64,000 nucleotides of DNA, taken from a virus (lineage: Duplodnaviria; Caudoviricetes). Below are positions 1 to 64,000 of this stretch, in pieces. Numbering within the stretch: the stretch's first letter is position 1; the number at the start of each line of letters is the position of its first letter. The stretch is from the IMG/VR virus record IMGVR_UViG_3300037249_001000, positions 1-64,000 of that record; one strand, 5' to 3'. The position numbers and the translations under genes were made by a program. The notes beneath the pieces are model-generated. The model ran no database searches and had not been told where the DNA came from. It saw only the letters and a program-made list of their open reading frames with translations.

Positions 1-208
1 GAAGAAACTGAAAATCCTGATAAAAAAGAAAAAAATTCACATGTAGAGTCATCAAAAGAAGAAACTGAAAATCCTGATAAAAAAGAAGAAGAAACTGAAA
101 ATCCTGATAAAAAAGAAAAAATTCACATGTAGAGTCATCAAAAGAAGAAACTGAAAATCCTGATAAAAAAGAAAAAAATTCACATGTAGAGTCATCAAAA
201 GAAGAAAC
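1..208 (+). repeat. Coding tandem repeat (57-bp unit EETENPDKKEKNSHVESSK, plus a shorter partial unit)
   Basis: gaagaaactgaaaatcctgataaaaaagaa occurs four times and tcacatgtagagtcatcaaaa three times. Confidence 0.95.
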
Positions 209-1304
209 GAAAAAATATAATGGTCATGCTCATGATGAAATTGCTCCGTTACAAGGTGAATATAAAGCTAAAATTTATGGTAACGTCCATGAAATATCAT
301 CACCATTTATAGGGAATGAACTAACATCAGAAGAAAAAGAAATTGCAAAAAAACTTTATGATAAATCTAAAAATAAAACACTTACATATGGAGATGTAGA
401 TCAAATAGAAAAGTTATATAAGAAATATAGAGATAACACATCATCTTCTTTTCCTTATTCAAAAAACTTATCAACTTTATTAACGGATCCTGATTTTACA
501 CAGCACTTAACACATGAAGAGAAAATAAAATTAGAAGAAATTGATAATAGAGCTAAAAATAAAACAACAATTAGATCAGATAATACATATGTAAGAAATT
601 TATTTAATACAACATATAATAAATTGAGTAGTGACGCTAAAAAACGACGTCGTGAAAAAAATAAATCTGATAAGAAAACTAAATCAACAAAAACCAGTAA
701 AAATGAAACAGATCAATCCAAAGATTCTCAAGTAGAATCTGATAATAGTAAAAAAACTCAAGATGATATTTCTAATAAGAAAAATAAATGTGCCGATTTT
801 AAAAATCAACCGTCTGATGTTAAATCATTAGTAAAAGACGCACATATATTAATGTCGACAGTTAAAGATTTTGTAAAAACATATTTTAAAATTAGAATAA
901 AAAGCGGTGGATATGATTTTTATCTATTAGATGAAAAACAAGGTGAAGAAATTCTTCGCCACGTAGGTCTCTATGAACAGGGTTCATTTATTGGTCGATT
1001 AGATGCTGGTAATAAAAAATATGAAGCCGCTATCAATGATGTAATAAATTATAGTGAATATGTACTTAAATTTAAAGATAAATATAGTAGTAAAGAATTT
1101 TATAAAGCTAAAGGACAAGAATCAAAATATGATGATGATGATTATGAAAGTGAAGATGAGGATGTTGAAGAAGTATACGAAGAGATAGAAGAAAAGTTAA
1201 AAAAAGTAAAAAAACAATTACCTGCACTTAAAAACGTGATGTTTGAATCGTCAACAGAAAACTTAATTAATGATATTTTATTTATTTTTGAAAATTTTTT
1301 CTAA
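1..1304 (+). CDS. 5'-truncated virion/internal-head-like protein; the true ORF extends upstream of 624 and off the window, with a probable 1-nt homopolymer deletion near 120
   Basis: The frame of ORF 624..1304 is open back to nt 120. Frame 1 from nt 1 encodes the same EETENPDKKEKNSHVESSK repeat, and copy 2 has 6 A where the other copies have 7. The C-terminus FES-STENLINDILFIFENFF matches the tag on neighbouring head proteins. Confidence 0.7.
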
Positions 1305-1320
1305 AAGGTGAATAAATATT

Positions 1321-1625
1321 ATGTATAGAAATATATTTTTATTTGAAAAAATGGGATAAATTTATGACATAAAGCATATAAAATACGTTCAGGATTAATA
1401 GATGAAGATATTTCACAGAAAAAAAACATGATAATGCTGTTCAATGAGTATCTAAACCTGTATTTAATAAAGATGGATATGTAAGTCATGATTATCATGT
1501 TGAAGAACTTGTAGATAAATGAGACCTTATGGATTTAAAAACGAACATTTAATAAAAAGTGGAGCGATAAAGCTAAGAAACAAAAGAAAGCAGTTAAAGA
1601 AGAACTTCGTAAAACCATTGAATAA
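1321..1625 (+). pseudogene. Degraded or frameshifted small gene remnant
   Basis: RBS aaggtga and ATG at 1321 (MYRNIFLFEK...), then coding-like sequence broken by stops and frame changes up to the terminator at 1630. Confidence 0.4.
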
Positions 1626-1629
1626 TTAT

Positions 1630-1667
1630 AAAAATATACTGATCTTTTTTAAGATCGGTATATTTTT
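1630..1667 (+). terminator. Intrinsic terminator
   Basis: aaaatatactgatctt/aagatcggtatatttt inverted repeat followed by a T run. Confidence 0.8.
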
Positions 1668-1731
1668 AAGTTAATTATAAGATAAATGTTTGACAATTAA
1701 TTAAATACTTATAAGAAAGGAGAAATATATT

Positions 1732-2463
1732 GTGGCTATTTCTGAATATAAAAGATATTTAAATGATACATGGAATATATCTGGAGTAGTAACTACTACA
1801 ACTGATTGTTGTAATATTATTACAAATAATATTGACTGTATTGATAGATATTTACATTTTGTAAGAGTATTTTTTTCATCAATTCAATCAGTTTCCGGTA
1901 TACTTGGTGAAGGTAATAATATAAAAATTTTATATGACAAAGTTTCTAAATTAAGTTATACAAAAAATATTCCTATTAATATTACTTTTTCACCTTTATC
2001 TTTTTCAACATATATTGAATATATTACAGGAATGAATCAGTTCGTAAATGATATTATAAGTGCAGTAACTTCAAATGATACTGATATGATAGAGTTATTT
2101 ACTAAACAGATTGAGACTGCAAAAGAGAATGATCAAAAATTTATTAATGATATCATTATCAAAACTTCTAAAGAAGTAGAAATTACTGAATCATTAGATA
2201 TTCTAAATCAATTAGTTGATTTTAAAGATAATATTAAAACATTATTGAGTATAATTTGTTCACATGAAAATATTAATAAAGAATCAATAGATTGTAAATT
2301 AGTTTATGATGCTATTAAATTACTTACAAATTCAATTAATAATTATTGCTATAGAGTATTAAATACGTTTTTAGATAATTATGATTTAATTTGTAAAGAA
2401 GTTGAAAAAATAACAACTTTACGTAAACAAGAATTTGAAGATAAGCCGTTTGCTCTTTTCTAA
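1732..2463 (+). CDS. Hypothetical protein (late/virion cluster)
   Basis: 243-aa ORF with RBS aaggag; late-promoter variant GACA-N6-TA at 1692-1703. Confidence 0.75.
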   Translation: MAISEYKRYLNDTWNISGVVTTTTDCCNIITNNIDCIDRYLHFVRVFFSSIQSVSGILGEGNNIKILYDKVSKLSYTKNIPINITFSPLSFSTYIEYITGMNQFVNDIISAVTSNDTDMIELFTKQIETAKENDQKFINDIIIKTSKEVEITESLDILNQLVDFKDNIKTLLSIICSHENINKESIDCKLVYDAIKLLTNSINNYCYRVLNTFLDNYDLICKEVEKITTLRKQEFEDKPFALF

Positions 2464-2478
2464 TTATTGATATATAAA

Positions 2479-2490
2479 AACATAATATTA
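2479..2490 (+). promoter_or_regulatory. Late (nvRNAP-type) promoter AACA-N6-TA
   Basis: AACA TAATAT TA, 22 nt upstream of ATG 2513. Confidence 0.75.
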
Positions 2491-2512
2491 AACCTGAAAA
2501 GAGGAATACAGT

Positions 2513-3220
2513 ATGAACATACTATCTATTGATTATATTGAAAATAATATTGATGATATTGATAAAATTTTTAACGTTATTAATGAACAATATGAATTCG
2601 ATATAATGAAAATAAATAATGACTATTATTTAGAAAATTCATTGTCCAATATAAATAATATTTTTTTATTTGAAAATGTTAAAACTGAAACTGATAATGG
2701 TTTTAAAAAATATATACAAGGATTTTTTCAAGCTATAATTAATTTTATTGATAATATCATAAATTCCATTAAAGTACTCTTTATTAGTAAAAAAAATATT
2801 GATATTGATGATTATCTTAAATCTCATGATGGAAAACTACAACTTGACAAAGATGTAAATAAGTTAAAAAAAAGTATAGATGAAGATATCTCTAATGGTA
2901 ATAAGTTATTACAACGAATTACATCAAAACTTGGTGTTACACATAAAGAAGTTGATGATTTTATTAATAATTCTAAGAAAAAAATTGCATTAATTGGACC
3001 TATTGTTGTTGGTGGAGTAGCATCACATTTTTCATATAAAAAATTTATGAATGATCTTAATGATAATAAACAATCATTACAAAAATCACGAAATATTTTA
3101 AACAATGGGTTAGATTCTGATTCTGAAAGTATGGTAAGAAAAATTTTAAACCATCTATCTAGTTTAACACATTTATATGGTGATGAAATTATGAAGATAA
3201 TTAAAATAATTCAAAAATAA
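2513..3220 (+). CDS. Internal head protein-like (phiKZ internal-protein type)
   Basis: Acidic N-terminus with YLE/LFE sites, then the amphipathic helix FKKYIQGFFQAIINFIDNII shared with paralogs. Confidence 0.6.
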   Translation: MNILSIDYIENNIDDIDKIFNVINEQYEFDIMKINNDYYLENSLSNINNIFLFENVKTETDNGFKKYIQGFFQAIINFIDNIINSIKVLFISKKNIDIDDYLKSHDGKLQLDKDVNKLKKSIDEDISNGNKLLQRITSKLGVTHKEVDDFINNSKKKIALIGPIVVGGVASHFSYKKFMNDLNDNKQSLQKSRNILNNGLDSDSESMVRKILNHLSSLTHLYGDEIMKIIKIIQK

Positions 3221-3241
3221 TTTAAAGGAGGAAACTTTAAA

Positions 3242-4678
3242 ATGTCTACAATAAATTCATATATGAGTGAAATAGAAAAAGAATTGTATTTATTTGATAT
3301 GGATTGTAAAATCGAATCAAATAAAATTTCTTTAATGATCGAAGCTGTCGATAATAAACTTGAAACTAATTATTTATTAGCAGAAAAAAAAGTAATGCTT
3401 GAGAACGGTTCTTATGAAGATCTAACATACTACTACACTGAAGCAAATGAGGAAGCTAAAGGTGATAGAGAGGGCGTTTTTACAAGAATAAAGAATTTCT
3501 TTATTAAAATAAAAAATGGCATTGTCAACTTCTTTAAAAAAATTTTTGGTAAAGAAGATATGGAAGGTGATGCTCCACAAGAATTTGAAAAAGCATTTAG
3601 TATACTTGATAGTGTTAGAGGTTTCTTTAATCAGCAAGTTTCATTATTCAAATCAGGTCAATATGGAGCATTAGTAGTTACTTCTGTTGCTGCAGGATTT
3701 TCTATACTTGGTGAGATAAAAAGTATCGAAAGTACCCTCGAATGGACTGTAAAATCAGCAAAAAAACTTAAACATTACACAAAAGATGCTGTTACAAAAT
3801 GGAAAAAGAAAATTCATGATGGAATGCTAAAAATGTGTAAAGATTTAGAGGATATTATTAATAAAGCCGCTGCTGATGGGAATGTTCCTGCTCAATGGTG
3901 TCAAAAACTTATGGATCTTCTAAATCAAGCTAAAAGTAGAGCTATCAGTGTTTGGACTAATTTTACAGCATGGTTGACACACAAAAAAACAGATGATGAT
4001 AATGATGAACAAAAGAAATCAGAAAGTGGAAATAAGGCTAAAGGATTATTAGGAGACGGTTCTGATAATAAACCACAAGATGATAAACTCGCAAATAAAC
4101 AATCCAATGATAGTCAATTAGCTAATAAACCACAAGATGATAAACTCGCAAATAAACAATCCAATGATAGTCAATTAGCTAATAAACCACAAGATGATAA
4201 AAGTGAATCATCATCTCCCAAAGCGGTTAAAGCATTACCTGCACCAAAAAAATTACCAAAACTAAATGAAGGCGATTATTCGAGACTCAAGGATTTAGCA
4301 CAAATTGAACAAACTATATATAAGGGTTGTGGACCGATTATGCCATTTATTCCACAACGATATTCTGGAGAATTTAAAAAATTAAATAATATTAAGGATG
4401 AACCGAATAGGTCAAAAGCATTTATTGCATGGATAGATAGTATAACATCACACGATCACGAGATTTCACAATATGCAAACGATTTAATGAAAGACAATCA
4501 TAGTAAAGATGATCTGGGTACTCTCGATGCATGGATGACTAAATGGTTCGTTTGGTTAGGAGAAGGAAAACGAACATTGGAAAATGCTAAAAAATCTGCA
4601 CAAGATTATGGTCAAGTGAAGAAAGAATCAACTGATGACTTGATTTATGACCTTATAGATATATTTAAAGAGTTTTAA
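3242..4678 (+). CDS. Internal head protein-like
   Basis: YYTE|A then VFTRIKNFFIKIKNGIVNFFKKIF; C-terminal KES-TDDLIYDLIDIFKEF. Confidence 0.65.
   Translation: MSTINSYMSEIEKELYLFDMDCKIESNKISLMIEAVDNKLETNYLLAEKKVMLENGSYEDLTYYYTEANEEAKGDREGVFTRIKNFFIKIKNGIVNFFKKIFGKEDMEGDAPQEFEKAFSILDSVRGFFNQQVSLFKSGQYGALVVTSVAAGFSILGEIKSIESTLEWTVKSAKKLKHYTKDAVTKWKKKIHDGMLKMCKDLEDIINKAAADGNVPAQWCQKLMDLLNQAKSRAISVWTNFTAWLTHKKTDDDNDEQKKSESGNKAKGLLGDGSDNKPQDDKLANKQSNDSQLANKPQDDKLANKQSNDSQLANKPQDDKSESSSPKAVKALPAPKKLPKLNEGDYSRLKDLAQIEQTIYKGCGPIMPFIPQRYSGEFKKLNNIKDEPNRSKAFIAWIDSITSHDHEISQYANDLMKDNHSKDDLGTLDAWMTKWFVWLGEGKRTLENAKKSAQDYGQVKKESTDDLIYDLIDIFKEF
4067..4201 (+). repeat. 57-bp coding tandem repeat x2.4 (NKPQDDKLANKQSNDSQLA)
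   Basis: Exact unit starting at 4067 and 4124, partial copy at 4181. Confidence 0.95.
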
Positions 4679-4697
4679 ATAATAATTATATTATTGA

Positions 4698-4709
4698 AAC
4701 ATTTTTTTA
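4698..4709 (+). promoter_or_regulatory. Late promoter AACA-N6-TA
   Basis: AACA TTTTTT TA upstream of RBS aggag and ATG 4743. Confidence 0.7.
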
Positions 4710-4742
4710 ATTATAAATAATATGTTTAAAAGGAGAATAGAT

Positions 4743-5948
4743 ATGGATTTTTTTGAAACATATATGAATGATCTCAATAAAGCAACCGCAGAATATGAGA
4801 TTATGAATGATAAAATTATGTTATTTGAATCGACTGCGTACAGCGATCTTATTATTAAACAAAAACAATCTCAACTTGAATATACTGCATATGGTTATGT
4901 AACTGAATCTGATGATGATAAAGCTAAATTTTCAGATAAAGTAAAAGCAGCAATTACAAAGATTGTTGAAAATGTAAAGGAGTTTCTTGAAAAATGCCGA
5001 GATAAAATCGTTGAATTGTTTGAAAAGATGAGAGAGTCTAATCTTATCAAAAAAGTTAACGAGTTACTTAAAAGAGATCCTAGTGCTGGAAAAATTAAAG
5101 TTGAGGTAGAGGATAATACTGAAAAAAGACGTTTTCTTAGAAAATCCAAAAGTGATGCAGAAAAAGATTTAGCTAGAATTAAATCTGGAACAATCAAAGA
5201 AGATGATTTGGATAATATAGAAGATAGAAAAAATAAAACTGCCATTAAACTTGCTGCTACAGCTGCTGTAGTAACAATGACAGTTGCTGGAATTCTTCTT
5301 GCAATAAATCAGTTTAAAAATGATAGTGAAGATACAACATCTAAAAAAGCAATGAAATGTTTACCTGCACCTTCTTCGTTGCCTAATTTACCTAGTCCTC
5401 AGGATGAACATGTAATGATTTCAGCTACAGGTGAAGTTGCTGATTATATTACCGCAGATGCTAGACTTTCACTTCAAGATGGTAGTAATTATGTTAAAGC
5501 ATTAAAGACCGGTTTAGCTGGTTATTTACCTACAGGTGATCAAAATACTAAAGTTAATGCTAGTAAAGCATTTAATAGTAAACGTGATGACCGTATGGAT
5601 GACCTTTTAAGACAAGAAATGAACAGACGTAAACCAGTTAATACCGGTAAGGCATTAAAGGGTGGATATAAGGAAATAAGTGCAACTGTACCGATTCAAA
5701 TGGGTTCAGGTAATCCTTTACCTGCAACAAATACTATTCGTGCTCTTAGTGAATCATATGATTCAGAAAACTTTGATCCAGATGATTACTTCACAGAGCT
5801 TTGTAATGATGTATTTGGTACCGATGAACCTGATTATGATAGTTCCGATGATTACTTCACAGAGCTTTGTAATGATGTATTTGGTACCGATGATGGTAAT
5901 GATTTTGACAAGATGTATTCAGAGTTATGTGACGATATTTTTTTTTAA
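4743..5948 (+). CDS. Internal head protein-like with triplicated acidic C-terminal helix
   Basis: LFE|S and VTE|S sites, amphipathic helix, C-terminal DDYFTELCNDVFG twice plus DKMYSELCDDIFF; start moved to the ATG after the RBS. Confidence 0.65.
   Translation: MDFFETYMNDLNKATAEYEIMNDKIMLFESTAYSDLIIKQKQSQLEYTAYGYVTESDDDKAKFSDKVKAAITKIVENVKEFLEKCRDKIVELFEKMRESNLIKKVNELLKRDPSAGKIKVEVEDNTEKRRFLRKSKSDAEKDLARIKSGTIKEDDLDNIEDRKNKTAIKLAATAAVVTMTVAGILLAINQFKNDSEDTTSKKAMKCLPAPSSLPNLPSPQDEHVMISATGEVADYITADARLSLQDGSNYVKALKTGLAGYLPTGDQNTKVNASKAFNSKRDDRMDDLLRQEMNRRKPVNTGKALKGGYKEISATVPIQMGSGNPLPATNTIRALSESYDSENFDPDDYFTELCNDVFGTDEPDYDSSDDYFTELCNDVFGTDDGNDFDKMYSELCDDIFF
5781..5893 (+). repeat. 47-bp direct repeat (period 66) encoding DDYFTELCNDVFGTD
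   Basis: Identical copies at 5781-5827 and 5847-5893; a degenerate third copy follows. Confidence 0.95.
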
Positions 5949-5962
5949 ATAATGACGCTAAT

Positions 5963-7102
5963 ATGTATTATACTGAAGGAACAAATATAGATGTTGGTAA
6001 AAAATATCGTGCAGCTGTTAGATCAGCTCAAGGTAGTATTAAACGTATTAAAAAATTAATTAAAGAAAAAAAATATGATAATGCATTAGATGAAACAGAT
6101 AATGCTATTAAAAATATTCAAATTGTTCAGAAAGAGATTAAAATTTTAATCTCTAATCCTACTGTTTTAGATACAGTTTGTGGATGGATTTATAGAGGTG
6201 TAACCCAGATTGGTAAAGGTCTTGTATTAACAGCAGTTTCTTTTGGTGTTTTAGGATATGTATATGCATTTGTTGCTTCATGGAAAAATCTTATTTTAGC
6301 CATTACTACAGCATATACTCAATTACAAGAAAATGATTTTAATCATTCATTTTTAAATCTATATGTTAATCATGTTAACCATGTATTAAATGAAATACTT
6401 AAAACATTAGAAAAAATGCGTGAAAATATCAAAGAACTCCAAAAAAAAGATAAACTTACAAATATAAAAGAATCTGAATATGATTATGACAATTTTGATG
6501 ATATCTATATCGAGGGTTTTACTAAAGATGTTAGTAAAACATATAGAGATTCTTTCAATTTAGCTAATAATAAAATTAAAGAAGCTAAAAAGTTTATGAA
6601 GAGTGGAGAGTATATTGAAGCCCGTGTAAGTATTAAACAAGCTAGGAAAGCAGTAACTAGTGCTCAAGCTGAAATAAATGAAATGTCTAAAAATACGAAT
6701 TTACCTGATCATATATTTGGTATGATATATGGTTTATTAGTTTCATTTACTAAAGCATTGGTTTTTTCTATACCAACTTTTGGTGCAAGTTTTGCCGTTG
6801 CTGGTATTAAAAATTTATATACTTCATGTAATACATATTACGAAAAGATTAAAAATAAAGAAAAATTAGATGGATCGCCTAACAATACTTATCTTAATCA
6901 CGTAAATCATGTATTAAATGAAGTTATTAGAACTCTTGATAAAATTGAAGCTGAAATTCATAAAAAAGAAAATGATTCATCTACAAATACAAAAGAGAAG
7001 AAAAAAATCTTTAATAAAAAAGATAAAAATATGAATGAATCGGTGGATACTAAGGATCTTTTAGCGTCGGATCTTTTAAGTGATATGGATGATTTATTCT
7101 AA
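5963..7102 (+). CDS. Virion protein made of two tandem paralogous domains, each with a hydrophobic segment
   Basis: YYTE|G...YVNHVNHVLNEILKTL and IYIE|G...YLNHVNHVLNEVIRTL; C-terminal NES..DLLSDMDDLF. Confidence 0.65.
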   Translation: MYYTEGTNIDVGKKYRAAVRSAQGSIKRIKKLIKEKKYDNALDETDNAIKNIQIVQKEIKILISNPTVLDTVCGWIYRGVTQIGKGLVLTAVSFGVLGYVYAFVASWKNLILAITTAYTQLQENDFNHSFLNLYVNHVNHVLNEILKTLEKMRENIKELQKKDKLTNIKESEYDYDNFDDIYIEGFTKDVSKTYRDSFNLANNKIKEAKKFMKSGEYIEARVSIKQARKAVTSAQAEINEMSKNTNLPDHIFGMIYGLLVSFTKALVFSIPTFGASFAVAGIKNLYTSCNTYYEKIKNKEKLDGSPNNTYLNHVNHVLNEVIRTLDKIEAEIHKKENDSSTNTKEKKKIFNKKDKNMNESVDTKDLLASDLLSDMDDLF

Positions 7103-7107
7103 ATATT

Positions 7108-7144
7108 AAAATGATGGATGGATTATTTCATCCATCATTTTTTT
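7108..7144 (+). terminator. Intrinsic terminator
   Basis: aaaatgatggatg/catccatcatttt. Confidence 0.8.
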
Positions 7145-7167
7145 AAAACTATAAGGAGGTATAATTT

Positions 7168-8244
7168 ATGGATGAAATTTTACCAATTGGATATTATATG
7201 TACAATCTTTCGATAATTGAAGAATATATGAAAGAATGGATTGATATAGATGAATATTCATTACTGTTTGAATCAGAATCAGATCCAGTAGTTAAAGCTC
7301 AATCTAAAAACGATGAAGTATCATCAAAATCATCTAATATAGTAGTGAAATTAATTCAAAACGCTATTAAAATGATTAATTCCTTAATTGAATCCATAAC
7401 CAATTTTTTTGCTGAATTAGGATTAAAAGGTGACGAAAAAGAAGCATTTAATAATTTTCGTGAGCAAATAAAAAATGACCCTAAATTAAAAAATGTGAAA
7501 GTAACTGTTAAAGATTTTAGAAAAATAAATCAAGAGTATGACGCTATTTTAAAAAAAAGCGAACAAGAATTAAGAAAAGCGAAAGCTGATGAAACATACG
7601 ATTTATCAGGTATTATAAGAGAACTCAATAACGTTATAGATAAAAAAGTAGAACCTGCATCTCTTATAGTTACTAGTGAAGTTGCGTTAAAAATGGCAGA
7701 GTCTGATCAAAATACTGCTAGAGCTTTAAAAGTTACATTAGAACATGATAAATCATTTTTAGAAGCATTAGAAAAAGAATTTGGTCATGGTGAAGCTAAA
7801 CGATTTAAAAAACGTATAGACAATGCTGCTAAAATGACAACACTAACTAAATTAATGATTACGCTACGTGGAACTAGATGTAAAAATATTGAATCATGTC
7901 TTAAAACTACAACCACTGAATTACGTAGGGGTGGATTTATTAATCCATTTAGTAGAATAGGAAGAATGATGTGGAAAAATAAAGAAACCAGAGAAATAAA
8001 TAAAACTATTACTAAGAATACTCCAAGTTATGTTGCTGGTACTGTTAAAGGTAAAGTGATGGCTGCGGTTGATTCACATGGTGAACAAAGTGGTAAAAGA
8101 TATAAAAATAGAACTGAACGAATGATTGATAGAGAAAAACGAAATATGAAAAATACTAAAAAGTTTTGGTCAAATGAATCAATGAGTATAACATCAGATA
8201 TACGTGATGAAATATTATCAGTATCAGAAGAATTTGATGATTAA
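7168..8244 (+). CDS. Internal head protein-like
   Basis: LLFE|SES, amphipathic helix, DPKLKNVKVTV (compare DPSAGKIKVEV in 4743); C-terminal NES..DIRDEILSVSEEFDD. Confidence 0.6.
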   Translation: MDEILPIGYYMYNLSIIEEYMKEWIDIDEYSLLFESESDPVVKAQSKNDEVSSKSSNIVVKLIQNAIKMINSLIESITNFFAELGLKGDEKEAFNNFREQIKNDPKLKNVKVTVKDFRKINQEYDAILKKSEQELRKAKADETYDLSGIIRELNNVIDKKVEPASLIVTSEVALKMAESDQNTARALKVTLEHDKSFLEALEKEFGHGEAKRFKKRIDNAAKMTTLTKLMITLRGTRCKNIESCLKTTTTELRRGGFINPFSRIGRMMWKNKETREINKTITKNTPSYVAGTVKGKVMAAVDSHGEQSGKRYKNRTERMIDREKRNMKNTKKFWSNESMSITSDIRDEILSVSEEFDD

Positions 8245-8249
8245 ATAAT

Positions 8250-8283
8250 AAGACATTATAAGTATATATACTTATAATGTCTT
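8250..8283. terminator. Perfect 34-bp palindrome (terminator-like)
   Basis: aagacattataagtata|tatacttataatgtctt. Confidence 0.75.
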
Positions 8284-8298
8284 GATTTTATTACTGAA

Positions 8299-8310
8299 AA
8301 CATAGTAATA
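8299..8310 (+). promoter_or_regulatory. Late promoter AACA-N6-TA
   Basis: AACA TAGTAA TA upstream of 8347. Confidence 0.75.
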
Positions 8311-8346
8311 AATCAATAAAATAACTATATCGAAAGGAGATTAATT

Positions 8347-9381
8347 ATGATACGAATGAATTATATAAATGATGAATATACATTTGAATCCGATGAAATA
8401 TTGAGACCGTATAATTCATATATAAAAAGATGTTTAAATGATTTACAACCAGTTTATGCAGAATATGCGATGATATATAATAAAGTAGACCTCGAATTTA
8501 CCGTAATGGAATCTGTTTCAGATGATATGATGATACTTCTTGAAGCAGCTGAAAAAAGTTTACTTCAAAAAATCGGTGAAAAAATTTTAGAACTTCGAGA
8601 TAAATTTATAGAATTTGCTGATAAAGTTATAGATAAAATTAAAACATTTACGTTTAATAATAAATCTAATGCTCAAAAGTTAGAAAAATTATTAAAAGAG
8701 CATCCTGAATTAAAAGATGAAACGTTAATGGCTGTTAAAGACGGTACATTAAATCTTAATAATATTAAATCATTTAAAGAATTAAATGAAAATTACTCCG
8801 AAATAATAAAATTAGCTAAAAAAGGTGAAATAGATCCTAAAACGTTAAGAGGAAAATGGGAAAAAGTTAAAGAAAAATTTGAAGACAATGAGGATAAAAT
8901 AATAAAAGCTACAAAAGTTGTCACGGGCGTTATTGGAGCTGCAGTTGCACTTAAAACATTTTCTGTAAATTGTAGAGAAGCTGAAAAGCAAAATAATGAT
9001 CTTAAAGCTGAAGGAAGACGAACTGCACAGATGGCATATGATTGGTTAAACCATGCATCAAACTCACATACTAGAACTGATAATAGGACAAATCAAGAGA
9101 CTATTGTCACTAATCATAGATTTAATAAAAATGGTAACGTAGATAATCAATATTATGAATCAATAATAAATGGACAACTTTATATACAAGGTAAATTACA
9201 ACAAGCTATGGGTCAAAATTTAAATACTATCGAACGAATGAAATTGGCAATTGCTCGTTTTCTTGATAATCATGTTGTATCTGATGAAACGAAAAATAGA
9301 TATCATACAAACATGCGTATGAATATTACTGGTAGCTCCAATGTCAATCGTACTGTAAGACCAGTTAATAGAAATAGATAA
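8347..9381 (+). CDS. Internal head protein-like
   Basis: TFE|S, VME|S and LLE|A sites, then LLQKIGEKILELRDKFIEFADKVIDKI. Confidence 0.6.
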   Translation: MIRMNYINDEYTFESDEILRPYNSYIKRCLNDLQPVYAEYAMIYNKVDLEFTVMESVSDDMMILLEAAEKSLLQKIGEKILELRDKFIEFADKVIDKIKTFTFNNKSNAQKLEKLLKEHPELKDETLMAVKDGTLNLNNIKSFKELNENYSEIIKLAKKGEIDPKTLRGKWEKVKEKFEDNEDKIIKATKVVTGVIGAAVALKTFSVNCREAEKQNNDLKAEGRRTAQMAYDWLNHASNSHTRTDNRTNQETIVTNHRFNKNGNVDNQYYESIINGQLYIQGKLQQAMGQNLNTIERMKLAIARFLDNHVVSDETKNRYHTNMRMNITGSSNVNRTVRPVNRNR

Positions 9382-9396
9382 AGGAAGTGAATTTAT

Positions 9397-12162
9397 ATGA
9401 TAACAATGAATAATAAAGAAAATTTTCTTATCAGTAATATGAATTTTATTAATAATTACGATAGAGAAAATTTTATATCTGTTTCTAATAATGCGTTAAA
9501 TAAAGAAAATAAACTTCCAATAATAGATATTTCTCATTTTGATGAAAATTTTGATTTTTTAATTAAAACTCTTGAAAATATAGATATTAAATATTCTAAA
9601 GATTTAATTGAATATTTTCATAATGTTACCAATATTGATAGACGAAAACGAAGAATGATATCCACACTAAATTTTAATAATAATATTATCATTAAACCAA
9701 ATTATTTGTTGGAAGCTGCTAATAATATAAGATTAGTACTTGATAAAATAATATCAGGTGAAATAAGCACTAATGATATATATGGTGAATACATAAATAA
9801 TGATTCTGAATCTTCAATTCTTAAACAGCGAGTTATTAGTGGTATAAATAATTATGAGACACCAGAAACATTATTTATGAAAAAATACACAGATATTGAT
9901 AAATGTGACATTTTAGTTCCGGTTGACGGTGATTGTATTAAAAACGAAATTATTCCATTTATTGAAAAATTTAATGATACAAAAAATAATATTAAAACCA
10001 CTATTATCAACTCATCAAAGATAATTCATGATACATTTATTATTATTAATGAGTGTATCTCAACTATAAATAACAATTCAAGTAGGCTAGAGAATAAGAT
10101 ATTTGGATTTATTTTAAATTATTTATATAATCATATTCGTAATATTATTGAAACATCATCAATTGTTTTATATTTATATATTTCTAAATGTTATTTATTT
10201 GAAAAAATTACTAAAAGTATTATAGATACATCAAATACATTACAAGATGATTATTCTGATTGTAGGGATTTAGTTGAATCTGGTATTTTTGATCATAGAA
10301 ATATTTCCGATTCTTTATCTAAAAAAATTTCTAATAAATTATTAAAAGGTGATAATAATTTATTTGAAGAAATGGTTGATGATATCATAAATTATCACAA
10401 TAAATATATGACATTTCAAATTTATGATAATGATAATATAACATTCGAGTCCGTTATTAATATTTATGATAATATTAATTTTGGTATTGATACTATTGAA
10501 ATTCATGTTGATGATCCGTCTTTAATAATTAATAAATTAATAGAAGAATCTGGATTTAACACGTCATTAAATGAACAATATGGTTATATTGTTGAAATGA
10601 TTGACAATGTTAATGATTATTATGATATCGAATCAAGAGACACGTATGATAGTTTAATTGGAGAAATTGTTAATTATACTGAAAACACACAAAATATTGC
10701 AACGATGTCTAATGATATTATGACAAAAATATCAAACATTAATGATTCTATTAATAATATGCCTGATAATGAAAGTAAAAATGATCTTAAAACATTGATG
10801 GAGAGCGTTGAAAATCAATTTATTGATTTACATCAAAATATTAGTACTAATATATATAATAGATTAAGATATCTTGCACAAAAAGCAGATAAATCAATAA
10901 ATATATTTAATGAATCAGAATATAGACCCGAGGTTATAATTGGTGATAATCATGATGATGACCATAGAGAATGTTTCTTAGAATCATATATTAATAATTT
11001 ATCAAAAAATAATGATATATTAATGGAGTCATTGTTAAAGGGATATTATTCTGAAAGAGAATATTTAGAAAAAGGCATTAGTATAATTTTTGAAGATGGA
11101 GAAAATAATAACTCTAATTCGTCATCATCTTCATCAACCCAACCGTCAACAAATACAAATACATCAGCAAAACCGTCAGTTAATACAAATACTACGGGTA
11201 CAACAGTAAACGATCAAAATACAAGTAATGAACAAAACTTCGAAAAAGTTAAAACTAAAATTAAAAATCTCATAAAAAAAATAATTGATTCTTTTAAAAA
11301 TTTTATGGGAAAAAATAGTCAAAAAAATTTACAATGGTTAAAAGCAAATAAAGAAAAATTAATTAACCGAAGTTATTCGAATGTATCTGTTAATGTATTA
11401 CCATACCATGTTGAAATGGGTGTAGATAATATTTTAAATCATTATAATACAATGAGAACAAATGTTAATAGTGTTGTCAGAAATATTAAGAATATTACAA
11501 GTGCAAAAGATATGCGTAATAAATTATTTACATTTGGTGTTACATTTGATGAAAGTAATGATGAAAAAGATATATTAAATACATCAGCTCGTTTAACTGA
11601 TTTCTTTAAAGTTGGAAATAAACCATTAAATACAGTTACGTATTCAAATAAAGATGTTAAAACATTAGTAGTTGATACAATGATTCCATATTGTGAACGT
11701 TACTATGGTTCATTGGTTGATGAATTAAATAGAAAAGGTGATGAATTATTAAATGATACTCAAACAGCACAAGTTAATGAGTATGCTATTGTAACAGAAG
11801 ATGAAAATAATAATACTCAGCAATCATCCACTTCTGTACAAACCACGTCAAATAATAATAATCAATTGGCGGTACGAACACAAAATAATAACCAATTAGC
11901 GACGGCAAATCAAAATAATAATCATTCATCTACAACAAATCAGTCTCAATCAAATGATAAAGCTGCTGATTATAGTAAACAATACGAATGGCTTGAAAAA
12001 TTTATTGTAAGTTTTGTTGGTTCAGTTTGCAATGCGGCTAGAGCAAGAAACGATGATTATTTAAAAATTTTAGCTGACTTAGTACCCAAAGATAATAATA
12101 CTAACAATAATACACAAACTCAACAAGATAACAAAACGAACAACAATAATCAACAATCATAA
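9397..12162 (+). CDS. Large virion/internal head protein-like
   Basis: 921 aa with many xxE|S sites; IFE|D followed by an S/T/N linker and an amphipathic helix. Confidence 0.55.
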   Translation: MITMNNKENFLISNMNFINNYDRENFISVSNNALNKENKLPIIDISHFDENFDFLIKTLENIDIKYSKDLIEYFHNVTNIDRRKRRMISTLNFNNNIIIKPNYLLEAANNIRLVLDKIISGEISTNDIYGEYINNDSESSILKQRVISGINNYETPETLFMKKYTDIDKCDILVPVDGDCIKNEIIPFIEKFNDTKNNIKTTIINSSKIIHDTFIIINECISTINNNSSRLENKIFGFILNYLYNHIRNIIETSSIVLYLYISKCYLFEKITKSIIDTSNTLQDDYSDCRDLVESGIFDHRNISDSLSKKISNKLLKGDNNLFEEMVDDIINYHNKYMTFQIYDNDNITFESVINIYDNINFGIDTIEIHVDDPSLIINKLIEESGFNTSLNEQYGYIVEMIDNVNDYYDIESRDTYDSLIGEIVNYTENTQNIATMSNDIMTKISNINDSINNMPDNESKNDLKTLMESVENQFIDLHQNISTNIYNRLRYLAQKADKSINIFNESEYRPEVIIGDNHDDDHRECFLESYINNLSKNNDILMESLLKGYYSEREYLEKGISIIFEDGENNNSNSSSSSSTQPSTNTNTSAKPSVNTNTTGTTVNDQNTSNEQNFEKVKTKIKNLIKKIIDSFKNFMGKNSQKNLQWLKANKEKLINRSYSNVSVNVLPYHVEMGVDNILNHYNTMRTNVNSVVRNIKNITSAKDMRNKLFTFGVTFDESNDEKDILNTSARLTDFFKVGNKPLNTVTYSNKDVKTLVVDTMIPYCERYYGSLVDELNRKGDELLNDTQTAQVNEYAIVTEDENNNTQQSSTSVQTTSNNNNQLAVRTQNNNQLATANQNNNHSSTTNQSQSNDKAADYSKQYEWLEKFIVSFVGSVCNAARARNDDYLKILADLVPKDNNTNNNTQTQQDNKTNNNNQQS

Positions 12163-12165
12163 AAA

Positions 12166-12205
12166 AAAAAATACTGTGATAGATGAACTCTATCACAGTA
12201 TTTTT
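12166..12205. terminator. Bidirectional intrinsic terminator
   Basis: aaaaatactgtgataga/tctatcacagtattttt between convergent genes. Confidence 0.85.
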
Positions 12206-13466
12206 ATTTTAATAATTTTAATTCAACATCGGTTGATAATGCAAAATCACTACCGTCTTTAATAAAAACTAAATTTGTTGATGATAAAATATAATCACCT
12301 CTATAATTTCCACTTATAGTTGAATCCTCGAATAACAATTTAATTTTTTTATTAGGTTTAAGTGCATCAATATCATAATTACTTAATAATGTATTTACTA
12401 CTATTTTTTTAGAATTAACTATAGAATTATACATATTGACATAATATTCATTTTCAGTTTTATTCTCAATAACAGTAGTATTACCATAACTATTTTTATT
12501 AATATCTATACTTCCTGAATAACTATCAACTGAAGATGCTTGTACTGAATTAATTACATCAAATGAAATGGTTTCATCTCTTATACTAACATTATTAGTT
12601 CCTAATATATAATAAGAACTTAAATCACTTGCTCTTCGTATACTACATAATTCATTCGCAGCGATTCTATTATTTTTCTTAGGTATCAATATATTAGTTT
12701 CAGTCATTTCATTATATTGATAAGCTTTGCAACCACCCGAATATGGTAGTATATAAAATATATCATCAATAAAATCATTATAAGCAATAAAACCATTTTT
12801 ATATATACCATAATAATTATTTATCCACATTAATGCTTCTTTAGCTTTTAATGGTGGGATAAGTAATTCAGGAATAATTTTATTATTATCAGCAGGTGCC
12901 ATTAAAATATTTTTAAGTCCTGATTGATTTATAATATATTGAATAGCACCTGTAGATGTCGCATTGGTTAAGACATTATTAATATTTGTATTCATTTTAT
13001 TAATAATATCAGATTTATATAAATAAAACTCAATTGGATTATTTGATTTAACTAGATCATTGGAGATATCGGTATCAAAATTTTTTAAATTACGTTTTGA
13101 TTCCTCTCTCAGTGGTTTATCTGAATCATAATCTTCTTCGTCTAAAATTAAATCAAAAGTATCATTAATTACATCACGCATTAAGCTTTTTTTCTTTTTT
13201 GCGAGTTCATTATAATATTTTTGTATTCTTAATTTAATCTTTACTCTTGATTTATTTTGAAGTATCTTATAATAAATAGTAGATGCTGTAATTATTTCTA
13301 TTCTAAAAATAGGAAATAAATTATTTTCATAATCATGAAATATTCCTATACTACTGATTCTATCAGGAATAATTTCAATCGGTTTCGCATTTACATTTAA
13401 TATTTGAAACTCAGTCACTCTATAACGCCATTTTTGATATTTATCATCATCATATAAAAATGCCAT
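12204..13466 (-). CDS. Putative baseplate hub/tail structural protein
   Basis: beta-rich; C-terminal pattern GDYILSSTNLVF...DVEL resembles hub proteins; motif impression only. Confidence 0.4.
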   Translation of the reverse strand: MAFLYDDDKYQKWRYRVTEFQILNVNAKPIEIIPDRISSIGIFHDYENNLFPIFRIEIITASTIYYKILQNKSRVKIKLRIQKYYNELAKKKKSLMRDVINDTFDLILDEEDYDSDKPLREESKRNLKNFDTDISNDLVKSNNPIEFYLYKSDIINKMNTNINNVLTNATSTGAIQYIINQSGLKNILMAPADNNKIIPELLIPPLKAKEALMWINNYYGIYKNGFIAYNDFIDDIFYILPYSGGCKAYQYNEMTETNILIPKKNNRIAANELCSIRRASDLSSYYILGTNNVSIRDETISFDVINSVQASSVDSYSGSIDINKNSYGNTTVIENKTENEYYVNMYNSIVNSKKIVVNTLLSNYDIDALKPNKKIKLLFEDSTISGNYRGDYILSSTNLVFIKDGSDFALSTDVELKLLK

Positions 13467-13480
13467 TGGTTATCACTTCC

Positions 13481-14575
13481 TTATAAACATAATGCTTCCA
13501 AAGTTAAAGGATAATTATAAAACTTAGTAGCATTTAGTTTCATTAGAGATTCATTATCAAATCTATCTTTTCTTTGATTTAAAACACTTAATATATTACT
13601 TGTAGATAATTCATTATACATATCAATCAAAGACATACAATAGAAGTTATTGATAAATTCTTCTTTAATTTCTTCATCATGAAATATATTACCTAACATA
13701 TTTGGATTATTTGTAGATAATTGAATTTCATTTCTAGTAATTCCCCGATGAATATATTTTTCAAGTATTCTAGGTCCAATACCATTTAAACCTTCAATAG
13801 AACGCATTCTATCACCTAATGCAGATAATAGAGAGCAATATGTTCCATAATGGGAATACGTGTTATAAAGAGATTCTAAATCATTGTTAGTCTTTTTAGT
13901 AATCTCTTCTAGTGTTTCGGAAATATTACTACATATATTTCTACTTCCTATTCCTGTATGAATATAACTGCAAAAATAATTGGGAATTAATGAATATTGT
14001 GTTTCATTAAATTCCCCTGTAATAATTATATTTTTTCTCGTTTTATCATCTTCTCCTATAATATATGGAACTAACGAACCCTCTATATTATGTGAAGAAA
14101 TGTAATAAACTCTTGGTATAAATTCGGATATAGATCTAGTTTCTGGTAAAATTGAAGATTTTAATCCATCGGTCATATATACAAATTTAGGATTATTATT
14201 ATACTTTATAATAAAGTATGAACGATATTCATCGTTATATTTATATTCGTTAAATTCATCTGAATTAAAATCAGTATGATATAAATAGACCCTTGTATCT
14301 AACCCATTACTTATAAAAAATCTTTTATAATGAGCTGCTAAATTTAATATATTTGAAACAAATATCGTTGGATATTGTTTTTGTAAAATCAATTTCTTTT
14401 CTAAATCATTTATCATTGATAAATATTTAAAAACAGTTTCTAAATTAATGAATACGTTAATTTTATCACGTTCATTTAAGAAGTTAGCATTTGTAAGAAT
14501 TTTATCGTATTCATTATATTTTATTTTCATCATATTAAAATATATGGAAAATGGATCTCCTATAAATGAGGACAT
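13481..14575 (-). CDS. FEN/5'-3' exonuclease-like protein (H3TH motif)
   Basis: ALGDRMRSIEGLNGIGPRILEKYI resembles the H3TH motif LGDxSDxIxGxxGIG; promoter variant AACT-N6-TA at 14604-14615. Confidence 0.5.
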   Translation of the reverse strand: MSSFIGDPFSIYFNMMKIKYNEYDKILTNANFLNERDKINVFINLETVFKYLSMINDLEKKLILQKQYPTIFVSNILNLAAHYKRFFISNGLDTRVYLYHTDFNSDEFNEYKYNDEYRSYFIIKYNNNPKFVYMTDGLKSSILPETRSISEFIPRVYYISSHNIEGSLVPYIIGEDDKTRKNIIITGEFNETQYSLIPNYFCSYIHTGIGSRNICSNISETLEEITKKTNNDLESLYNTYSHYGTYCSLLSALGDRMRSIEGLNGIGPRILEKYIHRGITRNEIQLSTNNPNMLGNIFHDEEIKEEFINNFYCMSLIDMYNELSTSNILSVLNQRKDRFDNESLMKLNATKFYNYPLTLEALCL

Positions 14576-14637
14576 TAGTTTCACTTCTTTCCATTTAATC
14601 ATTTAATTAACAGTTCGCTACCTTATTTATAAATAAA

Positions 14638-14677
14638 AAAATTAGTGAGTGTGAATAATTTCACACTCACTAATTTT
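14638..14677. terminator. Bidirectional intrinsic terminator
   Basis: aaaattagtgagtgtgaa/ttcacactcactaatttt. Confidence 0.85.
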
Positions 14678-14850
14678 ATAAGGAGTACTTTCATGAACTC
14701 TCGTACGCAAATTAATTTTAATAAATTTTATTTTATATTAATATATCAAATTATCATGTTAAATTTATTTTTATTTTTAATTCCTGACAACATATTTACA
14801 TTCACCTCCATTATTTTATTAAGGAACATTTCATTATATTTTTTTATAAA

Positions 14851-15564
14851 TTATTTTCTTCCATACTGATGTGTCAAAGCATCAATAAAGTTTTGATTAT
14901 TACGATTTTTATTTTTCTTATTAAGAACTCTCAAAACGTCATACTTATATTCACCCTGACGAATCTTATTCCAATTTACAATCTCAATGTGGAAATTACT
15001 CGGGTTGTCATCCATAACAAGCATATCATGGAACACACGAATTGGATCAATCAAGAAGATTACTCTATCAACAGAACCTTTTTGAGTTTTAAATTTCATA
15101 ATTCGTGGTGTTCTGTTTTTCTTGAGTATAGCTGAACCGTTAGTGCTCACACCTCTAGCTCTTCTCCAATCAGCAGAGAAAAATGCTTCTCCATCTGATT
15201 TATCATATGAATATACTGCCAGAAGTTTTGCAACAGGGTCGAGCAATCTAACTGAACCATCATTATCATTTGGTCTGAATACTGATGGTTCATCATCTTT
15301 ATTCTTTGATGTATATTTACTCTTGTTAGCTATCGCATTTGGCGAAAGTACAACAGTAAATGGAACGAATTTTGAGCCAGCTTCAACAGAAGCTACAGTA
15401 AGCTCAATATCGACCGGATCTGCCATCGTCTTAATCAATGCATCCAACCTCTGATTCAAATAATTTGATACGTCAGTGGTAGAAATGACGAATGGCAACT
15501 CTTTCTCGCTAGGCTTCAAGCCTGCTCTTGTGTTAAAGTTTAAATTGTTATTATAGTTTGCCAT
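14851..15564 (-). CDS. Hypothetical early protein
   Basis: 237-aa ORF with RBS aaggag; early motif at 15642-15649. Confidence 0.8.
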   Translation of the reverse strand: MANYNNNLNFNTRAGLKPSEKELPFVISTTDVSNYLNQRLDALIKTMADPVDIELTVASVEAGSKFVPFTVVLSPNAIANKSKYTSKNKDDEPSVFRPNDNDGSVRLLDPVAKLLAVYSYDKSDGEAFFSADWRRARGVSTNGSAILKKNRTPRIMKFKTQKGSVDRVIFLIDPIRVFHDMLVMDDNPSNFHIEIVNWNKIRQGEYKYDVLRVLNKKNKNRNNQNFIDALTHQYGRK

Positions 15565-15641
15565 AATTTTTTATCTCCTTTTATATTTAAATTTTTTATA
15601 TCATAATATAGATGGCAATATTTCTATATCGATACGCTTAA

Positions 15642-15649
15642 ATAATATA
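15642..15649 (-). promoter_or_regulatory. Early promoter motif TATATTAT
   Basis: ataatata on +, upstream of the 15564 start. Confidence 0.55.
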
Positions 15650-15779
15650 TAAACCAAAAATAAATTATGTAAAAATATTTTTGATTAATTTAAAGTTATA
15701 GTCTAATTAAAATTTAATACTATTGAAAGTTAAATAATAAAAGACTTTTAATTAAGAATTTGTAAGAGGTGAAATAAAT

Positions 15780-16976
15780 ATGAATACAAATTATGTTGGA
15801 ATGATAGTTGCTGATTTACATATAGGAGCTATCAATCCATCTATTCAATATAATGAATTTAAATCTATTTTTCTTGATAGGATAGAAGATATTAAACCCG
15901 ATTATATTATTTTTTTAGGAGACTATTTTGACCATAAAGCATCACTAAATGATGAACTAAGTTATTATAGTTTTTATATATTTGATGAACTTATATCAAG
16001 AATTAAAGAAAATAATTTATCAACTAAAATAAGATTTGTATATGGAACTGAGTCTCATGAATGGGATCAGTATAATATTATAAATATAGCAAATAAAAGA
16101 GGACTAGATGTATCTATAATACATACAGTTACTGAAGAAGAATTATTTCCTGATTTTAATGTATTATATATACCTGAAGAGCATATATATAATAAATCGG
16201 AATATTATAAAGATTATTTAAATAATACAAAAAAATATGATTATATTTTTGGTCACGGAATTATTAGAGAAGTAATGAAAGAGGCTGCTATTTCCAACGA
16301 ATCAACTACAGGTAATAGAAAGAAAGTTCCAATATTTAATACTGGAGAACTAATGTATGCTTGTAAAGGTCAAATATATTTTGGTCACTATCATATTAAT
16401 ACAAATATTAATGATGAAGTGTTTTATGTTGGTAGCTTTAATAGATGGTGCTTTGGAGAAGAAGAAGATAAAGGTTTCTATAAAATTGAAACTAATGGAA
16501 TTTATTATGATAATGAATTTATAATCAATAATTTAACACCAACTTATAAAACAATATCATTTGGTTATGAGAATAAAATATTTCAAGATACAGAAATAAT
16601 GGAAAATAAACTCAAACAAATTGATAATTTGATAAAAGATAAAATATTTGATAATGTAAGATTTGAGTTTAATATTCCACCTAATGTAGAAAATCCTGAA
16701 TATATAATGAATTTTATTAAAGAAAGATATAGATTTAATAAACATATAAAAACAAATATAGTTCACGGATATATAGAGGATAAAAAGAAAAAAGATAAAG
16801 AAGAAATAGACAAATGGAACATAGAAAATGCTCCATTGTTTAATAAAGATTTAAGTATTGAAGATAAGATTAGTTTTTTTATTAGTTTGGAATTTAAAAG
16901 AGAATTATCTCCAGAAAAAATCGATTTATATATAAATAATAATTTATCCGATATTTTAAATCTATATAATAAATAA
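15780..16976 (+). CDS. sbcD: SbcD/Mre11-like metallophosphoesterase nuclease
   Basis: ADLHIG, LGDYFD, GTESHE, GHG, FGHYH and YVGS motifs. Confidence 0.85.
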   Translation: MNTNYVGMIVADLHIGAINPSIQYNEFKSIFLDRIEDIKPDYIIFLGDYFDHKASLNDELSYYSFYIFDELISRIKENNLSTKIRFVYGTESHEWDQYNIINIANKRGLDVSIIHTVTEEELFPDFNVLYIPEEHIYNKSEYYKDYLNNTKKYDYIFGHGIIREVMKEAAISNESTTGNRKKVPIFNTGELMYACKGQIYFGHYHINTNINDEVFYVGSFNRWCFGEEEDKGFYKIETNGIYYDNEFIINNLTPTYKTISFGYENKIFQDTEIMENKLKQIDNLIKDKIFDNVRFEFNIPPNVENPEYIMNFIKERYRFNKHIKTNIVHGYIEDKKKKDKEEIDKWNIENAPLFNKDLSIEDKISFFISLEFKRELSPEKIDLYINNNLSDILNLYNK

Positions 16977-16997
16977 TAATATTCTTGATATATTTAA

Positions 16998-17009
16998 AAC
17001 AAAAAAATA
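16998..17009 (+). promoter_or_regulatory. Late promoter AACA-N6-TA
   Basis: AACA AAAAAA TA upstream of 17041. Confidence 0.7.
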
Positions 17010-17040
17010 ATACATTTATCAAGAAAGTTGGTGAACATTA

Positions 17041-17517
17041 ATGTCGGAAGAGAGTTTATTAAAAGGAAAACTAAAACAACTAGATACGGATGGAAATATA
17101 AGTATTCAAGTTCAAAACTTAAGTTTTGAAGGTGATGTTAATAATATTACAGTAGATTCTCAATTAGACGTTAATTCTACAAATCCTGTTCAAAATAAAG
17201 TAATTGCAGAAAAACTTAAAGAAATGACTGGTTGTAAAGAATTTACTGACGGCACATCTGGGTTTGTACCAGCTCCACCAAGAGGAAGCCAGAATAAATT
17301 TCTCAGAGGAGACGGACTGTGGGTTACAATTGAAACTCGTACATCATATCCATTTACAGCTAATGCGTTTGCATTTAGTACAGACGAAGGTTCTCTTAAT
17401 AAAAGAGTAGTTTCTGGTGAAACTTTTATGAATATGGATCAGTCAGCTGTTTCAAATAATAAATTAGTAGGGAGTTCTGAAAATTTAGGTTCTATTGATC
17501 TAGTAAATATAAATTAA
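17041..17517 (+). CDS. Short tail-fibre-related protein
   Basis: VDSQLDVNSTNPVQNKVI and GFVPAPPRGSQNKFLRGDGLW are tail-fibre motifs, the latter shared with 19191; N-terminus paralogous to 19191. Confidence 0.65.
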   Translation: MSEESLLKGKLKQLDTDGNISIQVQNLSFEGDVNNITVDSQLDVNSTNPVQNKVIAEKLKEMTGCKEFTDGTSGFVPAPPRGSQNKFLRGDGLWVTIETRTSYPFTANAFAFSTDEGSLNKRVVSGETFMNMDQSAVSNNKLVGSSENLGSIDLVNIN

Positions 17518-17537
17518 TTTAAGGAGGTAAAATAAAA

Positions 17538-18347
17538 ATGGTTGATACAATATACAGTCTGCGTATTAATCCAAGAGTAATAGAAAATTCTACCGAATCA
17601 TTGCTTAATGAATTTTTAAATACTCAATTTCAAAAAATTTATAATTTTTTGAACTCGGCATTTGAAGGTTTTGATGGTGTTTCGATTGGAACTATAACTA
17701 CTGATGATGTTAAAGGTTCGTGGTATAGCAGTTTTATAATATATCTAAATTTAAGTAAAACATTTTATATTCATTGCTATATAGATAAATTAGTTGACAG
17801 CAGTAACAGCTGTACTTATTTTGTTACTAAATTTGATATAGTAAAAGATGGAATAATTCATGATTCTTTTTCTACAAATGCTAATCAAAGTTATGGGTAT
17901 TTATATTTCTATAAATCAAACTATGGAGTATTTACTAATATATCTAGAATTAATTTTAGTAGTGTTGCGAGCGGTTATTCTGAGAAATTATCAGCTATGA
18001 GTATGATATTTGTTCCTGATGATGTAAGTACATTAATATACGGCAAAAATGAAAATTTTAACTCGGCTGGTAGTAGTAGTACTGAACTTGAGGTATATGT
18101 GTTATCTGAAAATCATACAGAAATTGAAATCATGACAGAATCAGCTACACATATGTGTAGATCATGTGGCGATCAACGTATGTCTATGGTTAGTGCATTT
18201 TCCTATATAACCCCTATTAATTGTCCTCATTTATATAGAGTCATAGGTGTTCCAAATGCATCATATCCTAAAGGGAAAATTAAGGTTGCTAATAAATATA
18301 TGATTTGGATGGGTAGATATGCTTTAGAAGTTGAAAATGAGGAATAA
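17538..18347 (+). CDS. Tail-fibre-associated protein
   Basis: beta-rich 269-aa ORF co-transcribed in the fibre module; a paralogous fragment lies downstream. Confidence 0.5.
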   Translation: MVDTIYSLRINPRVIENSTESLLNEFLNTQFQKIYNFLNSAFEGFDGVSIGTITTDDVKGSWYSSFIIYLNLSKTFYIHCYIDKLVDSSNSCTYFVTKFDIVKDGIIHDSFSTNANQSYGYLYFYKSNYGVFTNISRINFSSVASGYSEKLSAMSMIFVPDDVSTLIYGKNENFNSAGSSSTELEVYVLSENHTEIEIMTESATHMCRSCGDQRMSMVSAFSYITPINCPHLYRVIGVPNASYPKGKIKVANKYMIWMGRYALEVENEE

Positions 18348-18362
18348 TTGAGGTGATACTAT

Positions 18363-19087
18363 ATAGCAGATGAAAAAATTGTACATGGTAAGCTAAATAG
18401 TATAGATGCTGATGGTAATGTTTCTTTTAGAGTAACAAATATAGATGGCGTTGAATCAGAAACTTCGACTGTTCCGTTTTGTGTTTGTAATACGAATTCA
18501 ATAACAGCTGAAAAAAATCGCAACAACAACATCTTTTTTTGAGTTAAAAAAGGAGCTTTATCTGTAGTTAGATTTTATTCTACTAATTCAGTAAATAATA
18601 TGAAATTAAATATTAATAGTACTGGAGCAAAACCTGTTTTTTATCATGGAGAAGCTATAGGTAAAGATATACTTAAAGCTGGCACATATATGTTTGTTTA
18701 TGATGGAACAATTCTAAACTACGGTTCTAATAGTGAGGCAACGACTGAATCATATCTAAATGGTATTTTTGTTCAGGATAATGACCCGACTATTTTTTGG
18801 AATTTTACGCATAATAATACTAATAGTGAGACCTCCCATCAATATCATATATTTTCATTAAATCATGAAAATCAAGAAACTATACAGGAATCAATGTTAT
18901 ATTTTGCTAAAAACTTTGGTTCTCAAAAATATTACTAATACATGTTTATAGTTTTGACTATCCTATTAATACACCACATTTATATAGAGTTCTCGGTATA
19001 TCTGATGATACAGTAACTGGTAGAATATCTGTTAGTGGTAAAACACTATTTTGGATTGGGCGATTTGCATTAGAATTTAATGAATAA
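18363..19087 (+). pseudogene. Decayed duplicate of the fibre/accessory module (includes ORF 18600..18938)
   Basis: RBS gaggtg plus ATA-ADEKIVHGKLNSIDADGNV (paralog of the 17041/19191 N-termini); in-frame TGA at 18540; final frameshifted part YPINTPHLYRVLG...WIGRFALEF parallels the 17538 C-terminus. Confidence 0.7.
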
Positions 19088-19091
19088 AATA

Positions 19092-19127
19092 AATGAATAA
19101 AGTATGATATATCATACTTTATTCATT
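19092..19127. terminator. Perfect 36-bp palindrome (terminator-like)
   Basis: aatgaataaagtatgata|tatcatactttattcatt. Confidence 0.75.
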
Positions 19128-19139
19128 CTTTATTTAAAA

Positions 19140-19151
19140 AACAGATTTATA
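19140..19151 (+). promoter_or_regulatory. Late promoter AACA-N6-TA
   Basis: AACA GATTTA TA. Confidence 0.75.
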
Positions 19152-19190
19152 ATATAATACTTTAAATATAAAATGAAAGGATTGAAAAAT

Positions 19191-22100
19191 ATGAGTGAAA
19201 TACAAGTTCATGGTCAACTTACGCAAGTTGATGAAAATGGCGATGTTACAATCATGCTTCCGCATACAACAACCGATGATATAAGTGGCGTGTTACCTGT
19301 TGAAAAAGGTGGAACTGGTGTAACAACACGTGAACAATTTTTTTCTGATACATTAAATGAAACATTCGGAATAACAAATCCTGATGATTTATATGAAAAA
19401 ATTTCTACACATACGATTAGTAAAGACGACCTTAATGGTGGATATGCTAATTTAGATGATTATAGGTCCCCAGGTGTATATTACTTTAAAGTAGGTACAG
19501 TTAAAACGTCAAAGCATCCCGAATGTATAGTAGAAGAACTTATGAATCCCGATGACTTTACACCTCCTGGATATTTATATATCATGTCTAATGACACAGG
19601 AACATATTTTTCTCAATTTTGGATTACTACAAATAGTAAAGCAATATATAGACGAAATTTGGAAGCTGGTATATGGAGAGATTGGGAATATTTTATAGAT
19701 TTTCCTGAAATTGAAAATGACACAACGAAAATATATTTCGGTGAGTGTACAAGTGAAACAGGAGAAAATAATGAAATAAAAAATGTTACAACTACAAACG
19801 GTGATTTTACACTTGAAAAAGATAGTGTTGTAATAATTGAGTTTACTAGTAATAATGTTGCAGAAAGTCCAAAAATAAACATTGATAATACTGGTGAAAA
19901 AAATATTTATTATAAAGGGCTAATATCTCCCTCGGTATCTTTTTCCGGTAGTGGTTATCATGAAGCGTTGACAAGAGGAATATATATATTTATATATTCA
20001 CATCAGCGAGAACAATATGAACTTACAGGATATATTAATAATGTTACAACAATGACAGGTGCTACAGAAACAAATGACGGTATATCAGGATTAGTTCCAA
20101 AACCTGAAGCTGGAGACCATACAAAATTTCTTAGAGGCGATGGTGAATGGATTGATGTTATTGGTGCAACTGGAGAATTGGTTGCTTCACCAGATGTCGG
20201 GTCTGCTAGCGGCACATTAAAGATTGAACATGGTGGGACAAATGCTACAACTGCGGGTGTTGGATTATATAATCTTTCATTTCATTCACCCACTGAATCA
20301 GGATTAAATTTGGATTCATTAATTAATAATAATGATATGGGTTATTGGTATTTTGGAACAGAGTATTTACCAACAAACGCTCCTGTAGAGAATACAACAG
20401 GATATTTGTTTGTAATCCGTGGTGGAGGTGTCTTAAGAAAACAAATATGGATGAATCAAGGTGTTAGAAATAATCATCAAGATATATATGTACGTACTCG
20501 TACATATAATAATGAATGGCAACCATGGGTTAAGATAAAAAATAGTAAAATTGCATTAGTTGGTAGTGATGTTACTAAACAAACAGGATGGCATAAGGTA
20601 GCTTCAGGTTCACTTACTGGAAACTCTAATACTTCATTAATATTTGCGGTTCATGATACAAAAAGTTATAGTTCGGGTATTCTTGTAGTAGATATTAGAT
20701 CATCTAATAGTGTATTAGCATGTGGTAAATTTGGCTGGTTGGTATCCGATAATATTAATTTTGATGATTATATACTTAATATAACGGATGATACTTGGAC
20801 AATGTATTATAATGTGCAACAACAGTATTACAGAAATGTATTTGAAGTTATTGAAGAATCTGGTACTAACACGATTAGTACTCTATATGAATTATTCAGT
20901 AACCAAACAAAAGAAAGCGAAACACCTACAGGCAGTATTTCAGTTACTAGTACAAATCTTACATCTGTAAATGTTGGTAGTTTAACTGGCGTTTTACCTG
21001 TTGAAAAAGGTGGAACCGGTTCTTCTACAACAGCAGGAGCACTATCTGCTTTATCATATAATGTAGTACCAGCAGGTGGTGATTTAAATACATATAATGA
21101 CGCCAATAGTATTGGATATTATGCTGTAACTACCTCATTAAATGTATCAAATTGTCCAAACCGTGTTGGTTCAGGATTATTGTTTGTTTTTCCAGCATAT
21201 ATAGCTGATCAAACCGTAATCAAACAATTCTATACTGAATTATTTACAGACGAAACAAATTCTAGATATGGAAACGTATATTCACGTCAATATCATAGTC
21301 CTAACAATACATGGACTTCGTGGTCTGCTATGTGTAGTGATAAAATTGCATATGTTGGTAATAATGCTTCAGTTAATGTATGGTATAAAGTTGCTAGTGG
21401 TAACTTAAAAGCAACTAGTCAGCATATACGTAGATCATTAATGTTTATGGTGAATGATCTTGCTCGTAATAGTTCAGGAATTTTACGATTAACATTACAA
21501 AAATTATATAATTCTAGTACGGCATCTATTATAAATTTTGATTGGATATTGAGTACAGATATCGATCCTACTAATTATAAAATAGTTATAAATAATGGTA
21601 GTTGGACATTATATTTCTTATGTGGTAATAATCCTCTAACAACTATATTTCAAGTTATTAGTGATGATAGTAACCAATATGCTGATGACAGTGTAAACTA
21701 TAGTAATTATGATTTATTCTCCGGTATAAATGGTTCATCAACAAAACCTAACGGTTATGATAGTAAAATATGCGTAATACCTAATACTAAAGAAATAAAA
21801 CTTGATAATGGTCCGTTATATTTTAAAAAATATACAGATGAAGGATTTTATTGGTCTACTGGTGGAAGTTATTCTAGAACCGATGAGGATGCAGGTTCAA
21901 AACTAGGAACAAGCGGTGGAAATATTAGTCCTTTTTCACTAGAAGTTATTAAACTTACTGATGACAGTTGTATGCAAATTAGAACGATTGAATCATGTGG
22001 ACTCCAAGAACGCAGATTTAAAAAAAGTGATGGTACATGGACTATATGGCAAGAATATATAACACCTGCTAACGTTGAAGAACTTGTCATTAGACCATAT

Positions 22101-22631
22101 GTATATGCACAAGAATTAACAGATATTTCCACGGCATCACTTAACTCAAGACATAGTAAAGGTTCATATTATTATGCTGGTGATAATCATACAAGTGGAT
22201 CTGACATGTTTTCTCTGGAAGTAATTGATACTGGTACAAATGATTATAGTGGTATAAATAGTTGTATGCAAACTAAAATAACACCCGCAACTGGAATAGA
22301 AGAACGTCGTTTTTATCATCCTGCATATAATGGTTGGAGTGATTGGAAAATAGTTAATAATTATATGTCATTATATTTTTATACAAATGGTGGTCCGTTA
22401 ACATACACAATAACAGGTGATGGTATTGGTAGATTAACAACTGGTATAATTATATATGTTCAATTTAGAATGTCGAATGATGCTAATGCAACACTTGAAT
22501 TAACGTCACTAGGTTCTAGAAAACCTATATATTATTTAAACAACACGATTGCTGCTGGTATGATTAAAAATGGTGCAATTATTCCGTTAATATATACTAG
22601 TGGTAGATGGAATATTGTTGGACAATTATAA
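19191..22631 (+). CDS. Long tail fibre / receptor-binding protein with repeated knob-like domains
   Basis: GVLPVEKGGTG twice plus GTLKIEHGGTNA; repeated DLN..GYY..G.L.V..Q..R..W..W knob-like units; duplicated W(H/Y)KVASG domain. Confidence 0.85.
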   Translation: MSEIQVHGQLTQVDENGDVTIMLPHTTTDDISGVLPVEKGGTGVTTREQFFSDTLNETFGITNPDDLYEKISTHTISKDDLNGGYANLDDYRSPGVYYFKVGTVKTSKHPECIVEELMNPDDFTPPGYLYIMSNDTGTYFSQFWITTNSKAIYRRNLEAGIWRDWEYFIDFPEIENDTTKIYFGECTSETGENNEIKNVTTTNGDFTLEKDSVVIIEFTSNNVAESPKINIDNTGEKNIYYKGLISPSVSFSGSGYHEALTRGIYIFIYSHQREQYELTGYINNVTTMTGATETNDGISGLVPKPEAGDHTKFLRGDGEWIDVIGATGELVASPDVGSASGTLKIEHGGTNATTAGVGLYNLSFHSPTESGLNLDSLINNNDMGYWYFGTEYLPTNAPVENTTGYLFVIRGGGVLRKQIWMNQGVRNNHQDIYVRTRTYNNEWQPWVKIKNSKIALVGSDVTKQTGWHKVASGSLTGNSNTSLIFAVHDTKSYSSGILVVDIRSSNSVLACGKFGWLVSDNINFDDYILNITDDTWTMYYNVQQQYYRNVFEVIEESGTNTISTLYELFSNQTKESETPTGSISVTSTNLTSVNVGSLTGVLPVEKGGTGSSTTAGALSALSYNVVPAGGDLNTYNDANSIGYYAVTTSLNVSNCPNRVGSGLLFVFPAYIADQTVIKQFYTELFTDETNSRYGNVYSRQYHSPNNTWTSWSAMCSDKIAYVGNNASVNVWYKVASGNLKATSQHIRRSLMFMVNDLARNSSGILRLTLQKLYNSSTASIINFDWILSTDIDPTNYKIVINNGSWTLYFLCGNNPLTTIFQVISDDSNQYADDSVNYSNYDLFSGINGSSTKPNGYDSKICVIPNTKEIKLDNGPLYFKKYTDEGFYWSTGGSYSRTDEDAGSKLGTSGGNISPFSLEVIKLTDDSCMQIRTIESCGLQERRFKKSDGTWTIWQEYITPANVEELVIRPYVYAQELTDISTASLNSRHSKGSYYYAGDNHTSGSDMFSLEVIDTGTNDYSGINSCMQTKITPATGIEERRFYHPAYNGWSDWKIVNNYMSLYFYTNGGPLTYTITGDGIGRLTTGIIIYVQFRMSNDANATLELTSLGSRKPIYYLNNTIAAGMIKNGAIIPLIYTSGRWNIVGQL

Positions 22632-22650
22632 ACATAATAAAATAACGAGT

Positions 22651-22685
22651 AGAATAGACTATGATATTCATAGTCTATTCTTTTT
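22651..22685 (+). terminator. Intrinsic terminator
   Basis: agaatagactatga/tcatagtctattct plus T run. Confidence 0.8.
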
Positions 22686-22693
22686 ATACTAAA

Positions 22694-22705
22694 AACAGAT
22701 GTATA
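22694..22705 (+). promoter_or_regulatory. Late promoter AACA-N6-TA
   Basis: AACA GATGTA TA. Confidence 0.75.
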
Positions 22706-22734
22706 AAACATAAAAATTATAAAGGAGGAGAATT

Positions 22735-23808
22735 ATGTTTGATATAGATAAAGAATTTAATATTTTAATATTAGAATCAGATATTGAAATTGAAAAAGCT
22801 TATAGTGATTTATGTTTTCATAATGCATCAATATTTATTGAGAGTGAACAAAATTCAACAATACAACGTGTGAAAAATTTTTCAAACGATTACAAAGAAT
22901 TTGTAAATAAAATGATTACTGCATTTAAAGCGTTTATCAATAGATGTATAGAAACTATTAAAGATTTATATTATAAATTAAAAGAAAAAATAAATGAAGT
23001 TATCATTCAACGAAAATTAAATAAACTTACAGAATTTTCAAAAACAGTTGCTATTGCAAAAAAACAAGGAAAAACATCATTTCAATGTATCGATATTGAT
23101 AAGGTTGTATCATTATTAAAAGAAGAATCAAAAGTTTATAAAAAAGAAATAAATTCTTTTTGTTATAAATATATTAATGATATTAAAACACCAGATAAAG
23201 CCGAAGAAGATATTAGAAAAATTGAAATGAAAATGGAAAGTTATACAAATAAATTGCACAATTTATTAGAAACTCCTAGAGTTTATAGTATAAATGAAGC
23301 AGAAAAAATAGTTTCAAAATTAACAAAAGATAAAGAATATATCGAAGTATTAAATAATTATACTAAAGAAATTAGAGATGTTGAAAAATTCACTGTAAAC
23401 GTGATGAAATCAATTGATAATTATAGAGAAGATAATGGACTCAATGAATTATCCGGAATTCAAAAATGTATTACTAAATCTATTTTATTTTTGAGAGATC
23501 ACACATTTGATGTTGTTAAAAAGATTAATGAAAATTTATTTATAATAACTGCTCTAATACAAGGACCTGTAAATGGATTTTCCGCAGTTATAAATTATCC
23601 AGGTGATCCAACTCAAATAGATGATGAAGTTAAAAAACAAATCACTAAACAAGCTGTTGTTGGTGCCATGCGGTCAGCAGCAATCAATCAAATGGTTGGA
23701 ACGAGTATAAATATGGCATATGATAATTTATATGGAAAAAAGAAAGAACACGACCGTATAGAAGATATTAGTAAAATTTATCAATCACCGTCATTAAAAT
23801 TTAGATAA
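22735..23808 (+). CDS. Internal head protein-like (dispersed paralog)
   Basis: ILE|S and FIE|S sites, then FVNKMITAFKAFINRCIETIKDLY. Confidence 0.6.
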   Translation: MFDIDKEFNILILESDIEIEKAYSDLCFHNASIFIESEQNSTIQRVKNFSNDYKEFVNKMITAFKAFINRCIETIKDLYYKLKEKINEVIIQRKLNKLTEFSKTVAIAKKQGKTSFQCIDIDKVVSLLKEESKVYKKEINSFCYKYINDIKTPDKAEEDIRKIEMKMESYTNKLHNLLETPRVYSINEAEKIVSKLTKDKEYIEVLNNYTKEIRDVEKFTVNVMKSIDNYREDNGLNELSGIQKCITKSILFLRDHTFDVVKKINENLFIITALIQGPVNGFSAVINYPGDPTQIDDEVKKQITKQAVVGAMRSAAINQMVGTSINMAYDNLYGKKKEHDRIEDISKIYQSPSLKFR

Positions 23809-23819
23809 GGTGTGATTTT

Positions 23820-25133
23820 ATGTATAAATATCAACGTGATGCTTTAGAAAAACAAAACATACAACGTATGGGTATTATGATTGATAATCTCCATCATAAT
23901 AAACCAAACGATAAAAGATATATTGCATTAATGTCTAGTATTTCTCATACATATGGAAACGCTTTAGCATATATACAAAATTATATTATAAATCTTTTTC
24001 CTAAAGATTTATTTAAAACTATTCATGTTAATAGTAAAATAGCTCATAGACAAATTCGTTCAACAACAAATGAATATCTTAAAAAGGCAAAACCGATGAT
24101 TATTTTTAGACCAAGAATTGGTGATGCTAACGATGATAGATTTTTAAAAGGTACTCCATTAATAGAACGACAAGGTGATTTATATTCTACTTGGGGATTA
24201 ACTAATCTAATGCCTTTTATGGATGACCCATCTAAAGATATTTCACTTAAGTTTCAAATGAATAGAAATATACTGTATGTTGATTGTGTTTTGGTATTCT
24301 CTACTTTAATGCAACAAATAGATTTTGTTCATTATATACAAAATGCTGTTAGATTAAATATCCCTTTTTCACTTAATACTTGTTTTGAAAGTTATTTACC
24401 ACAAGAAATGTTAAAAGTCATATCTGATATTTCAGGAGTACCATTATATGATGATAAAGGTCATACTAAAGAATTTGTATCTTATCTACAAGGAAATTCT
24501 AAATATCCAATAACATTTAAGTTTCAAGGTAGTTCAGGAACAAAAGAGTTTTATAGATATTATCCAGTTAATATTGATACATTGATTTCGGATTTATCAT
24601 GGGATGATGGAGAAAAAGTTGGACATGTAATGAATCAATATCAAGTATCATTTTCAGTAAGAATGGAATTTTATAGTACAGGATTTTATTACATCTTTTC
24701 AGATCATTTGTTTACGGATTATCATAATTTACCAACAACATATCCTGATGATACAACTATTATTCCAATATTTACTGATGTTATCCTAAAAGAAGATTTA
24801 AATCTTAAAGAAGGATGGCGTTTGTATAATTCAGCATCTTGTAAGATTGATCATCCAAATGATAGTATTTGTATTGACGAATTATTAAACGATTCAATAC
24901 GAAAAGTAATGAAATATCATAGAGAGAATGGTATTAAATTTTTTGAATTTTTAGATATAAAAGTTCGACGCCAAGGCGATATTATTAAAGAGGGACAAGA
25001 ATATACAATCGACTATGAAACGATGACTGTTCACTTTCATAGACAGAGTCCTTATTATACGTACAAATTTTTAATTTGTATAAATGTAGATTATATTAAT
25101 GATTTCATTAAAGATGTATTTGATTTAAAATAA
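23820..25133 (+). CDS. Putative virion structural protein
   Basis: 437-aa ORF in a late operon; no catalytic motif recognised. Confidence 0.45.
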   Translation: MYKYQRDALEKQNIQRMGIMIDNLHHNKPNDKRYIALMSSISHTYGNALAYIQNYIINLFPKDLFKTIHVNSKIAHRQIRSTTNEYLKKAKPMIIFRPRIGDANDDRFLKGTPLIERQGDLYSTWGLTNLMPFMDDPSKDISLKFQMNRNILYVDCVLVFSTLMQQIDFVHYIQNAVRLNIPFSLNTCFESYLPQEMLKVISDISGVPLYDDKGHTKEFVSYLQGNSKYPITFKFQGSSGTKEFYRYYPVNIDTLISDLSWDDGEKVGHVMNQYQVSFSVRMEFYSTGFYYIFSDHLFTDYHNLPTTYPDDTTIIPIFTDVILKEDLNLKEGWRLYNSASCKIDHPNDSICIDELLNDSIRKVMKYHRENGIKFFEFLDIKVRRQGDIIKEGQEYTIDYETMTVHFHRQSPYYTYKFLICINVDYINDFIKDVFDLK

Positions 25134-25215
25134 CTTTTTATTATATATACATAATGATAAGGCACACTTATAAGAAATTGCAACACTTTTAACATTACAT
25201 TATCCTAATACGAAT

Positions 25216-25255
25216 AAAAAAATATAGAATACATAAAAGTATTCTATATTTTTTT
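25216..25255. terminator. Bidirectional intrinsic terminator
   Basis: aaaaaaatatagaatac/gtattctatattttttt. Confidence 0.8.
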
Positions 25256-25258
25256 ACT

Positions 25259-25471
25259 AACATATTATTAATCGAAAAAAAAATCCAAGCTGATGTCTTG
25301 ATTTATTTCTTACATCATTTTATAATATATTTTTAAACCTTTATCTTGACTATAGCTTGTTTATATATATTAGAGTTATTGATTTGTCCTCCGTTAATAA
25401 CTAAACCCCAAAGCCTTGCTGCATAGTATAAGAGACGTATAGAAATTCTATACGTCTCTTATATTTTTTTT
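25259..25471 (+). ncRNA. Candidate late small RNA (promoter-to-terminator unit without an ORF)
   Basis: Exact AACA TATTAT TA at 25259-25270, about 200 nt with no ORF, and a strong terminator at 25427-25471. Confidence 0.4.
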
Positions 25472-25570
25472 ATATAATTATTGTGATAATATTGATTAAT
25501 AATTATGTTTAATATATTTATTTTAATACATTTAAAAACTTATATTTAACTTAGTTAAAGGACTGATTAT

Positions 25571-28165
25571 ATGAAAATAAATTATATTATATTAGAGAAT
25601 TTTTCTAATATTGAGACATCTATGGATGCTCATAAAATAAAAATAGATTTTAAACAAGTTAAAAATAAGATTATTTTATTAGTAGGACCAAACGGAAGTG
25701 GTAAAACATCATTATTAAGTTTACTAACACCATTTGCTACTGTTGGTGGATTAGATGTACGTAATAGTACTAATCTTATTATAAATGGAAAAAATGGTTA
25801 TAAAGAAATAGAAATAGTTAATAATGATGATATATATTTAATAAAACATTTTTACACTCCCAAGAAACCTGACGGACATAGTGTAAAATCATATATAATG
25901 AAAAACGGAACTGAATTAAATCCAAATGGAAATATAACTTCTTTTAAAGAATGGGTTAAAGAAGAATTACATGTTGAAATGGATTATTTAAAACTACTTA
26001 GATTGGGTGCTAATGTAACATCTATGATAGATTTAAGTGAAACTGAAAGAAAAACATTTATGAATAAATTATTAGAAGATGCCGATATATTTCTTACGTT
26101 TTATAAAAAAGTAAATAATAATCTAAAACAATTAAAAGAAATGATTTCACATTCTGTTGATAAACAAAAACGTTTAGGTATAACATCTGTAGAATCAATT
26201 GAAAATTCAATAGATAATTATCAACAACAATTAGATTCAAAACAAAGAGAGTATGAACGTATTTCTGGAGATATATCAGTATCACAACATTTGGTGGATT
26301 CAATTGAAGATTCTTATAATTTAAGACAGAGAATATCTAAACTAGAAAAAAAGACATTAAAAATGCATGATATTCTTGAACATAAAAACTACGAATCAAC
26401 TGATCCAGAATATTATAATAAAAAAATTAATGAATTAGAGAAAGATAATATACAACGTGAAAGTAAAATAAAAGCTGATGAATTGATTATAGGTTCTAAC
26501 TTAACTAGATTAGATGAATTATATAAATCACAACATGATTTAGAAATTCAATATGATAAAGAAATGGAATCCAATAAAGAGATAGAGTCTATGGGAAAAG
26601 AAATCAGTAAAATAGAACGTGAAATTTATCAAATAGAAAAGAAATTAGATGAAGATAAACCTGATATATCTAAAAAAGAAATGGAAGATTTTGTTGTCTT
26701 TTTAAAAAGGTCACAACAACAATTAAATCAAACATATGAGTTTGGTAAAACTCCAGTTTCTAAAGTTATTGAATTAATGAATAATGAACGTAACGTAATG
26801 CAATATATTAATAATCAAATGACTAATATCCAAACTGACCAAAATACTGATTTATTCCTAATGAGATTAAAACAAAGATTTGATTTCTTAATGTCTGATA
26901 TTCCTGAAAGTTGCAATGAAATAAATTGTAAAGCTAGACAAGCATATATTCAGTTAGGTAATCTTTTTAATATTAATGAAGATCATGATAATAAAATGGA
27001 TATACAAATGCTACAATCTATGGAATTGGTATATCAGAATCTTATCAATATTTTATCAGAATATTCTAATTATTCTGATACTATAAATAAACTTCCAAAA
27101 AGTATTAGGAAAGATTTTTTATTAAAATCGGTTTATAAAAATATTGCTGATAATAAATCGATTTATAATGAAGAAAAAATAAATAATTTATTGGCTTTAA
27201 TTACAGAATATCATACAATAGATGAACTGAATAAACAAAAGGATTCGATGATTAATATATTAGACACAATTAAGAAGTATTCAAATTTTAATAATATAAC
27301 TAATCAATATGTTAGTATAAAAGAAACTATAGATGAATATACTCAAAATAATATTGAATTAAAAAGAGATATTTCAAAAAATAAAGAAGTAATAAGTTCT
27401 AATTTAAGAACTATTGAAACATATTCTGAATTGTATGAAACTTTCATGAAACATGAAGAACTTGAATTAGAATTGGTCAATCTTAAAAAGGATTGGAATA
27501 TATTTAGTTCTAATTCAGATGAAGTTAAGAGACTATCTCTTCAATTATCTCAATTAAAACAAGAGATTAGTTTTATTACTAAACGTATTGAAGATTGTAG
27601 AATATCTTTAACACAATATAAAGATTTACAAAAAGATTTAAATACTTATAGTAAAATCTTTGATGAAATGACATTAGTTAAAGATAGTTTATCATCAACC
27701 AAAGGTATCCCATTACGCTATGTTAAAAATTATTTAGGTAATACAGAAGAGATTACTAATGAATTATTGGATATAGCATTCAATGGAAGATTATTTATTG
27801 ATAAATTTAAAATAACTCAAACCGAATTTACTATTCCGTTTTATAATAAAGGAAAACTGTTAGATGATGTTAAATATGCATCTCAGGGAGAAACAAGTTT
27901 TATTTCTATCGCATTAGCATTTGCTCTAGCATCACAAACTATGCATGAATATAATATTATGCTATTAGATGAAATTGATTCAACTCTTGATATTAAATTT
28001 AAAGAGAAGTTTCTTAAAATACTTGAAAATCAAATTGAGAGAATAGATGCTGAACAATGTTTTTTTATAACACACGGAAATATGTTTTCTTCTTATCCAG
28101 TTGATGTGGTCTCTTTTAGTGATGATTCTGAATATAAGGGAACTATAGTCATCGAGAAATGGTAA
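25571..28165 (+). CDS. sbcC: SbcC/Rad50-like SMC ATPase
   Basis: Walker A GPNGSGKTS, long coiled coil with central CNEINC, signature ASQGE, Walker B LLDEID, H-loop ITH. Confidence 0.9.
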   Translation: MKINYIILENFSNIETSMDAHKIKIDFKQVKNKIILLVGPNGSGKTSLLSLLTPFATVGGLDVRNSTNLIINGKNGYKEIEIVNNDDIYLIKHFYTPKKPDGHSVKSYIMKNGTELNPNGNITSFKEWVKEELHVEMDYLKLLRLGANVTSMIDLSETERKTFMNKLLEDADIFLTFYKKVNNNLKQLKEMISHSVDKQKRLGITSVESIENSIDNYQQQLDSKQREYERISGDISVSQHLVDSIEDSYNLRQRISKLEKKTLKMHDILEHKNYESTDPEYYNKKINELEKDNIQRESKIKADELIIGSNLTRLDELYKSQHDLEIQYDKEMESNKEIESMGKEISKIEREIYQIEKKLDEDKPDISKKEMEDFVVFLKRSQQQLNQTYEFGKTPVSKVIELMNNERNVMQYINNQMTNIQTDQNTDLFLMRLKQRFDFLMSDIPESCNEINCKARQAYIQLGNLFNINEDHDNKMDIQMLQSMELVYQNLINILSEYSNYSDTINKLPKSIRKDFLLKSVYKNIADNKSIYNEEKINNLLALITEYHTIDELNKQKDSMINILDTIKKYSNFNNITNQYVSIKETIDEYTQNNIELKRDISKNKEVISSNLRTIETYSELYETFMKHEELELELVNLKKDWNIFSSNSDEVKRLSLQLSQLKQEISFITKRIEDCRISLTQYKDLQKDLNTYSKIFDEMTLVKDSLSSTKGIPLRYVKNYLGNTEEITNELLDIAFNGRLFIDKFKITQTEFTIPFYNKGKLLDDVKYASQGETSFISIALAFALASQTMHEYNIMLLDEIDSTLDIKFKEKFLKILENQIERIDAEQCFFITHGNMFSSYPVDVVSFSDDSEYKGTIVIEKW

Positions 28166-28168
28166 TCA

Positions 28169-28180
28169 AACAAAATAATA
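28169..28180 (+). promoter_or_regulatory. Late promoter AACA-N6-TA
   Basis: AACA AAATAA TA; a hairpin at 28187-28224 lies in the leader. Confidence 0.6.
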
Positions 28181-28252
28181 AAGACGATAATCATTACATG
28201 ATATATTTGTCATGTAATGATTATTAATTTTTAATGAAAGGAGTTTTCTAAA

Positions 28253-28924
28253 ATGGATAAAACAGCTATTGATTGGTTAAATAATAATTTAACGATTGGT
28301 ATCGGAACATTTATAGCGTTATTATTTTTTGCATTAACAATCTTCAATACAATAAATGCTATACGTGATAAAATCTCTAATAAAATTCGTAATGAAACAT
28401 TAGAGGATGAAGACACAAAAAATTTAAAAGATAGTGTTAATAAACTTATTACTACAGTAGATACTCTCAAACAATCTGTAGATAGTGTTAGTACACATTT
28501 AGTTGAAACGGAAAATAAATTTACAACGAATATTGAGAGTAGTAATAATAAAATTGATAACGTATTAGCACCAAAATTATCTGAGTTAGAAGCACATGTT
28601 AATGATATTGAAACAGAAGAACGTGCTGCACTTGATAATATTACAAAATATAATAAACTAGCTATAAAATCATTCATAATAACAGAATATAGAAAATGGA
28701 TGGAACTCGGACATATTGACATTTACCAATTATCAATTATTGAAGACCAGTTTAAAATTTATACTGATGTTTATCATGGTAATACATTTATTTTAGAGAT
28801 GATGAATCAGTTAAGAAAGTTGTCAGCACACCCAGTTATTACTGATGATGATGGAAATGATCCAATTCATTACTTTGAGCTACATCCTGAAAATGATCCG
28901 AGAAACATTAATAGAGATGAATGA
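28253..28924 (+). CDS. Single-TM coiled-coil membrane protein, possibly lysis/holin-associated
   Basis: N-terminal TM; C-terminal G.I....L..IE..F..Y...HGN pattern like Firmicute phage lysis-module membrane proteins. Confidence 0.5.
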   Translation: MDKTAIDWLNNNLTIGIGTFIALLFFALTIFNTINAIRDKISNKIRNETLEDEDTKNLKDSVNKLITTVDTLKQSVDSVSTHLVETENKFTTNIESSNNKIDNVLAPKLSELEAHVNDIETEERAALDNITKYNKLAIKSFIITEYRKWMELGHIDIYQLSIIEDQFKIYTDVYHGNTFILEMMNQLRKLSAHPVITDDDGNDPIHYFELHPENDPRNINRDE

Positions 28925-28928
28925 TTAG

Positions 28929-28964
28929 AAATAGTAAGATATGTATATACATATCTTACTATTT
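28929..28964. terminator. Perfect 36-bp palindrome, bidirectional terminator
   Basis: aaatagtaagatatgtat|atacatatcttactattt between convergent genes. Confidence 0.8.
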
Positions 28965-28965
28965 A

Positions 28966-29166
28966 TTATTTTTTCTTTTCATTTTTACTAAAAGTATATA
29001 TTGCATATATAAAAAATACTATACCGACTATAATATATGGCATTGATTCTAGCCTTGCTTTTAACCGTGAATCTGTAAAATGAGATACTTCAAGAATACT
29101 AGCATATATAAATGTTAAAACAAAGACTAATACTCCTATTATTTGATCTTTTGATAAATTATTCAT
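28966..29166 (-). CDS. Small two-TM membrane protein
   Basis: 66 aa with two hydrophobic helices and a basic C-terminus; RBS ggagg. Confidence 0.7.
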   Translation of the reverse strand: MNNLSKDQIIGVLVFVLTFIYASILEVSHFTDSRLKARLESMPYIIVGIVFFIYAIYTFSKNEKKK

Positions 29167-29196
29167 ATATAACCTCCAATTAAAATAATACTAAAA

Positions 29197-29208
29197 AACA
29201 AAATAATA
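29197..29208 (+). promoter_or_regulatory. Late promoter AACA-N6-TA
   Basis: AACA AAATAA TA. Confidence 0.75.
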
Positions 29209-29236
29209 AGCTAGATACAGAAAGGACTGTTATTCT

Positions 29237-30508
29237 GTGATTTTTATAGAAAAATCTTTAGAAAATAAAGATGAAATAATATTAAAACAAAGTTTAGAAA
29301 ATGATAATAACATAGATACTGATATTTTAACAGAAGCCACTATTTCTACCATAATTTTAAATAATTTATATCCTAGAGTAGAAATAGTATTAAATGATAT
29401 TCAATCAAATAGAAGATTTCAACAAATGGTTGGAAATTATATTGATAGAAATAATGAAAAGTTAAGAACTCCAGGACCGCAGTATTTGATTCCATTTACA
29501 GATAATGATAAGCTAGGATTCTTCCAATTGTTTAATATTGAAGAAAAAGAAATCGTTAGTTTGGTAGTTGAAATCACATCTAAATTAAATGGTTCAGATT
29601 TTAAATACTTGAGACAGAATCCCGTATTTTGGTTATTCTGGTCTTGTATACGATACTTTACAGTAAAAAAAGATTCTAAAGGATTAAATGCATCATTAGC
29701 AATATATGCTCTTGCAGTTTACCCGTCAATATTTCATAAGTATTTTAAATTTGAAGTAAGTAGACCTGGTGTAATGGAATATACAATAGATAACTTGACA
29801 AATAAATTTATTATAAAACAACAGGGACATATTTTTGGTGCACTAACATATTCCATTCAGCAATCATATAAGTTCTTGCAACCAGGTATTATAAAAGGTT
29901 CTGATGATGAAGTCATCAGATTTATTCAACGTATTCGTAATGACCAAAACTCAATGATTAAAAAAATATGTGAGCAATATCATAAAAACTTAGAAAAAGG
30001 TTTAACTGTTATAAATGCATTAGATACTGGCGATTCAGGTGAGATTATTGATTCATATGTAAATGATACATCTCAAGTACAAAGTACAGTAAATGCAATT
30101 GTTATGCCATTAATAACTAATGGTCTTAATCTTAAATATGTTGAAATTGCTGCAAAGATGGCTCAAATATCTATTTCTGATACAAGGCTATTTTTAAGTA
30201 AGATAGTTGTTAATGAGCAAAATGAAAACATTACTAAATTTATAGAATCTATCTTATTCGTATGGTTGTACGACGAAAAGCATACAAGACAAGAAATAAA
30301 TACAACTGAATTTTTATTATGGTCGAGTAGATTATTTAGACGTACCAATAGTAATAATGAAAATCTTATTAATATAAAAAATATATTAAATTATTGGGGA
30401 GATATGTCTGGATTACATGATAAGTTTACAAGAGAAGCTTCTAGAATAAATTATAAGAAAGCAGTATTCTATTATTTCATTTTGAATATTCAATATTATA
30501 ATCATTAA
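29237..30508 (+). CDS. Putative virion protein with N-terminal propeptide
   Basis: Late promoter; SLE, SLE and LTE|A within the first 35 aa; helical body. Confidence 0.5.
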   Translation: MIFIEKSLENKDEIILKQSLENDNNIDTDILTEATISTIILNNLYPRVEIVLNDIQSNRRFQQMVGNYIDRNNEKLRTPGPQYLIPFTDNDKLGFFQLFNIEEKEIVSLVVEITSKLNGSDFKYLRQNPVFWLFWSCIRYFTVKKDSKGLNASLAIYALAVYPSIFHKYFKFEVSRPGVMEYTIDNLTNKFIIKQQGHIFGALTYSIQQSYKFLQPGIIKGSDDEVIRFIQRIRNDQNSMIKKICEQYHKNLEKGLTVINALDTGDSGEIIDSYVNDTSQVQSTVNAIVMPLITNGLNLKYVEIAAKMAQISISDTRLFLSKIVVNEQNENITKFIESILFVWLYDEKHTRQEINTTEFLLWSSRLFRRTNSNNENLINIKNILNYWGDMSGLHDKFTREASRINYKKAVFYYFILNIQYYNH

Positions 30509-30509
30509 A

Positions 30510-30544
30510 AAATGAGTGAAGATATTAAATATCTTCACTCATTT
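30510..30544. terminator. Bidirectional terminator
   Basis: aaatgagtgaagatatt/aatatcttcactcattt. Confidence 0.8.
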
Positions 30545-30620
30545 ATTTTAAACCTTTGTATCTTGACGTAATAAGTTGTACTACATTCCAACTTATTATA
30601 ATGTTATGATATATAAAATA

Positions 30621-30878
30621 TTACTTATCATTACCATAATCTTTTTTAATAATAAGATAAATACGTCTACCATTCGTAATATCAAGATAATCTTTATGAA
30701 GAGTATAAACTTCATCATTTATAACAACATGAGTTGTAGATTTATCATATGTATTAATTTCTGAAAGATTGTCTGTTTCAATTAAATTTTCTGGATGTTG
30801 TTTTATATATCCATAACCTGCTACAATAGGGTTCTTTTCAACTTCTTCACGTGAAACTGGAAATGCATATAATGTCAT
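30621..30878 (-). CDS. Hypothetical protein (85 aa; start moved to MTLYAF)
   Basis: RBS ggagga upstream of 30878. Confidence 0.7.
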   Translation of the reverse strand: MTLYAFPVSREEVEKNPIVAGYGYIKQHPENLIETDNLSEINTYDKSTTHVVINDEVYTLHKDYLDITNGRRIYLIIKKDYGNDK

Positions 30879-30979
30879 ATTTATTCCTCCTTTATAGTTA
30901 ATTATATTATTGTCAAAAACAAAAAAAATAAAACTATAAGGAACCACCAGAGTTCCCCATAGTTTATTTTTTTTGAGAA

Positions 30980-31285
30980 TTACTTATTGTAATTCTCAAC
31001 CTGCTGACGGTTAATGTCAGCAACCTGATTGGGCTTCTTAAAGAAGCCCAATTTCTTTACGATTACTGCCGTCGAAACTGCAGCACTTGTTGCTGCAGCA
31101 GCAGTTACACCGGTTAACAGCTTTTTTGGCACACTTTCTGCACCGGGATTCAAAATACCGTAGCAGAACCCTGCACCAAATCCAATTGCCGCAGATGCAC
31201 CGAGATATGTGGCACCTGCAATTGAAGTTGTTGTAATAACCTCTGTTGCTGCCTTAAGCATTTCATTATTCTTTTTATTCTCCAT
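30980..31285 (-). CDS. Small early hydrophobic (Ala/Gly-rich) membrane protein
   Basis: Two hydrophobic segments; own extended early promoter and own terminator (30922-30974). Confidence 0.75.
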   Translation of the reverse strand: MENKKNNEMLKAATEVITTTSIAGATYLGASAAIGFGAGFCYGILNPGAESVPKKLLTGVTAAAATSAAVSTAVIVKKLGFFKKPNQVADINRQQVENYNK

Positions 31286-31335
31286 ACGTCCTCCTATTGA
31301 TTGCTTTTTAATAGATTAAGCATAACTATTATTAT

Positions 31336-31375
31336 ACACAAAAATAATATATCAATATTTAATTTAAAAATACGG
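31336..31375 (-). promoter_or_regulatory. Extended 40-bp early promoter element (CCGTATTTT...TTGATATATTATTTTTGTGT)
   Basis: Near-identical to 37939-37978 and 38817-38856. Confidence 0.8.
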
Positions 31376-31376
31376 T

Positions 31377-32057
31377 TTATATATAACCAAATCCACCATC
31401 GGCATTTTTTCTGTATACTTTATTATCGATTATATTCATATTTTTTATCCTCTTATCATTATATTCTAATTTAGTAACACCGGAGATATTCGATTGTTTT
31501 ATACAACGTACATCATTTATTTCAGAACAACCATGTATAAAACAATCAACAATTTTTGTATCTCCACTTATATAAGAACTACCATATATTTTACTATTTC
31601 CTTGAATAATAACACCACCAGTATCAATAATTACATTACCATATATTTCAGTTTTATCAGATATCATAGCATCAGCAATTTTAGCGTTTCCATATATTCT
31701 GACTTTATGGCGAATTGCTGTAAATCCTGTTAAACATGATGAACCATATATTTTGGCATTTTCTGTTACTAATGAGGATTTAAATAATTTTGCATGCCCA
31801 TATACTTTTGCTTTACCATAAACCATTGAATGATCATATATTTGAGCATCTTCATATACTTTTGCTTTTTCATATACTTTCGCATCATCGTGTATCCAAC
31901 AATTTCCGTTATGACTTAAATTTCTTTCGCTTTCAACAAAACCACCTATTTCACCTTTCTTTATATCACCAAAATTTCTTATAGCAATTATACGGTAAAG
32001 AGTTTTACCGTTCATATTATATGTATTGGTTTTTAATATTTCATATTTCTTTTTCAT
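31377..32057 (-). CDS. Left-handed beta-helix (hexapeptide repeat) phage protein
   Basis: GDIKKGEIGGFVESERNLSHNGNCWI followed by AKVYE/AKVYG/AKIYG hexapeptides. Confidence 0.85.
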   Translation of the reverse strand: MKKKYEILKTNTYNMNGKTLYRIIAIRNFGDIKKGEIGGFVESERNLSHNGNCWIHDDAKVYEKAKVYEDAQIYDHSMVYGKAKVYGHAKLFKSSLVTENAKIYGSSCLTGFTAIRHKVRIYGNAKIADAMISDKTEIYGNVIIDTGGVIIQGNSKIYGSSYISGDTKIVDCFIHGCSEINDVRCIKQSNISGVTKLEYNDKRIKNMNIIDNKVYRKNADGGFGYI

Positions 32058-32142
32058 ATTCTATATTCCTTTCATATTTATAATAAGAAATAAGTATAGA
32101 TTATTAAAATCTATACTTATTTCATTTTTTATATTTAGTTAT

Positions 32143-32982
32143 TTACTTATTCGATGAATACGTTTTAGAAAAGATGATAAAGAGGTCATCATCAGAAATA
32201 GAGAATACCAATGAATTAATGTTCTCAATTACACGACCTCTTTCAGGAATTGTACTCCAATACTCAGAAGCACTGTGAGCACCATCTGCTAGGAATCCAA
32301 GTGCAAAAGGATTAATAACAAGATTCTTACAGCCAAGCTTAATAGTTGCTTCAATTGAATCATCAACAACCTTATGAATATATTCATATTCATTCATCTC
32401 ATCAATTCCCGGTTTAGCATTAAACTTATTAGGAACTGCCACAATGACAAGATTGATTCTAAACGGTTTAGTTCTTATCTTCTTACCATTCATGAAAACA
32501 TAAATATCCGGAAGATACAAAACATTACTAAACTCAGTTTTATCGTCATCGTTTAAATCAATCCATCTTTCTTTAATTTTGTCATAAACTGCTTCAAATG
32601 TTGAAATATCTTTCAACCACTTGATGAAAGGATGCTCTTCAATCTTTCCTGACTTCTTTTTAGGAATTGGAATAAGAACTGTTTGTACATTGTTTTCATC
32701 AATTTCAGATAAAAGTGTAATCGTCTTTTGAACAGTTGATTTATTAATGTTAGTTTCAATACGATAATCTTTTTCGTCAGAATCAATTACAATTTCTTCA
32801 TTAGATGGTAGTCCTTCCAATCTACTAGCTTTAAGATTCTTTATTGACGAATTGATATAATATGCAACTCGTGTAGAAAGATCAATAATATCATCTTTTT
32901 TTAGTTTCGTATTAATATCATAGTCAAAGATTCTAAAAGATGCCATTTTTAAGATTTTTGATAATGTTACTTTCTTACTCAT
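32143..32982 (-). CDS. Degenerate microbial PARG/TIGR02452-like macrodomain protein
   Basis: NVLYLPDIYVF...KPFRINLVIVAVPN...LGCKNLVINPFALGF resembles the family C-terminal motifs; the GGG..QEE catalytic motif is not intact. Confidence 0.5.
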   Translation of the reverse strand: MSKKVTLSKILKMASFRIFDYDINTKLKKDDIIDLSTRVAYYINSSIKNLKASRLEGLPSNEEIVIDSDEKDYRIETNINKSTVQKTITLLSEIDENNVQTVLIPIPKKKSGKIEEHPFIKWLKDISTFEAVYDKIKERWIDLNDDDKTEFSNVLYLPDIYVFMNGKKIRTKPFRINLVIVAVPNKFNAKPGIDEMNEYEYIHKVVDDSIEATIKLGCKNLVINPFALGFLADGAHSASEYWSTIPERGRVIENINSLVFSISDDDLFIIFSKTYSSNK

Positions 32983-33007
32983 TTTTTCTGTCTCCTTTAT
33001 TTAAAAA

Positions 33008-33457
33008 TTATTTATAAATCATAAAGACGGGTACAGTTATATCAAAAATAGTATCCCATGCCCGTCTTACTGTTAATGGAACGTAGAAACGGAAATTATA
33101 TTTAATATCCATATTATCAGATTTTTGTGTATTTGTTATAACTTTAATACATACTTTTTTATTTTTAATATGCGACATAAGCAATCTATCATGTTTTATA
33201 TTATTAAATAAAATTTTTGATAACTCAAATATAAGTTTATCATTAGTATTATAATAATTATTATACACAAAAAACATTGTAGACAGTTCGTAATGATTTT
33301 TATATTTATAAAAACCTAAGTTAAACTGTTTGGATAAATCATCAAGTGATGTATTATAATTGTACTTATCAAAAATGATTGTAATAATCATATCATAATC
33401 ATTAAATATTTTATCATCACTTGAAACTTCATGTTTAATGATATTATCAATAATCAT
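33008..33457 (-). CDS. Hypothetical protein
   Basis: 149-aa ORF; late promoter AACA-N6-TA on - at 33508-33519. Confidence 0.7.
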   Translation of the reverse strand: MIIDNIIKHEVSSDDKIFNDYDMIITIIFDKYNYNTSLDDLSKQFNLGFYKYKNHYELSTMFFVYNNYYNTNDKLIFELSKILFNNIKHDRLLMSHIKNKKVCIKVITNTQKSDNMDIKYNFRFYVPLTVRRAWDTIFDITVPVFMIYK

Positions 33458-33526
33458 GTTTAATTACTTCCTTTCAGTTGAATACAAGATATAATATTAA
33501 TATTTTGTATTCAACTGTTGAAAGGA

Positions 33527-33799
33527 TTAATCTGAATCAAACGTAATATCATATCCATTGTCTAAAAGATTATTTAATTCATCTATATTGAATACACTTA
33601 TATCACCCTTTCTTAATTTCTTTATAAGTTTTTCTGCAGTTTGAATATGTTCATTATATTCGTCTTCACTCATATTATTAAAGATAATATAAGTTTTAAT
33701 ATAATTAATATATTCTTCGAGAGAATCAGCAATTTTACACATCCTTTTTCTAAAATCACCATCATAATGAATTTTAGAATAATCATATTTTTTACTCAT
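33527..33799 (-). CDS. Hypothetical early protein
   Basis: 90 aa with RBS; TATATTAT motif at 33835-33842. Confidence 0.7.
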   Translation of the reverse strand: MSKKYDYSKIHYDGDFRKRMCKIADSLEEYINYIKTYIIFNNMSEDEYNEHIQTAEKLIKKLRKGDISVFNIDELNNLLDNGYDITFDSD

Positions 33800-33865
33800 A
33801 AAAATCTTCCTTTCATACTTTTTTATGCAAAAAAATAATATATAAATATTTGTGTCTTTTAAAAT

Positions 33866-33877
33866 AACAAATTAATA
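33866..33877 (+). promoter_or_regulatory. Late promoter AACA-N6-TA
   Basis: AACA AATTAA TA upstream of the endolysin. Confidence 0.75.
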
Positions 33878-33918
33878 AAAGCATATATTAATTTTTATTT
33901 TAAGAAAGGAGAATAATT

Positions 33919-35679
33919 ATGGCAACTAAAGTTATAGACGTATCCGTTCATCAGGGTACAATTAATTGGGATTTAGTTAAAAGTCAGATAGATGGTGCTA
34001 TTTTGAGATGTGGTTATGGAGATAACTATACATCACAGGATGATGCACAATTTGCTAGAAACTTATCTGAATGTGAAAGACTTGGAATCCCTAGAGGTGT
34101 ATATCTTTATTCTTATGCTACATCTGATGCTCATGCACAATCGGAGTTAGAGCATATCCTTAGATTGATTAAAGGTCATACATTCCAACTTCCTATCTAT
34201 CTCGATTGTGAAGAAGCTGGAACAGAAAGTTATGCAGCTAGAGCTTGTAACATTATTTGTGAAGGTATTAAAGCTGCTGGATATACACCAGGTGTTTATT
34301 CCAGTACTAGTTGGTGGAATACATATCTTACATCTGTAACAAAATATAGACGATGGATTGCTCATTGGGCTTCCGCATGTGGATATACTGGTACATATGA
34401 TATTTGGCAATATGGAACTTCATATATCAATGGAATCAATGGACCTGTTGATTCGAACTATTGTTATATAGATTTTAAAGATATGATTAAATCATCAGGT
34501 TCTACTGCAACATCAAATACATCTACAAAGACCAATAGTACAACAACAAAGGAAACATCTACATCTACACTGAAGATTGTACAGAATTATCTAGTTAATA
34601 ATCCATGTTATCAAATTGGTGCTAAAATTGCTGTACAAGGTCTTATGCTTCATAGTGTAGGTTGTGCTCAACCTAGTGGTCCTACATGGTGTAGAATCTA
34701 TGCTACAAATCCTAATGCATGTGTTCATGCATTTATTGATGCCAATGATGGTATTGTATATCAAACATTACCATGGAATCATAGAGGTTGGCATGGTGGC
34801 GGAAGTTCCAATGATACGCATATTGGTGTTGAGATGTGTGAGTCCTCATATATTACATATACAACAGGTGCATCATTTACAGTTAATGATAAAACAAAAG
34901 CTGTTGTAGATGCTAGAAGAGCGTATAATTCTGCTGTTGAATTATTTGCATCTCTCTGTAAGCAATATAATCTTAATCCTCTTGCTTCTGGTGTAATCGT
35001 GAGTCATTCAGAAGGTTATAGACGAGGTATTGCTTCTAATCATGCTGACCCTGAACACTATTGGACTCAACTTGGTTTGAGTTACACAATGGATGGATTC
35101 AGAAAAGATGTACAATCTAAACTTAATGGTGGTAGTGTTTCGACACCTACAACTACAACTGAATCCACTAAAACGACTACTTCTGCACAAAATACTTCTT
35201 TCCCAAAAACACCATTTACTGTAAAAGTTATTATTTCTGACCTTAATATGAGAAAATCCGCATCTATGAATGGTGCTGTTATGGGTCAGACTGGTAAAGG
35301 AACATTTACAATTACACAAGTATCTGGTGAATGGGGTAAATTAAAATCTAATGGTTACTGGATTTATCTTGGTTCATCTGAATATTGTACCATTGGTAAA
35401 ACTGTAACAACAAGTACAACAAAAACTACTACAACTACTACATCGAAAACGAAGGAAACAACTAATAAGACCACTACCTCTAAAACAACTTCGAAACCAT
35501 ATAAAGTTAAAGTAACTGCTGATGTTCTTAACATTAGAAAAGGTGCTGGTACGAATTATGCTGTAGTAGGTACTATTAAAGATAAAGGTATCTATACTAT
35601 TGTGGAAATAAAAGGAACATGGGGTAAGTTAAAATCTGGTGCTGGATGGATTAGTTTGAACTATACTAAAAAAGTTTAA
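33919..35679 (+). CDS. Endolysin: GH25 muramidase + Amidase_2 + two SH3b-like cell-wall-binding domains
   Basis: IDVSVHQG..YLDCE..WQY..VDSN (GH25); MLHS..HAF..WHGG..GVE..SHSE..HADP (amidase); LN(M/I)RK..WGKLKS twice; Thr-rich linkers. Confidence 0.92.
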   Translation: MATKVIDVSVHQGTINWDLVKSQIDGAILRCGYGDNYTSQDDAQFARNLSECERLGIPRGVYLYSYATSDAHAQSELEHILRLIKGHTFQLPIYLDCEEAGTESYAARACNIICEGIKAAGYTPGVYSSTSWWNTYLTSVTKYRRWIAHWASACGYTGTYDIWQYGTSYINGINGPVDSNYCYIDFKDMIKSSGSTATSNTSTKTNSTTTKETSTSTLKIVQNYLVNNPCYQIGAKIAVQGLMLHSVGCAQPSGPTWCRIYATNPNACVHAFIDANDGIVYQTLPWNHRGWHGGGSSNDTHIGVEMCESSYITYTTGASFTVNDKTKAVVDARRAYNSAVELFASLCKQYNLNPLASGVIVSHSEGYRRGIASNHADPEHYWTQLGLSYTMDGFRKDVQSKLNGGSVSTPTTTTESTKTTTSAQNTSFPKTPFTVKVIISDLNMRKSASMNGAVMGQTGKGTFTITQVSGEWGKLKSNGYWIYLGSSEYCTIGKTVTTSTTKTTTTTTSKTKETTNKTTTSKTTSKPYKVKVTADVLNIRKGAGTNYAVVGTIKDKGIYTIVEIKGTWGKLKSGAGWISLNYTKKV

Positions 35680-35694
35680 AAAAAATAAAAAAAT

Positions 35695-35728
35695 AAAGAT
35701 GAGTTGAATAATTCAACTCATCTTTTAT
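35695..35728. terminator. Bidirectional terminator
   Basis: aaagatgagttgaat/attcaactcatcttt. Confidence 0.8.
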
Positions 35729-35752
35729 CACCTTCTTTCTTTTAATAAATTA

Positions 35753-36190
35753 TCAGATTCTACTTGAAAGCCTATGAATAGAACTTTCAAGATTACTAAT
35801 ATAATTATAACCGTAACGGTCATTAATCTCACTAATACTTTTTGCTGTTACACCATAACGGAGAACAACATTCTTCACCTTCATGTATCTGATTTCAATA
35901 TCATTAAGATCAGATACGATTCCATTGTAATATCCCCAAGGATACTTACTGTAGGAGATACTTCTAACATCCTCCTTGATGTTAAGGAAATCAACTTCGA
36001 GCTGGTTAAGTGTCTCTCTTGCATATTCCTCACGGCGGTTTTCATTCTCAGCTTCTGCTACCGCACCAAGGAAGCACAATCCAGCGATTGCAATAACACC
36101 AAGACCTTCACCGATACCCTTGCCTACGTTTTTAACCGTCTCAAGCTTGCCATTGTTCTTCCTGTTGTTGTTAAATACACTATTCTTCAT
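35753..36190 (-). CDS. Early protein with N-terminal hydrophobic segment
   Basis: GIGEGLGVIAIAGLCFLGAVA; RBS gaaagga before MKNSVF; GC higher than surroundings. Confidence 0.75.
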   Translation of the reverse strand: MKNSVFNNNRKNNGKLETVKNVGKGIGEGLGVIAIAGLCFLGAVAEAENENRREEYARETLNQLEVDFLNIKEDVRSISYSKYPWGYYNGIVSDLNDIEIRYMKVKNVVLRYGVTAKSISEINDRYGYNYISNLESSIHRLSSRI

Positions 36191-36274
36191 AAAACGTCCT
36201 TTCCCCACTGTTACTGTCTTGGGATGACACGCTTTGATTAAAACTCGGGATAAAGCATAACTCCCTTTAATATT

Positions 36275-36314
36275 ACACTAAAATAATATATATATGAATA
36301 ATACTAAAATACGG
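36275..36314 (-). promoter_or_regulatory. Extended early promoter element (diverged copy)
   Basis: acactaaaataatatatat...aaaatacgg, same spacing as the other copies. Confidence 0.7.
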
Positions 36315-36318
36315 ATAA

Positions 36319-36330
36319 AACATAGATTTA
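36319..36330 (+). promoter_or_regulatory. Late promoter AACA-N6-TA
   Basis: AACA TAGATT TA. Confidence 0.75.
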
Positions 36331-36363
36331 ATACTATTCTAATAGAGAGGACGGTGTTAAAAA

Positions 36364-37572
36364 ATGGGAATGTTTATAAATGAGCAACGAATGATAGAAG
36401 ATAATCTATTTAAATATGAAGAACGATTAAAATCACCAGTATCTCGTTTTATTGAACAAACACCAACATTTGTTACATATTATCATTTGAATAATGATAA
36501 TACAACTGTAGATGATGGTTTTAAAGATATTAGTTCATTAATTGGTTTTAGGTCTCCTTTGAGGTTTAATAAAATAGAATCTTTCCCATTATATGGAATA
36601 GAACAGATTGTGCTTAGTCTTCAAGAAATGGATCAAGGACTTGATACATCGTATGAGTCGGAAGCTATTATAGTACCAGGTTCAATTAAACCATTACCAA
36701 ATGATTTTTTCATTATTCCGTTTTTAAAAGATCCATATCTTTTTAGAGTTACAGAAATTAATTATGATACAATAATGCCTGATAACTATTATAAGATTGG
36801 ATTTAAACTTGAATATCTTGAAGATGAAAAAGTTGAAAATATAGAAAACCAAGTAAAAGAAAAATATACTTGTATTCTTCAAAATATTGGAACAGAAAAT
36901 AATTGTATTATTGAATTAGAATCAAAAGATGTGTTGGATAAAATAGATGCAATGTATGATGATATGGCATCTACATATAAAGCATTATTTTATAATGATA
37001 GACATAATTGTTTCTTAGGTGAAATTGGTCCCGGAATGTATTTGTATGATCCGTTTCAAACACAATTTATTAATGAACACCATATATTTAATAAAAAGAA
37101 TGATTTAAGTTGTTTGATGTTAACAGATCAATTTACTGATTCTAAAAGAAGAATTAAGTATGAAAAATCTATATATAGATTTGTTGAAAGACGAAATCCA
37201 AATTTAGTTAATAATTTTGCATATGATACTTATTTAGGTATGGATAATCATGAAACAACTTTTCATAGGTGGATGGAAAAAAATATTTATATATTAGATA
37301 TTCCATCAGAATTATCAGATAATGCAACAAACATATTTTCAAATGAATTTGTTTTAGCTATAAAGAGTAATGGATTTGTTAATAGTAAATATGCAGAATT
37401 TATAAAAAAATATTGTCGTGGAAAAGAAGAAATGACTATTCATGATATTCCATTAGATTTAAATGATGAATTATTATATTTAGATGGAAATATGGAAGTA
37501 TTCTTTTTTACTCCAATCATTATGTATATGATACAAGATATCGTAAATTCTTTTTTAAAAATAAAAAAATAA
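36364..37572 (+). CDS. Putative virion structural protein
   Basis: Late promoter; FVTYY..SPLRFNKI..FPLYG..IKPLPNDFF recalled as a conserved jumbo-phage structural protein pattern. Confidence 0.45.
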   Translation: MGMFINEQRMIEDNLFKYEERLKSPVSRFIEQTPTFVTYYHLNNDNTTVDDGFKDISSLIGFRSPLRFNKIESFPLYGIEQIVLSLQEMDQGLDTSYESEAIIVPGSIKPLPNDFFIIPFLKDPYLFRVTEINYDTIMPDNYYKIGFKLEYLEDEKVENIENQVKEKYTCILQNIGTENNCIIELESKDVLDKIDAMYDDMASTYKALFYNDRHNCFLGEIGPGMYLYDPFQTQFINEHHIFNKKNDLSCLMLTDQFTDSKRRIKYEKSIYRFVERRNPNLVNNFAYDTYLGMDNHETTFHRWMEKNIYILDIPSELSDNATNIFSNEFVLAIKSNGFVNSKYAEFIKKYCRGKEEMTIHDIPLDLNDELLYLDGNMEVFFFTPIIMYMIQDIVNSFLKIKK

Positions 37573-37635
37573 AGGAATATGAGAAAGCTTATGTAAAACC
37601 GCTTTGAAGATTCTATCTCATATTCCTTTTATTTT

Positions 37636-37884
37636 TTATACAGCATAAACTTCATAGAAAATGCTAGATGCATTTTCCATGTTTATACTGTACTTTTTCC
37701 TCATTGAATTGAGGAAGAGCTCTTCTGCCTTTGTAAAGCAGAGAGAATGATTAATGAGAGAAGTAAAATACTTTCTCTCCCCGTCAGTCATTGCATTCAT
37801 CAAATGATTGCGAATAATATACAATCTGATGATATTGCATCTTGTGTGATTAACGGATTTTTTGATTGTAGAAGTAGCTTTCAT
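37636..37884 (-). CDS. Small early protein
   Basis: 82 aa, RBS aaaggag, own extended promoter. Confidence 0.75.
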   Translation of the reverse strand: MKATSTIKKSVNHTRCNIIRLYIIRNHLMNAMTDGERKYFTSLINHSLCFTKAEELFLNSMRKKYSINMENASSIFYEVYAV

Positions 37885-37938
37885 AGCGTACTCCTTTCTC
37901 TGTTTTTAAGTCTTTAACCAGCTGACTTATTTTATTAT

Positions 37939-37978
37939 ACACAAAAATAATATATCAATATATATATTAAAAATACGG
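37939..37978 (-). promoter_or_regulatory. Extended 40-bp early promoter element
   Basis: acacaaaaataatatatcaatatatatattaaaaatacgg, identical to 38817-38856. Confidence 0.85.
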
Positions 37979-38039
37979 GTAAAAAAAAGTATGACGACTA
38001 TAATTAGTTGTCATACATAACTATTTAGAGAATCAAACA

Positions 38040-38396
38040 TTATTCAATCATAATGTTTGATTCTCTAAATTCTTTTTCTTCTTTCAAAAATTTAACCATC
38101 TCTTTATAATACTTATTCAATATGTTCACCATAAAGTCATAATCTGATTCATTATCAATATATGACTTAGTTTTTGATATTAAATCAAAATCATGAACGT
38201 CTTCCATAAGTATGATATACTTATGTTGTGACGTATTCACATCATCTATCATTTCCTGTATGCGGGCTGAGTCAAGTGGTGAAATACTAAACTTGGTCGT
38301 AGAAGATTTGATCTTCTTGAATACAACAAACGATAAACCCATGACCGATGCTGCTGCTGAAGCAATTGCTAAATTCTTTTTTAACATAATGAACAT
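38040..38396 (-). CDS. Small early protein with N-terminal membrane anchor
   Basis: KKNLAIASAAASVMGLSFVVFKK. Confidence 0.7.
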   Translation of the reverse strand: MFIMLKKNLAIASAAASVMGLSFVVFKKIKSSTTKFSISPLDSARIQEMIDDVNTSQHKYIILMEDVHDFDLISKTKSYIDNESDYDFMVNILNKYYKEMVKFLKEEKEFRESNIMIE

Positions 38397-38496
38397 CCTT
38401 TCTTTTTTAACAATAGATAAAATAATTCAATAATATGTAATATACTCATACGCTTACATAAAAATTATATATAACTATTTTATTAATTAAAAAATG

Positions 38497-38527
38497 AATA
38501 GAAGCTGAGAAGAATAAAATCTCATCA
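38497..38527 (-). repeat. Duplicate of the 3' end of gene 38901..40655
   Basis: 29/31 nt identical to 38904-38934. Confidence 0.85.
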
Positions 38528-38582
38528 AAATAAAAAAAAATAAATAAGCCGTGAGAGTTTTAGTTTCTCTCACGGCTATTTA

Positions 38583-38777
38583 TTAAGCCTCTTCATTATT
38601 ATTTTTCTCGATTTTTTTTTCTCTTACGGCAATTAATATATCTACCGTAAGAATTGTTGCAATACCAGCAACACCCGTAATAATCAAAGCCTTTGAGCTT
38701 CCCTTAATACCTCTTACAACTAATGATGCGGATAATGCTGTAGTAGCTGCATCTCTTACTAATTCGCTTTTCGTCAT
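38583..38777 (-). CDS. Small early membrane peptide (64 aa; start moved to MTKSEL)
   Basis: RBS aaaggtgg; hydrophobic ALIITGVAGIATILTVDILIAV; own terminator at 38547-38577. Confidence 0.75.
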   Translation of the reverse strand: MTKSELVRDAATTALSASLVVRGIKGSSKALIITGVAGIATILTVDILIAVREKKIEKNNNEEA

Positions 38778-38816
38778 ATATAATACCACCTTTCTTTTAT
38801 TAATATATATATTATG

Positions 38817-38856
38817 ACACAAAAATAATATATCAATATATATATTAAAAATACGG
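38817..38856 (-). promoter_or_regulatory. Extended 40-bp early promoter element
   Basis: Identical to 37939-37978. Confidence 0.85.
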
Positions 38857-38900
38857 ATAAAAAAATGAATAGGTTAGATATTCTAACCTATTCATGTAAA

Positions 38901-40655
38901 TTAAATAGAAGCTAAGAAGAATAAAATTTCATCACTAATTTTATCATCACTATATACAATTTCTTTATCCAATAATTCAGGATTATGAAATTCTACATAT
39001 GTGTATTTTGTGTTAATTAATGATGATATTATCTTCATATCATAATTTGGTTTAATTACATTAAGATATTTATGATTATCTTCTTGTAATTTCTGGAACG
39101 TATATGATTCCTGAACTTTCTCAGTAAATTTGATATTTCGTATTACTCTTGTATTAATATGGTCAACACTATTGCCGCTTATAATATAAGGTAATGCCAT
39201 TGACCTAAGTTCGTCATCTTCTTCATCACTATAGCCTAATTCGTTAATAAGCTTTTTCTTTAAGATAAGCATTAATACTATATAATCTCTTCGTCTTAAA
39301 AGATTTAAATCACGATATGAACCAAAATACTTTGCAAAATAAGATAATACTAATTGAATCTGAATATCATCTGGATGATGATTCTTAATATAAAATTCAA
39401 TCTCTTCATCACTAATTACAGTATTATATCTTTTACAAAGATAATCTAATGTAATCGGAATATTAATATCTGCCATTATAGTGATACCTTCGTCAATTTT
39501 TGATAAGTTCATCATCATTTTATCTCCACCAGACAATCCATCTCCATTTTTTGCATTAGTTATTTCAGCAAGATTTTTCTCATATTGTTCTTTCAAGAAA
39601 TAAGTAAGTTGATATTTGATAATGGTTTTGTTAAAACCAATTATGTTATTATTGAATTTATACTTAATAACATTTTCACTTATCAATACACGTCTTACGA
39701 AATCTTGAATTTTTGAATATAAATCTATACCGAAAATTTCTTGTTGTTCAAATATCGGTGAATTATTGCTATATGACTCATTAACCTTTGTTTTTACATA
39801 AACATACAACTTATTATATAGATTATACTCTGCAATATAATTAGTACTACCTACATAAATATTACCATCTTCATATACCAATTTATTTATTACATCATTT
39901 GAAATACTGCACATTACTAATCTTTTATTATGAAAATCATATTTATCATAATATTCAGTTGCTGTATTATAAACGTAAAAATAATTACCATCATTTTCAA
40001 TATAAGCTTCATCTGTATGTTTTTCTACAAGACCAAATATATCAAATAAAGGTTTATAAAATCTATAAATATTATCCGAATCCTTTTCTAATTTAATAGA
40101 ATTGATTGCGTGATAATGTAACATACATGGAGCCATTAATTTCATTGCGAAAGATATTCTCAAAAGAATCTTAACATGCTGATTCGTAAACTCTAATGAT
40201 TCTAGATGTTTTCTATCATTCTTTTGATATTTCTTTTTCTTACTATCATTTCCCTCTATATCAAAAAGATAATTGTCATCAACTAACATATTAATCTTAT
40301 TAATAATAGTATCGGTAAATAATATTTCATACAAAAATGAAATGTAAGCTTCCATATTATTTTCTGTAAAACTTCGTTTTTCATCTGTTTCAAATTTTAT
40401 TTTCAAATATGCACTTATTAATTCATTATCTGAATCATAGCAGTTAATGAAATAATTAATATACTTTGTTATTAATTCTAAATTATTTATATACGATAGC
40501 TTCTGAATATAAAATTTATTATAACGCTCCAATTTAGGTTGCTGAAACACTCTGTCAAAATGACAGAGAAAAATTTTATTATCAGGTTCAACAATACATT
40601 GACTAGACTTTGGAGTCCATTTGTCAATTTTTAATAATTTGGATACTTTTCCCAT
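38901..40655 (-). CDS. Promoter-specificity (sigma-like) subunit of the non-virion RNA polymerase, AR9 gp226/phiKZ gp68-like
   Basis: Colinear similarity to AR9 gp226 as I recall it (HFDRVF, NKFYIQKLSY, LEFTNQHVKILLRISFAMKLMAP, NKLY, LSGGDKMMMNLSKIDEG, DEILFFLASI); two genes from the chaperonin as in AR9; early motif at 40715-40722. Confidence 0.75.
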   Translation of the reverse strand: MGKVSKLLKIDKWTPKSSQCIVEPDNKIFLCHFDRVFQQPKLERYNKFYIQKLSYINNLELITKYINYFINCYDSDNELISAYLKIKFETDEKRSFTENNMEAYISFLYEILFTDTIINKINMLVDDNYLFDIEGNDSKKKKYQKNDRKHLESLEFTNQHVKILLRISFAMKLMAPCMLHYHAINSIKLEKDSDNIYRFYKPLFDIFGLVEKHTDEAYIENDGNYFYVYNTATEYYDKYDFHNKRLVMCSISNDVINKLVYEDGNIYVGSTNYIAEYNLYNKLYVYVKTKVNESYSNNSPIFEQQEIFGIDLYSKIQDFVRRVLISENVIKYKFNNNIIGFNKTIIKYQLTYFLKEQYEKNLAEITNAKNGDGLSGGDKMMMNLSKIDEGITIMADINIPITLDYLCKRYNTVISDEEIEFYIKNHHPDDIQIQLVLSYFAKYFGSYRDLNLLRRRDYIVLMLILKKKLINELGYSDEEDDELRSMALPYIISGNSVDHINTRVIRNIKFTEKVQESYTFQKLQEDNHKYLNVIKPNYDMKIISSLINTKYTYVEFHNPELLDKEIVYSDDKISDEILFFLASI

Positions 40656-40737
40656 GACTAAAATACCTCTTTTCCATATTATTAAATAATCTATATTATT
40701 ATTTATCCTATTTTATAATATATAAATAATTCATGTA

Positions 40738-41529
40738 TCATGATTTTTTCGTAGACTTTCTAGCTCCTTTTCTAACAATACTGCGATGAGAACTAGTAGA
40801 TTTTTTGGCTACTATTTTTTCAACTCTATGAGATGACAATGATGACTTAGTAGGATGTTTTCTATGAACATCGTTTTTTCGTTTTTCTTCATGGTCTTTT
40901 AATTCTTTTTCTAATTTTTTTAATGAAGATTTAGAAAGATTCCTTAATTCTGTATTCAATGTTACTGTTTTAAAATCAGTAATTCCTTTAAAAAATACAT
41001 CTGGTTTTAATTTTCTTCCTATACCAATACCAACTTTATTAAGTACTCTAAATCGTCTTTCAGACAAATACCTACATGCATAGTAGATGGATTTATCAAA
41101 AGATAAATCCATCTCCTTTTCAATATTTTTAGGTAATTTATCAAAATACTCGGGATCTAATTTATCATATAAAAATTCAATTAAGTAATCATATTTTTTA
41201 TATAGTACTGCATATTTATAAATAAATCCAGGACTATTTGAAAAAAATTGGATATAATAATCCCGTATATGAGCTGATTTTAATAACTCTGGATTATCAG
41301 TAAAAAATCTAATAACAACATCGTGGTACACATTATCAGATTTCTGACTTTTAGATGGTATTTTTACATGGAAAAAATATGAGTCTTCCACAATAGTATA
41401 TGCAACAAGTTTAATTTTATCTCTTTCTTTTTCATAAAGGACATCTAATTCTCTTGCTTTTGGAATATTACTATTATGCATACCAAATGGATTAAAAAGA
41501 AACTGGTCTAACGTTTGGTATTTACTCAT
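40738..41529 (-). CDS. Conserved hypothetical protein with basic C-terminal tail
   Basis: 263 aa, between the sigma-like gene and the chaperonin. Confidence 0.75.
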   Translation of the reverse strand: MSKYQTLDQFLFNPFGMHNSNIPKARELDVLYEKERDKIKLVAYTIVEDSYFFHVKIPSKSQKSDNVYHDVVIRFFTDNPELLKSAHIRDYYIQFFSNSPGFIYKYAVLYKKYDYLIEFLYDKLDPEYFDKLPKNIEKEMDLSFDKSIYYACRYLSERRFRVLNKVGIGIGRKLKPDVFFKGITDFKTVTLNTELRNLSKSSLKKLEKELKDHEEKRKNDVHRKHPTKSSLSSHRVEKIVAKKSTSSHRSIVRKGARKSTKKS

Positions 41530-41546
41530 AATATTGTTCCCCTTTA

Positions 41547-43532
41547 TTATTCAAAATTATGCTTTTGTGTAATAACCATTTGATTTCCTGAAATAAGAAG
41601 ACCAATCAGGTCAATAGTTGCAATTAATATTTCTTCATCAGTTTTTGATGAATTAATTACAACTGATACAAACTCTCTTGTTGAAACATCAAATACTTTA
41701 CCTGTACGAACAGAATGATCAATTATTATATCATGCATCGAATACGTATTTTCGTCAATTACATCTTCTTTATCTAATTCTAATACAGGTTTATCAAAGA
41801 ATTCATTAATTTCATAAAGATGATGTATCTCTTTATCATCAAATGCATTACTTAAAACAGTTTTATACACATCAGTAAAACCATCATATAATATATTCAA
41901 TAATGTAGAATAAATTGATACTGATCTCTCATCAAGGTCCGGTGATATAATACATTCAACCAATGTATCTTGAATAGCTTTCATCATATCAACATTACAT
42001 CCATTAACAACGCCATTATCAAATGCTGATGAAGCGGCTTTAATAGCATCGTCCACAGCATCTTTTAAAAGCTTTTGAGACAATTCACTATCTCCACCAA
42101 CTTCGATAACACCCATCTTTAACTTCAAAGCGTAATATCTCTGAAATGCCTGATTTACTACAAGATTGAATGTACCAAGTTTCTTATACTTTTCTTCGGT
42201 TTCTTTAAGTATCGATTCAGCATCTTTTAAAGTTGCATTATACATTTTTTCATCATAATAAAAATCTGTAAACAATGATTTTTTCAAACCAATAGAACCA
42301 TTTCCAACATAACCTAATCTAATAGCATTTGGTGAAAGAGGTAATCTTTCAATATCATCAGTTTTTTTATCATTAGCAAATCTTACGGGATTTGAATCTT
42401 TGATACCTATACAAATTAAATTAGGAATATCTGTACGATTATCAATATTAAATATATTGGTTATTGGTTCATGATTTTCAATTTCTTCATAAATAGAAGA
42501 AAGTAGAGTTCTATCAATAATCAATGTATTACACAACATTGCAAAGTCTGAAGCTAACTTTCTTGTATGTTCCGACAGTGCTTTATACGTACAAAGTACT
42601 AGATTAATTTCTTTTGTAGATTTATATTCTGCAAGTAAATCACGTCTAATTGTTTGACCTAATGCTGTTTCATCATAAGATGAAGCACAAACAATAAGTT
42701 TTCTTCCTCTCATTCTTGATTGTTCATTGAGAGGTTTGAGAATTTTTTCATATATTTCTTTTGTAATTTTTACAGAGAAGAATATAATATCTGCATTACT
42801 AACATTCATTGTGTTATCATCTGAATTAATATACAATTTATCATTTAACACAAGATCAAATTGATAACCTGAAATAATCCTTTTCTTAGTAATACCATCA
42901 GGTGCAAGTTCACAAGTAATTCCCGGAAACTGCAGTTCTTTATACATATCAGCAATGTATGATGAAATAAGTTGGTCACCGTTAGATGAAATATATACGA
43001 TCTTGTATATATTATCATATAATTCTTCAGGATTATTTGAATTAATACTTTTTACATATTTGTGTAAATTATTAATAATTCTATTTTTAATATTATTATA
43101 AATTTGAATGATATCTCTTGGCATAATAAACTTCTTTTGAAGTTCTTCCTTATGCTTGAGATAATTCTGATAAATGCTATTTGTAGCAATTACAGCAGAT
43201 GTTGTTCCATCACCTACACTATAATTAAGTCTACCACAAATATCAGAAGCCATATTAGCAATAGCTTGGTCTACCAATTGTTCTGAAGCATCCATCGAAA
43301 GATTCTTCATAATAGTAAAGCCATCTTTTGTTACATGCGAATATGGATAATTATATATTAAAGTAGGAGCACCATACGGTCCGAATGATTTAGCCAACGT
43401 ACTCCATAAAAGTTTAAATACTTTTGATACTCTTTCTTCATACATTTCTTTTGAAATAACATTTAACCTAGGTTCTTTCTTAAAAAGAACCTCTTCATCA
43501 TTTTTCATGCGTTCATTTAAAATTTCACTCAT
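41547..43532 (-). CDS. groEL: Phage chaperonin (GroEL/Cpn60-like)
   Basis: SFGPYG, VTKDGFT, VGDGTTSA, ISSNGD, VGG..E..KD..DDA..A, GVVNG. Confidence 0.92.
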   Translation of the reverse strand: MSEILNERMKNDEEVLFKKEPRLNVISKEMYEERVSKVFKLLWSTLAKSFGPYGAPTLIYNYPYSHVTKDGFTIMKNLSMDASEQLVDQAIANMASDICGRLNYSVGDGTTSAVIATNSIYQNYLKHKEELQKKFIMPRDIIQIYNNIKNRIINNLHKYVKSINSNNPEELYDNIYKIVYISSNGDQLISSYIADMYKELQFPGITCELAPDGITKKRIISGYQFDLVLNDKLYINSDDNTMNVSNADIIFFSVKITKEIYEKILKPLNEQSRMRGRKLIVCASSYDETALGQTIRRDLLAEYKSTKEINLVLCTYKALSEHTRKLASDFAMLCNTLIIDRTLLSSIYEEIENHEPITNIFNIDNRTDIPNLICIGIKDSNPVRFANDKKTDDIERLPLSPNAIRLGYVGNGSIGLKKSLFTDFYYDEKMYNATLKDAESILKETEEKYKKLGTFNLVVNQAFQRYYALKLKMGVIEVGGDSELSQKLLKDAVDDAIKAASSAFDNGVVNGCNVDMMKAIQDTLVECIISPDLDERSVSIYSTLLNILYDGFTDVYKTVLSNAFDDKEIHHLYEINEFFDKPVLELDKEDVIDENTYSMHDIIIDHSVRTGKVFDVSTREFVSVVINSSKTDEEILIATIDLIGLLISGNQMVITQKHNFE

Positions 43533-43571
43533 AGTTGTTATCCTCCTTAATTTTTAATAAATAAAACAACT

Positions 43572-43583
43572 TAGAAATTTGTT
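43572..43583 (-). promoter_or_regulatory. Late promoter AACA-N6-TA
   Basis: TA gaaatt TGTT on +, upstream of the chaperonin. Confidence 0.7.
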
Positions 43584-43584
43584 G

Positions 43585-44397
43585 TTAGGATTTTTGATTT
43601 CTATTTGATATCTGTTGATATCTTTCCTCTGCCTTAAATGAATCAAAATTATCAAAAAATGAACACTTAAAAACCGTGTCATTAGCTAATGCTTTTACAT
43701 CTACCTTTAATTTAGATTTATCATGAAGTTCATAATTATATCTAAGTCCATTAGCAATTAAAATTGATGACATATATAATTTATTTGCTTCTTTTATTTT
43801 ATTTACTTTTTCAATATCAGATAAAACATATGTTGAATCATTGGGAATATTTTTTATAATATTTGAAAAATCACCATAAACATATTCAACCTTTCCAGCA
43901 TGTGATGAAAATTTTAGCATGTCATCAATAAACCATTTAATACCAGGTTCATTATATTCACTATAAATCATAATACGTTTAACCATACCTGGACTATCAC
44001 TCAATAATATATTAAGACTTTTATAAAAAATTAATTTTGTATCTGCCATATATAATTCTTTATTATCACGTACGCAATTATAAAGAAATTTATTATACCA
44101 TTCGTCATTTGGTTCACCCATATTTTTATATGCTTCATCTTGTAATCCCATACTTTTAAATATATTTCTATGTTTTCTATACACATACCATTCAACCATA
44201 TTTTGTACAGAATATGAAGATATGTTATCAATTTTAAAAATTTCATTAAGTTTTTTATTATTTTTCAATATATAAGTTAAAATAAACCATGGCATTTCAA
44301 TAACATCATGAAATTCAATAAATAAACATTGAGAATTATAAAATAACGTATCCGTACTACTATGGTATATCATATCTGCTTTTACATTATCAGCCAT
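43585..44397 (-). CDS. Hypothetical protein
   Basis: 270-aa ORF with RBS aaggag. Confidence 0.75.
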   Translation of the reverse strand: MADNVKADMIYHSSTDTLFYNSQCLFIEFHDVIEMPWFILTYILKNNKKLNEIFKIDNISSYSVQNMVEWYVYRKHRNIFKSMGLQDEAYKNMGEPNDEWYNKFLYNCVRDNKELYMADTKLIFYKSLNILLSDSPGMVKRIMIYSEYNEPGIKWFIDDMLKFSSHAGKVEYVYGDFSNIIKNIPNDSTYVLSDIEKVNKIKEANKLYMSSILIANGLRYNYELHDKSKLKVDVKALANDTVFKCSFFDNFDSFKAEERYQQISNRNQKS

Positions 44398-44463
44398 TAG
44401 TATCTCTCCTTTATAAAAAAATTAAGAGACTGATTTTCTAAAATCAGTCTCCCATTTAATTGA

Positions 44464-45159
44464 TTAGTCAAATGGAAGAAAATCTTCCATACTATTTACA
44501 TTGGTTGTATTTGCTTGAAAATTTTGTTGTGGTGTTGAATTTTGATAATTTTGATTTGTTCTCTGATATGCTGCTTTAACCATATCATTATATTTAACTG
44601 AATGTGCAATTACAGGACTTAAATCTTTTATAGCGTATACCTTATTCATGAAATTAATAAGATCTGTTTCAACTACTACTTCTTCTGCTGAACCTGTACT
44701 TGACACATAGTTGGTGAGGTATTGCCTTTTATTGAATGTATGTTTAATAACATTACTTGCAACACCAGTTTCATTAATACCTATTGCAATTGATAAGTAT
44801 GCTATACCATCTTCATATCCTACTGTTAAAATTTTTCTTGCATCCCCGTTATCAGCACTAATAACAATAGAAACAGATCCATTGTCTTTTACACCATTAA
44901 TTGCAGGAAGTACTTCTTTTTCAAATCCAGTAATAAGAGCAATAGCATTTTCGGGTGTAATAGATGTACTTATAATTTGCGATCTATCTTCAGCATATTG
45001 TCTAAGACCGTTTGCATCTTTACCAACACACGGTTTCAAGTTAATTGACAGTTGCTTATTCCATGCACCAGCATTAAGCTGAGCAGTCTCTGAATACGAT
45101 GTATATAAACTCGTATTCAAATTAATCTCCTGACGTGAATTGTTTGATCTAAAAAACAT
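44464..45159 (-). CDS. Putative single-stranded DNA-binding protein
   Basis: beta-rich core, Q/N-rich linker and SSB-like acidic tip MEDFLPFD; early motif at 45203-45210; RBS aaggagg. Confidence 0.55.
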   Translation of the reverse strand: MFFRSNNSRQEINLNTSLYTSYSETAQLNAGAWNKQLSINLKPCVGKDANGLRQYAEDRSQIISTSITPENAIALITGFEKEVLPAINGVKDNGSVSIVISADNGDARKILTVGYEDGIAYLSIAIGINETGVASNVIKHTFNKRQYLTNYVSSTGSAEEVVVETDLINFMNKVYAIKDLSPVIAHSVKYNDMVKAAYQRTNQNYQNSTPQQNFQANTTNVNSMEDFLPFD

Positions 45160-45226
45160 ATTTTTGTCCTCCTTATTTACAAAGAATATTATTATCAAAT
45201 TTATAATATATAAATAATTTTATCTT

Positions 45227-46027
45227 TTAATTGACACTTTCGTCAATAGTTTCTTCTTCCGGATTATTTTTTATTTCTGATTTTCTTTTTGGGTATTTCT
45301 TTAATATTTTATTTCTCACTTTACTCTCAATCTCATTTTTAAAATCTTTATTAATCATTTTTTTATACAATGGAACAAAATTTCCAGTTAATACGAATGA
45401 ATCAAATTTTTCTCTCACATATTGTAAATCCAATTGAGCATTATTATTATTTGATTCACATAAATCAAAAAATTCATCTATTGTATAATCTAACGATAAA
45501 ACGTAATTAACTATATTTGCCAAATTTGATAGTACTAATACATCGTACTCATCATTTATCTCAGATTTAAAATTTAAATAAATAACATCTTTCTTTTTAT
45601 CACAAATAGATGTTATTTCATCTTTTCTTGTATCTATAATATTACATACTATATTTACAAAATTTTTCTTTATATCATTTATAAAAAATTTATAGGTAAA
45701 ATGAATTAATTCATGCTGATTATCTTCATTATAATCGTCAATATTATCAATACCTATTTGTAGATAATTATAAAACATTTTCTCCATAAATTCTATAAAA
45801 TCTGTTTGTAAACTATCTAATTCAGCTTGCTCATATTCATACATATTTCTTACTGAAAATTCATATTTATTAATAAAGCTTTTCACATAATCGGTTTTAC
45901 GATATTCTAATGGGTCATTAAATTGAGATTTAATAGCCTCTTCTAATAGGTTTAATGGAATGGCGGATAGAAATAATTCATTTTCTATTTCATCACTTTC
46001 ATCGTAAAAAATATTGTTTACGTTCAT
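45227..46027 (-). CDS. Hypothetical acidic protein
   Basis: 266-aa ORF with RBS. Confidence 0.75.
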   Translation of the reverse strand: MNVNNIFYDESDEIENELFLSAIPLNLLEEAIKSQFNDPLEYRKTDYVKSFINKYEFSVRNMYEYEQAELDSLQTDFIEFMEKMFYNYLQIGIDNIDDYNEDNQHELIHFTYKFFINDIKKNFVNIVCNIIDTRKDEITSICDKKKDVIYLNFKSEINDEYDVLVLSNLANIVNYVLSLDYTIDEFFDLCESNNNNAQLDLQYVREKFDSFVLTGNFVPLYKKMINKDFKNEIESKVRNKILKKYPKRKSEIKNNPEEETIDESVN

Positions 46028-46091
46028 TTTTTATTTTTCTCCCCTCTATATAATAATGAAAGTGTGGATGGGTTTTGGTTTTTGATTATTT

Positions 46092-47186
46092 CTATTTTAT
46101 ATTTTTATATAGTTTATTGATAATATCTTTTTCTTCAGAATGGTTGTTTAAATAATTTTCCAAAGAAATATTACCATCTTGTAATAAATAAAACATCATA
46201 TGATTACAATGATTGAATAGACTACAGATTTCTTTATGAACATCCATGTTTTCAGAAGCATAAACATTATAGACTATTATCTCACATATAGTTTTATATG
46301 TTGCTATGAAAAATCTGAAACACTTTTCACCATCAAGATATCTATCAGTATCTAAGATTTCATATGTTTTATATATTAAAGAATCAAATTCTTTCTTACT
46401 TTCATTCGATAAGTTAAACTCATATTCAAATATAATATCTTTCATTTTATAAAATACAGGATTTAGTAACTTATTTAACATTCGGTCTATTTGAATCTGA
46501 CGTCTAATTGTTAAATCGTTAGATAATACTAAATATGGTGGTTCTTTACGCATTTCATTAATTTCTTTAATATCAGGTTTTAAGTAAGAAAATTCTTTAA
46601 TTTCACTAATAGTTTCCAATAATCTAATTTTTGTTTCTATAATTTGAAATATGTTGTTTTTATATTCGTCTGGTAAATTTAATTGACCACTTATATTAAT
46701 AGCTTCATATTTCTTAAATATTTCGTGAGCTTTTTTATCACGGTCTTCTTTTTCTTTATTACTAATACTATAATTTATATCTTGTCTAAATGTCTTAATA
46801 TCATTAAGTGTAGCAGTAAGTTCATCATCATGATCTGTTTTACAAATTTTTTCAATTAATGATCTAAAATACATTATTGCATCATATTTTTTTTCTTTAT
46901 TTAAATTACTACGTGTAATATAATCAATTTCATCGACTATATCAATTTGATTAATATGATATAATTTTTTAGACAAAAATGTAGTTCTTCTACGTAATTC
47001 TTTATTTTCATCAGTTTTAAGTCTTATTTCATTATCTAAGTTTTCTTTTAATGTTAAAAACCTGTCATCTTGTTCATCAAATAACTCACACGCTTTATTT
47101 TTTTCATATCGTTTTGTTAATTCATGTGAAGCTAGTGCAATCAACGATGATGAAATTACACCAAATAAAATATTTTTATAACCCAT
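46092..47186 (-). CDS. N-terminally anchored coiled-coil protein
   Basis: ILFGVISSSLIALA followed by a coiled coil; RBS aggagg. Confidence 0.7.
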   Translation of the reverse strand: MGYKNILFGVISSSLIALASHELTKRYEKNKACELFDEQDDRFLTLKENLDNEIRLKTDENKELRRRTTFLSKKLYHINQIDIVDEIDYITRSNLNKEKKYDAIMYFRSLIEKICKTDHDDELTATLNDIKTFRQDINYSISNKEKEDRDKKAHEIFKKYEAINISGQLNLPDEYKNNIFQIIETKIRLLETISEIKEFSYLKPDIKEINEMRKEPPYLVLSNDLTIRRQIQIDRMLNKLLNPVFYKMKDIIFEYEFNLSNESKKEFDSLIYKTYEILDTDRYLDGEKCFRFFIATYKTICEIIVYNVYASENMDVHKEICSLFNHCNHMMFYLLQDGNISLENYLNNHSEEKDIINKLYKNIK

Positions 47187-47222
47187 ATATTTTCCTCCTT
47201 TTTCTATCCCTATGTAATTATT

Positions 47223-47666
47223 TTAATGAAATCTGGGCTTTGAATTATAGTTTTCATTAATATCAAGTTGACAATCATCTGAATTTCTATTCAGTATTTC
47301 TTTAACATCATCATCAGTACAATGAGTTGTATAACAATTGCATCCACATTCATCACAGCAACCATTACTACATTTAGATTTAGGTTTTTTATTATTAAAA
47401 GAACCCCTCTTATAATATCTACACTTTCTATTATCACATTTTGTTAATCTAATACATACTTCATTATTACTATTTAATACTTTATCTAAATCATTTAATC
47501 CAGGAATACGCATACTAGGGTCATTCTTAAATGTTTCAAAATGTCCACAATTACAACATGTTATTGTAAATAATTTATGATCTATTTTTTTAAATAATTT
47601 ATTTCTTGCACCACAAACGTTGCATTTATATATAACAATTTCATGTCTAGCAAATTCTCTACTCAT
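47223..47666 (-). CDS. Cys-rich zinc-ribbon protein
   Basis: CNVC, CCNCG, C..C..C and CSNGCCDECGCNCYTTHC; late promoter at 47694-47705. Confidence 0.7.
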   Translation of the reverse strand: MSREFARHEIVIYKCNVCGARNKLFKKIDHKLFTITCCNCGHFETFKNDPSMRIPGLNDLDKVLNSNNEVCIRLTKCDNRKCRYYKRGSFNNKKPKSKCSNGCCDECGCNCYTTHCTDDDVKEILNRNSDDCQLDINENYNSKPRFH

Positions 47667-47768
47667 ACATATCTTCCTTTCAAAATAGTGTTTTATAGCA
47701 ATGTTTTTTGGGGTTATTATAACAAAAAAAAGAGTGTAATATAATTTTTATATTACACTCCACACTTA

Positions 47769-48155
47769 TTAACAGTATTCTTTTATACCATATCTCATAT
47801 ATGTATACGAGATAAGCTTTCGTACTTCGTCATCAAGATCTTTCAAAGTTTTGACTGTGATTCCAGCTGTTTGAAATCTCATAATATGACTGATTGTTAA
47901 TGTTGTATTAAATCCTTGTTTAATGTCGTAGTCGTTATCATCAACAATCATAAGAATTCTATTACTTTGTGATATAATGACTGGACTAAGAGTTATATCA
48001 AAATCTTGTCTCATTTTCTTAAGACATGCCATGGATTCTGATAAACTTTTAAATTGTTGTTTATACCGTGTAACAATTGTTACACTTGCTGTGACCGATA
48101 TTGTTGCAGCGGTCACAGCAGTTGACAGTGTAAATGCTAAGGTTTTTTTATTCAT
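47769..48155 (-). CDS. Small N-anchored early protein
   Basis: KKTLAFTLSTAVTAATISVTASVTIV. Confidence 0.7.
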   Translation of the reverse strand: MNKKTLAFTLSTAVTAATISVTASVTIVTRYKQQFKSLSESMACLKKMRQDFDITLSPVIISQSNRILMIVDDNDYDIKQGFNTTLTISHIMRFQTAGITVKTLKDLDDEVRKLISYTYMRYGIKEYC

Positions 48156-48271
48156 GTGTACATCCTCTCTTCAAAATAATTATTTTAAATTAAAGATAAG
48201 AAAAATTTTCTTCCTATCTTTAAAATAGTAACTAATATATATGCTTCTATAAAATTATAAAAAATCATAGT

Positions 48272-49522
48272 TTATTCCTCGCTATCGTTTGTAATATTTT
48301 CTAAATATTCTTCAACCATATTATTATACTCATCAATTGCTTCAAATTCCGATGCTACATATTTTTCTATTTTATCATCAGACAGATTATGTTGACTAAT
48401 TAATATAATATCCTGTAATAATGTATAAAAATCATCATTTCTATTATTATCACTATCATCATTTATAATATCTTCCATTTTACGTAAAATATTAGATAGC
48501 GACATTATAGTTTTAATTCGTATATCATTATCTGATATTGAATCAATATTATATAAAATAACAGGAATCAACATAGGTGTTTTGTTATTAAAGAAATTTG
48601 TTCTATTAAGGAATTTATTATCTCTAAGTCTATAATATTTCTCAAAAATTTGATAAACATCATTGATATTAATTATACAAAATTTCATATTATCATAAAA
48701 TTCTTCTATCTTTTCAAGTGTTTCTTTATCAACATCTAATTTAGAAATGTAATTTAAATCATTTATTTCATTATAATGTGTTGATTTATTAACTATCGTA
48801 CGTTTAATAAAAATGTATTCAAGAATATTATCTAAAATCGATTTATAACTAAATGCATCTTCATCATCATCTAATTCTTCTATACGATTACAAATATCTT
48901 GATACACTTCTGGTGTCATAATATCATTTAAACTCATTCTCTCAATTATAGCAGAATTTTCCTCGTCATCTTCATCTTCGTCATCATCAAAATCAGAATC
49001 ATCGATATTAAGATGAATTTGATCTTGTAAAAATGAATCCACATGTTCTTCTGGAACATCTACTTCTATTTTAATAGGTTTTTCAACAACTAAATCAATC
49101 TTACTTAATCGTTTCATTGATTTAATTAATGATTTATCATCACTTGCGTTAATACAATCTTCAGCAGCTTCTAAATAATCCTTATTTATAATATTAGCTA
49201 CTGGTTTACTCATATTAGTAAATATATCAATTGATGCGGTTTGATAATTGTCTATAAAATCAACTAGTTTTTGTCTTTCTTCTAATGAATTAGAATACTT
49301 TTCATTAACCGAAGTTAATTCTTTTTCGAGATCTTCTATTTCTTCTTCATCATTACAACACTTTGATTTTAATTTTGAATTTTCTTTTTTCAATTCTTCC
49401 ATATTTTGTTTGAATTGAAGAAATTTTTCCTCATCCTCTTTCTTGGTAAGCGTACGAGTAATCACAGCTGATGTTACAACTCCTCCCACTAAAATACCTA
49501 ATTGATAAATACTGTTGCTCAT
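48272..49522 (-). CDS. N-anchored acidic coiled-coil early protein
   Basis: LGILVGGVVTSAVI followed by a coiled coil; TATATTAT at 49566-49573. Confidence 0.75.
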   Translation of the reverse strand: MSNSIYQLGILVGGVVTSAVITRTLTKKEDEEKFLQFKQNMEELKKENSKLKSKCCNDEEEIEDLEKELTSVNEKYSNSLEERQKLVDFIDNYQTASIDIFTNMSKPVANIINKDYLEAAEDCINASDDKSLIKSMKRLSKIDLVVEKPIKIEVDVPEEHVDSFLQDQIHLNIDDSDFDDDEDEDDEENSAIIERMSLNDIMTPEVYQDICNRIEELDDDEDAFSYKSILDNILEYIFIKRTIVNKSTHYNEINDLNYISKLDVDKETLEKIEEFYDNMKFCIININDVYQIFEKYYRLRDNKFLNRTNFFNNKTPMLIPVILYNIDSISDNDIRIKTIMSLSNILRKMEDIINDDSDNNRNDDFYTLLQDIILISQHNLSDDKIEKYVASEFEAIDEYNNMVEEYLENITNDSEE

Positions 49523-49638
49523 ATGACATTCTCCTTTATAAATAATTTATATTTAATATACAATGATAATATATAATTCAATAAAATAATAAATTAATTA
49601 GTATGAATAAGAATAGTTCTTATTCATACTAATATTAT

Positions 49639-50070
49639 TTAAAACTTTTTCTTTCTAATTGGGACTAGTGCAGGTTTACCATTTTCGAGCATATTAATAA
49701 ACTTTTCTCTATCTTTCCAGATAATCTTATACTTTGCATCAAAATAATCCATATCTGTCCAATATCTATTAAGTTTATTTCCTTGTGCTAAAAGTATTCC
49801 TACAATATAATTTTTTGGAAGTTCACTTTTAATTTTTTCTTCTAAAAAATTACAAACGTCTTTATTCGTAATCTTACCAAAGAATTCAGAATCATAATTC
49901 TCAGGAACAGACAAAATTAGCATATACTCGTTCTCATATTTTTTATTAATAGTTGAAACAATTTCAACGCCTAATAATTTCATAACATCAAGTATACTAT
50001 ATGCCGCTGAATCTAATCCATATTCTTTAAAAAAATTTTTTGGTTGCCTACGATGTATTATCATAAACAT
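49639..50070 (-). CDS. Hypothetical protein, paralog of 51075..51569
   Basis: LSVPENYDSEFFGKITNKDVCNFLEE versus ITLPEFYESTFFDGITHNDIICFIQE. Confidence 0.7.
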   Translation of the reverse strand: MFMIIHRRQPKNFFKEYGLDSAAYSILDVMKLLGVEIVSTINKKYENEYMLILSVPENYDSEFFGKITNKDVCNFLEEKIKSELPKNYIVGILLAQGNKLNRYWTDMDYFDAKYKIIWKDREKFINMLENGKPALVPIRKKKF

Positions 50071-50082
50071 TCCTCCATAGAA

Positions 50083-51051
50083 TTATTCATGAATAAATTT
50101 TTCAAGTTTATCTGTTATCAATACAGATGTATCTTGTAAATCATATTTAAAAGCCAAATCATTTACCAATGATTTATATGCTGCTTTTATTGCATTAGTT
50201 AATGATGTAGCAATATCCTCTGAATTAATATTTAAATTGTTATATTTATTATAAATTCTGTCATATAAACTAGCTAAATCACTATTAATTCCATCATCAT
50301 CAAATTGTTTCATTATTACAGTCGATAAAATATCCATTGTCTTCGTGGCAGATAGCATTGTATTATAATTAATTTCATATATATGCTTCAAATCAGATTC
50401 AGCATCTAAGTACTTTAATACTAAACTATTACTCACATCTTTATTAAATTTATCAATAGTTCTCCCTTTATCTATTAATAAAGGTCTATGCATTACGGCT
50501 CGAAATGTATTATCAACATGCATGAAAATTAGATTATACCTGTTATCAAGATGTTGATCAACTGTATCTGCTATAAAAAATAAATTTTCACTTTTTCTAT
50601 CTACTCCACCAAGTAGTATCACACTTGATTCAGTATCGGTATTTTTTTGATTATAGAGAATATAAAGTGAATTAAAAACATCCTTAGTTACTTTAATATC
50701 ATGAGAAAAAATTAAAGGTGTTTGTCCATAGTCTCTAATATATGTTTCCAATCTACTTAATTTAAGATTAAAATTCTGACTTTGCTCTATAAATGACACT
50801 AAATCATTTTTCTTAAAATACTTATCATAAAAATGTTTTTCAGCTTTATACTCCTTAAGTTCTCTAAACGTCATATTATAGATATCATTACAGATATCAT
50901 AACATTTTTCATCTAAAGGACTGTCATATAGAGCAGTCAATCTATCAATAACATTAACACAATAATATACATAATCTAATTGATTAACATAAACCCCTAA
51001 ATCATATAATTCTTTTATCATTTCCACACCAATATAATCTGTTATTTTCAT
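50083..51051 (-). CDS. Hypothetical protein
   Basis: 322-aa ORF with RBS aaggag. Confidence 0.75.
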   Translation of the reverse strand: MKITDYIGVEMIKELYDLGVYVNQLDYVYYCVNVIDRLTALYDSPLDEKCYDICNDIYNMTFRELKEYKAEKHFYDKYFKKNDLVSFIEQSQNFNLKLSRLETYIRDYGQTPLIFSHDIKVTKDVFNSLYILYNQKNTDTESSVILLGGVDRKSENLFFIADTVDQHLDNRYNLIFMHVDNTFRAVMHRPLLIDKGRTIDKFNKDVSNSLVLKYLDAESDLKHIYEINYNTMLSATKTMDILSTVIMKQFDDDGINSDLASLYDRIYNKYNNLNINSEDIATSLTNAIKAAYKSLVNDLAFKYDLQDTSVLITDKLEKFIHE

Positions 51052-51074
51052 TTTTATTGTCTCCTTAAATTTTA

Positions 51075-51569
51075 TTATAACATATTATATTTACCAGCTA
51101 ATAAAAATCTATAAAAATCTATAAGAGAACCATCTCTTATATCTGGGTGAGAATAAGCCCATTCTTTCTGATATTTAGGTTTTTTAGTTCTTGAATTAAA
51201 CTTACCATTCTCCCAGTCATCATTAACTGATAAAAATTTTTCTTTTGTCCAAGTTTTATTATTAGCAATATCATAAATAACTGAAATGTTAAATACAACA
51301 TCATCAGATCTAATAAAATTAGCTAATGATTCTTGAATAAAACAGATAATATCATTATGAGTAATACCATCAAAAAAAGTTGACTCGTAAAACTCAGGTA
51401 ATGTTATAGAAAGAACTAATCCTTTCTCATCTGTTTTAATAAAATTATTAAACTTTGCTCCTAATACACACATCTTGTATACTGGAAGTTCTGGATGACT
51501 AAATTCTATATTCTTAAAACATTTTATGTCATAGTCATCAACAACTGCTGAACGAAATTTCATATCCAC
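51075..51569 (-). CDS. Hypothetical protein, paralog of 49639..50070
   Basis: GTG start with RBS gaggt; shared PE.Y.S.FF..IT..D motif. Confidence 0.7.
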   Translation of the reverse strand: MDMKFRSAVVDDYDIKCFKNIEFSHPELPVYKMCVLGAKFNNFIKTDEKGLVLSITLPEFYESTFFDGITHNDIICFIQESLANFIRSDDVVFNISVIYDIANNKTWTKEKFLSVNDDWENGKFNSRTKKPKYQKEWAYSHPDIRDGSLIDFYRFLLAGKYNML

Positions 51570-51609
51570 GTTTACCTCTCTTTTACATATTCGATATAAT
51601 CTTGAAATA

Positions 51610-53694
51610 TTAAAATTTGATTATATTCGTTAATTTATCTGTTTTCCGATTTACACCATTTCTAGTTTTTCCCTCACATGTAAATTTATTATTAAATATT
51701 TCAAGTACTGCTTTAAAAGGAGCAATAATATTATTAACCATCGTATTTATATCAATATATGGTATTGCCCATTCAGGTATAGTTGCATTACTTGGGATAG
51801 CTAAAACTTGTAAACCTCTTTTTTTAACAGTTACATCAGAACCTTTTACCTTTGTAGTAACGAATATATTGGTATCATCATTAAATATTTTTTCAATAAT
51901 AATATTATATACTTCAGGATTCGTTTTTTTTAAATCAACAATATCATCTTCAGTAAATATATTCATTTTAACAAGACTTACTTTTGCAGGTAAATCTATT
52001 ACATTATCTGGATTTAAAATATTCCATGCTAATGCACCTCTTACTGATTGTTCACTTGCGGGGTCTTTGTATGCGGCAATTTCTTTAGCTGAACCATTTG
52101 GAAGAAATTTACGTTCTCCACTCAAAATGCTTTCTCTCACTTCATTTTCAAAATTACGCAAATCTTTAATTATATTTTTCAGTTCAATAGTTTCTGAACC
52201 AATTATATAATTTTGAATAATCTTCATAAAACGGTCTTCCGCATATTCACTACAAGTCGCTTTCTTAAAATCAAATCCTTTAATATCATTCTTCGGTGGA
52301 TTCATAAGATTACCCTCACGAAGAAGAATCTTACTAATATATCTTTTCTTTGATTTACCTACAATAAGTAGAGGCATGAAAAATTCATTCTTCATACTGA
52401 ATCTATATCTAAATTCTTCAGGTACATTTGACATCTCACCATAATACATAAGAATTTTACTAATAGCTTCAGTAATTACATAAGTAATAGAATTTACAAT
52501 AACAAATGAATTATGTTCATCGTCTCTACCAAATGTTTCTCCTTTAATAATATTATCATTAATCCAACCTACCAAAATATCTAATGAAAGAATATTTGAA
52601 TCTGTATCGATTACTGTAACTACTCTACGTTTAAAATTACGTAATCTATAAATTCTATCAAAGGATAAATATTTTGTAAATACATATTTCATTATATATT
52701 TTTTAAATATTTCGAGTTCATCTTTAATCGCATCTGGTGTTACATTAGGATTCATAAAATACTCTTTATCAACATACTCATTCCATTCTTTTACATCCAT
52801 ACCATGTGTATCAATATACTCATAATTATCATCATTTACTTTTTCTAAATTTTGTACATTTTTCATTATAGTATAAAAAATATTTTGAATAGGTTTATGA
52901 TTATCAAAAAATGAAATGATATTATTTTTATAATATAAAATTGTAACTTCATCTTCTGTAAGATTTGAAAGATAGCTATACAACAATTCATCATCATTGT
53001 AAGATTTTATAATCAACTTATCATACAATCTTTCATATGTTTCATCAACACTTTTCTTTACAATAAAATCATCTAATTCAAAATTATCTTCTTTAATAAT
53101 TTTATTCATCCAATGAATCAATTCATTAATATTTATAAAATTATAATTATCAGCCAAAAATGATTCAAAAAAGTTTTTAGCTGTACTAATAACTGATTGA
53201 GCAGTAAGTGTTGTTGCTGGACCAGAATATTCGCTATAAAACGCAGAAGATGGTGCACCACTTGCACCATAATATGAATTCGCGTTTATTTTCTGGTTCT
53301 GTTGAGACCTGTCCAAATCTTTATATTTTGGAGAATTTGTATCCTCGACTTTAAACATTTCTTTTTTTAATTTTTTTCTTGTTATAAGAAAATTATCAAG
53401 CATCTGAGCAATTGGATTTTTTGCTTCATGTTGATTCATATAAAATGTTCCATTACCTGCAACTATTGGTTTTCTTTCTATAATCCAATCTAGTGTTGCA
53501 AGTAAAGTTGTTTCTCTCTTTTCACCAGTAAAGTTATTATCTAATATTACTGATGGATTTTGAATTCTTTCTTTAATCATTTTATCAATTACTTTTTCTA
53601 TGTTTTTTTTATCCCATTCTGGATTTGCTTGCATCATAGTTTTAACCATTTCTTTTTTATATTTCTTTATAAATTTACTTTCTAATATATCCAT
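51610..53694 (-). CDS. polB: Family B DNA polymerase, catalytic subunit of a split jumbo-phage polymerase
   Basis: KINANSYYG (motif B), VIDTDS (motif C), KKRY and KGFD; no exonuclease or motif A region seen; start moved to MDILES; AACA-N6-TA at 53728-53739. Confidence 0.85.
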   Translation of the reverse strand: MDILESKFIKKYKKEMVKTMMQANPEWDKKNIEKVIDKMIKERIQNPSVILDNNFTGEKRETTLLATLDWIIERKPIVAGNGTFYMNQHEAKNPIAQMLDNFLITRKKLKKEMFKVEDTNSPKYKDLDRSQQNQKINANSYYGASGAPSSAFYSEYSGPATTLTAQSVISTAKNFFESFLADNYNFININELIHWMNKIIKEDNFELDDFIVKKSVDETYERLYDKLIIKSYNDDELLYSYLSNLTEDEVTILYYKNNIISFFDNHKPIQNIFYTIMKNVQNLEKVNDDNYEYIDTHGMDVKEWNEYVDKEYFMNPNVTPDAIKDELEIFKKYIMKYVFTKYLSFDRIYRLRNFKRRVVTVIDTDSNILSLDILVGWINDNIIKGETFGRDDEHNSFVIVNSITYVITEAISKILMYYGEMSNVPEEFRYRFSMKNEFFMPLLIVGKSKKRYISKILLREGNLMNPPKNDIKGFDFKKATCSEYAEDRFMKIIQNYIIGSETIELKNIIKDLRNFENEVRESILSGERKFLPNGSAKEIAAYKDPASEQSVRGALAWNILNPDNVIDLPAKVSLVKMNIFTEDDIVDLKKTNPEVYNIIIEKIFNDDTNIFVTTKVKGSDVTVKKRGLQVLAIPSNATIPEWAIPYIDINTMVNNIIAPFKAVLEIFNNKFTCEGKTRNGVNRKTDKLTNIIKF

Positions 53695-53838
53695 ATTATA
53701 TTTCCCTCCATTATTTTTCAATGAATTTAAATTGATGTTTTTATGTATATAGATTTGAATTTTAAAAATCATATATTTTTGTTACAATATATTAAATGAA
53801 TTTCTAAAATTAATATAATTTGAAAGGTGGAAATAATT

Positions 53839-54753
53839 ATGTCTTTTTCAGATATTTTAAGAAGACCATTGCCTTCTCAATCACTTTATACAGAGTCTGA
53901 GGATGAATCAGTATTTGATGATCCTAATGCAATAAAAAAGCAATTAGATAAGGAAGTATCCGAAGATGTGGATGATTATGGTTCATCATATGGTGATGAT
54001 TTTGACTCATATTCATCAGATGATTCTGATAATTTAAGTTATGATGATGAATGTGGAGATAGTGATTACAGTAATAACTATGAATATGATGAGGGCGGAG
54101 ACTGTTCAAACTGCGAAGAAGATGCAGACTTAGATGAGGATGACATTGATGATATTGCAGATGAACTTGAGGATATTGATCTTGAAGATCTCAGTGATGA
54201 GGAATTAAGTCAGATGGAAGACGAACTCGAAAATCAAGAGATTGATAATATTGTCGGTGAACCTGAGCAAGTTGATCTTGATCCCGAGGAAGAAAAAGTC
54301 GCAGATGACCTCATGGCTGTAAGTGCTACTACAGAACTTATTAATAATGAGCTTAATGCTGAAGAAAGAGCTCAATTCTATGAATCTGCAAGAGATACAC
54401 AAATTGCTGTATATGAGGGTTTTCTTCTTGAGTCAGATATTCAAGATGGTAGAGAGATTGATGATGACTTCTTTACTGAGTCTAAGATGTGGAGAAAAAC
54501 AATGGTTCGTTTCTCCAAGGATGATAGAAAGAAACAGCTCTATTCTGTTGCAGTAAATGTATCAGCACGTGCTCACAATGACCCTCTTTATTTCAAGTAT
54601 CAGAAGATTCTTAAAGCGAGAAAACTTTATAAACGCAAGCTTGAGAAGAAGTACCATGCTGAAGCTATTAAACGTATGAAAGTATACTTCAATAGATTGA
54701 AGAATTCTAAATCTTCAGTTCTTGCTAATATTGGAAAGAAATTCAGTAAATAA
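53839..54753 (+). CDS. Late protein with long acidic propeptide-like region and basic C-terminal domain
   Basis: YTE|S, FYE|S, LLE|S and FTE|S sites; about 90-aa K/R-rich tail; promoter variant TACA-N6-TA at 53783-53794. Confidence 0.7.
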   Translation: MSFSDILRRPLPSQSLYTESEDESVFDDPNAIKKQLDKEVSEDVDDYGSSYGDDFDSYSSDDSDNLSYDDECGDSDYSNNYEYDEGGDCSNCEEDADLDEDDIDDIADELEDIDLEDLSDEELSQMEDELENQEIDNIVGEPEQVDLDPEEEKVADDLMAVSATTELINNELNAEERAQFYESARDTQIAVYEGFLLESDIQDGREIDDDFFTESKMWRKTMVRFSKDDRKKQLYSVAVNVSARAHNDPLYFKYQKILKARKLYKRKLEKKYHAEAIKRMKVYFNRLKNSKSSVLANIGKKFSK

Positions 54754-54754
54754 T

Positions 54755-54792
54755 TATAAGTAGTGTGATATTTTTATATCACACTACTTATT
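54755..54792. terminator. Terminator-like inverted repeat
   Basis: tataagtagtgtgatat/atatcacactacttata. Confidence 0.75.
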
Positions 54793-54863
54793 TATATATC
54801 ATTTAATTGATATTCAATATCATATTCAACTTTTCATTAATAAAATTTTAAGGAGGTCATTTT

Positions 54864-55625
54864 ATGTCAGAAATGAATTTTGAAGGAGTTGTGTATCTAA
54901 ATCAATTAGCAATGATAGAAGAAAAAATATCTAATAAAAATGAGATAGGATTTCTAATAGATTTGTCTAAATTTAATAAGATTTGGTTTACTAGCGATGA
55001 ACATTTTGGTTCACAACGAGCTCTCGAATTATCTCAACGTATAGAATTTATGCCAAATAATGTTAGTAAAATGAATAACCACATTATTAGATGTCATAAT
55101 AAAAGAGTTGGTAAAAATGATTTGGTCATTCATTTAGGAGACTTTGGTATTTTTAATTATTTGACACATCTAAACGGTCAGCATATTTTAATACGAGGAA
55201 ACTATGAAATAGATGATGAATCATTTTTTGAAAAAGTACATGCTCCCGGTGTAATTGATAAGTTAGCTGGTGGAATTTCTTGTTTACAAGATAATATGTA
55301 TTTTAGCAATAACACGTTATCAAAATATTTTAGTTCTAAATTCTGTGATAAAATTGAGCTACTGTATATGACTCATAAACCAGAAGATTGTATTATAGCT
55401 GATGAATTGATAAATGTTGTTGAAGATAGTTATAAACCATTTCAGTTAATGAATGGTAATTATATTATGAATCTATTTGGACATATTCATGAAAAAGCAA
55501 AAGTAAAACCTTACGGATTAAATGTTGGCATAGATTGTCATCATTATTATCCATTTTCAACTGAAGAAGTTGAATTTTATTTAATGGCTATTCTTGATCA
55601 CTATGATAAAAATGTGTTTATGTGA
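54864..55625 (+). CDS. Calcineurin-like metallophosphoesterase
   Basis: TSDEHFG, HLGDFG, RGNYE, THKP, FGHIH and NVGID motifs. Confidence 0.88.
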   Translation: MSEMNFEGVVYLNQLAMIEEKISNKNEIGFLIDLSKFNKIWFTSDEHFGSQRALELSQRIEFMPNNVSKMNNHIIRCHNKRVGKNDLVIHLGDFGIFNYLTHLNGQHILIRGNYEIDDESFFEKVHAPGVIDKLAGGISCLQDNMYFSNNTLSKYFSSKFCDKIELLYMTHKPEDCIIADELINVVEDSYKPFQLMNGNYIMNLFGHIHEKAKVKPYGLNVGIDCHHYYPFSTEEVEFYLMAILDHYDKNVFM

Positions 55626-55750
55626 TAAAAATATAATGAGATGATAAGATTATCATCTCATTATAAGCTATGGGAAAAGAAAAAGTAAAGGGGTATTTCA
55701 TTTTTCATCGTTACTTATATGTTATAGATTTGAGGTGAAAATAATTATTT

Positions 55751-56809
55751 ATGACAAATAAAGAAATAAAACAAGATATAATAGAAAAATTATTTCAGAG
55801 ACCAGGAATTTATACAAGAAAAATTAATGATAAACAATATAGAACACGATGCCCATTATGTGGTGATAGTAAAAAGAATGAAAATACTGGTCATTTCTAT
55901 ATAAAAATAGATACATCTGATAATTCACCTATAGCATATCATTGTTTTCTATGTGAAGAGGGTGGTATACTACAACCATCTCTTTTATCATTATTGGAAA
56001 TTGATGATATAGATTTAAAATCTAATTTATCAATGTTAAATAAGACATCAGATAAAATAGATAAAAAAGGTTTAATTAATAATAATCAAATAATTACATT
56101 TGATTATAAATTACCTGAAATAACACGAGGAGTAAAAACAGAATATATTGAAAAGAGACTTGGATTAAAAATAACCGACAATGAGTTTAGAAGTTTCAAA
56201 ACTATAACATCATTAAGTGATTTCTTACTCTTTAATAATATTCATAATATTACATGTAGTCCATATGTTGCAAGTAAATTAGAATCAAAATATATAGGAT
56301 TTTTATCACATGGTAACTCGCATATATTATTTAGAGATGTTACTGATACCGAAGAATTAAGATGGGTAAAATATCCTATAACACCAAAAAGTTCTAACAA
56401 TAGAATATTTTATTCTATTGAATCTGAAGTAGATATTTTCACTAAAGACAAAATAATAATAAACTTAGCTGAAGGTGTTTTAGACATCCTATCGGCTAAT
56501 TTAAATTTGAAATATAATAAACCAAATACTGTTAATATTTGTGTATCTGGTAAATATTATGATTCAATTATTATGTATTTAATATCAATAGGTTTTGTAG
56601 GTTCAAATATTGAATTGAATATATTTGCAGATAATGATGCAAAATTTAATAATAAAAATATGAATAAAACAACATCATTATCATACTATAAAAAGATGTT
56701 GAATAAATACAGGTATTTATTCAAAGATTGTAATGTATACTATAATCTTAAGAGTAAAGATATAGGCGTACCAATTGATAAGATTATACTGGAAAAATAT
56801 ACTATATAG
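55751..56809 (+). CDS. DNA primase (Zn finger + TOPRIM)
   Basis: RCPLCGDS..HFY..HCFLC; AEGVLD; FADND; KDIG. Confidence 0.85.
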   Translation: MTNKEIKQDIIEKLFQRPGIYTRKINDKQYRTRCPLCGDSKKNENTGHFYIKIDTSDNSPIAYHCFLCEEGGILQPSLLSLLEIDDIDLKSNLSMLNKTSDKIDKKGLINNNQIITFDYKLPEITRGVKTEYIEKRLGLKITDNEFRSFKTITSLSDFLLFNNIHNITCSPYVASKLESKYIGFLSHGNSHILFRDVTDTEELRWVKYPITPKSSNNRIFYSIESEVDIFTKDKIIINLAEGVLDILSANLNLKYNKPNTVNICVSGKYYDSIIMYLISIGFVGSNIELNIFADNDAKFNNKNMNKTTSLSYYKKMLNKYRYLFKDCNVYYNLKSKDIGVPIDKIILEKYTI

Positions 56810-56882
56810 TATTTTATATAATCTTATTTATATATTATTTTGTTGTATATGGAATACGAAATATTTTAAAGGAGTGAAAACA

Positions 56883-57056
56883 ATGAAAGTATTCAATATC
56901 AATTCTATTATTGACAGTCTCATCGAGACTGTCAGAGAAAACATTAACGAGGGGTATAGTGGCTACGATTTCGTAGCCACTGAATCCCTAAAAATCAATG
57001 ATTTGATGGACGAGTTATATCGTCCTCAATCAATGATTGAGGATGACGAAGATTAA
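56883..57056 (+). CDS. Small acidic early protein (57 aa)
   Basis: RBS aaggag; TATATTAT at 56831-56838. Confidence 0.7.
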   Translation: MKVFNINSIIDSLIETVRENINEGYSGYDFVATESLKINDLMDELYRPQSMIEDDED

Positions 57057-57069
57057 TATCTTCATCTTC

Positions 57070-57213
57070 CGAGAGAAAGGAGGTGTGATTATGTGGGAAG
57101 AGACATTCCTAGGTGAATAATCATACCTCCTTATAGTAGTATTGGGCAAAAATCCAATACTATTCTCGTGAAAAAAATAAATGAGTTGATTTATACGACT
57201 CATTTATTTTTTT
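57070..57213 (+). ncRNA. Candidate structured RNA enclosing a 9-codon ORF (57091-57120, MWEETFLGE)
   Basis: aaggaggtgtgattat (57077-57092) pairs with ataatcatacctcctt (57117-57132); second hairpin tagtattgg/ccaatacta; closing stem cgaga/tctcg; terminator at 57171-57213. Confidence 0.5.
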
Positions 57214-57272
57214 TTATTTTTTTATAATACATAGCACAATTCATTAATTAAAATTTGAAAAGAGGTAATAAT

Positions 57273-58538
57273 ATGATATATGCTATTATAAGTAATAATG
57301 ATATACCTGTAACTCAAATGCATACTTATCTTAAGAATGAAACTAATGATGATGGCGGAAATATTCCTGAAATATTTAATGACCTTGCATTGTCTGAATC
57401 GGTAAATGGATTATATGCATTTGCAATTGCATGTTTAGTAACTGATAATTTTACTAAACAATCATCATTATTTACAAATGATGAGGTGTCTATTTTGAAC
57501 TTTATTCAATATTTAAAAGGTATGGCTACCACTATTCAGAGAAAGCATAAAACTGATAATAGGTTATATGATAATTTAGTTAATACCAATCTTATTGGAA
57601 CTGCACCGACAATTTTAAATCTTGATGGTGATTTATTTAAAAATCACTATGATACTAATAAATATCATAGTAGAGAAGCTGCCGATGCTGCTGAAGATTC
57701 ATTTCCTTATTGGGTAATAAATATCATTAAAAAAATTAAAGATGTACAACCAATAATTAAACCAGAAAAAAATGTTAAATATGAGTTACCTTATTATATT
57801 CAAAATATTTCTAATGGTGACATAGAAATTATTGATAAAGACAAAAATGTTATTGGTAAGATCCCACCGTCTGGTACAGAACCTGTATCGGAAATAAATA
57901 ATGGTATTGCTAGATTAATGACTGTTCCTCGTCAGAATGCTTTTGTTGTTCTTAATGAAACAAAACTTGTACCTTGTAAACATCTTGTTTCAGAAGATGA
58001 ACTAAAGCCGAAGAATTTATTACAGATACCAGACGATGATTTATTCTATTTGAAAGCTAAGTCTAATATCAAATATAGAAAAGGTATTAATAAACACTAT
58101 TTATCAACAGAAAATAAAATTAAAAAGAATACTGTTATTGAAGTTGATAAAGCTCATGTATTTTTGGATTCGTATTATATTACAGATGATTTAGGTGTTA
58201 TTCCGATCACAAGTAATTATTTTACTATCTATAATAAACCTGAACCTAAAATTGAAGAAAAAACAACACACGAGGAACATATAAATTCAGTATCTAAAAA
58301 AAAGAAACCAGGTAAATATAAAGTTATTGTTGATATAAATAAAACTAAATATGATGGACATGGAGACCTAGTTACTGCAAAACTTCATAGTAAAGTATTA
58401 ATTGACTTGAATTATTTACTTGATAATAATACAAAATATAATAAAATTGTTTGTGGTGATTTCGATGATGAAAAATCAGCAATTGCACTTAAAAAGAAAA
58501 TTATTGCTTTAACAGGTTTTAAAGCAACTATTGAATAA
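57273..58538 (+). CDS. Degenerate GH73 glucosaminidase-like domain plus C-terminal SPOR-like domain
   Basis: ESVNGLYAFAIACLVTDNF resembles EGVxGDxAFAQxCLETGNF; KIVCGDFDDEKSAIALKKKI..GFKATI is SPOR-like. Confidence 0.5.
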   Translation: MIYAIISNNDIPVTQMHTYLKNETNDDGGNIPEIFNDLALSESVNGLYAFAIACLVTDNFTKQSSLFTNDEVSILNFIQYLKGMATTIQRKHKTDNRLYDNLVNTNLIGTAPTILNLDGDLFKNHYDTNKYHSREAADAAEDSFPYWVINIIKKIKDVQPIIKPEKNVKYELPYYIQNISNGDIEIIDKDKNVIGKIPPSGTEPVSEINNGIARLMTVPRQNAFVVLNETKLVPCKHLVSEDELKPKNLLQIPDDDLFYLKAKSNIKYRKGINKHYLSTENKIKKNTVIEVDKAHVFLDSYYITDDLGVIPITSNYFTIYNKPEPKIEEKTTHEEHINSVSKKKKPGKYKVIVDINKTKYDGHGDLVTAKLHSKVLIDLNYLLDNNTKYNKIVCGDFDDEKSAIALKKKIIALTGFKATIE

Positions 58539-58542
58539 ATGA

Positions 58543-58576
58543 ATACAAACCATATGAATATTCATATGGTTTGTAT
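58543..58576. terminator. Perfect 34-bp palindrome, bidirectional terminator
   Basis: atacaaaccatatgaat|attcatatggtttgtat. Confidence 0.8.
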
Positions 58577-58780
58577 ATATCATTTTTTATAATTAATAAT
58601 ATCAAGATTTTGAATCAGATGGTATTGTTTTATAAATTTTTGTTAACACAATTTGCTCATGAAGAGTTGGAATTATTTTATTATGTAATGTCTCATAATC
58701 TATCATATTATTTATAAAACAATAGGTTATTCGACTATATTTATTAAATGAAACATATTCCAAATAATCATCGTTATGTG

Positions 58781-59422
58781 CTAATACATGTTTAGCGGTA
58801 TTATCAAGTATATTATAAAAATCACCAAATTTTTATAATCTTGATATTGCCTACGATAAAACTCATAATAATTAATATCTTTATCATTATTAATAGACCT
58901 ATCCATTAAACGGGCAATTCTTTTATCTTCACTAACATATGGGTATATAACAATTATTTCAGATTCGTTATTAATTTCATGTTTTGATAAATCATAGATA
59001 TCACCAAGAGATGAGAACCATGATAATGATTGACTTTTTGAACGACCTCTAAGATGTAAGTTTATATACTTCATAAGTTGATCAATCGCACCATTACCAA
59101 TATATACATTATCTTTATCAAAATCAACTCCTGAAGAACCATAACAAACTGAATACGAATTTCCGGTTTTATCTGACATATAATATACACGATGCTCAGT
59201 TATAGTTTTTTTATGAACTTCTTCAATAAATGATTCATCAGTTAAAAATGTATAATCATCATCATTTTCACCTTCTCGTTTTTCTCTAGTTGTATATAAT
59301 TTCATTTTGTGTAATTTTTTTTGAGATAAGTTATTATCTCTATCATAAGCAATAAGTTCTTTTTGAATTGTATCTTTTCCAGAACCAGATTTTCCTGTAA
59401 TAAAAATAAGTCTACCAGCCAT
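58781..59422 (-). CDS. gmk: Guanylate-kinase-like P-loop kinase (probably extends to about 58602 via a frameshift near 58830)
   Basis: GKSGSGKDT, YTTREKREGE..DYTF, YG; the -1 frame stays open about 75 more codons. Confidence 0.75.
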   Translation of the reverse strand: MAGRLIFITGKSGSGKDTIQKELIAYDRDNNLSQKKLHKMKLYTTREKREGENDDDYTFLTDESFIEEVHKKTITEHRVYYMSDKTGNSYSVCYGSSGVDFDKDNVYIGNGAIDQLMKYINLHLRGRSKSQSLSWFSSLGDIYDLSKHEINNESEIIVIYPYVSEDKRIARLMDRSINNDKDINYYEFYRRQYQDYKNLVIFIIYLIIPLNMY

Positions 59423-59427
59423 AATAA

Positions 59428-60879
59428 CTACTCCATTCTCATCATAAAAATTTCTTTACATTTTTTTTGTAATACTGGTTTTATACGTTTAAACATTTCA
59501 TACGTATAACCGATAGATGTATCTACTAAATAAAATAAATACGTATCTTCGGTTTCAGAATATTCTCGTAATCTTCCTCTTAACTGATCTACTAATGCAT
59601 GAGATGCAATAGGTTCAGTATTGATTAATATTCTTAAACCTTTTATATTATCTCCCTCTCCTATTCCTTTTATAGTAGAAGAAATTATATCTTTAGTTAT
59701 AGATTCATCATTCTTATCTTTACTTTGTTTACTATGAACAACACCAATAGACTTGTCCGTTTCATATTTTAATGCATTTGCAATCATTTCAACAGATTCT
59801 ATTTTTGGTGATGTTATTAAAATCTTACCTTTAAGATTTTCTGTTTTATCAATTATATTTTTTATAATTTTAATCATTGTATTTTCTTCATCATTTTTAA
59901 GAGCATAATCAATATACCTATAAGAGTTAAATCCATATGCTCCGCCAGTAATATTTTTTATTTGTTGATAGGTTGGTTTGCTATGATAAAGTACAACAAC
60001 TAAATTTATATGTTTTCTTTTTTCTTCATAATTTAAAGTTTCTTCACCAAATCTATATAAAGATGAGAAAGCTTTTTTAAATATACCAATTTCTTTTGGG
60101 TCACTTCTTGTAAAAGTTGCAGTTAAATAATAACTACGTTTTACATTAGAAAAAAAATCAAGCATCAAAGTATTTTCAAAAAATTTATGTGCTTCGTCTA
60201 TTACCTTTACACCAACTTTTAATTTCTTGAAAAATACTCTAACATTTTCCCATGAATATAATCTAGCATAGCTAGAAATAGTCTGATGATTTACTATATA
60301 AATATCGGCTTCTCTTATACCATTTATTATACTCAATATATCATTAGAACCTTCGATACACATTATTCGATCTTCTGATATATCTGTCTTAGATAGAAAT
60401 TCATCATACCACTGTTTTTTAATTCTTGATTTATGTGTTATTATAATTGCTTTCATTCCCAATTTAACTATACCAGATATCATACAGTATGTTTTACCAT
60501 CACCTGTATCTAAGTTAAGTCCATACTGAGAATAATTTAATCCTTTTTTAAATTGATTTTCTGATGTTAAAAAATCAATTGATTCTTGTTGTATTCTATC
60601 TCGTGGTTCATATTTCATATCTATGAAACTTTTAATTTTTTCTGAACTGTCTGCTTTACTTACTAATATAGGTGTTGTTTTAAATAAATTAGCAAGTAAT
60701 GTCATTGATGTTCCTCTTGGTAAATATAGCACATTATCACTTATATAAAATCCTATCTCTATATATTTATGTGTTACATTATCCCATTTAGAATAACTTT
60801 TTTCTATTTGCGGAACATCACCTTTATTATATGGATATACTTCTATATGTGTATTATAAACTTTAATTGTATATGCCAT
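59428..60879 (-). CDS. Superfamily 2 helicase (DEAH, UvsW-like)
   Basis: TGDGKT, IDEAH, LTAT, QLRGRLR. Confidence 0.9.
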   Translation of the reverse strand: MAYTIKVYNTHIEVYPYNKGDVPQIEKSYSKWDNVTHKYIEIGFYISDNVLYLPRGTSMTLLANLFKTTPILVSKADSSEKIKSFIDMKYEPRDRIQQESIDFLTSENQFKKGLNYSQYGLNLDTGDGKTYCMISGIVKLGMKAIIITHKSRIKKQWYDEFLSKTDISEDRIMCIEGSNDILSIINGIREADIYIVNHQTISSYARLYSWENVRVFFKKLKVGVKVIDEAHKFFENTLMLDFFSNVKRSYYLTATFTRSDPKEIGIFKKAFSSLYRFGEETLNYEEKRKHINLVVVLYHSKPTYQQIKNITGGAYGFNSYRYIDYALKNDEENTMIKIIKNIIDKTENLKGKILITSPKIESVEMIANALKYETDKSIGVVHSKQSKDKNDESITKDIISSTIKGIGEGDNIKGLRILINTEPIASHALVDQLRGRLREYSETEDTYLFYLVDTSIGYTYEMFKRIKPVLQKKCKEIFMMRME

Positions 60880-60905
60880 TTTATCACACCTTAACAAAAA
60901 AAATA

Positions 60906-60938
60906 TGACCAGTAATAATTTTTATTTATTACTGGTCA
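60906..60938 (-). terminator. Intrinsic terminator
   Basis: tgaccagtaataa/ttattactggtca, followed by a T run on -. Confidence 0.75.
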
Positions 60939-60960
60939 CGTTATTATTTAATATGGAATA

Positions 60961-61275
60961 TTATCTGAACAAGCTTGAACGACTATTTCCGCCTTTTCTT
61001 CTTGCTCCATCAAACGGGTCATAACTTGAGCTTGAAGAATTATTATTCATTCCAACAAGTACCAGTGCCTTAGAAAGAATGATTACCTGTTCTTCAGCAG
61101 AGAATTTTGAAATCATCTTCTGAATATCTTTCTCGTTTGAACGCTGAAGATTATTTTCCTGCTGTCTACCAAGAATTACCTCAGCTACAAGACCTGCAGT
61201 CTTTTCAAGAATTTGATCTCTCTTTGAAAGTAAGTCCTCAATTTTTGTGTTTGCTGTTACGAATGTTTCTGACAT
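60961..61275 (-). CDS. Hypothetical protein
   Basis: 104 aa with RBS aaggag. Confidence 0.75.
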   Translation of the reverse strand: MSETFVTANTKIEDLLSKRDQILEKTAGLVAEVILGRQQENNLQRSNEKDIQKMISKFSAEEQVIILSKALVLVGMNNNSSSSSYDPFDGARRKGGNSRSSLFR

Positions 61276-61337
61276 AATTATTATCTCCTTTATTTTAAAT
61301 TAAAAATGTGTATATAATAAAATGATTTTTAATCATT

Positions 61338-63350
61338 TTATTTCCATGATTTTTTATATCTGAGAGTATTGGAATTTTCTATAAAATAATTGTGTGCATT
61401 AAATGAACCTTTTAGATGTTTCCACGTCCCATCAGATAATAATTCAAATGAATTATATTCATCTTCTTTAAAGACTTTTATAATCCATTTAATTTGTTCT
61501 ATAACATTTGAATCTTTCAAAGAGATTAATACTTCAATTCTCTTATCAAGATTTCTTGTTAATAAATCAGCAGATGAGATATAGTATTCAGGATTTTTAC
61601 TATTATAGAAATAATATATTCTTGAATGCTCTAAGAATCTTCCAACTATGCTTTTAACATATAGATTCTTTCTTGGTAATATTGAACATATACTCCTAGT
61701 AATAATATATACTTTCACTCCAGAGTCCGCTGCTTTATAAAGCTTATCTATAATAGGATCAGACAAAGAATTTACCTTAATAAATATTTCTGCTTTATGA
61801 CCTTTCTTTGCATTACGTATTTCTCTATTGATATTCTTTTCAATCGTAGAACGTAAATTTACTGGAGAATAAGATATCTTTTCCAACTTTTCATCAGGAC
61901 GTGAATGACCAGATAGGATATTGAATATATTCAACAAGTCTATTCCTATTTTACGTTTACTTGTTAAATATGAAATATCTGTATATTGCGTTGCGGTCTT
62001 TTCATTATAGTTTCCGGTTCCAACGTGAGAATAAATCTTTAACTCATCATTTTCCTCTCTTACAACGATACACATCTTACAATGTGTTTTAAGATATTCG
62101 GTACCTAAAAGAACCGTAACACCAGCATCTTTAAGTTTATCAATGAGATTGATATTATTTTCTTCATCGAATCTTGCTTTAATTTCAATAAGAACTGAAA
62201 CCTTTTTACCATTTCTTGCGGCTGTACATAAAGCATTTACTATAGGAGAATCAATACTTGATACTCTATATAAAGTTTGCTTTATTGCTATTACATGTTT
62301 ATCCATTGATGCATGCTCAATGAACCTAACAACTGTATCATATGAATCATATGGATGATGCAATAAAATATCCTCATACTTTAAGGCATCAAACAATGAA
62401 TAACAATTTTCAAATTTTTCATATTCAAATGGTTCAAAAGGTTTATAAACTTCATCAGATAATATGGGTTGCATAAATCTCTTGAATCTAAGAATTGTAT
62501 CAGATTCATAAACATGATTATTTGGAACATTAAATTCCCTCATGATAATATTTTTTAGGTCTTTATTATCTTCAATTTCGAGAAAGATTGGTTCGCTAAC
62601 TTTTCTCTTATTAAGAACATCTCTCATTCTATCAATAATAAATTTACTATTATCATGAGATAACACGAACGATGCATCTTTTATTAATCTAAAGGAACTT
62701 ATATTAAGAATTATTTCATTAATAAACAGAGTTTTATTTGCAAACTCTTTTATGATGTCCTCAATTAAAACAAATCTTTTATTATCAATTTTAATAATAT
62801 GGTCAATATCATTAGATATTGGAATAATACATAAAACATTATTATTTCCTTTTTCCAATATAACACCAATGCATAATTGACCACTCATCAAGTTTGGAGA
62901 ATAATTATCTGAATTAATAATAATCGGCGTTAATAACGGAAAGATATTATCCTGATAATAATCAAAAAGTTTATCTTTCTCTTTTTTATTCAAGTCTTTC
63001 ATTTTAACAAAAGATATATCTTTCTTTTCTTTAAGATATTTCTTCATATTATTCCATACAACTTTTTGGCTTCTCTTAAAATCAAGAATTTTATCTAAAA
63101 TTCTTTTGTATGGTTCAATGTCTTGATTCTCATATGCATAACTGAATCTAACTGATAGGAACTCATCTAAATTAGATTCTGTTATAGCTAAGAATTTCAA
63201 TCTTTCGTTTAATGGTACTTTTTTGTCATTTGCATAGTACAAAACCCTTGAGTTAAAAGAAACCCAGGAAAGCTCACGATTAATGAACTTTCCTGAGATT
63301 TTCTTTTTCTTTGGGTTTGCACTATAAGTCTCCAAATTCAGAGTCTTCAT
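61338..63350 (-). CDS. ppk1: Polyphosphate kinase 1
   Basis: INRELSW.FN.RVL, SNLDEF, IFPLLTP, LHHPY.S, IKQTLYR, EIKARFDEENN, LKTHCK, GTGNYN, SIVGRFLEHSRI, SSAD..RNL. Confidence 0.95.
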   Translation of the reverse strand: MKTLNLETYSANPKKKKISGKFINRELSWVSFNSRVLYYANDKKVPLNERLKFLAITESNLDEFLSVRFSYAYENQDIEPYKRILDKILDFKRSQKVVWNNMKKYLKEKKDISFVKMKDLNKKEKDKLFDYYQDNIFPLLTPIIINSDNYSPNLMSGQLCIGVILEKGNNNVLCIIPISNDIDHIIKIDNKRFVLIEDIIKEFANKTLFINEIILNISSFRLIKDASFVLSHDNSKFIIDRMRDVLNKRKVSEPIFLEIEDNKDLKNIIMREFNVPNNHVYESDTILRFKRFMQPILSDEVYKPFEPFEYEKFENCYSLFDALKYEDILLHHPYDSYDTVVRFIEHASMDKHVIAIKQTLYRVSSIDSPIVNALCTAARNGKKVSVLIEIKARFDEENNINLIDKLKDAGVTVLLGTEYLKTHCKMCIVVREENDELKIYSHVGTGNYNEKTATQYTDISYLTSKRKIGIDLLNIFNILSGHSRPDEKLEKISYSPVNLRSTIEKNINREIRNAKKGHKAEIFIKVNSLSDPIIDKLYKAADSGVKVYIITRSICSILPRKNLYVKSIVGRFLEHSRIYYFYNSKNPEYYISSADLLTRNLDKRIEVLISLKDSNVIEQIKWIIKVFKEDEYNSFELLSDGTWKHLKGSFNAHNYFIENSNTLRYKKSWK

Positions 63351-63361
63351 AGTGTTTCACC

Positions 63362-64000
63362 TCATTTATTATTTTCAAGTATTTTTGATAACTCGTCAGC
63401 ATTATCAAGTTCTGACAATTTAAATACATTATCTCGTTCTGATAAATATACCAAAGGTTCAGGTATCTTATCATCAGCATTATCAGTAGACTCAATAATA
63501 ACAGTCATTTTAAGACCAAGCATTTCAACCCATGCATTAAAATACTGAGTTGACATTTTTGTTTTCGTCATAAGTGCAGATTTCATATTTGAAATCATAT
63601 ACTTCTGCTTAACTCTTGACTTGTACTTGTTTAAAGAAATTGAAACCGTATTCAATACAGTTTTTATCAACTTCTTAAGAAAGTCATCTTTGTCATAAAG
63701 TACTGGATGAAATTCTTCTGAACCAGCATTTAAATCATTGATAATACTATCATCGAATGCTGGAGATGTATTTTTACTATTTACAGTTGCTTCAATAATT
63801 TCATTGGTATCAATTGAAACTATTTTATCAGCATTAAAAATACCTGTATCAGGATAACGAGAAAACTCTGTAACACCATCATCAGTAATCCACATATATG
63901 GATACTTGTTTACATCTTTTGCAGGCTTTTTAGATTTAAATATCCAAACATGATTAGTCTCAGTATTCACATATCCTTTACCATCTTCAAAATCATATTT
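63362..64000 (-). CDS. Hypothetical protein, probably 5'-truncated by the window edge; possible C-terminal HTH
   Basis: Frame is open from 63970 to the window end; NMKSAL..KMS..YF..W.EMLG is HTH-like. Confidence 0.6.
   Translation of the reverse strand, partial: KYDFEDGKGYVNTETNHVWIFKSKKPAKDVNKYPYMWITDDGVTEFSRYPDTGIFNADKIVSIDTNEIIEATVNSKNTSPAFDDSIINDLNAGSEEFHPVLYDKDDFLKKLIKTVLNTVSISLNKYKSRVKQKYMISNMKSALMTKTKMSTQYFNAWVEMLGLKMTVIIESTDNADDKIPEPLVYLSERDNVFKLSELDNADELSKILENNK

Follow-up and report, generated by a model that had tools for sequence, protein, structure and literature searches.

Little is understood of how giant phages choose the dozens of proteins that are packed into their heads. 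Cargo propeptides are N-terminal in T4, phiKZ and SPN3US, the models that have been studied, and the C-terminus is thought to be used by the protease only. A second loading route would be indicated by a C-terminal tail that is conserved, repeatable and bounded by a protease-type junction. The window analysed here (64,000 nucleotides, positions 1 to 64,000 of the 139.5-kb IMG/VR record IMGVR_UViG_3300037249_001000) opens with a gene cluster in which five proteins end in a short acidic helix, raising the question of whether such a tail could be a loading address that is removed on maturation.

Gene content of the locus

The cluster contains the following features, for which ↓ marks a candidate cleavage position, tail coordinates begin after the junction Glu, and L036 denotes a syntenic 12-kb relative.

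Gene A, 111 to 1304, + strand: truncated at its 5' end by the contig start; acidic tail at 1248 to 1301 (18 residues) after M-F-E↓S.
Decayed paralogue start, 1321 to 1359, + strand: 12 codons and then a stop, resembling the gene starts at 132003, 135281 and 136372.
Gene B, 1732 to 2463, + strand: no acidic tail; ends in F, net charge 0; 98% identical in L036.
Gene C, 2513 to 3220, + strand: member of the helical superfamily described below, without a tail.
Gene D, 3242 to 4678, + strand: superfamily member; tail at 4628 to 4675 (16 residues) after K-K-E↓S.
Gene E, 4743 to 5948, + strand: one hydrophobic TM-like helix; three-copy tail region at 5754 to 5945 (64 residues) after L-S-E↓S.
Gene F, 5963 to 7102, + strand: internal duplication and two TM-like hairpin regions; outside the superfamily; tail at 7040 to 7099 (20 residues) after M-N-E↓S.
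Gene G, 7168 to 8244, + strand: member of a large family with 277 representatives; tail at 8179 to 8241 (21 residues) after S-N-E↓S.
Gene H, 8347 to 9381, + strand: superfamily member; basic C-terminus, no tail.
Gene I, 9397 to 12162, + strand: 921 residues; low-complexity linkers; 11 E-S dipeptides where 5.1 are expected.

Gene A has an open frame from nucleotide 111, in which the first start codon comes no earlier than 624, and positions 1 to 213 are taken up by tandem 57/86-nt repeats accompanied by frame changes; its full-length homologue in L036 has 662 residues and keeps the tail, with 14 of the 18 residues identical. The DNA around the decayed start (1283 to 1367) matches 131992 to 132049, 135267 to 135311 and 136336 to 136418. 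The start of gene E is most likely at 4743, as suggested by a ribosome-binding site and by agreement with the N-termini of homologues. C, E and H are each preceded by a motif resembling a late promoter, that of C being AACA-N6-TA at -34. No family match was found for gene I, whose product is a candidate heavily processed head protein.

Five acidic tails of one chemical class

The initial annotation had described five proteins ending in x-E↓S followed by an acidic amphipathic helix with a near-terminal Phe, and the C-termini of A, D, E, F and G are indeed of this form. Its reading of a threefold amplification in one gene also holds, since the helix occurs three times in E (cores at 5784, 5850 and 5910). 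Ser follows the junction Glu in all five tails, and the x-E↓S junction lies 16 to 64 residues from the C-terminus in each, as expected of a C-terminal prohead-targeting propeptide. An acidic, Phe-ended C-terminus, defined here as a net charge of -3 or less over the final 20 residues with Phe among the final 3, is found in 7 of the 146 ORFs of the record, five of which are A, D, E, F and G. The occurrence of the five carriers within seven consecutive genes has a corrected p of ~1e-4, for criteria that were chosen post hoc. The position of E-S 16 to 21 residues from the end in four of the five tails has a chance of ~7e-6, by a criterion likewise chosen post hoc.

The further proposal that all five share a single sequence tag was not borne out by a scan with a tail profile. 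An HMM built from E-family tails only gave 0.6 bits for A and lower scores for D, F and G, where shuffled proteomes reached up to 8.5 bits, and a word search confined to the tail region of E retrieved E-family members only. A joint HMM that ranked all five tails on top is circular, as is a regular expression derived from the five tails, which was excluded as evidence. Since the E-tail profile misses the other four, the tails form a physico-chemical class rather than one homologous tag: by sequence comparison, they are alike in chemistry, not in sequence.

Conservation and modularity of the tails

The tail had been proposed to be modular, and comparison among relatives supports a modular element under selection, conserved in the E and F families and patchy in the G family. 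When E-family windows of equal length are compared, the tail is surpassed in conservation by only 3 of 388; its mean identity to the reference is 0.73, compared with 0.28 elsewhere, and 16 homologues with 19-45% identity show no variation at tail columns D354, Y356, E359, L360, C361 and D363. Among 13 sequences of the F family, the N-E-S junction and the core of the tail do not vary, despite three unrelated types of N-terminal half, and the preceding basic stretch, the junction and the tail are conserved jointly as one unit. L036 retains all five tails, while its proteins are 27-63% identical overall; its D homologue, 27% identical, still has an acidic tail ending in F. In the G family, most of the 150 representatives listed have a basic, typically Lys-rich C-terminus, and acidic tails occur in winG/P0018, P0059, P0066 and P0077. 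In the family tree these lie at two or more separate places, with the tail appended behind the usual basic C-terminus; in G itself it comes after the family's normal C-terminal F-W/F-x-x-G motif. Tail copy number among relatives ranges from 1 to 4, and E-S precedes the tail in every tail-bearing F and G relative and in most E relatives.

These observations bear on a null reading, in which the tails have no separate function and reflect the residual ancestry of tandem paralogues together with the Asp/Glu/Ile/Leu/Phe-rich composition of a 25% G+C genome. Such a reading would fit the remote paralogy of D, E and G, the failure of the tails to align by profile, and the setting of the selection criteria after the tails had been seen. 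It is nevertheless highly improbable, because the tail is far better conserved than the protein bodies, has been gained or lost within the G family, and has its crude features in only two other ORFs of the 146, and because the eight or more other paralogues in the genome lack a tail, yet the non-paralogue F has one.

The charge of the flanking segments would fit a different role for the acidic helix. Net charge is -3 to -6 in the tails, and +2, +3 and +4 in the 25 residues upstream of the tails of D, F and G, respectively. The tail could be a charge-masking propeptide, which pairs with the upstream basic helix or shields hydrophobic segments and keeps the precursor soluble and inert; Glu-Ser cleavage inside the head would then bare a DNA- or membrane-binding surface, the tail being a removable inhibitor rather than an address. 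Masking of this kind would accord with the Lys-rich ends of typical G-family proteins, with the joint conservation of basic stretch, junction and tail in the F family, and with the AF2 model of G, in which a basic helix (residues 309-335) is followed by a low-pLDDT (<50) linker around the junction (330-342) and the tail helix (343-357). A gene elsewhere in the window, 53827 to 54753, likewise has a long acidic region fused to a basic domain, which matches a virion structural family. However, the segment upstream of the A tail has net charge 0, and E lacks a basic stretch before its tails, the net -8 in the 25 residues before its last 20 belonging to earlier tail copies. The tail helices in the E model are isolated, of low confidence and unpacked, and the 2-4 copies in E are better suited to avidity for an external multivalent partner than to one-to-one masking. 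Complex prediction with G residues 1-328 and its own tail (329-358) scored 0.00 and is uninformative either way. On this evidence masking is unlikely as the main role of the tails; if correct, it would reveal how internal proteins that are basic or membrane-active stay inert until maturation.

Carrier proteins and their N-terminal sites

The carriers had been called otherwise divergent, a description that stands for F, which has no superfamily similarity detectable by profile, and fails for D, E and G, which are remote paralogues; A resembles them by eye only. Similarity in an N-terminal helical module defines a superfamily of C, D, E, G and H with the paralogues at 90331, 124221, 132003, 135281 and 136372. 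Within it, E and G align with an hhalign probability of 97.4%, the 132003 type and E with one of 94.5%, and superfamily matches within the genome have E-values of 4e-7 to 5e-4. D matches an HMM of the 132003-type paralogues at 3.7e-24, and the E-family HMM matches H at 3.7e-5 and the L036 homologue of C at 1.4e-5.

A hydrophobic-x-E↓S/A site followed by an amphipathic helix had also been noted near most of the N-termini. This pattern is present in C, D, E, G, H and other paralogues, and does not extend to F, which lacks the module. At least 90% of the 76 G-family members compared retain E35 of G, L-F before the N-terminal Glu is invariant in the E family, and H has T-F-E↓S and V-M-E↓S sites near its N-terminus. 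These proteins are also rich in E-S dipeptides: 9 of the 14 rank in the top 22 of 110 proteins (p ~1e-4). The residues at P3 and P2 of the C-terminal junctions are often polar (K-K-E, S-N-E), in contrast to the hydrophobic P3 of the N-terminal sites.

Head context and the prohead protease

Cleavage after Glu had been attributed by analogy to a phiKZ-type prohead protease, and such an enzyme is encoded at 125046 to 125927 of the record (Peptidase_S80, phiKZ gp175-type; 35.2 bits with a cut-off of 23.4; also a phrog_3014 match). The related SPN3US protease is Glu-specific and prefers Ser at P1' (PMC10052503). The protease encoded here has an I-M-E↓S site 46 residues from its end and an acidic, Phe-rich terminus. 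Derivation of the cargo tails as copies of this terminus was considered and rejected as a general claim, the tail HMM missing the genome's own protease and the end of phiKZ gp175 being neither acidic nor aromatic.

The genome also encodes a portal and a GroEL-like chaperonin. One superfamily paralogue adjoins the protease gene, others sit among genes for a virion structural protein (phrog_23545) and an RNA-polymerase-beta-like protein, and in L036 a virion structural protein (phrog_23804) is encoded directly upstream of the cluster. No major capsid protein was found in the 139.5 kb (58% of the genome) with phiKZ gp120 and AR9 g117 as queries or in PHROG scans of large ORFs.

The internal head proteins of phiKZ and SPN3US provide a possible family for the cluster. 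The phiKZ_IP family (PF12699) includes phiKZ gp93-95, gp162 and gp163 and SPN3US gp53 and gp54, of which gp93 and gp162 lie along the inside of the capsid (PMC5694885, PMC11297242). The cluster proteins match no Pfam or PHROG virion family: at the PF12699 gathering score of 27 bits there is no match for A-I or for 76 G-family members, and other Pfam hits are noise, while the control genome phiKZ gives 8 PF12699 matches above the cut-off. Below the threshold, PF12699 matches the paralogues at 132003 to 132905 (21.6 bits; genome-scale E-value 6.6e-6) and 136372 to 137241 (16.9 bits; 1.7e-4). The G-family profile matches phiKZ gp95 at E 0.002 per genome, and PF12699 occurs in 10% of the members of an Atlas neighbour cluster. 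In hhalign comparison with phiKZ gp92-97, gp162 and gp163, the G family reached a probability of 6.7% and the 132003 type one of 4.8%, both alignments falling on the helix after the cleavage region. Foldseek searches of the G model against BFVD and PDB returned nothing below E 0.1. Among GenBank phages, no match was found by megablast with positions 1-12200 or by tblastn with the RNAP-like protein, G and a typical G-family member, and viral contigs searched with the protein of 12204 to 13466, F and the E-family alignment yielded no relatives. Homologues are also carried by contigs of 118-242 kb. It is from gene neighbourhood and this sub-threshold similarity to phiKZ_IP that the cluster proteins are proposed to be packaged in the head.

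Acidic tails with an aromatic end are a widespread device for binding to hub proteins, as in SSB, T7 gp2.5 and gp4, and T4-type clamp-binding tails. By this precedent, the tails may instead be uncut and retained C-terminal short linear motifs, which recruit the proteins to a membrane assembly site, chaperonin or portal or act after ejection, with E-S as only a linker and helix N-cap. The TM-like helices in E and F, which make a membrane location in the infected cell possible, would suit such a motif, as would the sub-threshold DUF2207_C (membrane-protein) match of F relatives, the encoded chaperonin, and the C-terminal junctions that lack the hydrophobic P3 of the N-terminal sites. But a helix cap does not explain why Glu is kept before Ser in every tail-bearing F and G relative, and the carriers are not replication proteins, having conserved N-terminal Glu sites in their family and structural-gene neighbourhoods. 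A retained motif is an improbable account of the tails.

Proposed role of the tails

The reading we prefer, at a probability of roughly 0.4, is that the tails serve to dock internal head proteins by their C-termini and are clipped off at Glu-Ser during maturation; the cleavage, the packaging and the docking partner are all predicted here. The cluster products would be late internal head proteins (inner-body or ejection type), and the phage an AR9/phiKZ-like jumbo phage that is uncultured. One helical superfamily comprises D, E and G, C and H, which have no tail, and at least five further paralogues in the genome; its N-terminal segment ends at the conserved hydrophobic-x-Glu↓Ser/Ala site. Five of the cluster proteins have an added C-terminal module, consisting of a flexible linker with the Glu-Ser junction, then 1-3 acidic helices with an aromatic end. 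The helix would dock the precursor on a shared and probably repetitive prohead receptor, such as a capsid-protein propeptide, the core or the scaffold, with extra tail copies adding avidity. That one receptor serves all five is assumed, since no homology is detectable among the tails. Peptidase_S80 would then cut after Glu, and the tail would leave while the mature protein stays in the head. This reading predicts mature C-termini ending at the junction Glu residues listed above.

A tentative and on balance doubtful extension is that, in a clade of uncultured rumen/gut jumbo phages, a C-terminal acidic peptide is a general prohead-loading address, tunable by copy number and removable by the protease. 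If true, it would be the mirror image of the N-terminal capsid targeting sequence (CTS) of T4, and the peptide would work on backbones of unrelated origin, which would allow its use as an encapsidation tag, possibly a short one that leaves the cargo N-terminus free.

Comparison with known systems

Encapsulin cargo-loading peptides and microcompartment encapsulation peptides are short, amphipathic and placed at the C-terminus or another end of the protein, joined by a flexible linker to unrelated cargo, poorly conserved and portable. Unlike the tails as proposed here, they are not removed by a protease and their shells are not phage proheads, and the comparison implies no homology. In herpesviruses, the C-terminal tail of the scaffold binds the major capsid protein and is severed at the M site (Ala↓Ser) by a protease of the assemblin fold, to which phage prohead proteases are related, and the HK97 protease has a C-terminal capsid-targeting tail that is not cut at the tail itself. 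Those C-terminal amphipathic tails are found on scaffold or protease and are not multi-copy, in contrast to the tails of this cluster.

The phiKZ_IP family resembles the superfamily described here in being helical and having multiple paralogues, with Glu-cut N-terminal propeptides where the present proteins have candidate sites. Its matches to the paralogues are weak and position-consistent, and its phiKZ members, like the other phiKZ internal head proteins, have no such acidic C-terminal tail. According to Mullaney and Black 1996 as cited in PMC7411985, the T4 CTS is a portable peptide that loads the prohead core with internal proteins destined for ejection and is removed by a cut after Glu. 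This short prohead-loading peptide, carried by IPI-III and Alt and removed by gp21, may be alike in function, by analogy only. It is N-terminal, ~10-20 residues long and present in single copy, whereas the tails here are C-terminal, acidic and amphipathic, and sometimes repeated; being C-terminal, they are not CTSs of the T4 type.

Of the 14 cuts mapped in SPN3US, 13 release N-terminal propeptides, and a C-terminal propeptide is present on the protease but on none of the cargo proteins (PMC10052503). A C-terminal cargo tag would thus depart from the known pattern. The SPN3US protease gp245 has a 64-residue C-terminal propeptide, proposed to target the enzyme into the prohead (PMC7411985), and loss of the last 26 residues abolishes its incorporation (PMC7411985, PMC10052503). 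That propeptide is removed by self-cleavage and is known on the protease alone, whereas the tails here, of 16-64 residues in 1-3 copies, are on five non-enzyme proteins. As in gp245, each is a C-terminal segment bounded by a Glu site, predicted in this case, in a genome encoding a protease of the same S80 family, whose own I-M-E↓S site is placed comparably to the gp245 propeptide.

Genomic setting and position of the tails

The record (139,539 bp, IMG/VR, completeness rating 58%; the window, its initial 64 kb, has a G+C content of ~25%) carries recognisable genes for split RNA polymerase subunits of the phiKZ/AR9 type, a GroEL-like chaperonin, pieces of a family B DNA polymerase, an amidase endolysin, a portal and a prohead protease; no major capsid protein was found within this partial record. 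As the initial annotation had described, five of the consecutive genes A to G at the window start end in an acidic helical tail behind a Glu-Ser junction (E|S, the bar marking the putative cut), with three copies in E, the coordinates and junctions being as follows.

Tails and morphogenesis genes (window coordinates unless the record is named)
1248-1301, plus strand, A tail after Glu, junction M-F-E|S
4628-4675, plus strand, D tail after Glu, junction K-K-E|S
5754-5945, plus strand, E tail after Glu, three copies, junction L-S-E|S
7040-7099, plus strand, F tail after Glu, junction M-N-E|S
8179-8241, plus strand, G tail after Glu, junction S-N-E|S
Record 101142-103598, portal, relative of phiKZ gp129
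Record 125046-125927 (= L011:1046-1927), prohead protease, Pfam Peptidase_S80 (phiKZ gp175 family) and phrog_3014, 35.2 bits versus a cut-off of 23.4

By a crude sequence-independent criterion (Phe among the final 3 residues and a net charge of -3 or below over the final 20), 7 of the 146 record ORFs have such an end, 5 of them within seven consecutive genes (corrected p ~1e-4, for criteria chosen after the tails had been seen). Outside the cluster, one of the two Phe-ended hits is a phosphoesterase, another acidic C-terminus is carried by the C-terminal piece of a recombinase resembling UvsX, and the remaining acidic or Phe-ended C-termini have no family match.

Gene A is cut off by the contig start: from nt 111 its reading frame has no stop and crosses tandem repeats with frame changes; its counterpart in L036, a syntenic 12-kb JGI contig, has 662 aa. 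Because the 57/86-nt tandem repeats at 1-213, which code for Lys/Glu-rich units, shift reading frame, A is truncated or mis-assembled at this end. The start of E is most likely at 4743. Between A and B (to ~1731), a decayed gene start at 1321-1359 meets a stop after 12 codons; three paralogues of the record (at 132003, 135281 and 136372) begin with nearly identical DNA, which makes this start what is left of a paralogue that was lost or recombined.

Selection on the tails and their modularity

Judged by sequence comparison, the tails are under selection, with four lines of evidence from the E, F and G families and from L036. The 17 homologues of E (22-98% identity; 16 sequences aligned) have a hypervariable centre and invariant tail columns (D354, Y356, E359, L360, C361, D363), with a mean identity to the window protein of 0.73 over the last 14 residues versus 0.28 elsewhere; of 388 windows of equal length, just 3 are more conserved than the tail. 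Family members contain two to four tail copies, with a variant helix at the end of the most distant ones. The 13 F-family sequences compared share an unvarying N-E-S junction and tail core despite three unrelated types of N-terminal half; among family members P0170-P0183 the first half is swapped among these types, while the second half and tail stay constant.

In L036, a virion structural protein (phrog_23804) and a tail-less paralogue are followed by A, B, C, D, E, F and G, and all five tails are kept, with 14 (A), 8 (D), 13 (E), 14 (F) and 11 (G) of the last 18 residues identical to the window, versus whole-protein identities of 27% (D), 33% (E), 47% (F) and 63% (G). Over window positions 111-7102 the similarity to L036 is mosaic, B and the C-terminal portion of A being ~98% identical and D, E and F 27-47%, which points to recent recombination within the cluster.

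For the G family (277 representatives at 50% clustering), C-termini were compared for the 150 listed, nearly all of which have a Lys-rich stretch behind an F-x-x-G-like motif; among these 150, acidic tails occur only in the window's G with P0018, in P0059, P0066 and P0077, each immediately behind E-S. In a tree of the N-terminal 260 residues the tail-bearers lie at separate places; explaining the tail's distribution takes four changes of state, and well-supported branches make two or more of these unavoidable. P0019, the closest relative of the window's G and P0018, lacks a tail. Among relatives P0020-P0167, most share an end motif of aromatic-x-x-Gly, often D-F-L/I-x-G, followed by the Lys-rich stretch, which may be a second, basic type of C-terminal signal.

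Taken together, the E, F, G and L036 comparisons therefore identify the tail as an add-on module that has been gained, lost and multiplied. The tail is read as a functional, modular interaction peptide (probability roughly 0.85). P0012, an E-F fusion, retains the F-type tail; other fused forms (P0044, P0066, P0135, P0142) have two or three tandem G-type modules, suggesting that the cluster genes act like polyprotein-like units.

The initial annotation's packaging or scaffold-binding peptide, removed on maturation, is supported in part, by selected, modular and junction-bounded tails, but by sequence the five proteins do not share one tag: an HMM built from E-family tail copies only gives the window's E copies 23-25 bits, the A tail 0.6 bits and the D, F and G tails less, with shuffled proteomes reaching 8.5 bits. 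All five tails follow the junction, are negatively charged, repeat hydrophobic residues in a helical pattern and have an aromatic residue close to the end. Other encapsulation-type peptides are weakly conserved in sequence, and the tails resemble them in this respect. Because the tails are not alike by sequence, one receptor for all five has to be assumed.

The carrier proteins and their junctions

Among the carriers, which had been described as otherwise divergent, F is unrelated and A similar only by eye; D, E and G belong to one superfamily (E versus G families, hhalign 97.4%; paralogues of the 132003 type versus E, hhalign 94.5%; D versus the 132003-type HMM, 3.7e-24). Further members are C, H and four record genes, at 90331, 124221, 135281 and 136372; of at least 11 superfamily members on the record, the tail is present only on D, E and G. 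Hydrophobic hairpins occur in two regions of F, and E has a single TM-like helix.

The common N-terminal module of the superfamily terminates at conserved Glu sites: at least 90% of the 76 sequences compared retain E35 of G, which stands in L-F-E|S, and within the E family the L-F pair ahead of the N-terminal Glu does not vary. In the AF2 model of G, residues 1-155, presumed propeptide included, form a confident helical bundle (pLDDT ~90), and a low-confidence linker (330-342) around the C-terminal junction precedes a helix (343-357). The model of E shows its three tail helices standing apart, with low confidence, as would be expected of peptides that fold upon binding.

For the predicted cleavage at Glu-Ser, which would fall after E337 in G, E359 in F and the L-S-E site in E, the odds are about even. 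One main rival is a hub-binding motif retained on the protein; in the other, the tail is a charge-masking propeptide that covers the adjacent basic helix. Prohead docking, the role favoured here for the interaction peptide, is put forward tentatively.

Evidence on a probable location in the head

On indirect evidence, the carriers are probably internal head proteins. Besides the phrog_23804 gene upstream of the cluster in L036, one superfamily paralogue adjoins the protease gene and three others share their neighbourhood with a polymerase-beta-like gene and a virion protein of phrog_23545. Late-type motifs (AACA-N6-TA; background 0.56 per kb) lie 5' of C, E and H, 9 of 14 candidates rank within the top 22 of 110 proteins for E-S dipeptide enrichment, and there are weak, position-consistent links to PF12699. 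Speaking against a head location, none of the cluster proteins reaches curated family thresholds, and hhalign against the phiKZ paralogues gives only 4.8-6.7%.

Gene I (9397-12162, plus strand, 921 aa), without a family match, has 11 E-S dipeptides versus 5.1 expected, mostly with a hydrophobic P3, and linkers rich in Asn/Gln/Ser/Thr; a core or scaffold-like protein that undergoes heavy processing is a possible identity. Elsewhere in the window, the minus strand at 44464-45198 encodes a protein with no PHROG match that contains a linker rich in Asn and Gln and an acidic tip whose last residues are D-F-L-P-F-D; this tip recalls the C-termini of single-stranded DNA-binding proteins.

Comparison with known systems

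In phiKZ, gp93 and gp162, both PF12699 proteins, lie along the inner face of the capsid and are cut by gp175 (PMC11297242, PMC5694885). In SPN3US, P1' is preferentially Ser and, of 14 mapped cuts, 13 release an N-terminal propeptide, the sole C-terminal propeptide being the protease's own, for which a role in directing the enzyme into the prohead has been proposed (PMC10052503, PMC7411985); the T4 capsid targeting sequence, as cited in PMC7411985, is N-terminal. The tails described here are C-terminal and on presumed cargo proteins, whereas the cargo signals of SPN3US and T4 are N-terminal; among the nearest functional analogues of the tails is the C-terminal propeptide of the giant-phage prohead protease itself. 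The S80 protease of this record has an I-M-E|S site 46 residues from its C-terminus and an acidic, Phe-rich end, a candidate self-removed C-terminal propeptide by analogy with SPN3US gp245. The herpesvirus scaffold tail, which is C-terminal with a maturation site, and the HK97 protease tail are further nearest functional analogues. Against the SPN3US, T4 and phiKZ patterns, C-terminal protease-bounded cargo tails would therefore be a new twist on a known principle.

Follow-up and report, generated by a model that had tools for sequence, protein, structure and literature searches.

To our knowledge, the non-virion RNA polymerase (nvRNAP) of phage AR9 is the only multisubunit RNA polymerase that recognizes promoters on the template strand, and two of the recognized bases must be uracil. 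Promoter specificity in AR9/PBS1 resides in the subunit gp226 (PDB 7S01, 7UM0, 7UM1), whose residues 184-316 are sigma2-, finger- and sigma4.1-like (PMC9209446, PMC5449584). A short extra helix of this region, 2.1bis, forms the pocket for the uracil at -10, and the single engineered substitution V206G lets the enzyme accept thymine at -10 and lifts the uracil requirement (PMC9209446). What the initial annotation of the present locus had given as background, namely that V206 lines this pocket and that V206G relaxes it, agrees with the published work (PMC9209446).

The gene described here belongs to an uncultured giant (jumbo) phage of the cattle gut and lies in a window of 64,000 nt, by which we mean the whole stretch of DNA that was analysed (Table 1). 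It encodes a genuine but distant ortholog of AR9 gp226, as the initial annotation had proposed. Identity to AR9 gp226 is 25%, and BLASTP returns two collinear segments (E 3e-11 and 6e-9). A profile of the clade matches PDB 7s01_A in hmmsearch (E 5.4e-30, profile 26-533 to chain 9-462), and hhalign aligns the two proteins over 468 columns with a probability of 100 and E 4e-61. The AlphaFold2 (AF2) model of the full-length protein has a pLDDT of 81.5, and its top Foldseek matches in the PDB are 7s01_A (E 1.6e-15) and 7um0_A, with TM scores of 0.4-0.5, kept low by the freedom of the domains to shift against one another; for the C-terminal domain, Foldseek retrieves 7um1_A (TM 0.73 on the target) and also phiKZ gp68 (8que_B). 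Some simpler searches missed this relationship: a Pfam search of the ORF found no family at E up to 1 and no Sigma70 region 2 or region 4 domain, while single-sequence phmmer against the PDB did not retrieve gp226, its sole match being a chance kinase at E 0.84, so that a profile was needed. Similarly, no IMG/VR relatives came from a single-protein query, whereas an alignment query did find them.

The genomic context is also of the AR9 type. The order g228-g227-g226 in AR9 corresponds to the GroEL-gp227-gp226 order here, 36 of the 130 genes on the contig have AR9 matches, and the beta-N and beta-C genes of a split beta/beta' core lie in the same genome. Thus, profile searches, predicted fold, gene order and the AACA-N6-TA motif all agree on gp226 orthology. 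In metagenomes the gp226-type family comprises at least 371 clusters at 50% identity, and the clade of the window, drawn from ruminant and other guts, keeps both the AR9-type subunit and its promoter word. Contigs from RNA libraries of three bovine-gut runs cover the gene at 96-98% identity; being contigs, they give neither start site nor strand, and no weight attaches to the stretches that they leave uncovered. A boundary shared by RNA contigs at 36318 was considered as a transcript start and rejected, as it marks a point of rearrangement in a related strain.

Table 1. Coordinates of the sigma-like subunit gene, its segments, associated motifs and related genes
Feature	Position	Strand	Evidence or remark
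gp226-like gene, sigma-like specificity subunit of nvRNAP (584 aa)	38901..40655	-	Single ORF; PHROG 25005 'RNA polymerase', E 1e-13
Residues 1-207, lineage-specific N-terminal part of NTD (AR9 ~9-180)	40035..40655	-	BLASTP 33-183 vs AR9 21-158, E 6e-9; profile alignments
Insert of ~69 aa (residues 208-277), mini-domain predicted to be beta-rich, directly ahead of sigma helix 2.1	39825..40034	-	No AR9 counterpart
Residues 278-298, helix 2.1 of sigma2-like domain (NKLYVYVK motif)	39762..39824	-	Aligns with AR9 184-204 in all alignments; AF2 helix 279-297
Residues 299-308, short 2.1bis helix, SPIFEQQEIF (AR9 205-214, VVIWTYLKNM)	39732..39761	-	AF2 helix 299-307
Pro300 codon, aligned to AR9 Val206	39756..39758	-	Same register in BLASTP, MAFFT, hmmsearch and hhalign
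Gln304 codon, aligned to AR9 Tyr210 (stacks on -9G in AR9)	39744..39746	-	Q in 118/121 close homologs
Residues 359-390, sigma-finger-like segment, motif LSGGDKMMMNLSKIDEG	39486..39581	-	Aligns with AR9 265-294 finger, LSEQERMEINLLRNDQG
Residues 391-584, C-terminal domain (AR9 CTD 295-464)	38904..39485	-	BLASTP 278-584 vs AR9 184-464, E 3e-11
TATATTAT octamer, candidate early (virion RNAP) promoter, 60 nt upstream of start codon	40715..40722	-	
gp227-like gene, syntenic neighbour	40738..41529	-	BLASTP vs AR9 gp227, E 3e-21; PHROG 20045
GroEL-like chaperonin gene, syntenic neighbour (AR9 g228)	41547..43532	-	Pfam Cpn60_TCP1; PHROG 5725
AACA-N6-TA late-promoter-type motif, 51 nt upstream of GroEL-like gene	43572..43583	-	Motif class enriched
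AACA-N6-TA late-promoter-type motif, 45 nt upstream of head-tail-joining-like gene, presumed target	36319..36330	+	Motif class enriched
beta-N gene, split by intron	G000 65817-68035 (same contig, further along)		PDB 7s00_c, E 4.9e-29 and 4.2e-12
beta-C gene	G000 82475-84760 (same contig, further along)		AR9 g089, E 8e-91

Domain layout and the insert before helix 2.1

The N-terminal part of the protein is modelled with a pLDDT of 84-95, the loop at residues 138-152 excepted, and further along K282 in helix 2.1 is invariant. Between these two segments the initial annotation had recognized an insertion of about 70 aa, which holds up: the insert stands opposite about 3-4 AR9 residues in the BLASTP and hhalign alignments. 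In the full-length AF2 model it comprises strands at 209-220, 225-230, 235-240, 246-251 and 266-276 together with a helix at 253-261 (pLDDT 82-87); when folded alone from seven sequences, it reached a pLDDT of 48.8 and the structure was unusable. The insertion site is hypervariable, 104 of the 122 nearest homologs having more than 60 aa of unrelated inserted sequence there. An internal echo had also been reported within the insert (YIENDGNYFYV / VYEDGNIYV), and the letters are indeed present, but they have decayed already in a relative of 95% identity and fall on two predicted beta-turns, so that an origin by duplication finds no support. The insert is a lineage-specific and fast-evolving module, predicted to be beta-rich, where the unique N-terminal part meets sigma helix 2.1; a surface or regulatory function would be the likeliest for it. 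Sigma-70 carries a lineage-specific non-conserved region (between 1.2 and 2.1) at the equivalent site before helix 2.1, an analogy of topology and not of homology. Downstream, the finger-like segment is strongly maintained, S375, D378, K379, M382, K386, D388, E389 and G390 being invariant or nearly so in the clade.

The 2.1bis helix and the Val206 position

In the AF2 model the 2.1bis helix lies between long helices at 279-297 and 312-331, and the extra helix that marks the gp226 type is present. The proline that the initial annotation had placed at the V206 position is upheld by four independent alignments, which all give the same register, and the valine of the uracil-specific gp226 subgroup is accordingly replaced here by Pro300. 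The remainder of the 2.1bis signature is not that of AR9 either: N298, F302 and Q304 take the places of D204, W208 and Y210. In the clade of cultured uracil-DNA phages, D204, V206, I207 and W208 are invariant and the Tyr210 column holds Y or F; the protein of the window lacks this signature, and its own clade has another one throughout (N298, variable 299/300, I301, F302, Q304, E306, I307, G309, D311).

The Pro300 column itself is hypervariable. Among 121 close homologs it contains P (70), L (21), I (10), T (8), V (3) and S (3), and across the clade P, L, I, T, V, S, K, R, M and A occur there between invariant neighbours. The relatives G003-G007 have Val in this column, yet ThyA and/or dUTPase is present in them. 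Because the Val206-equivalent column varies freely across the whole clade, Pro300 does not appear to be a special adaptation, and these alignments show no sign of constraint here on the AR9 Val206 position. The suggestion that Pro300 is an informative adaptive change is therefore not sustained, given the hypervariable column, the relatives that combine Val with ThyA and/or dUTPase, and a C-beta that proline retains. When IMG/VR was queried with aligned uncultured sequences of the AR9-like kind, a single 11-kb contig came back, and the Val/Tyr signature is thus tied to gene content in cultured phages only.

The other half of the AR9 pocket, contributed by beta-N, is not clearly kept: R363 corresponds to K, and K375 to N or D, the latter mapping being ambiguous because a one-residue gap falls in the loop beside the intron. 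Bases may therefore be read in another way than in AR9.

Promoter motifs and the base of the DNA

Motifs were counted in windows from -90 to -10 upstream of genes, with sense occurrences compared to an antisense control. In this genome AACA-N6-TA occurs 28 times in sense versus 9 in antisense orientation and ranks top of the 256 four-letter words; it is likewise the top 4-mer by sense minus antisense in G001 (47 vs 10) and G003 (35 vs 11). The cognate late-promoter word AACA-N6-T(A/G) is thus found upstream of genes. The initial annotation had further described the first A of the promoter as variable and the second as invariant, a pattern that did not survive the control: TACA (12 vs 8), GACA (2 vs 2) and CACA (3 vs 2) are no better than antisense in this genome, scoring of the flanks of these sites gave no separation from antisense controls, and GACA is enriched in two relatives only (13 vs 3 and 21 vs 3). 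The TATATTAT octamer upstream of the gene occurs also in AR9, inside the early promoter annotated ahead of g226; since it is not significantly enriched window-wide (49 found vs 37.5 expected), it is treated here as a candidate early promoter.

Gene content bears on whether the DNA contains uracil or thymine. The dUTPase of the phage is intact, with all five motifs and a score above the Pfam cut-off, and its own contig (58% complete) contains no ThyA or ThyX. Among 14 near-complete relatives, ThyA is present in ten, ThyX in one and dUTPase in 12; G006, G008 and G014 are without both ThyA and ThyX, and two of the 14 are without a dUTPase match. G001 has a ThyA that scores above the TIGR03284 cut-off, and a DHFR gene adjoins it. 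The cultured uracil-DNA phages with gp226 (AR9, S6, phiR1-37, LPJP1, BpSp) have ThyA in 0/5 and dUTPase in 0/5, a contrast that amounts essentially to one phylogenetic split and not to 19 independent observations, the two clades being separate and each strongly supported. The uracil-subgroup trait of lacking both dUTPase and thymidylate synthase is accordingly not shared here, where the phage has its own dUTPase and its relatives have ThyA or ThyX. A Ugi of the PBS2 type was found in none of 15 genomes of the window's clade, an absence that says little because S6, phiR1-37 and LPJP1 are also without a match.

Illumina reads and contigs cannot distinguish U from T. Recovery of the phage in at least 14 ordinary DNA libraries weakly supports thymine; a standard library kit failed on the native uracil DNA of LPJP1 (PMC8460666). 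As to the alternative raised at the outset, a uracil-DNA phage or a thymine-adapted nvRNAP, the second part fares better, considering the dUTPase, the ThyA or ThyX of relatives and the retention of an AR9-type promoter, and the first is improbable. Gene content indicates that the phage DNA most likely contains ordinary thymine, and dependence of the enzyme on uracil appears unlikely.

Readings of the pocket and comparison with known systems

The reading that we prefer, with a probability of roughly 0.6, is that this protein is the sigma-like subunit of the phage's own nvRNAP and reads AR9-type promoters on thymine DNA, with a relaxed pocket in which Pro300 is merely tolerated. As in AR9, a TATATTAT-type promoter would probably drive early synthesis of the subunit, which would then bind the split beta/beta' core and direct it to late promoters of the form 5'-AACA-N6-TA-3'. 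If the template strand is read, as assumed from AR9, thymine DNA would require the enzyme to accept 3'-TTGT-5' and not 3'-UUGU-5'. The 2.1bis helix, which forms the uracil pocket in AR9, is present with a different clade-wide signature, and Pro300 would be one of many tolerated residues in a pocket wall that no longer excludes the C5 methyl, without being a switch itself.

Several other explanations have been weighed against this one. It is quite unlikely that Pro300 is itself adaptive, the change from Val206 reshaping the -10 pocket for thymine in the manner of V206G, with which AR9 accepts -10T. All alignments pair proline with V206, more of the nearest relatives have it there than any other residue (70/121), and it is without the main-chain NH through which AR9 bonds to the -10U base, so that contacts must change; however, it retains the C-beta that in AR9 clashes with the methyl group of thymine, the column contains L, I, M, T, K, R, A and even V in relatives that have a thymidylate pathway, and the adjacent conserved residues differ from AR9 as a block. 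An unlikely possibility is that the DNA contains thymine while AACA is read on the non-template strand or in the duplex, as by bacterial sigma factors or phiKZ gp68. Most of the contacts that AR9 makes to the template strand are substituted here (V206 variable, Y210 to Q, beta-N K375 to N/D), AR9 Y246, which stacks on the non-template strand, is kept as F341 in a conserved IIGFNKTIIK block, and phiKZ gp68 is a detectable structural relative; against this, the 2.1bis helix, the structural novelty from which AR9 forms its template-strand site, persists here with strong conservation, and the promoter word and its spacing are unchanged.

Very unlikely is uracil DNA as in AR9, in which case the dUTPase would serve some other purpose and the pocket of a uracil-reading enzyme would have drifted neutrally. 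Although polymerase and promoter consensus both follow the AR9 type, the G+C content is 27%, like that of uracil-DNA phages, and the incomplete contig has neither thymidylate synthase, such a genome would be hard to reconcile with an intact dUTPase, with ThyA or ThyX in 11/14 complete relatives versus 0/5 cultured uracil-DNA phages, and with the absence of the Val and Tyr that vary little or not at all within the uracil clade; the lack of a Ugi homolog adds weakly to this, S6, phiR1-37 and LPJP1 having none either. Highly improbable, finally, is DNA with a C5-modified pyrimidine (e.g. a 5-hydroxymethyluracil derivative) made by a ThyA-family enzyme. ThyA-family matches are not always separable from dUMP hydroxymethylases, dUTPase feeds such pathways too, and a position tolerating any side chain would suit a bulky C5 group, but the G001 ThyA scores above the equivalog cut-off for thymidylate synthase and has as its neighbour DHFR, an enzyme required only where thymidylate is truly synthesized, and one relative uses ThyX.

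A broader and more tentative proposal, to which we give slightly less than an even chance, is that uracil-only promoter reading is a derived speciality of one small clade, while most gp226-type polymerases read AACA-N6-TA on thymine DNA by means of a 2.1bis helix of another construction, in which Gln is invariant at the place of the stacking Tyr and the residue at the place of Val is unconstrained. If this were true, Val alone would be neither necessary nor sufficient for discriminating uracil from thymine. The clade bears on whether template-strand reading survives without uracil and on which state is ancestral, and its natural sequences, which number in the dozens and in some cases have Val at the decisive column, are suited to dissecting uracil/thymine discrimination.

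As regards described systems, no Pfam domain of the bacterial sigma-70 family (e.g. sigma-E) is detected in the protein. phiKZ gp68, the fifth subunit of the phiKZ nvRNAP (PDB 8QUE, 7OGP), has no sequence similarity to it, serves another promoter and is needed for core assembly, a role not known for AR9-type proteins; its fold is nevertheless detectably similar (Foldseek E 2.7e-4), and it acts on thymine-containing DNA. The gp226 homologs of the Staphylococcus S6 group, Yersinia phiR1-37, Listeria LPJP1 and Bacillus BpSp belong to the same family, and the sigma2-like region aligns throughout, but the invariant D204/V206/I207/W208 and the absence of ThyA and dUTPase set these cultured uracil-DNA phages apart from the window's clade. 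AR9 gp226 itself differs by its 25% identity, by the ~69-aa insert found here and by D204 to N, V206 to P, W208 to F and Y210 to Q, and the AR9 genome is without the dUTPase of this phage and the ThyA/DHFR or ThyX of its relatives. In contrast to these differences, the two proteins are homologous over their full length and share the domain order of unique N-terminal part, sigma2-like helices with 2.1bis, finger (LS..[DE][KR]M..NL) and C-terminal domain, and the two phages have in common the GroEL-gp227-gp226 neighbourhood, the upstream TATATTAT octamer and AACA-N6-TA in the genome.

Identity and setting of the sigma-like gene

The sigma-like gene is a genuine, if distant, representative of the family of gp226, the promoter-specificity subunit of the Bacillus phage AR9 non-virion RNA polymerase, and falls in an extensive clade of uncultured gut phages. 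A Pfam search with the 584-aa protein found no family, and PHROGs returned family 25005 ("RNA polymerase", E 1e-13) over the N-terminal third. In tblastn against cultured phages, AR9/PBS1-type Bacillus phages were the only matches, at g226 (annotated as a non-virion RNAP subunit). BLASTP against gp226 aligned two collinear segments, residues 33-183 to 21-158 (E 6e-9) and 278-584 to 184-464 (E 3e-11, 25% identity). A profile of 29 relatives matched gp226 in PDB 7s01_A over nearly its full length (E 5.4e-30) and, in hhalign, the profile of the cultured uracil clade (probability 100, E 4e-61, 468 columns). The AlphaFold model (pLDDT 81.5) found 7s01_A (E 1.6e-15) and 7um0_A before any other structure, the next being phiKZ gp68 (8que_B, E 2.7e-4). 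The AR9 gene order, GroEL-like, gp227-like and then sigma-like, is also kept. The window (25-30% G+C) makes up the opening 64 kb of an IMG/VR contig of 139.5 kb and 58% completeness (CheckV), on which 36 of 130 ORFs have AR9 counterparts, including the split polymerase-core pieces beta-N (7s00_c, E 4.9e-29 and 4.2e-12 for two parts with a group I intron between them) and beta-C (AR9 g089, E 8e-91). The gp226-like identity and structural homology on which the initial annotation depended are thus borne out, because sequence, profile, fold, synteny and core-gene evidence agree.

The family is much larger than the dozen or so GenBank members listed in 2022: clustering at 90% identity leaves no fewer than 439 groups near the window query, and at 50% identity there are at least 371 representatives (E up to 0.001). 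Many of these sit on contigs of 220-280 kb. Group I introns (Rfam RF00028, 56-89 bits) occur in the orthologous gene of several relatives and are absent from the window's copy; in loci L031, L033, L037 and L038 the ORF is interrupted directly behind KLYVYV, the conserved helix 2.1 motif. The beta-N intron is only some twelve residues away from the loop (gp105 R363-N382) that in AR9 supplies one half of the -10U pocket. The final 11 codons and stop of the sigma-like gene recur 407 bp downstream at 89% identity, and the two copies flank a membrane-peptide ORF, an arrangement that resembles insertion of a cassette with target duplication. A nearby endolysin may help in guessing the host cell-wall type.

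Coordinates of the sigma-like gene, its surroundings and introns in relatives (L030 to L049, loci of IMG/VR relatives or of the window's own contig, G000)
Feature	Position	Strand	Remark
Sigma-like subunit gene	38901-40655	-	single uninterrupted ORF, 584 aa
gp227-like gene	40738-41529		AR9 gp227 match, E 3e-21
GroEL-like gene	41547-43532		first in AR9-like gene order
Endolysin, large, amidase domain	33919-35679	+	PHROG 1794, E 4e-69; AACA-N6-TA motif upstream
Head-tail-joining-like gene contig	36318-37573		
Differing joins	around 37570-38580		related strains in public runs
Repeat, downstream copy	38491-38527		
Membrane-peptide ORF	38583-38822		79 aa
Repeat, gene-end copy	38898-38934		
beta-N gene	G000:C1:65817-68035 (= L049:3817-6035)		just past window; group I intron
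Group I introns	L031:1241-2838		five in ~1.6 kb
Group I introns	L030:4888-6146		three
Group I intron	L037:3677-4060		one
Group I intron	L038:3677-4060		one

Gene content and the DNA base

The initial annotation left open whether the phage carries uracil DNA or a thymine-adapted polymerase, and gene content indicates that the sigma-like subunit most likely works on thymine DNA. The window's own contig, at 58% completeness, encodes a dUTPase and neither ThyA nor ThyX; among 14 IMG/VR relatives that are 96-100% complete, 10 have ThyA, one has ThyX and 12 have dUTPase. The cultured phages AR9, S6, phiR1-37, BpSp and LPJP1 have ThyA in 0/5 and dUTPase in 0/5, with no ThyX in AR9, the one searched for it. 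Uracil DNA is on record for the first four (PMC7598289), and the evidence for LPJP1 is indirect (PMC8460666). The hypergeometric chance of 0/5 is about 0.001 for dUTPase and about 0.005 for ThyA or ThyX, figures that compare two clades and so amount to one contrast. The window's dUTPase (194 aa) has all five trimeric dUTPase motifs and scores above the Pfam cut-off and below that of NCBIfam; its ortholog is full length in the nearest complete relative, G001, which also carries a ThyA above the TIGR03284 cut-off with an adjoining DHFR gene. A PBS2-type Ugi is not decisive for the DNA base, since matches were found only in AR9 and BpSp. Ordinary DNA libraries of bovine and goat gut, no fewer than 14 from 10 or more studies, contain the phage, which weakly fits amplifiable, non-uracil DNA.

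Exceptions exist among the relatives: G009 (L047/L048) has ThyX in place of ThyA, and the complete G006, G008 and G014 have neither, G014 also being without a dUTPase match. These four would be the first candidates for a different DNA chemistry.

Promoter words and transcripts

Among the 256 four-letter words followed by N6-TA, AACA-N6-TA is the most orientation-biased in the -90 to -10 interval (28 sense versus 9 antisense in the window genome, 47 versus 10 in G001 and 35 versus 11 in the near-complete relative G003), with sites concentrated 30-55 nt upstream of start codons. The variable first A of the promoter proposed earlier finds no support here: TACA (12 versus 8), GACA (2 versus 2) and CACA (3 versus 2) remain at the antisense-control level in this genome, and flank scoring did not rescue them. 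GACA is enriched in G001 (13 versus 3) and G003 (21 versus 3). Judging from these word counts, the clade may accept a purine at -11, with no sign of such tolerance in the window genome. Transcription in AR9 is lost upon any substitution at -11 to -8 (PMC5449584). Upstream of the sigma-like gene lies TATATTAT, an octamer that also occurs within the early promoter annotated for AR9 g226; across the 64-kb window it is not enriched.

In three bovine-gut metatranscriptome libraries, contigs of 96-98% identity span the gene, which is compatible with its expression, strand and start not being resolvable from contigs. In three RNA libraries, word depth is roughly tenfold higher on the contig over the head-tail-joining-like gene than on the sigma-like operon contigs, whereas one DNA library is flat over both regions; the contrast is suggestive of late-gene expression, contig depths being unable to rank genes.

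The pocket position and insert compared with AR9

Both proposed features are present. Pro300 occupies the AR9 V206 position in one register across BLASTP, MAFFT (121 sequences), hmmsearch and hhalign, with N298, S299, P300, I301, F302, E303 and Q304 facing AR9 D204, V205, V206, I207, W208, T209 and Y210 (codons read directly from the sequence). Residues 208-277 have no AR9 counterpart and directly precede the equivalent of gp226 residue 184, where the sigma2-like domain starts. In the full-length model this insert is a beta-rich module (pLDDT 82-87). Of the 122 nearest homologs, 104 have more than 60 aa at the site, but sequence and length differ widely. An additional N-terminal hairpin marks the window's lineage, in which the C-terminal hairpin of the others is missing, and a FastTree phylogeny places the window's copy beside three IMG/VR sequences, all insert-bearing (support 96). 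The internal echo falls on two predicted beta-turns and has already decayed in a 95%-identity relative; we read it as turn chemistry, not duplication.

In AR9 the distance between the V206 Cbeta and C5 of -10U is 3.9 A, V206G accepts T, and valine is kept in every close gp226 homolog from deoxyuridine phages (PMC9209446). Among 121 close homologs of the window protein this column has P in 70, L in 21, I in 10, T in 8, V in 3 and S in 3, between nearly fixed N298, I301, F302, Q304, E306, I307, G309 and D311; complete relatives have I, M, V, K, A or R, and about 90 wider-family representatives almost any residue. Relatives G003-G007 have valine there together with dUTPase (5/5) and ThyA (4/5). 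An adaptive change at Pro300 is therefore not sustained. Most simply, the pocket wall would be under relaxed selection wherever there is no need to keep out a C5 methyl; both Pro300 and the insert represent variation between lineages at sites free of constraint, not a discrete switch. As part of a natural series, the gene is of value for testing the basis of uracil/thymine discrimination.

The predicted short helix 299-307, between long helices 279-297 and 312-331, corresponds to the "2.1bis" arrangement known from residues 205-214 of gp226. On the tree, the window's clade (30 rows, support 100, signature N-x-[IM]-[FY]-Q) stands apart from that of the cultured uracil phages, in which D, V, I and W never vary. 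The half of the AR9 pocket contributed by beta-N is not clearly kept, R363 facing K and K375 facing N or D in an ambiguous loop, and the way and strand in which bases are read may therefore differ from AR9. Where AR9 has the stacking Tyr210, the window's clade has an invariant Gln, whereas the non-template-strand aromatic Y246 is retained as F341 within a conserved block.
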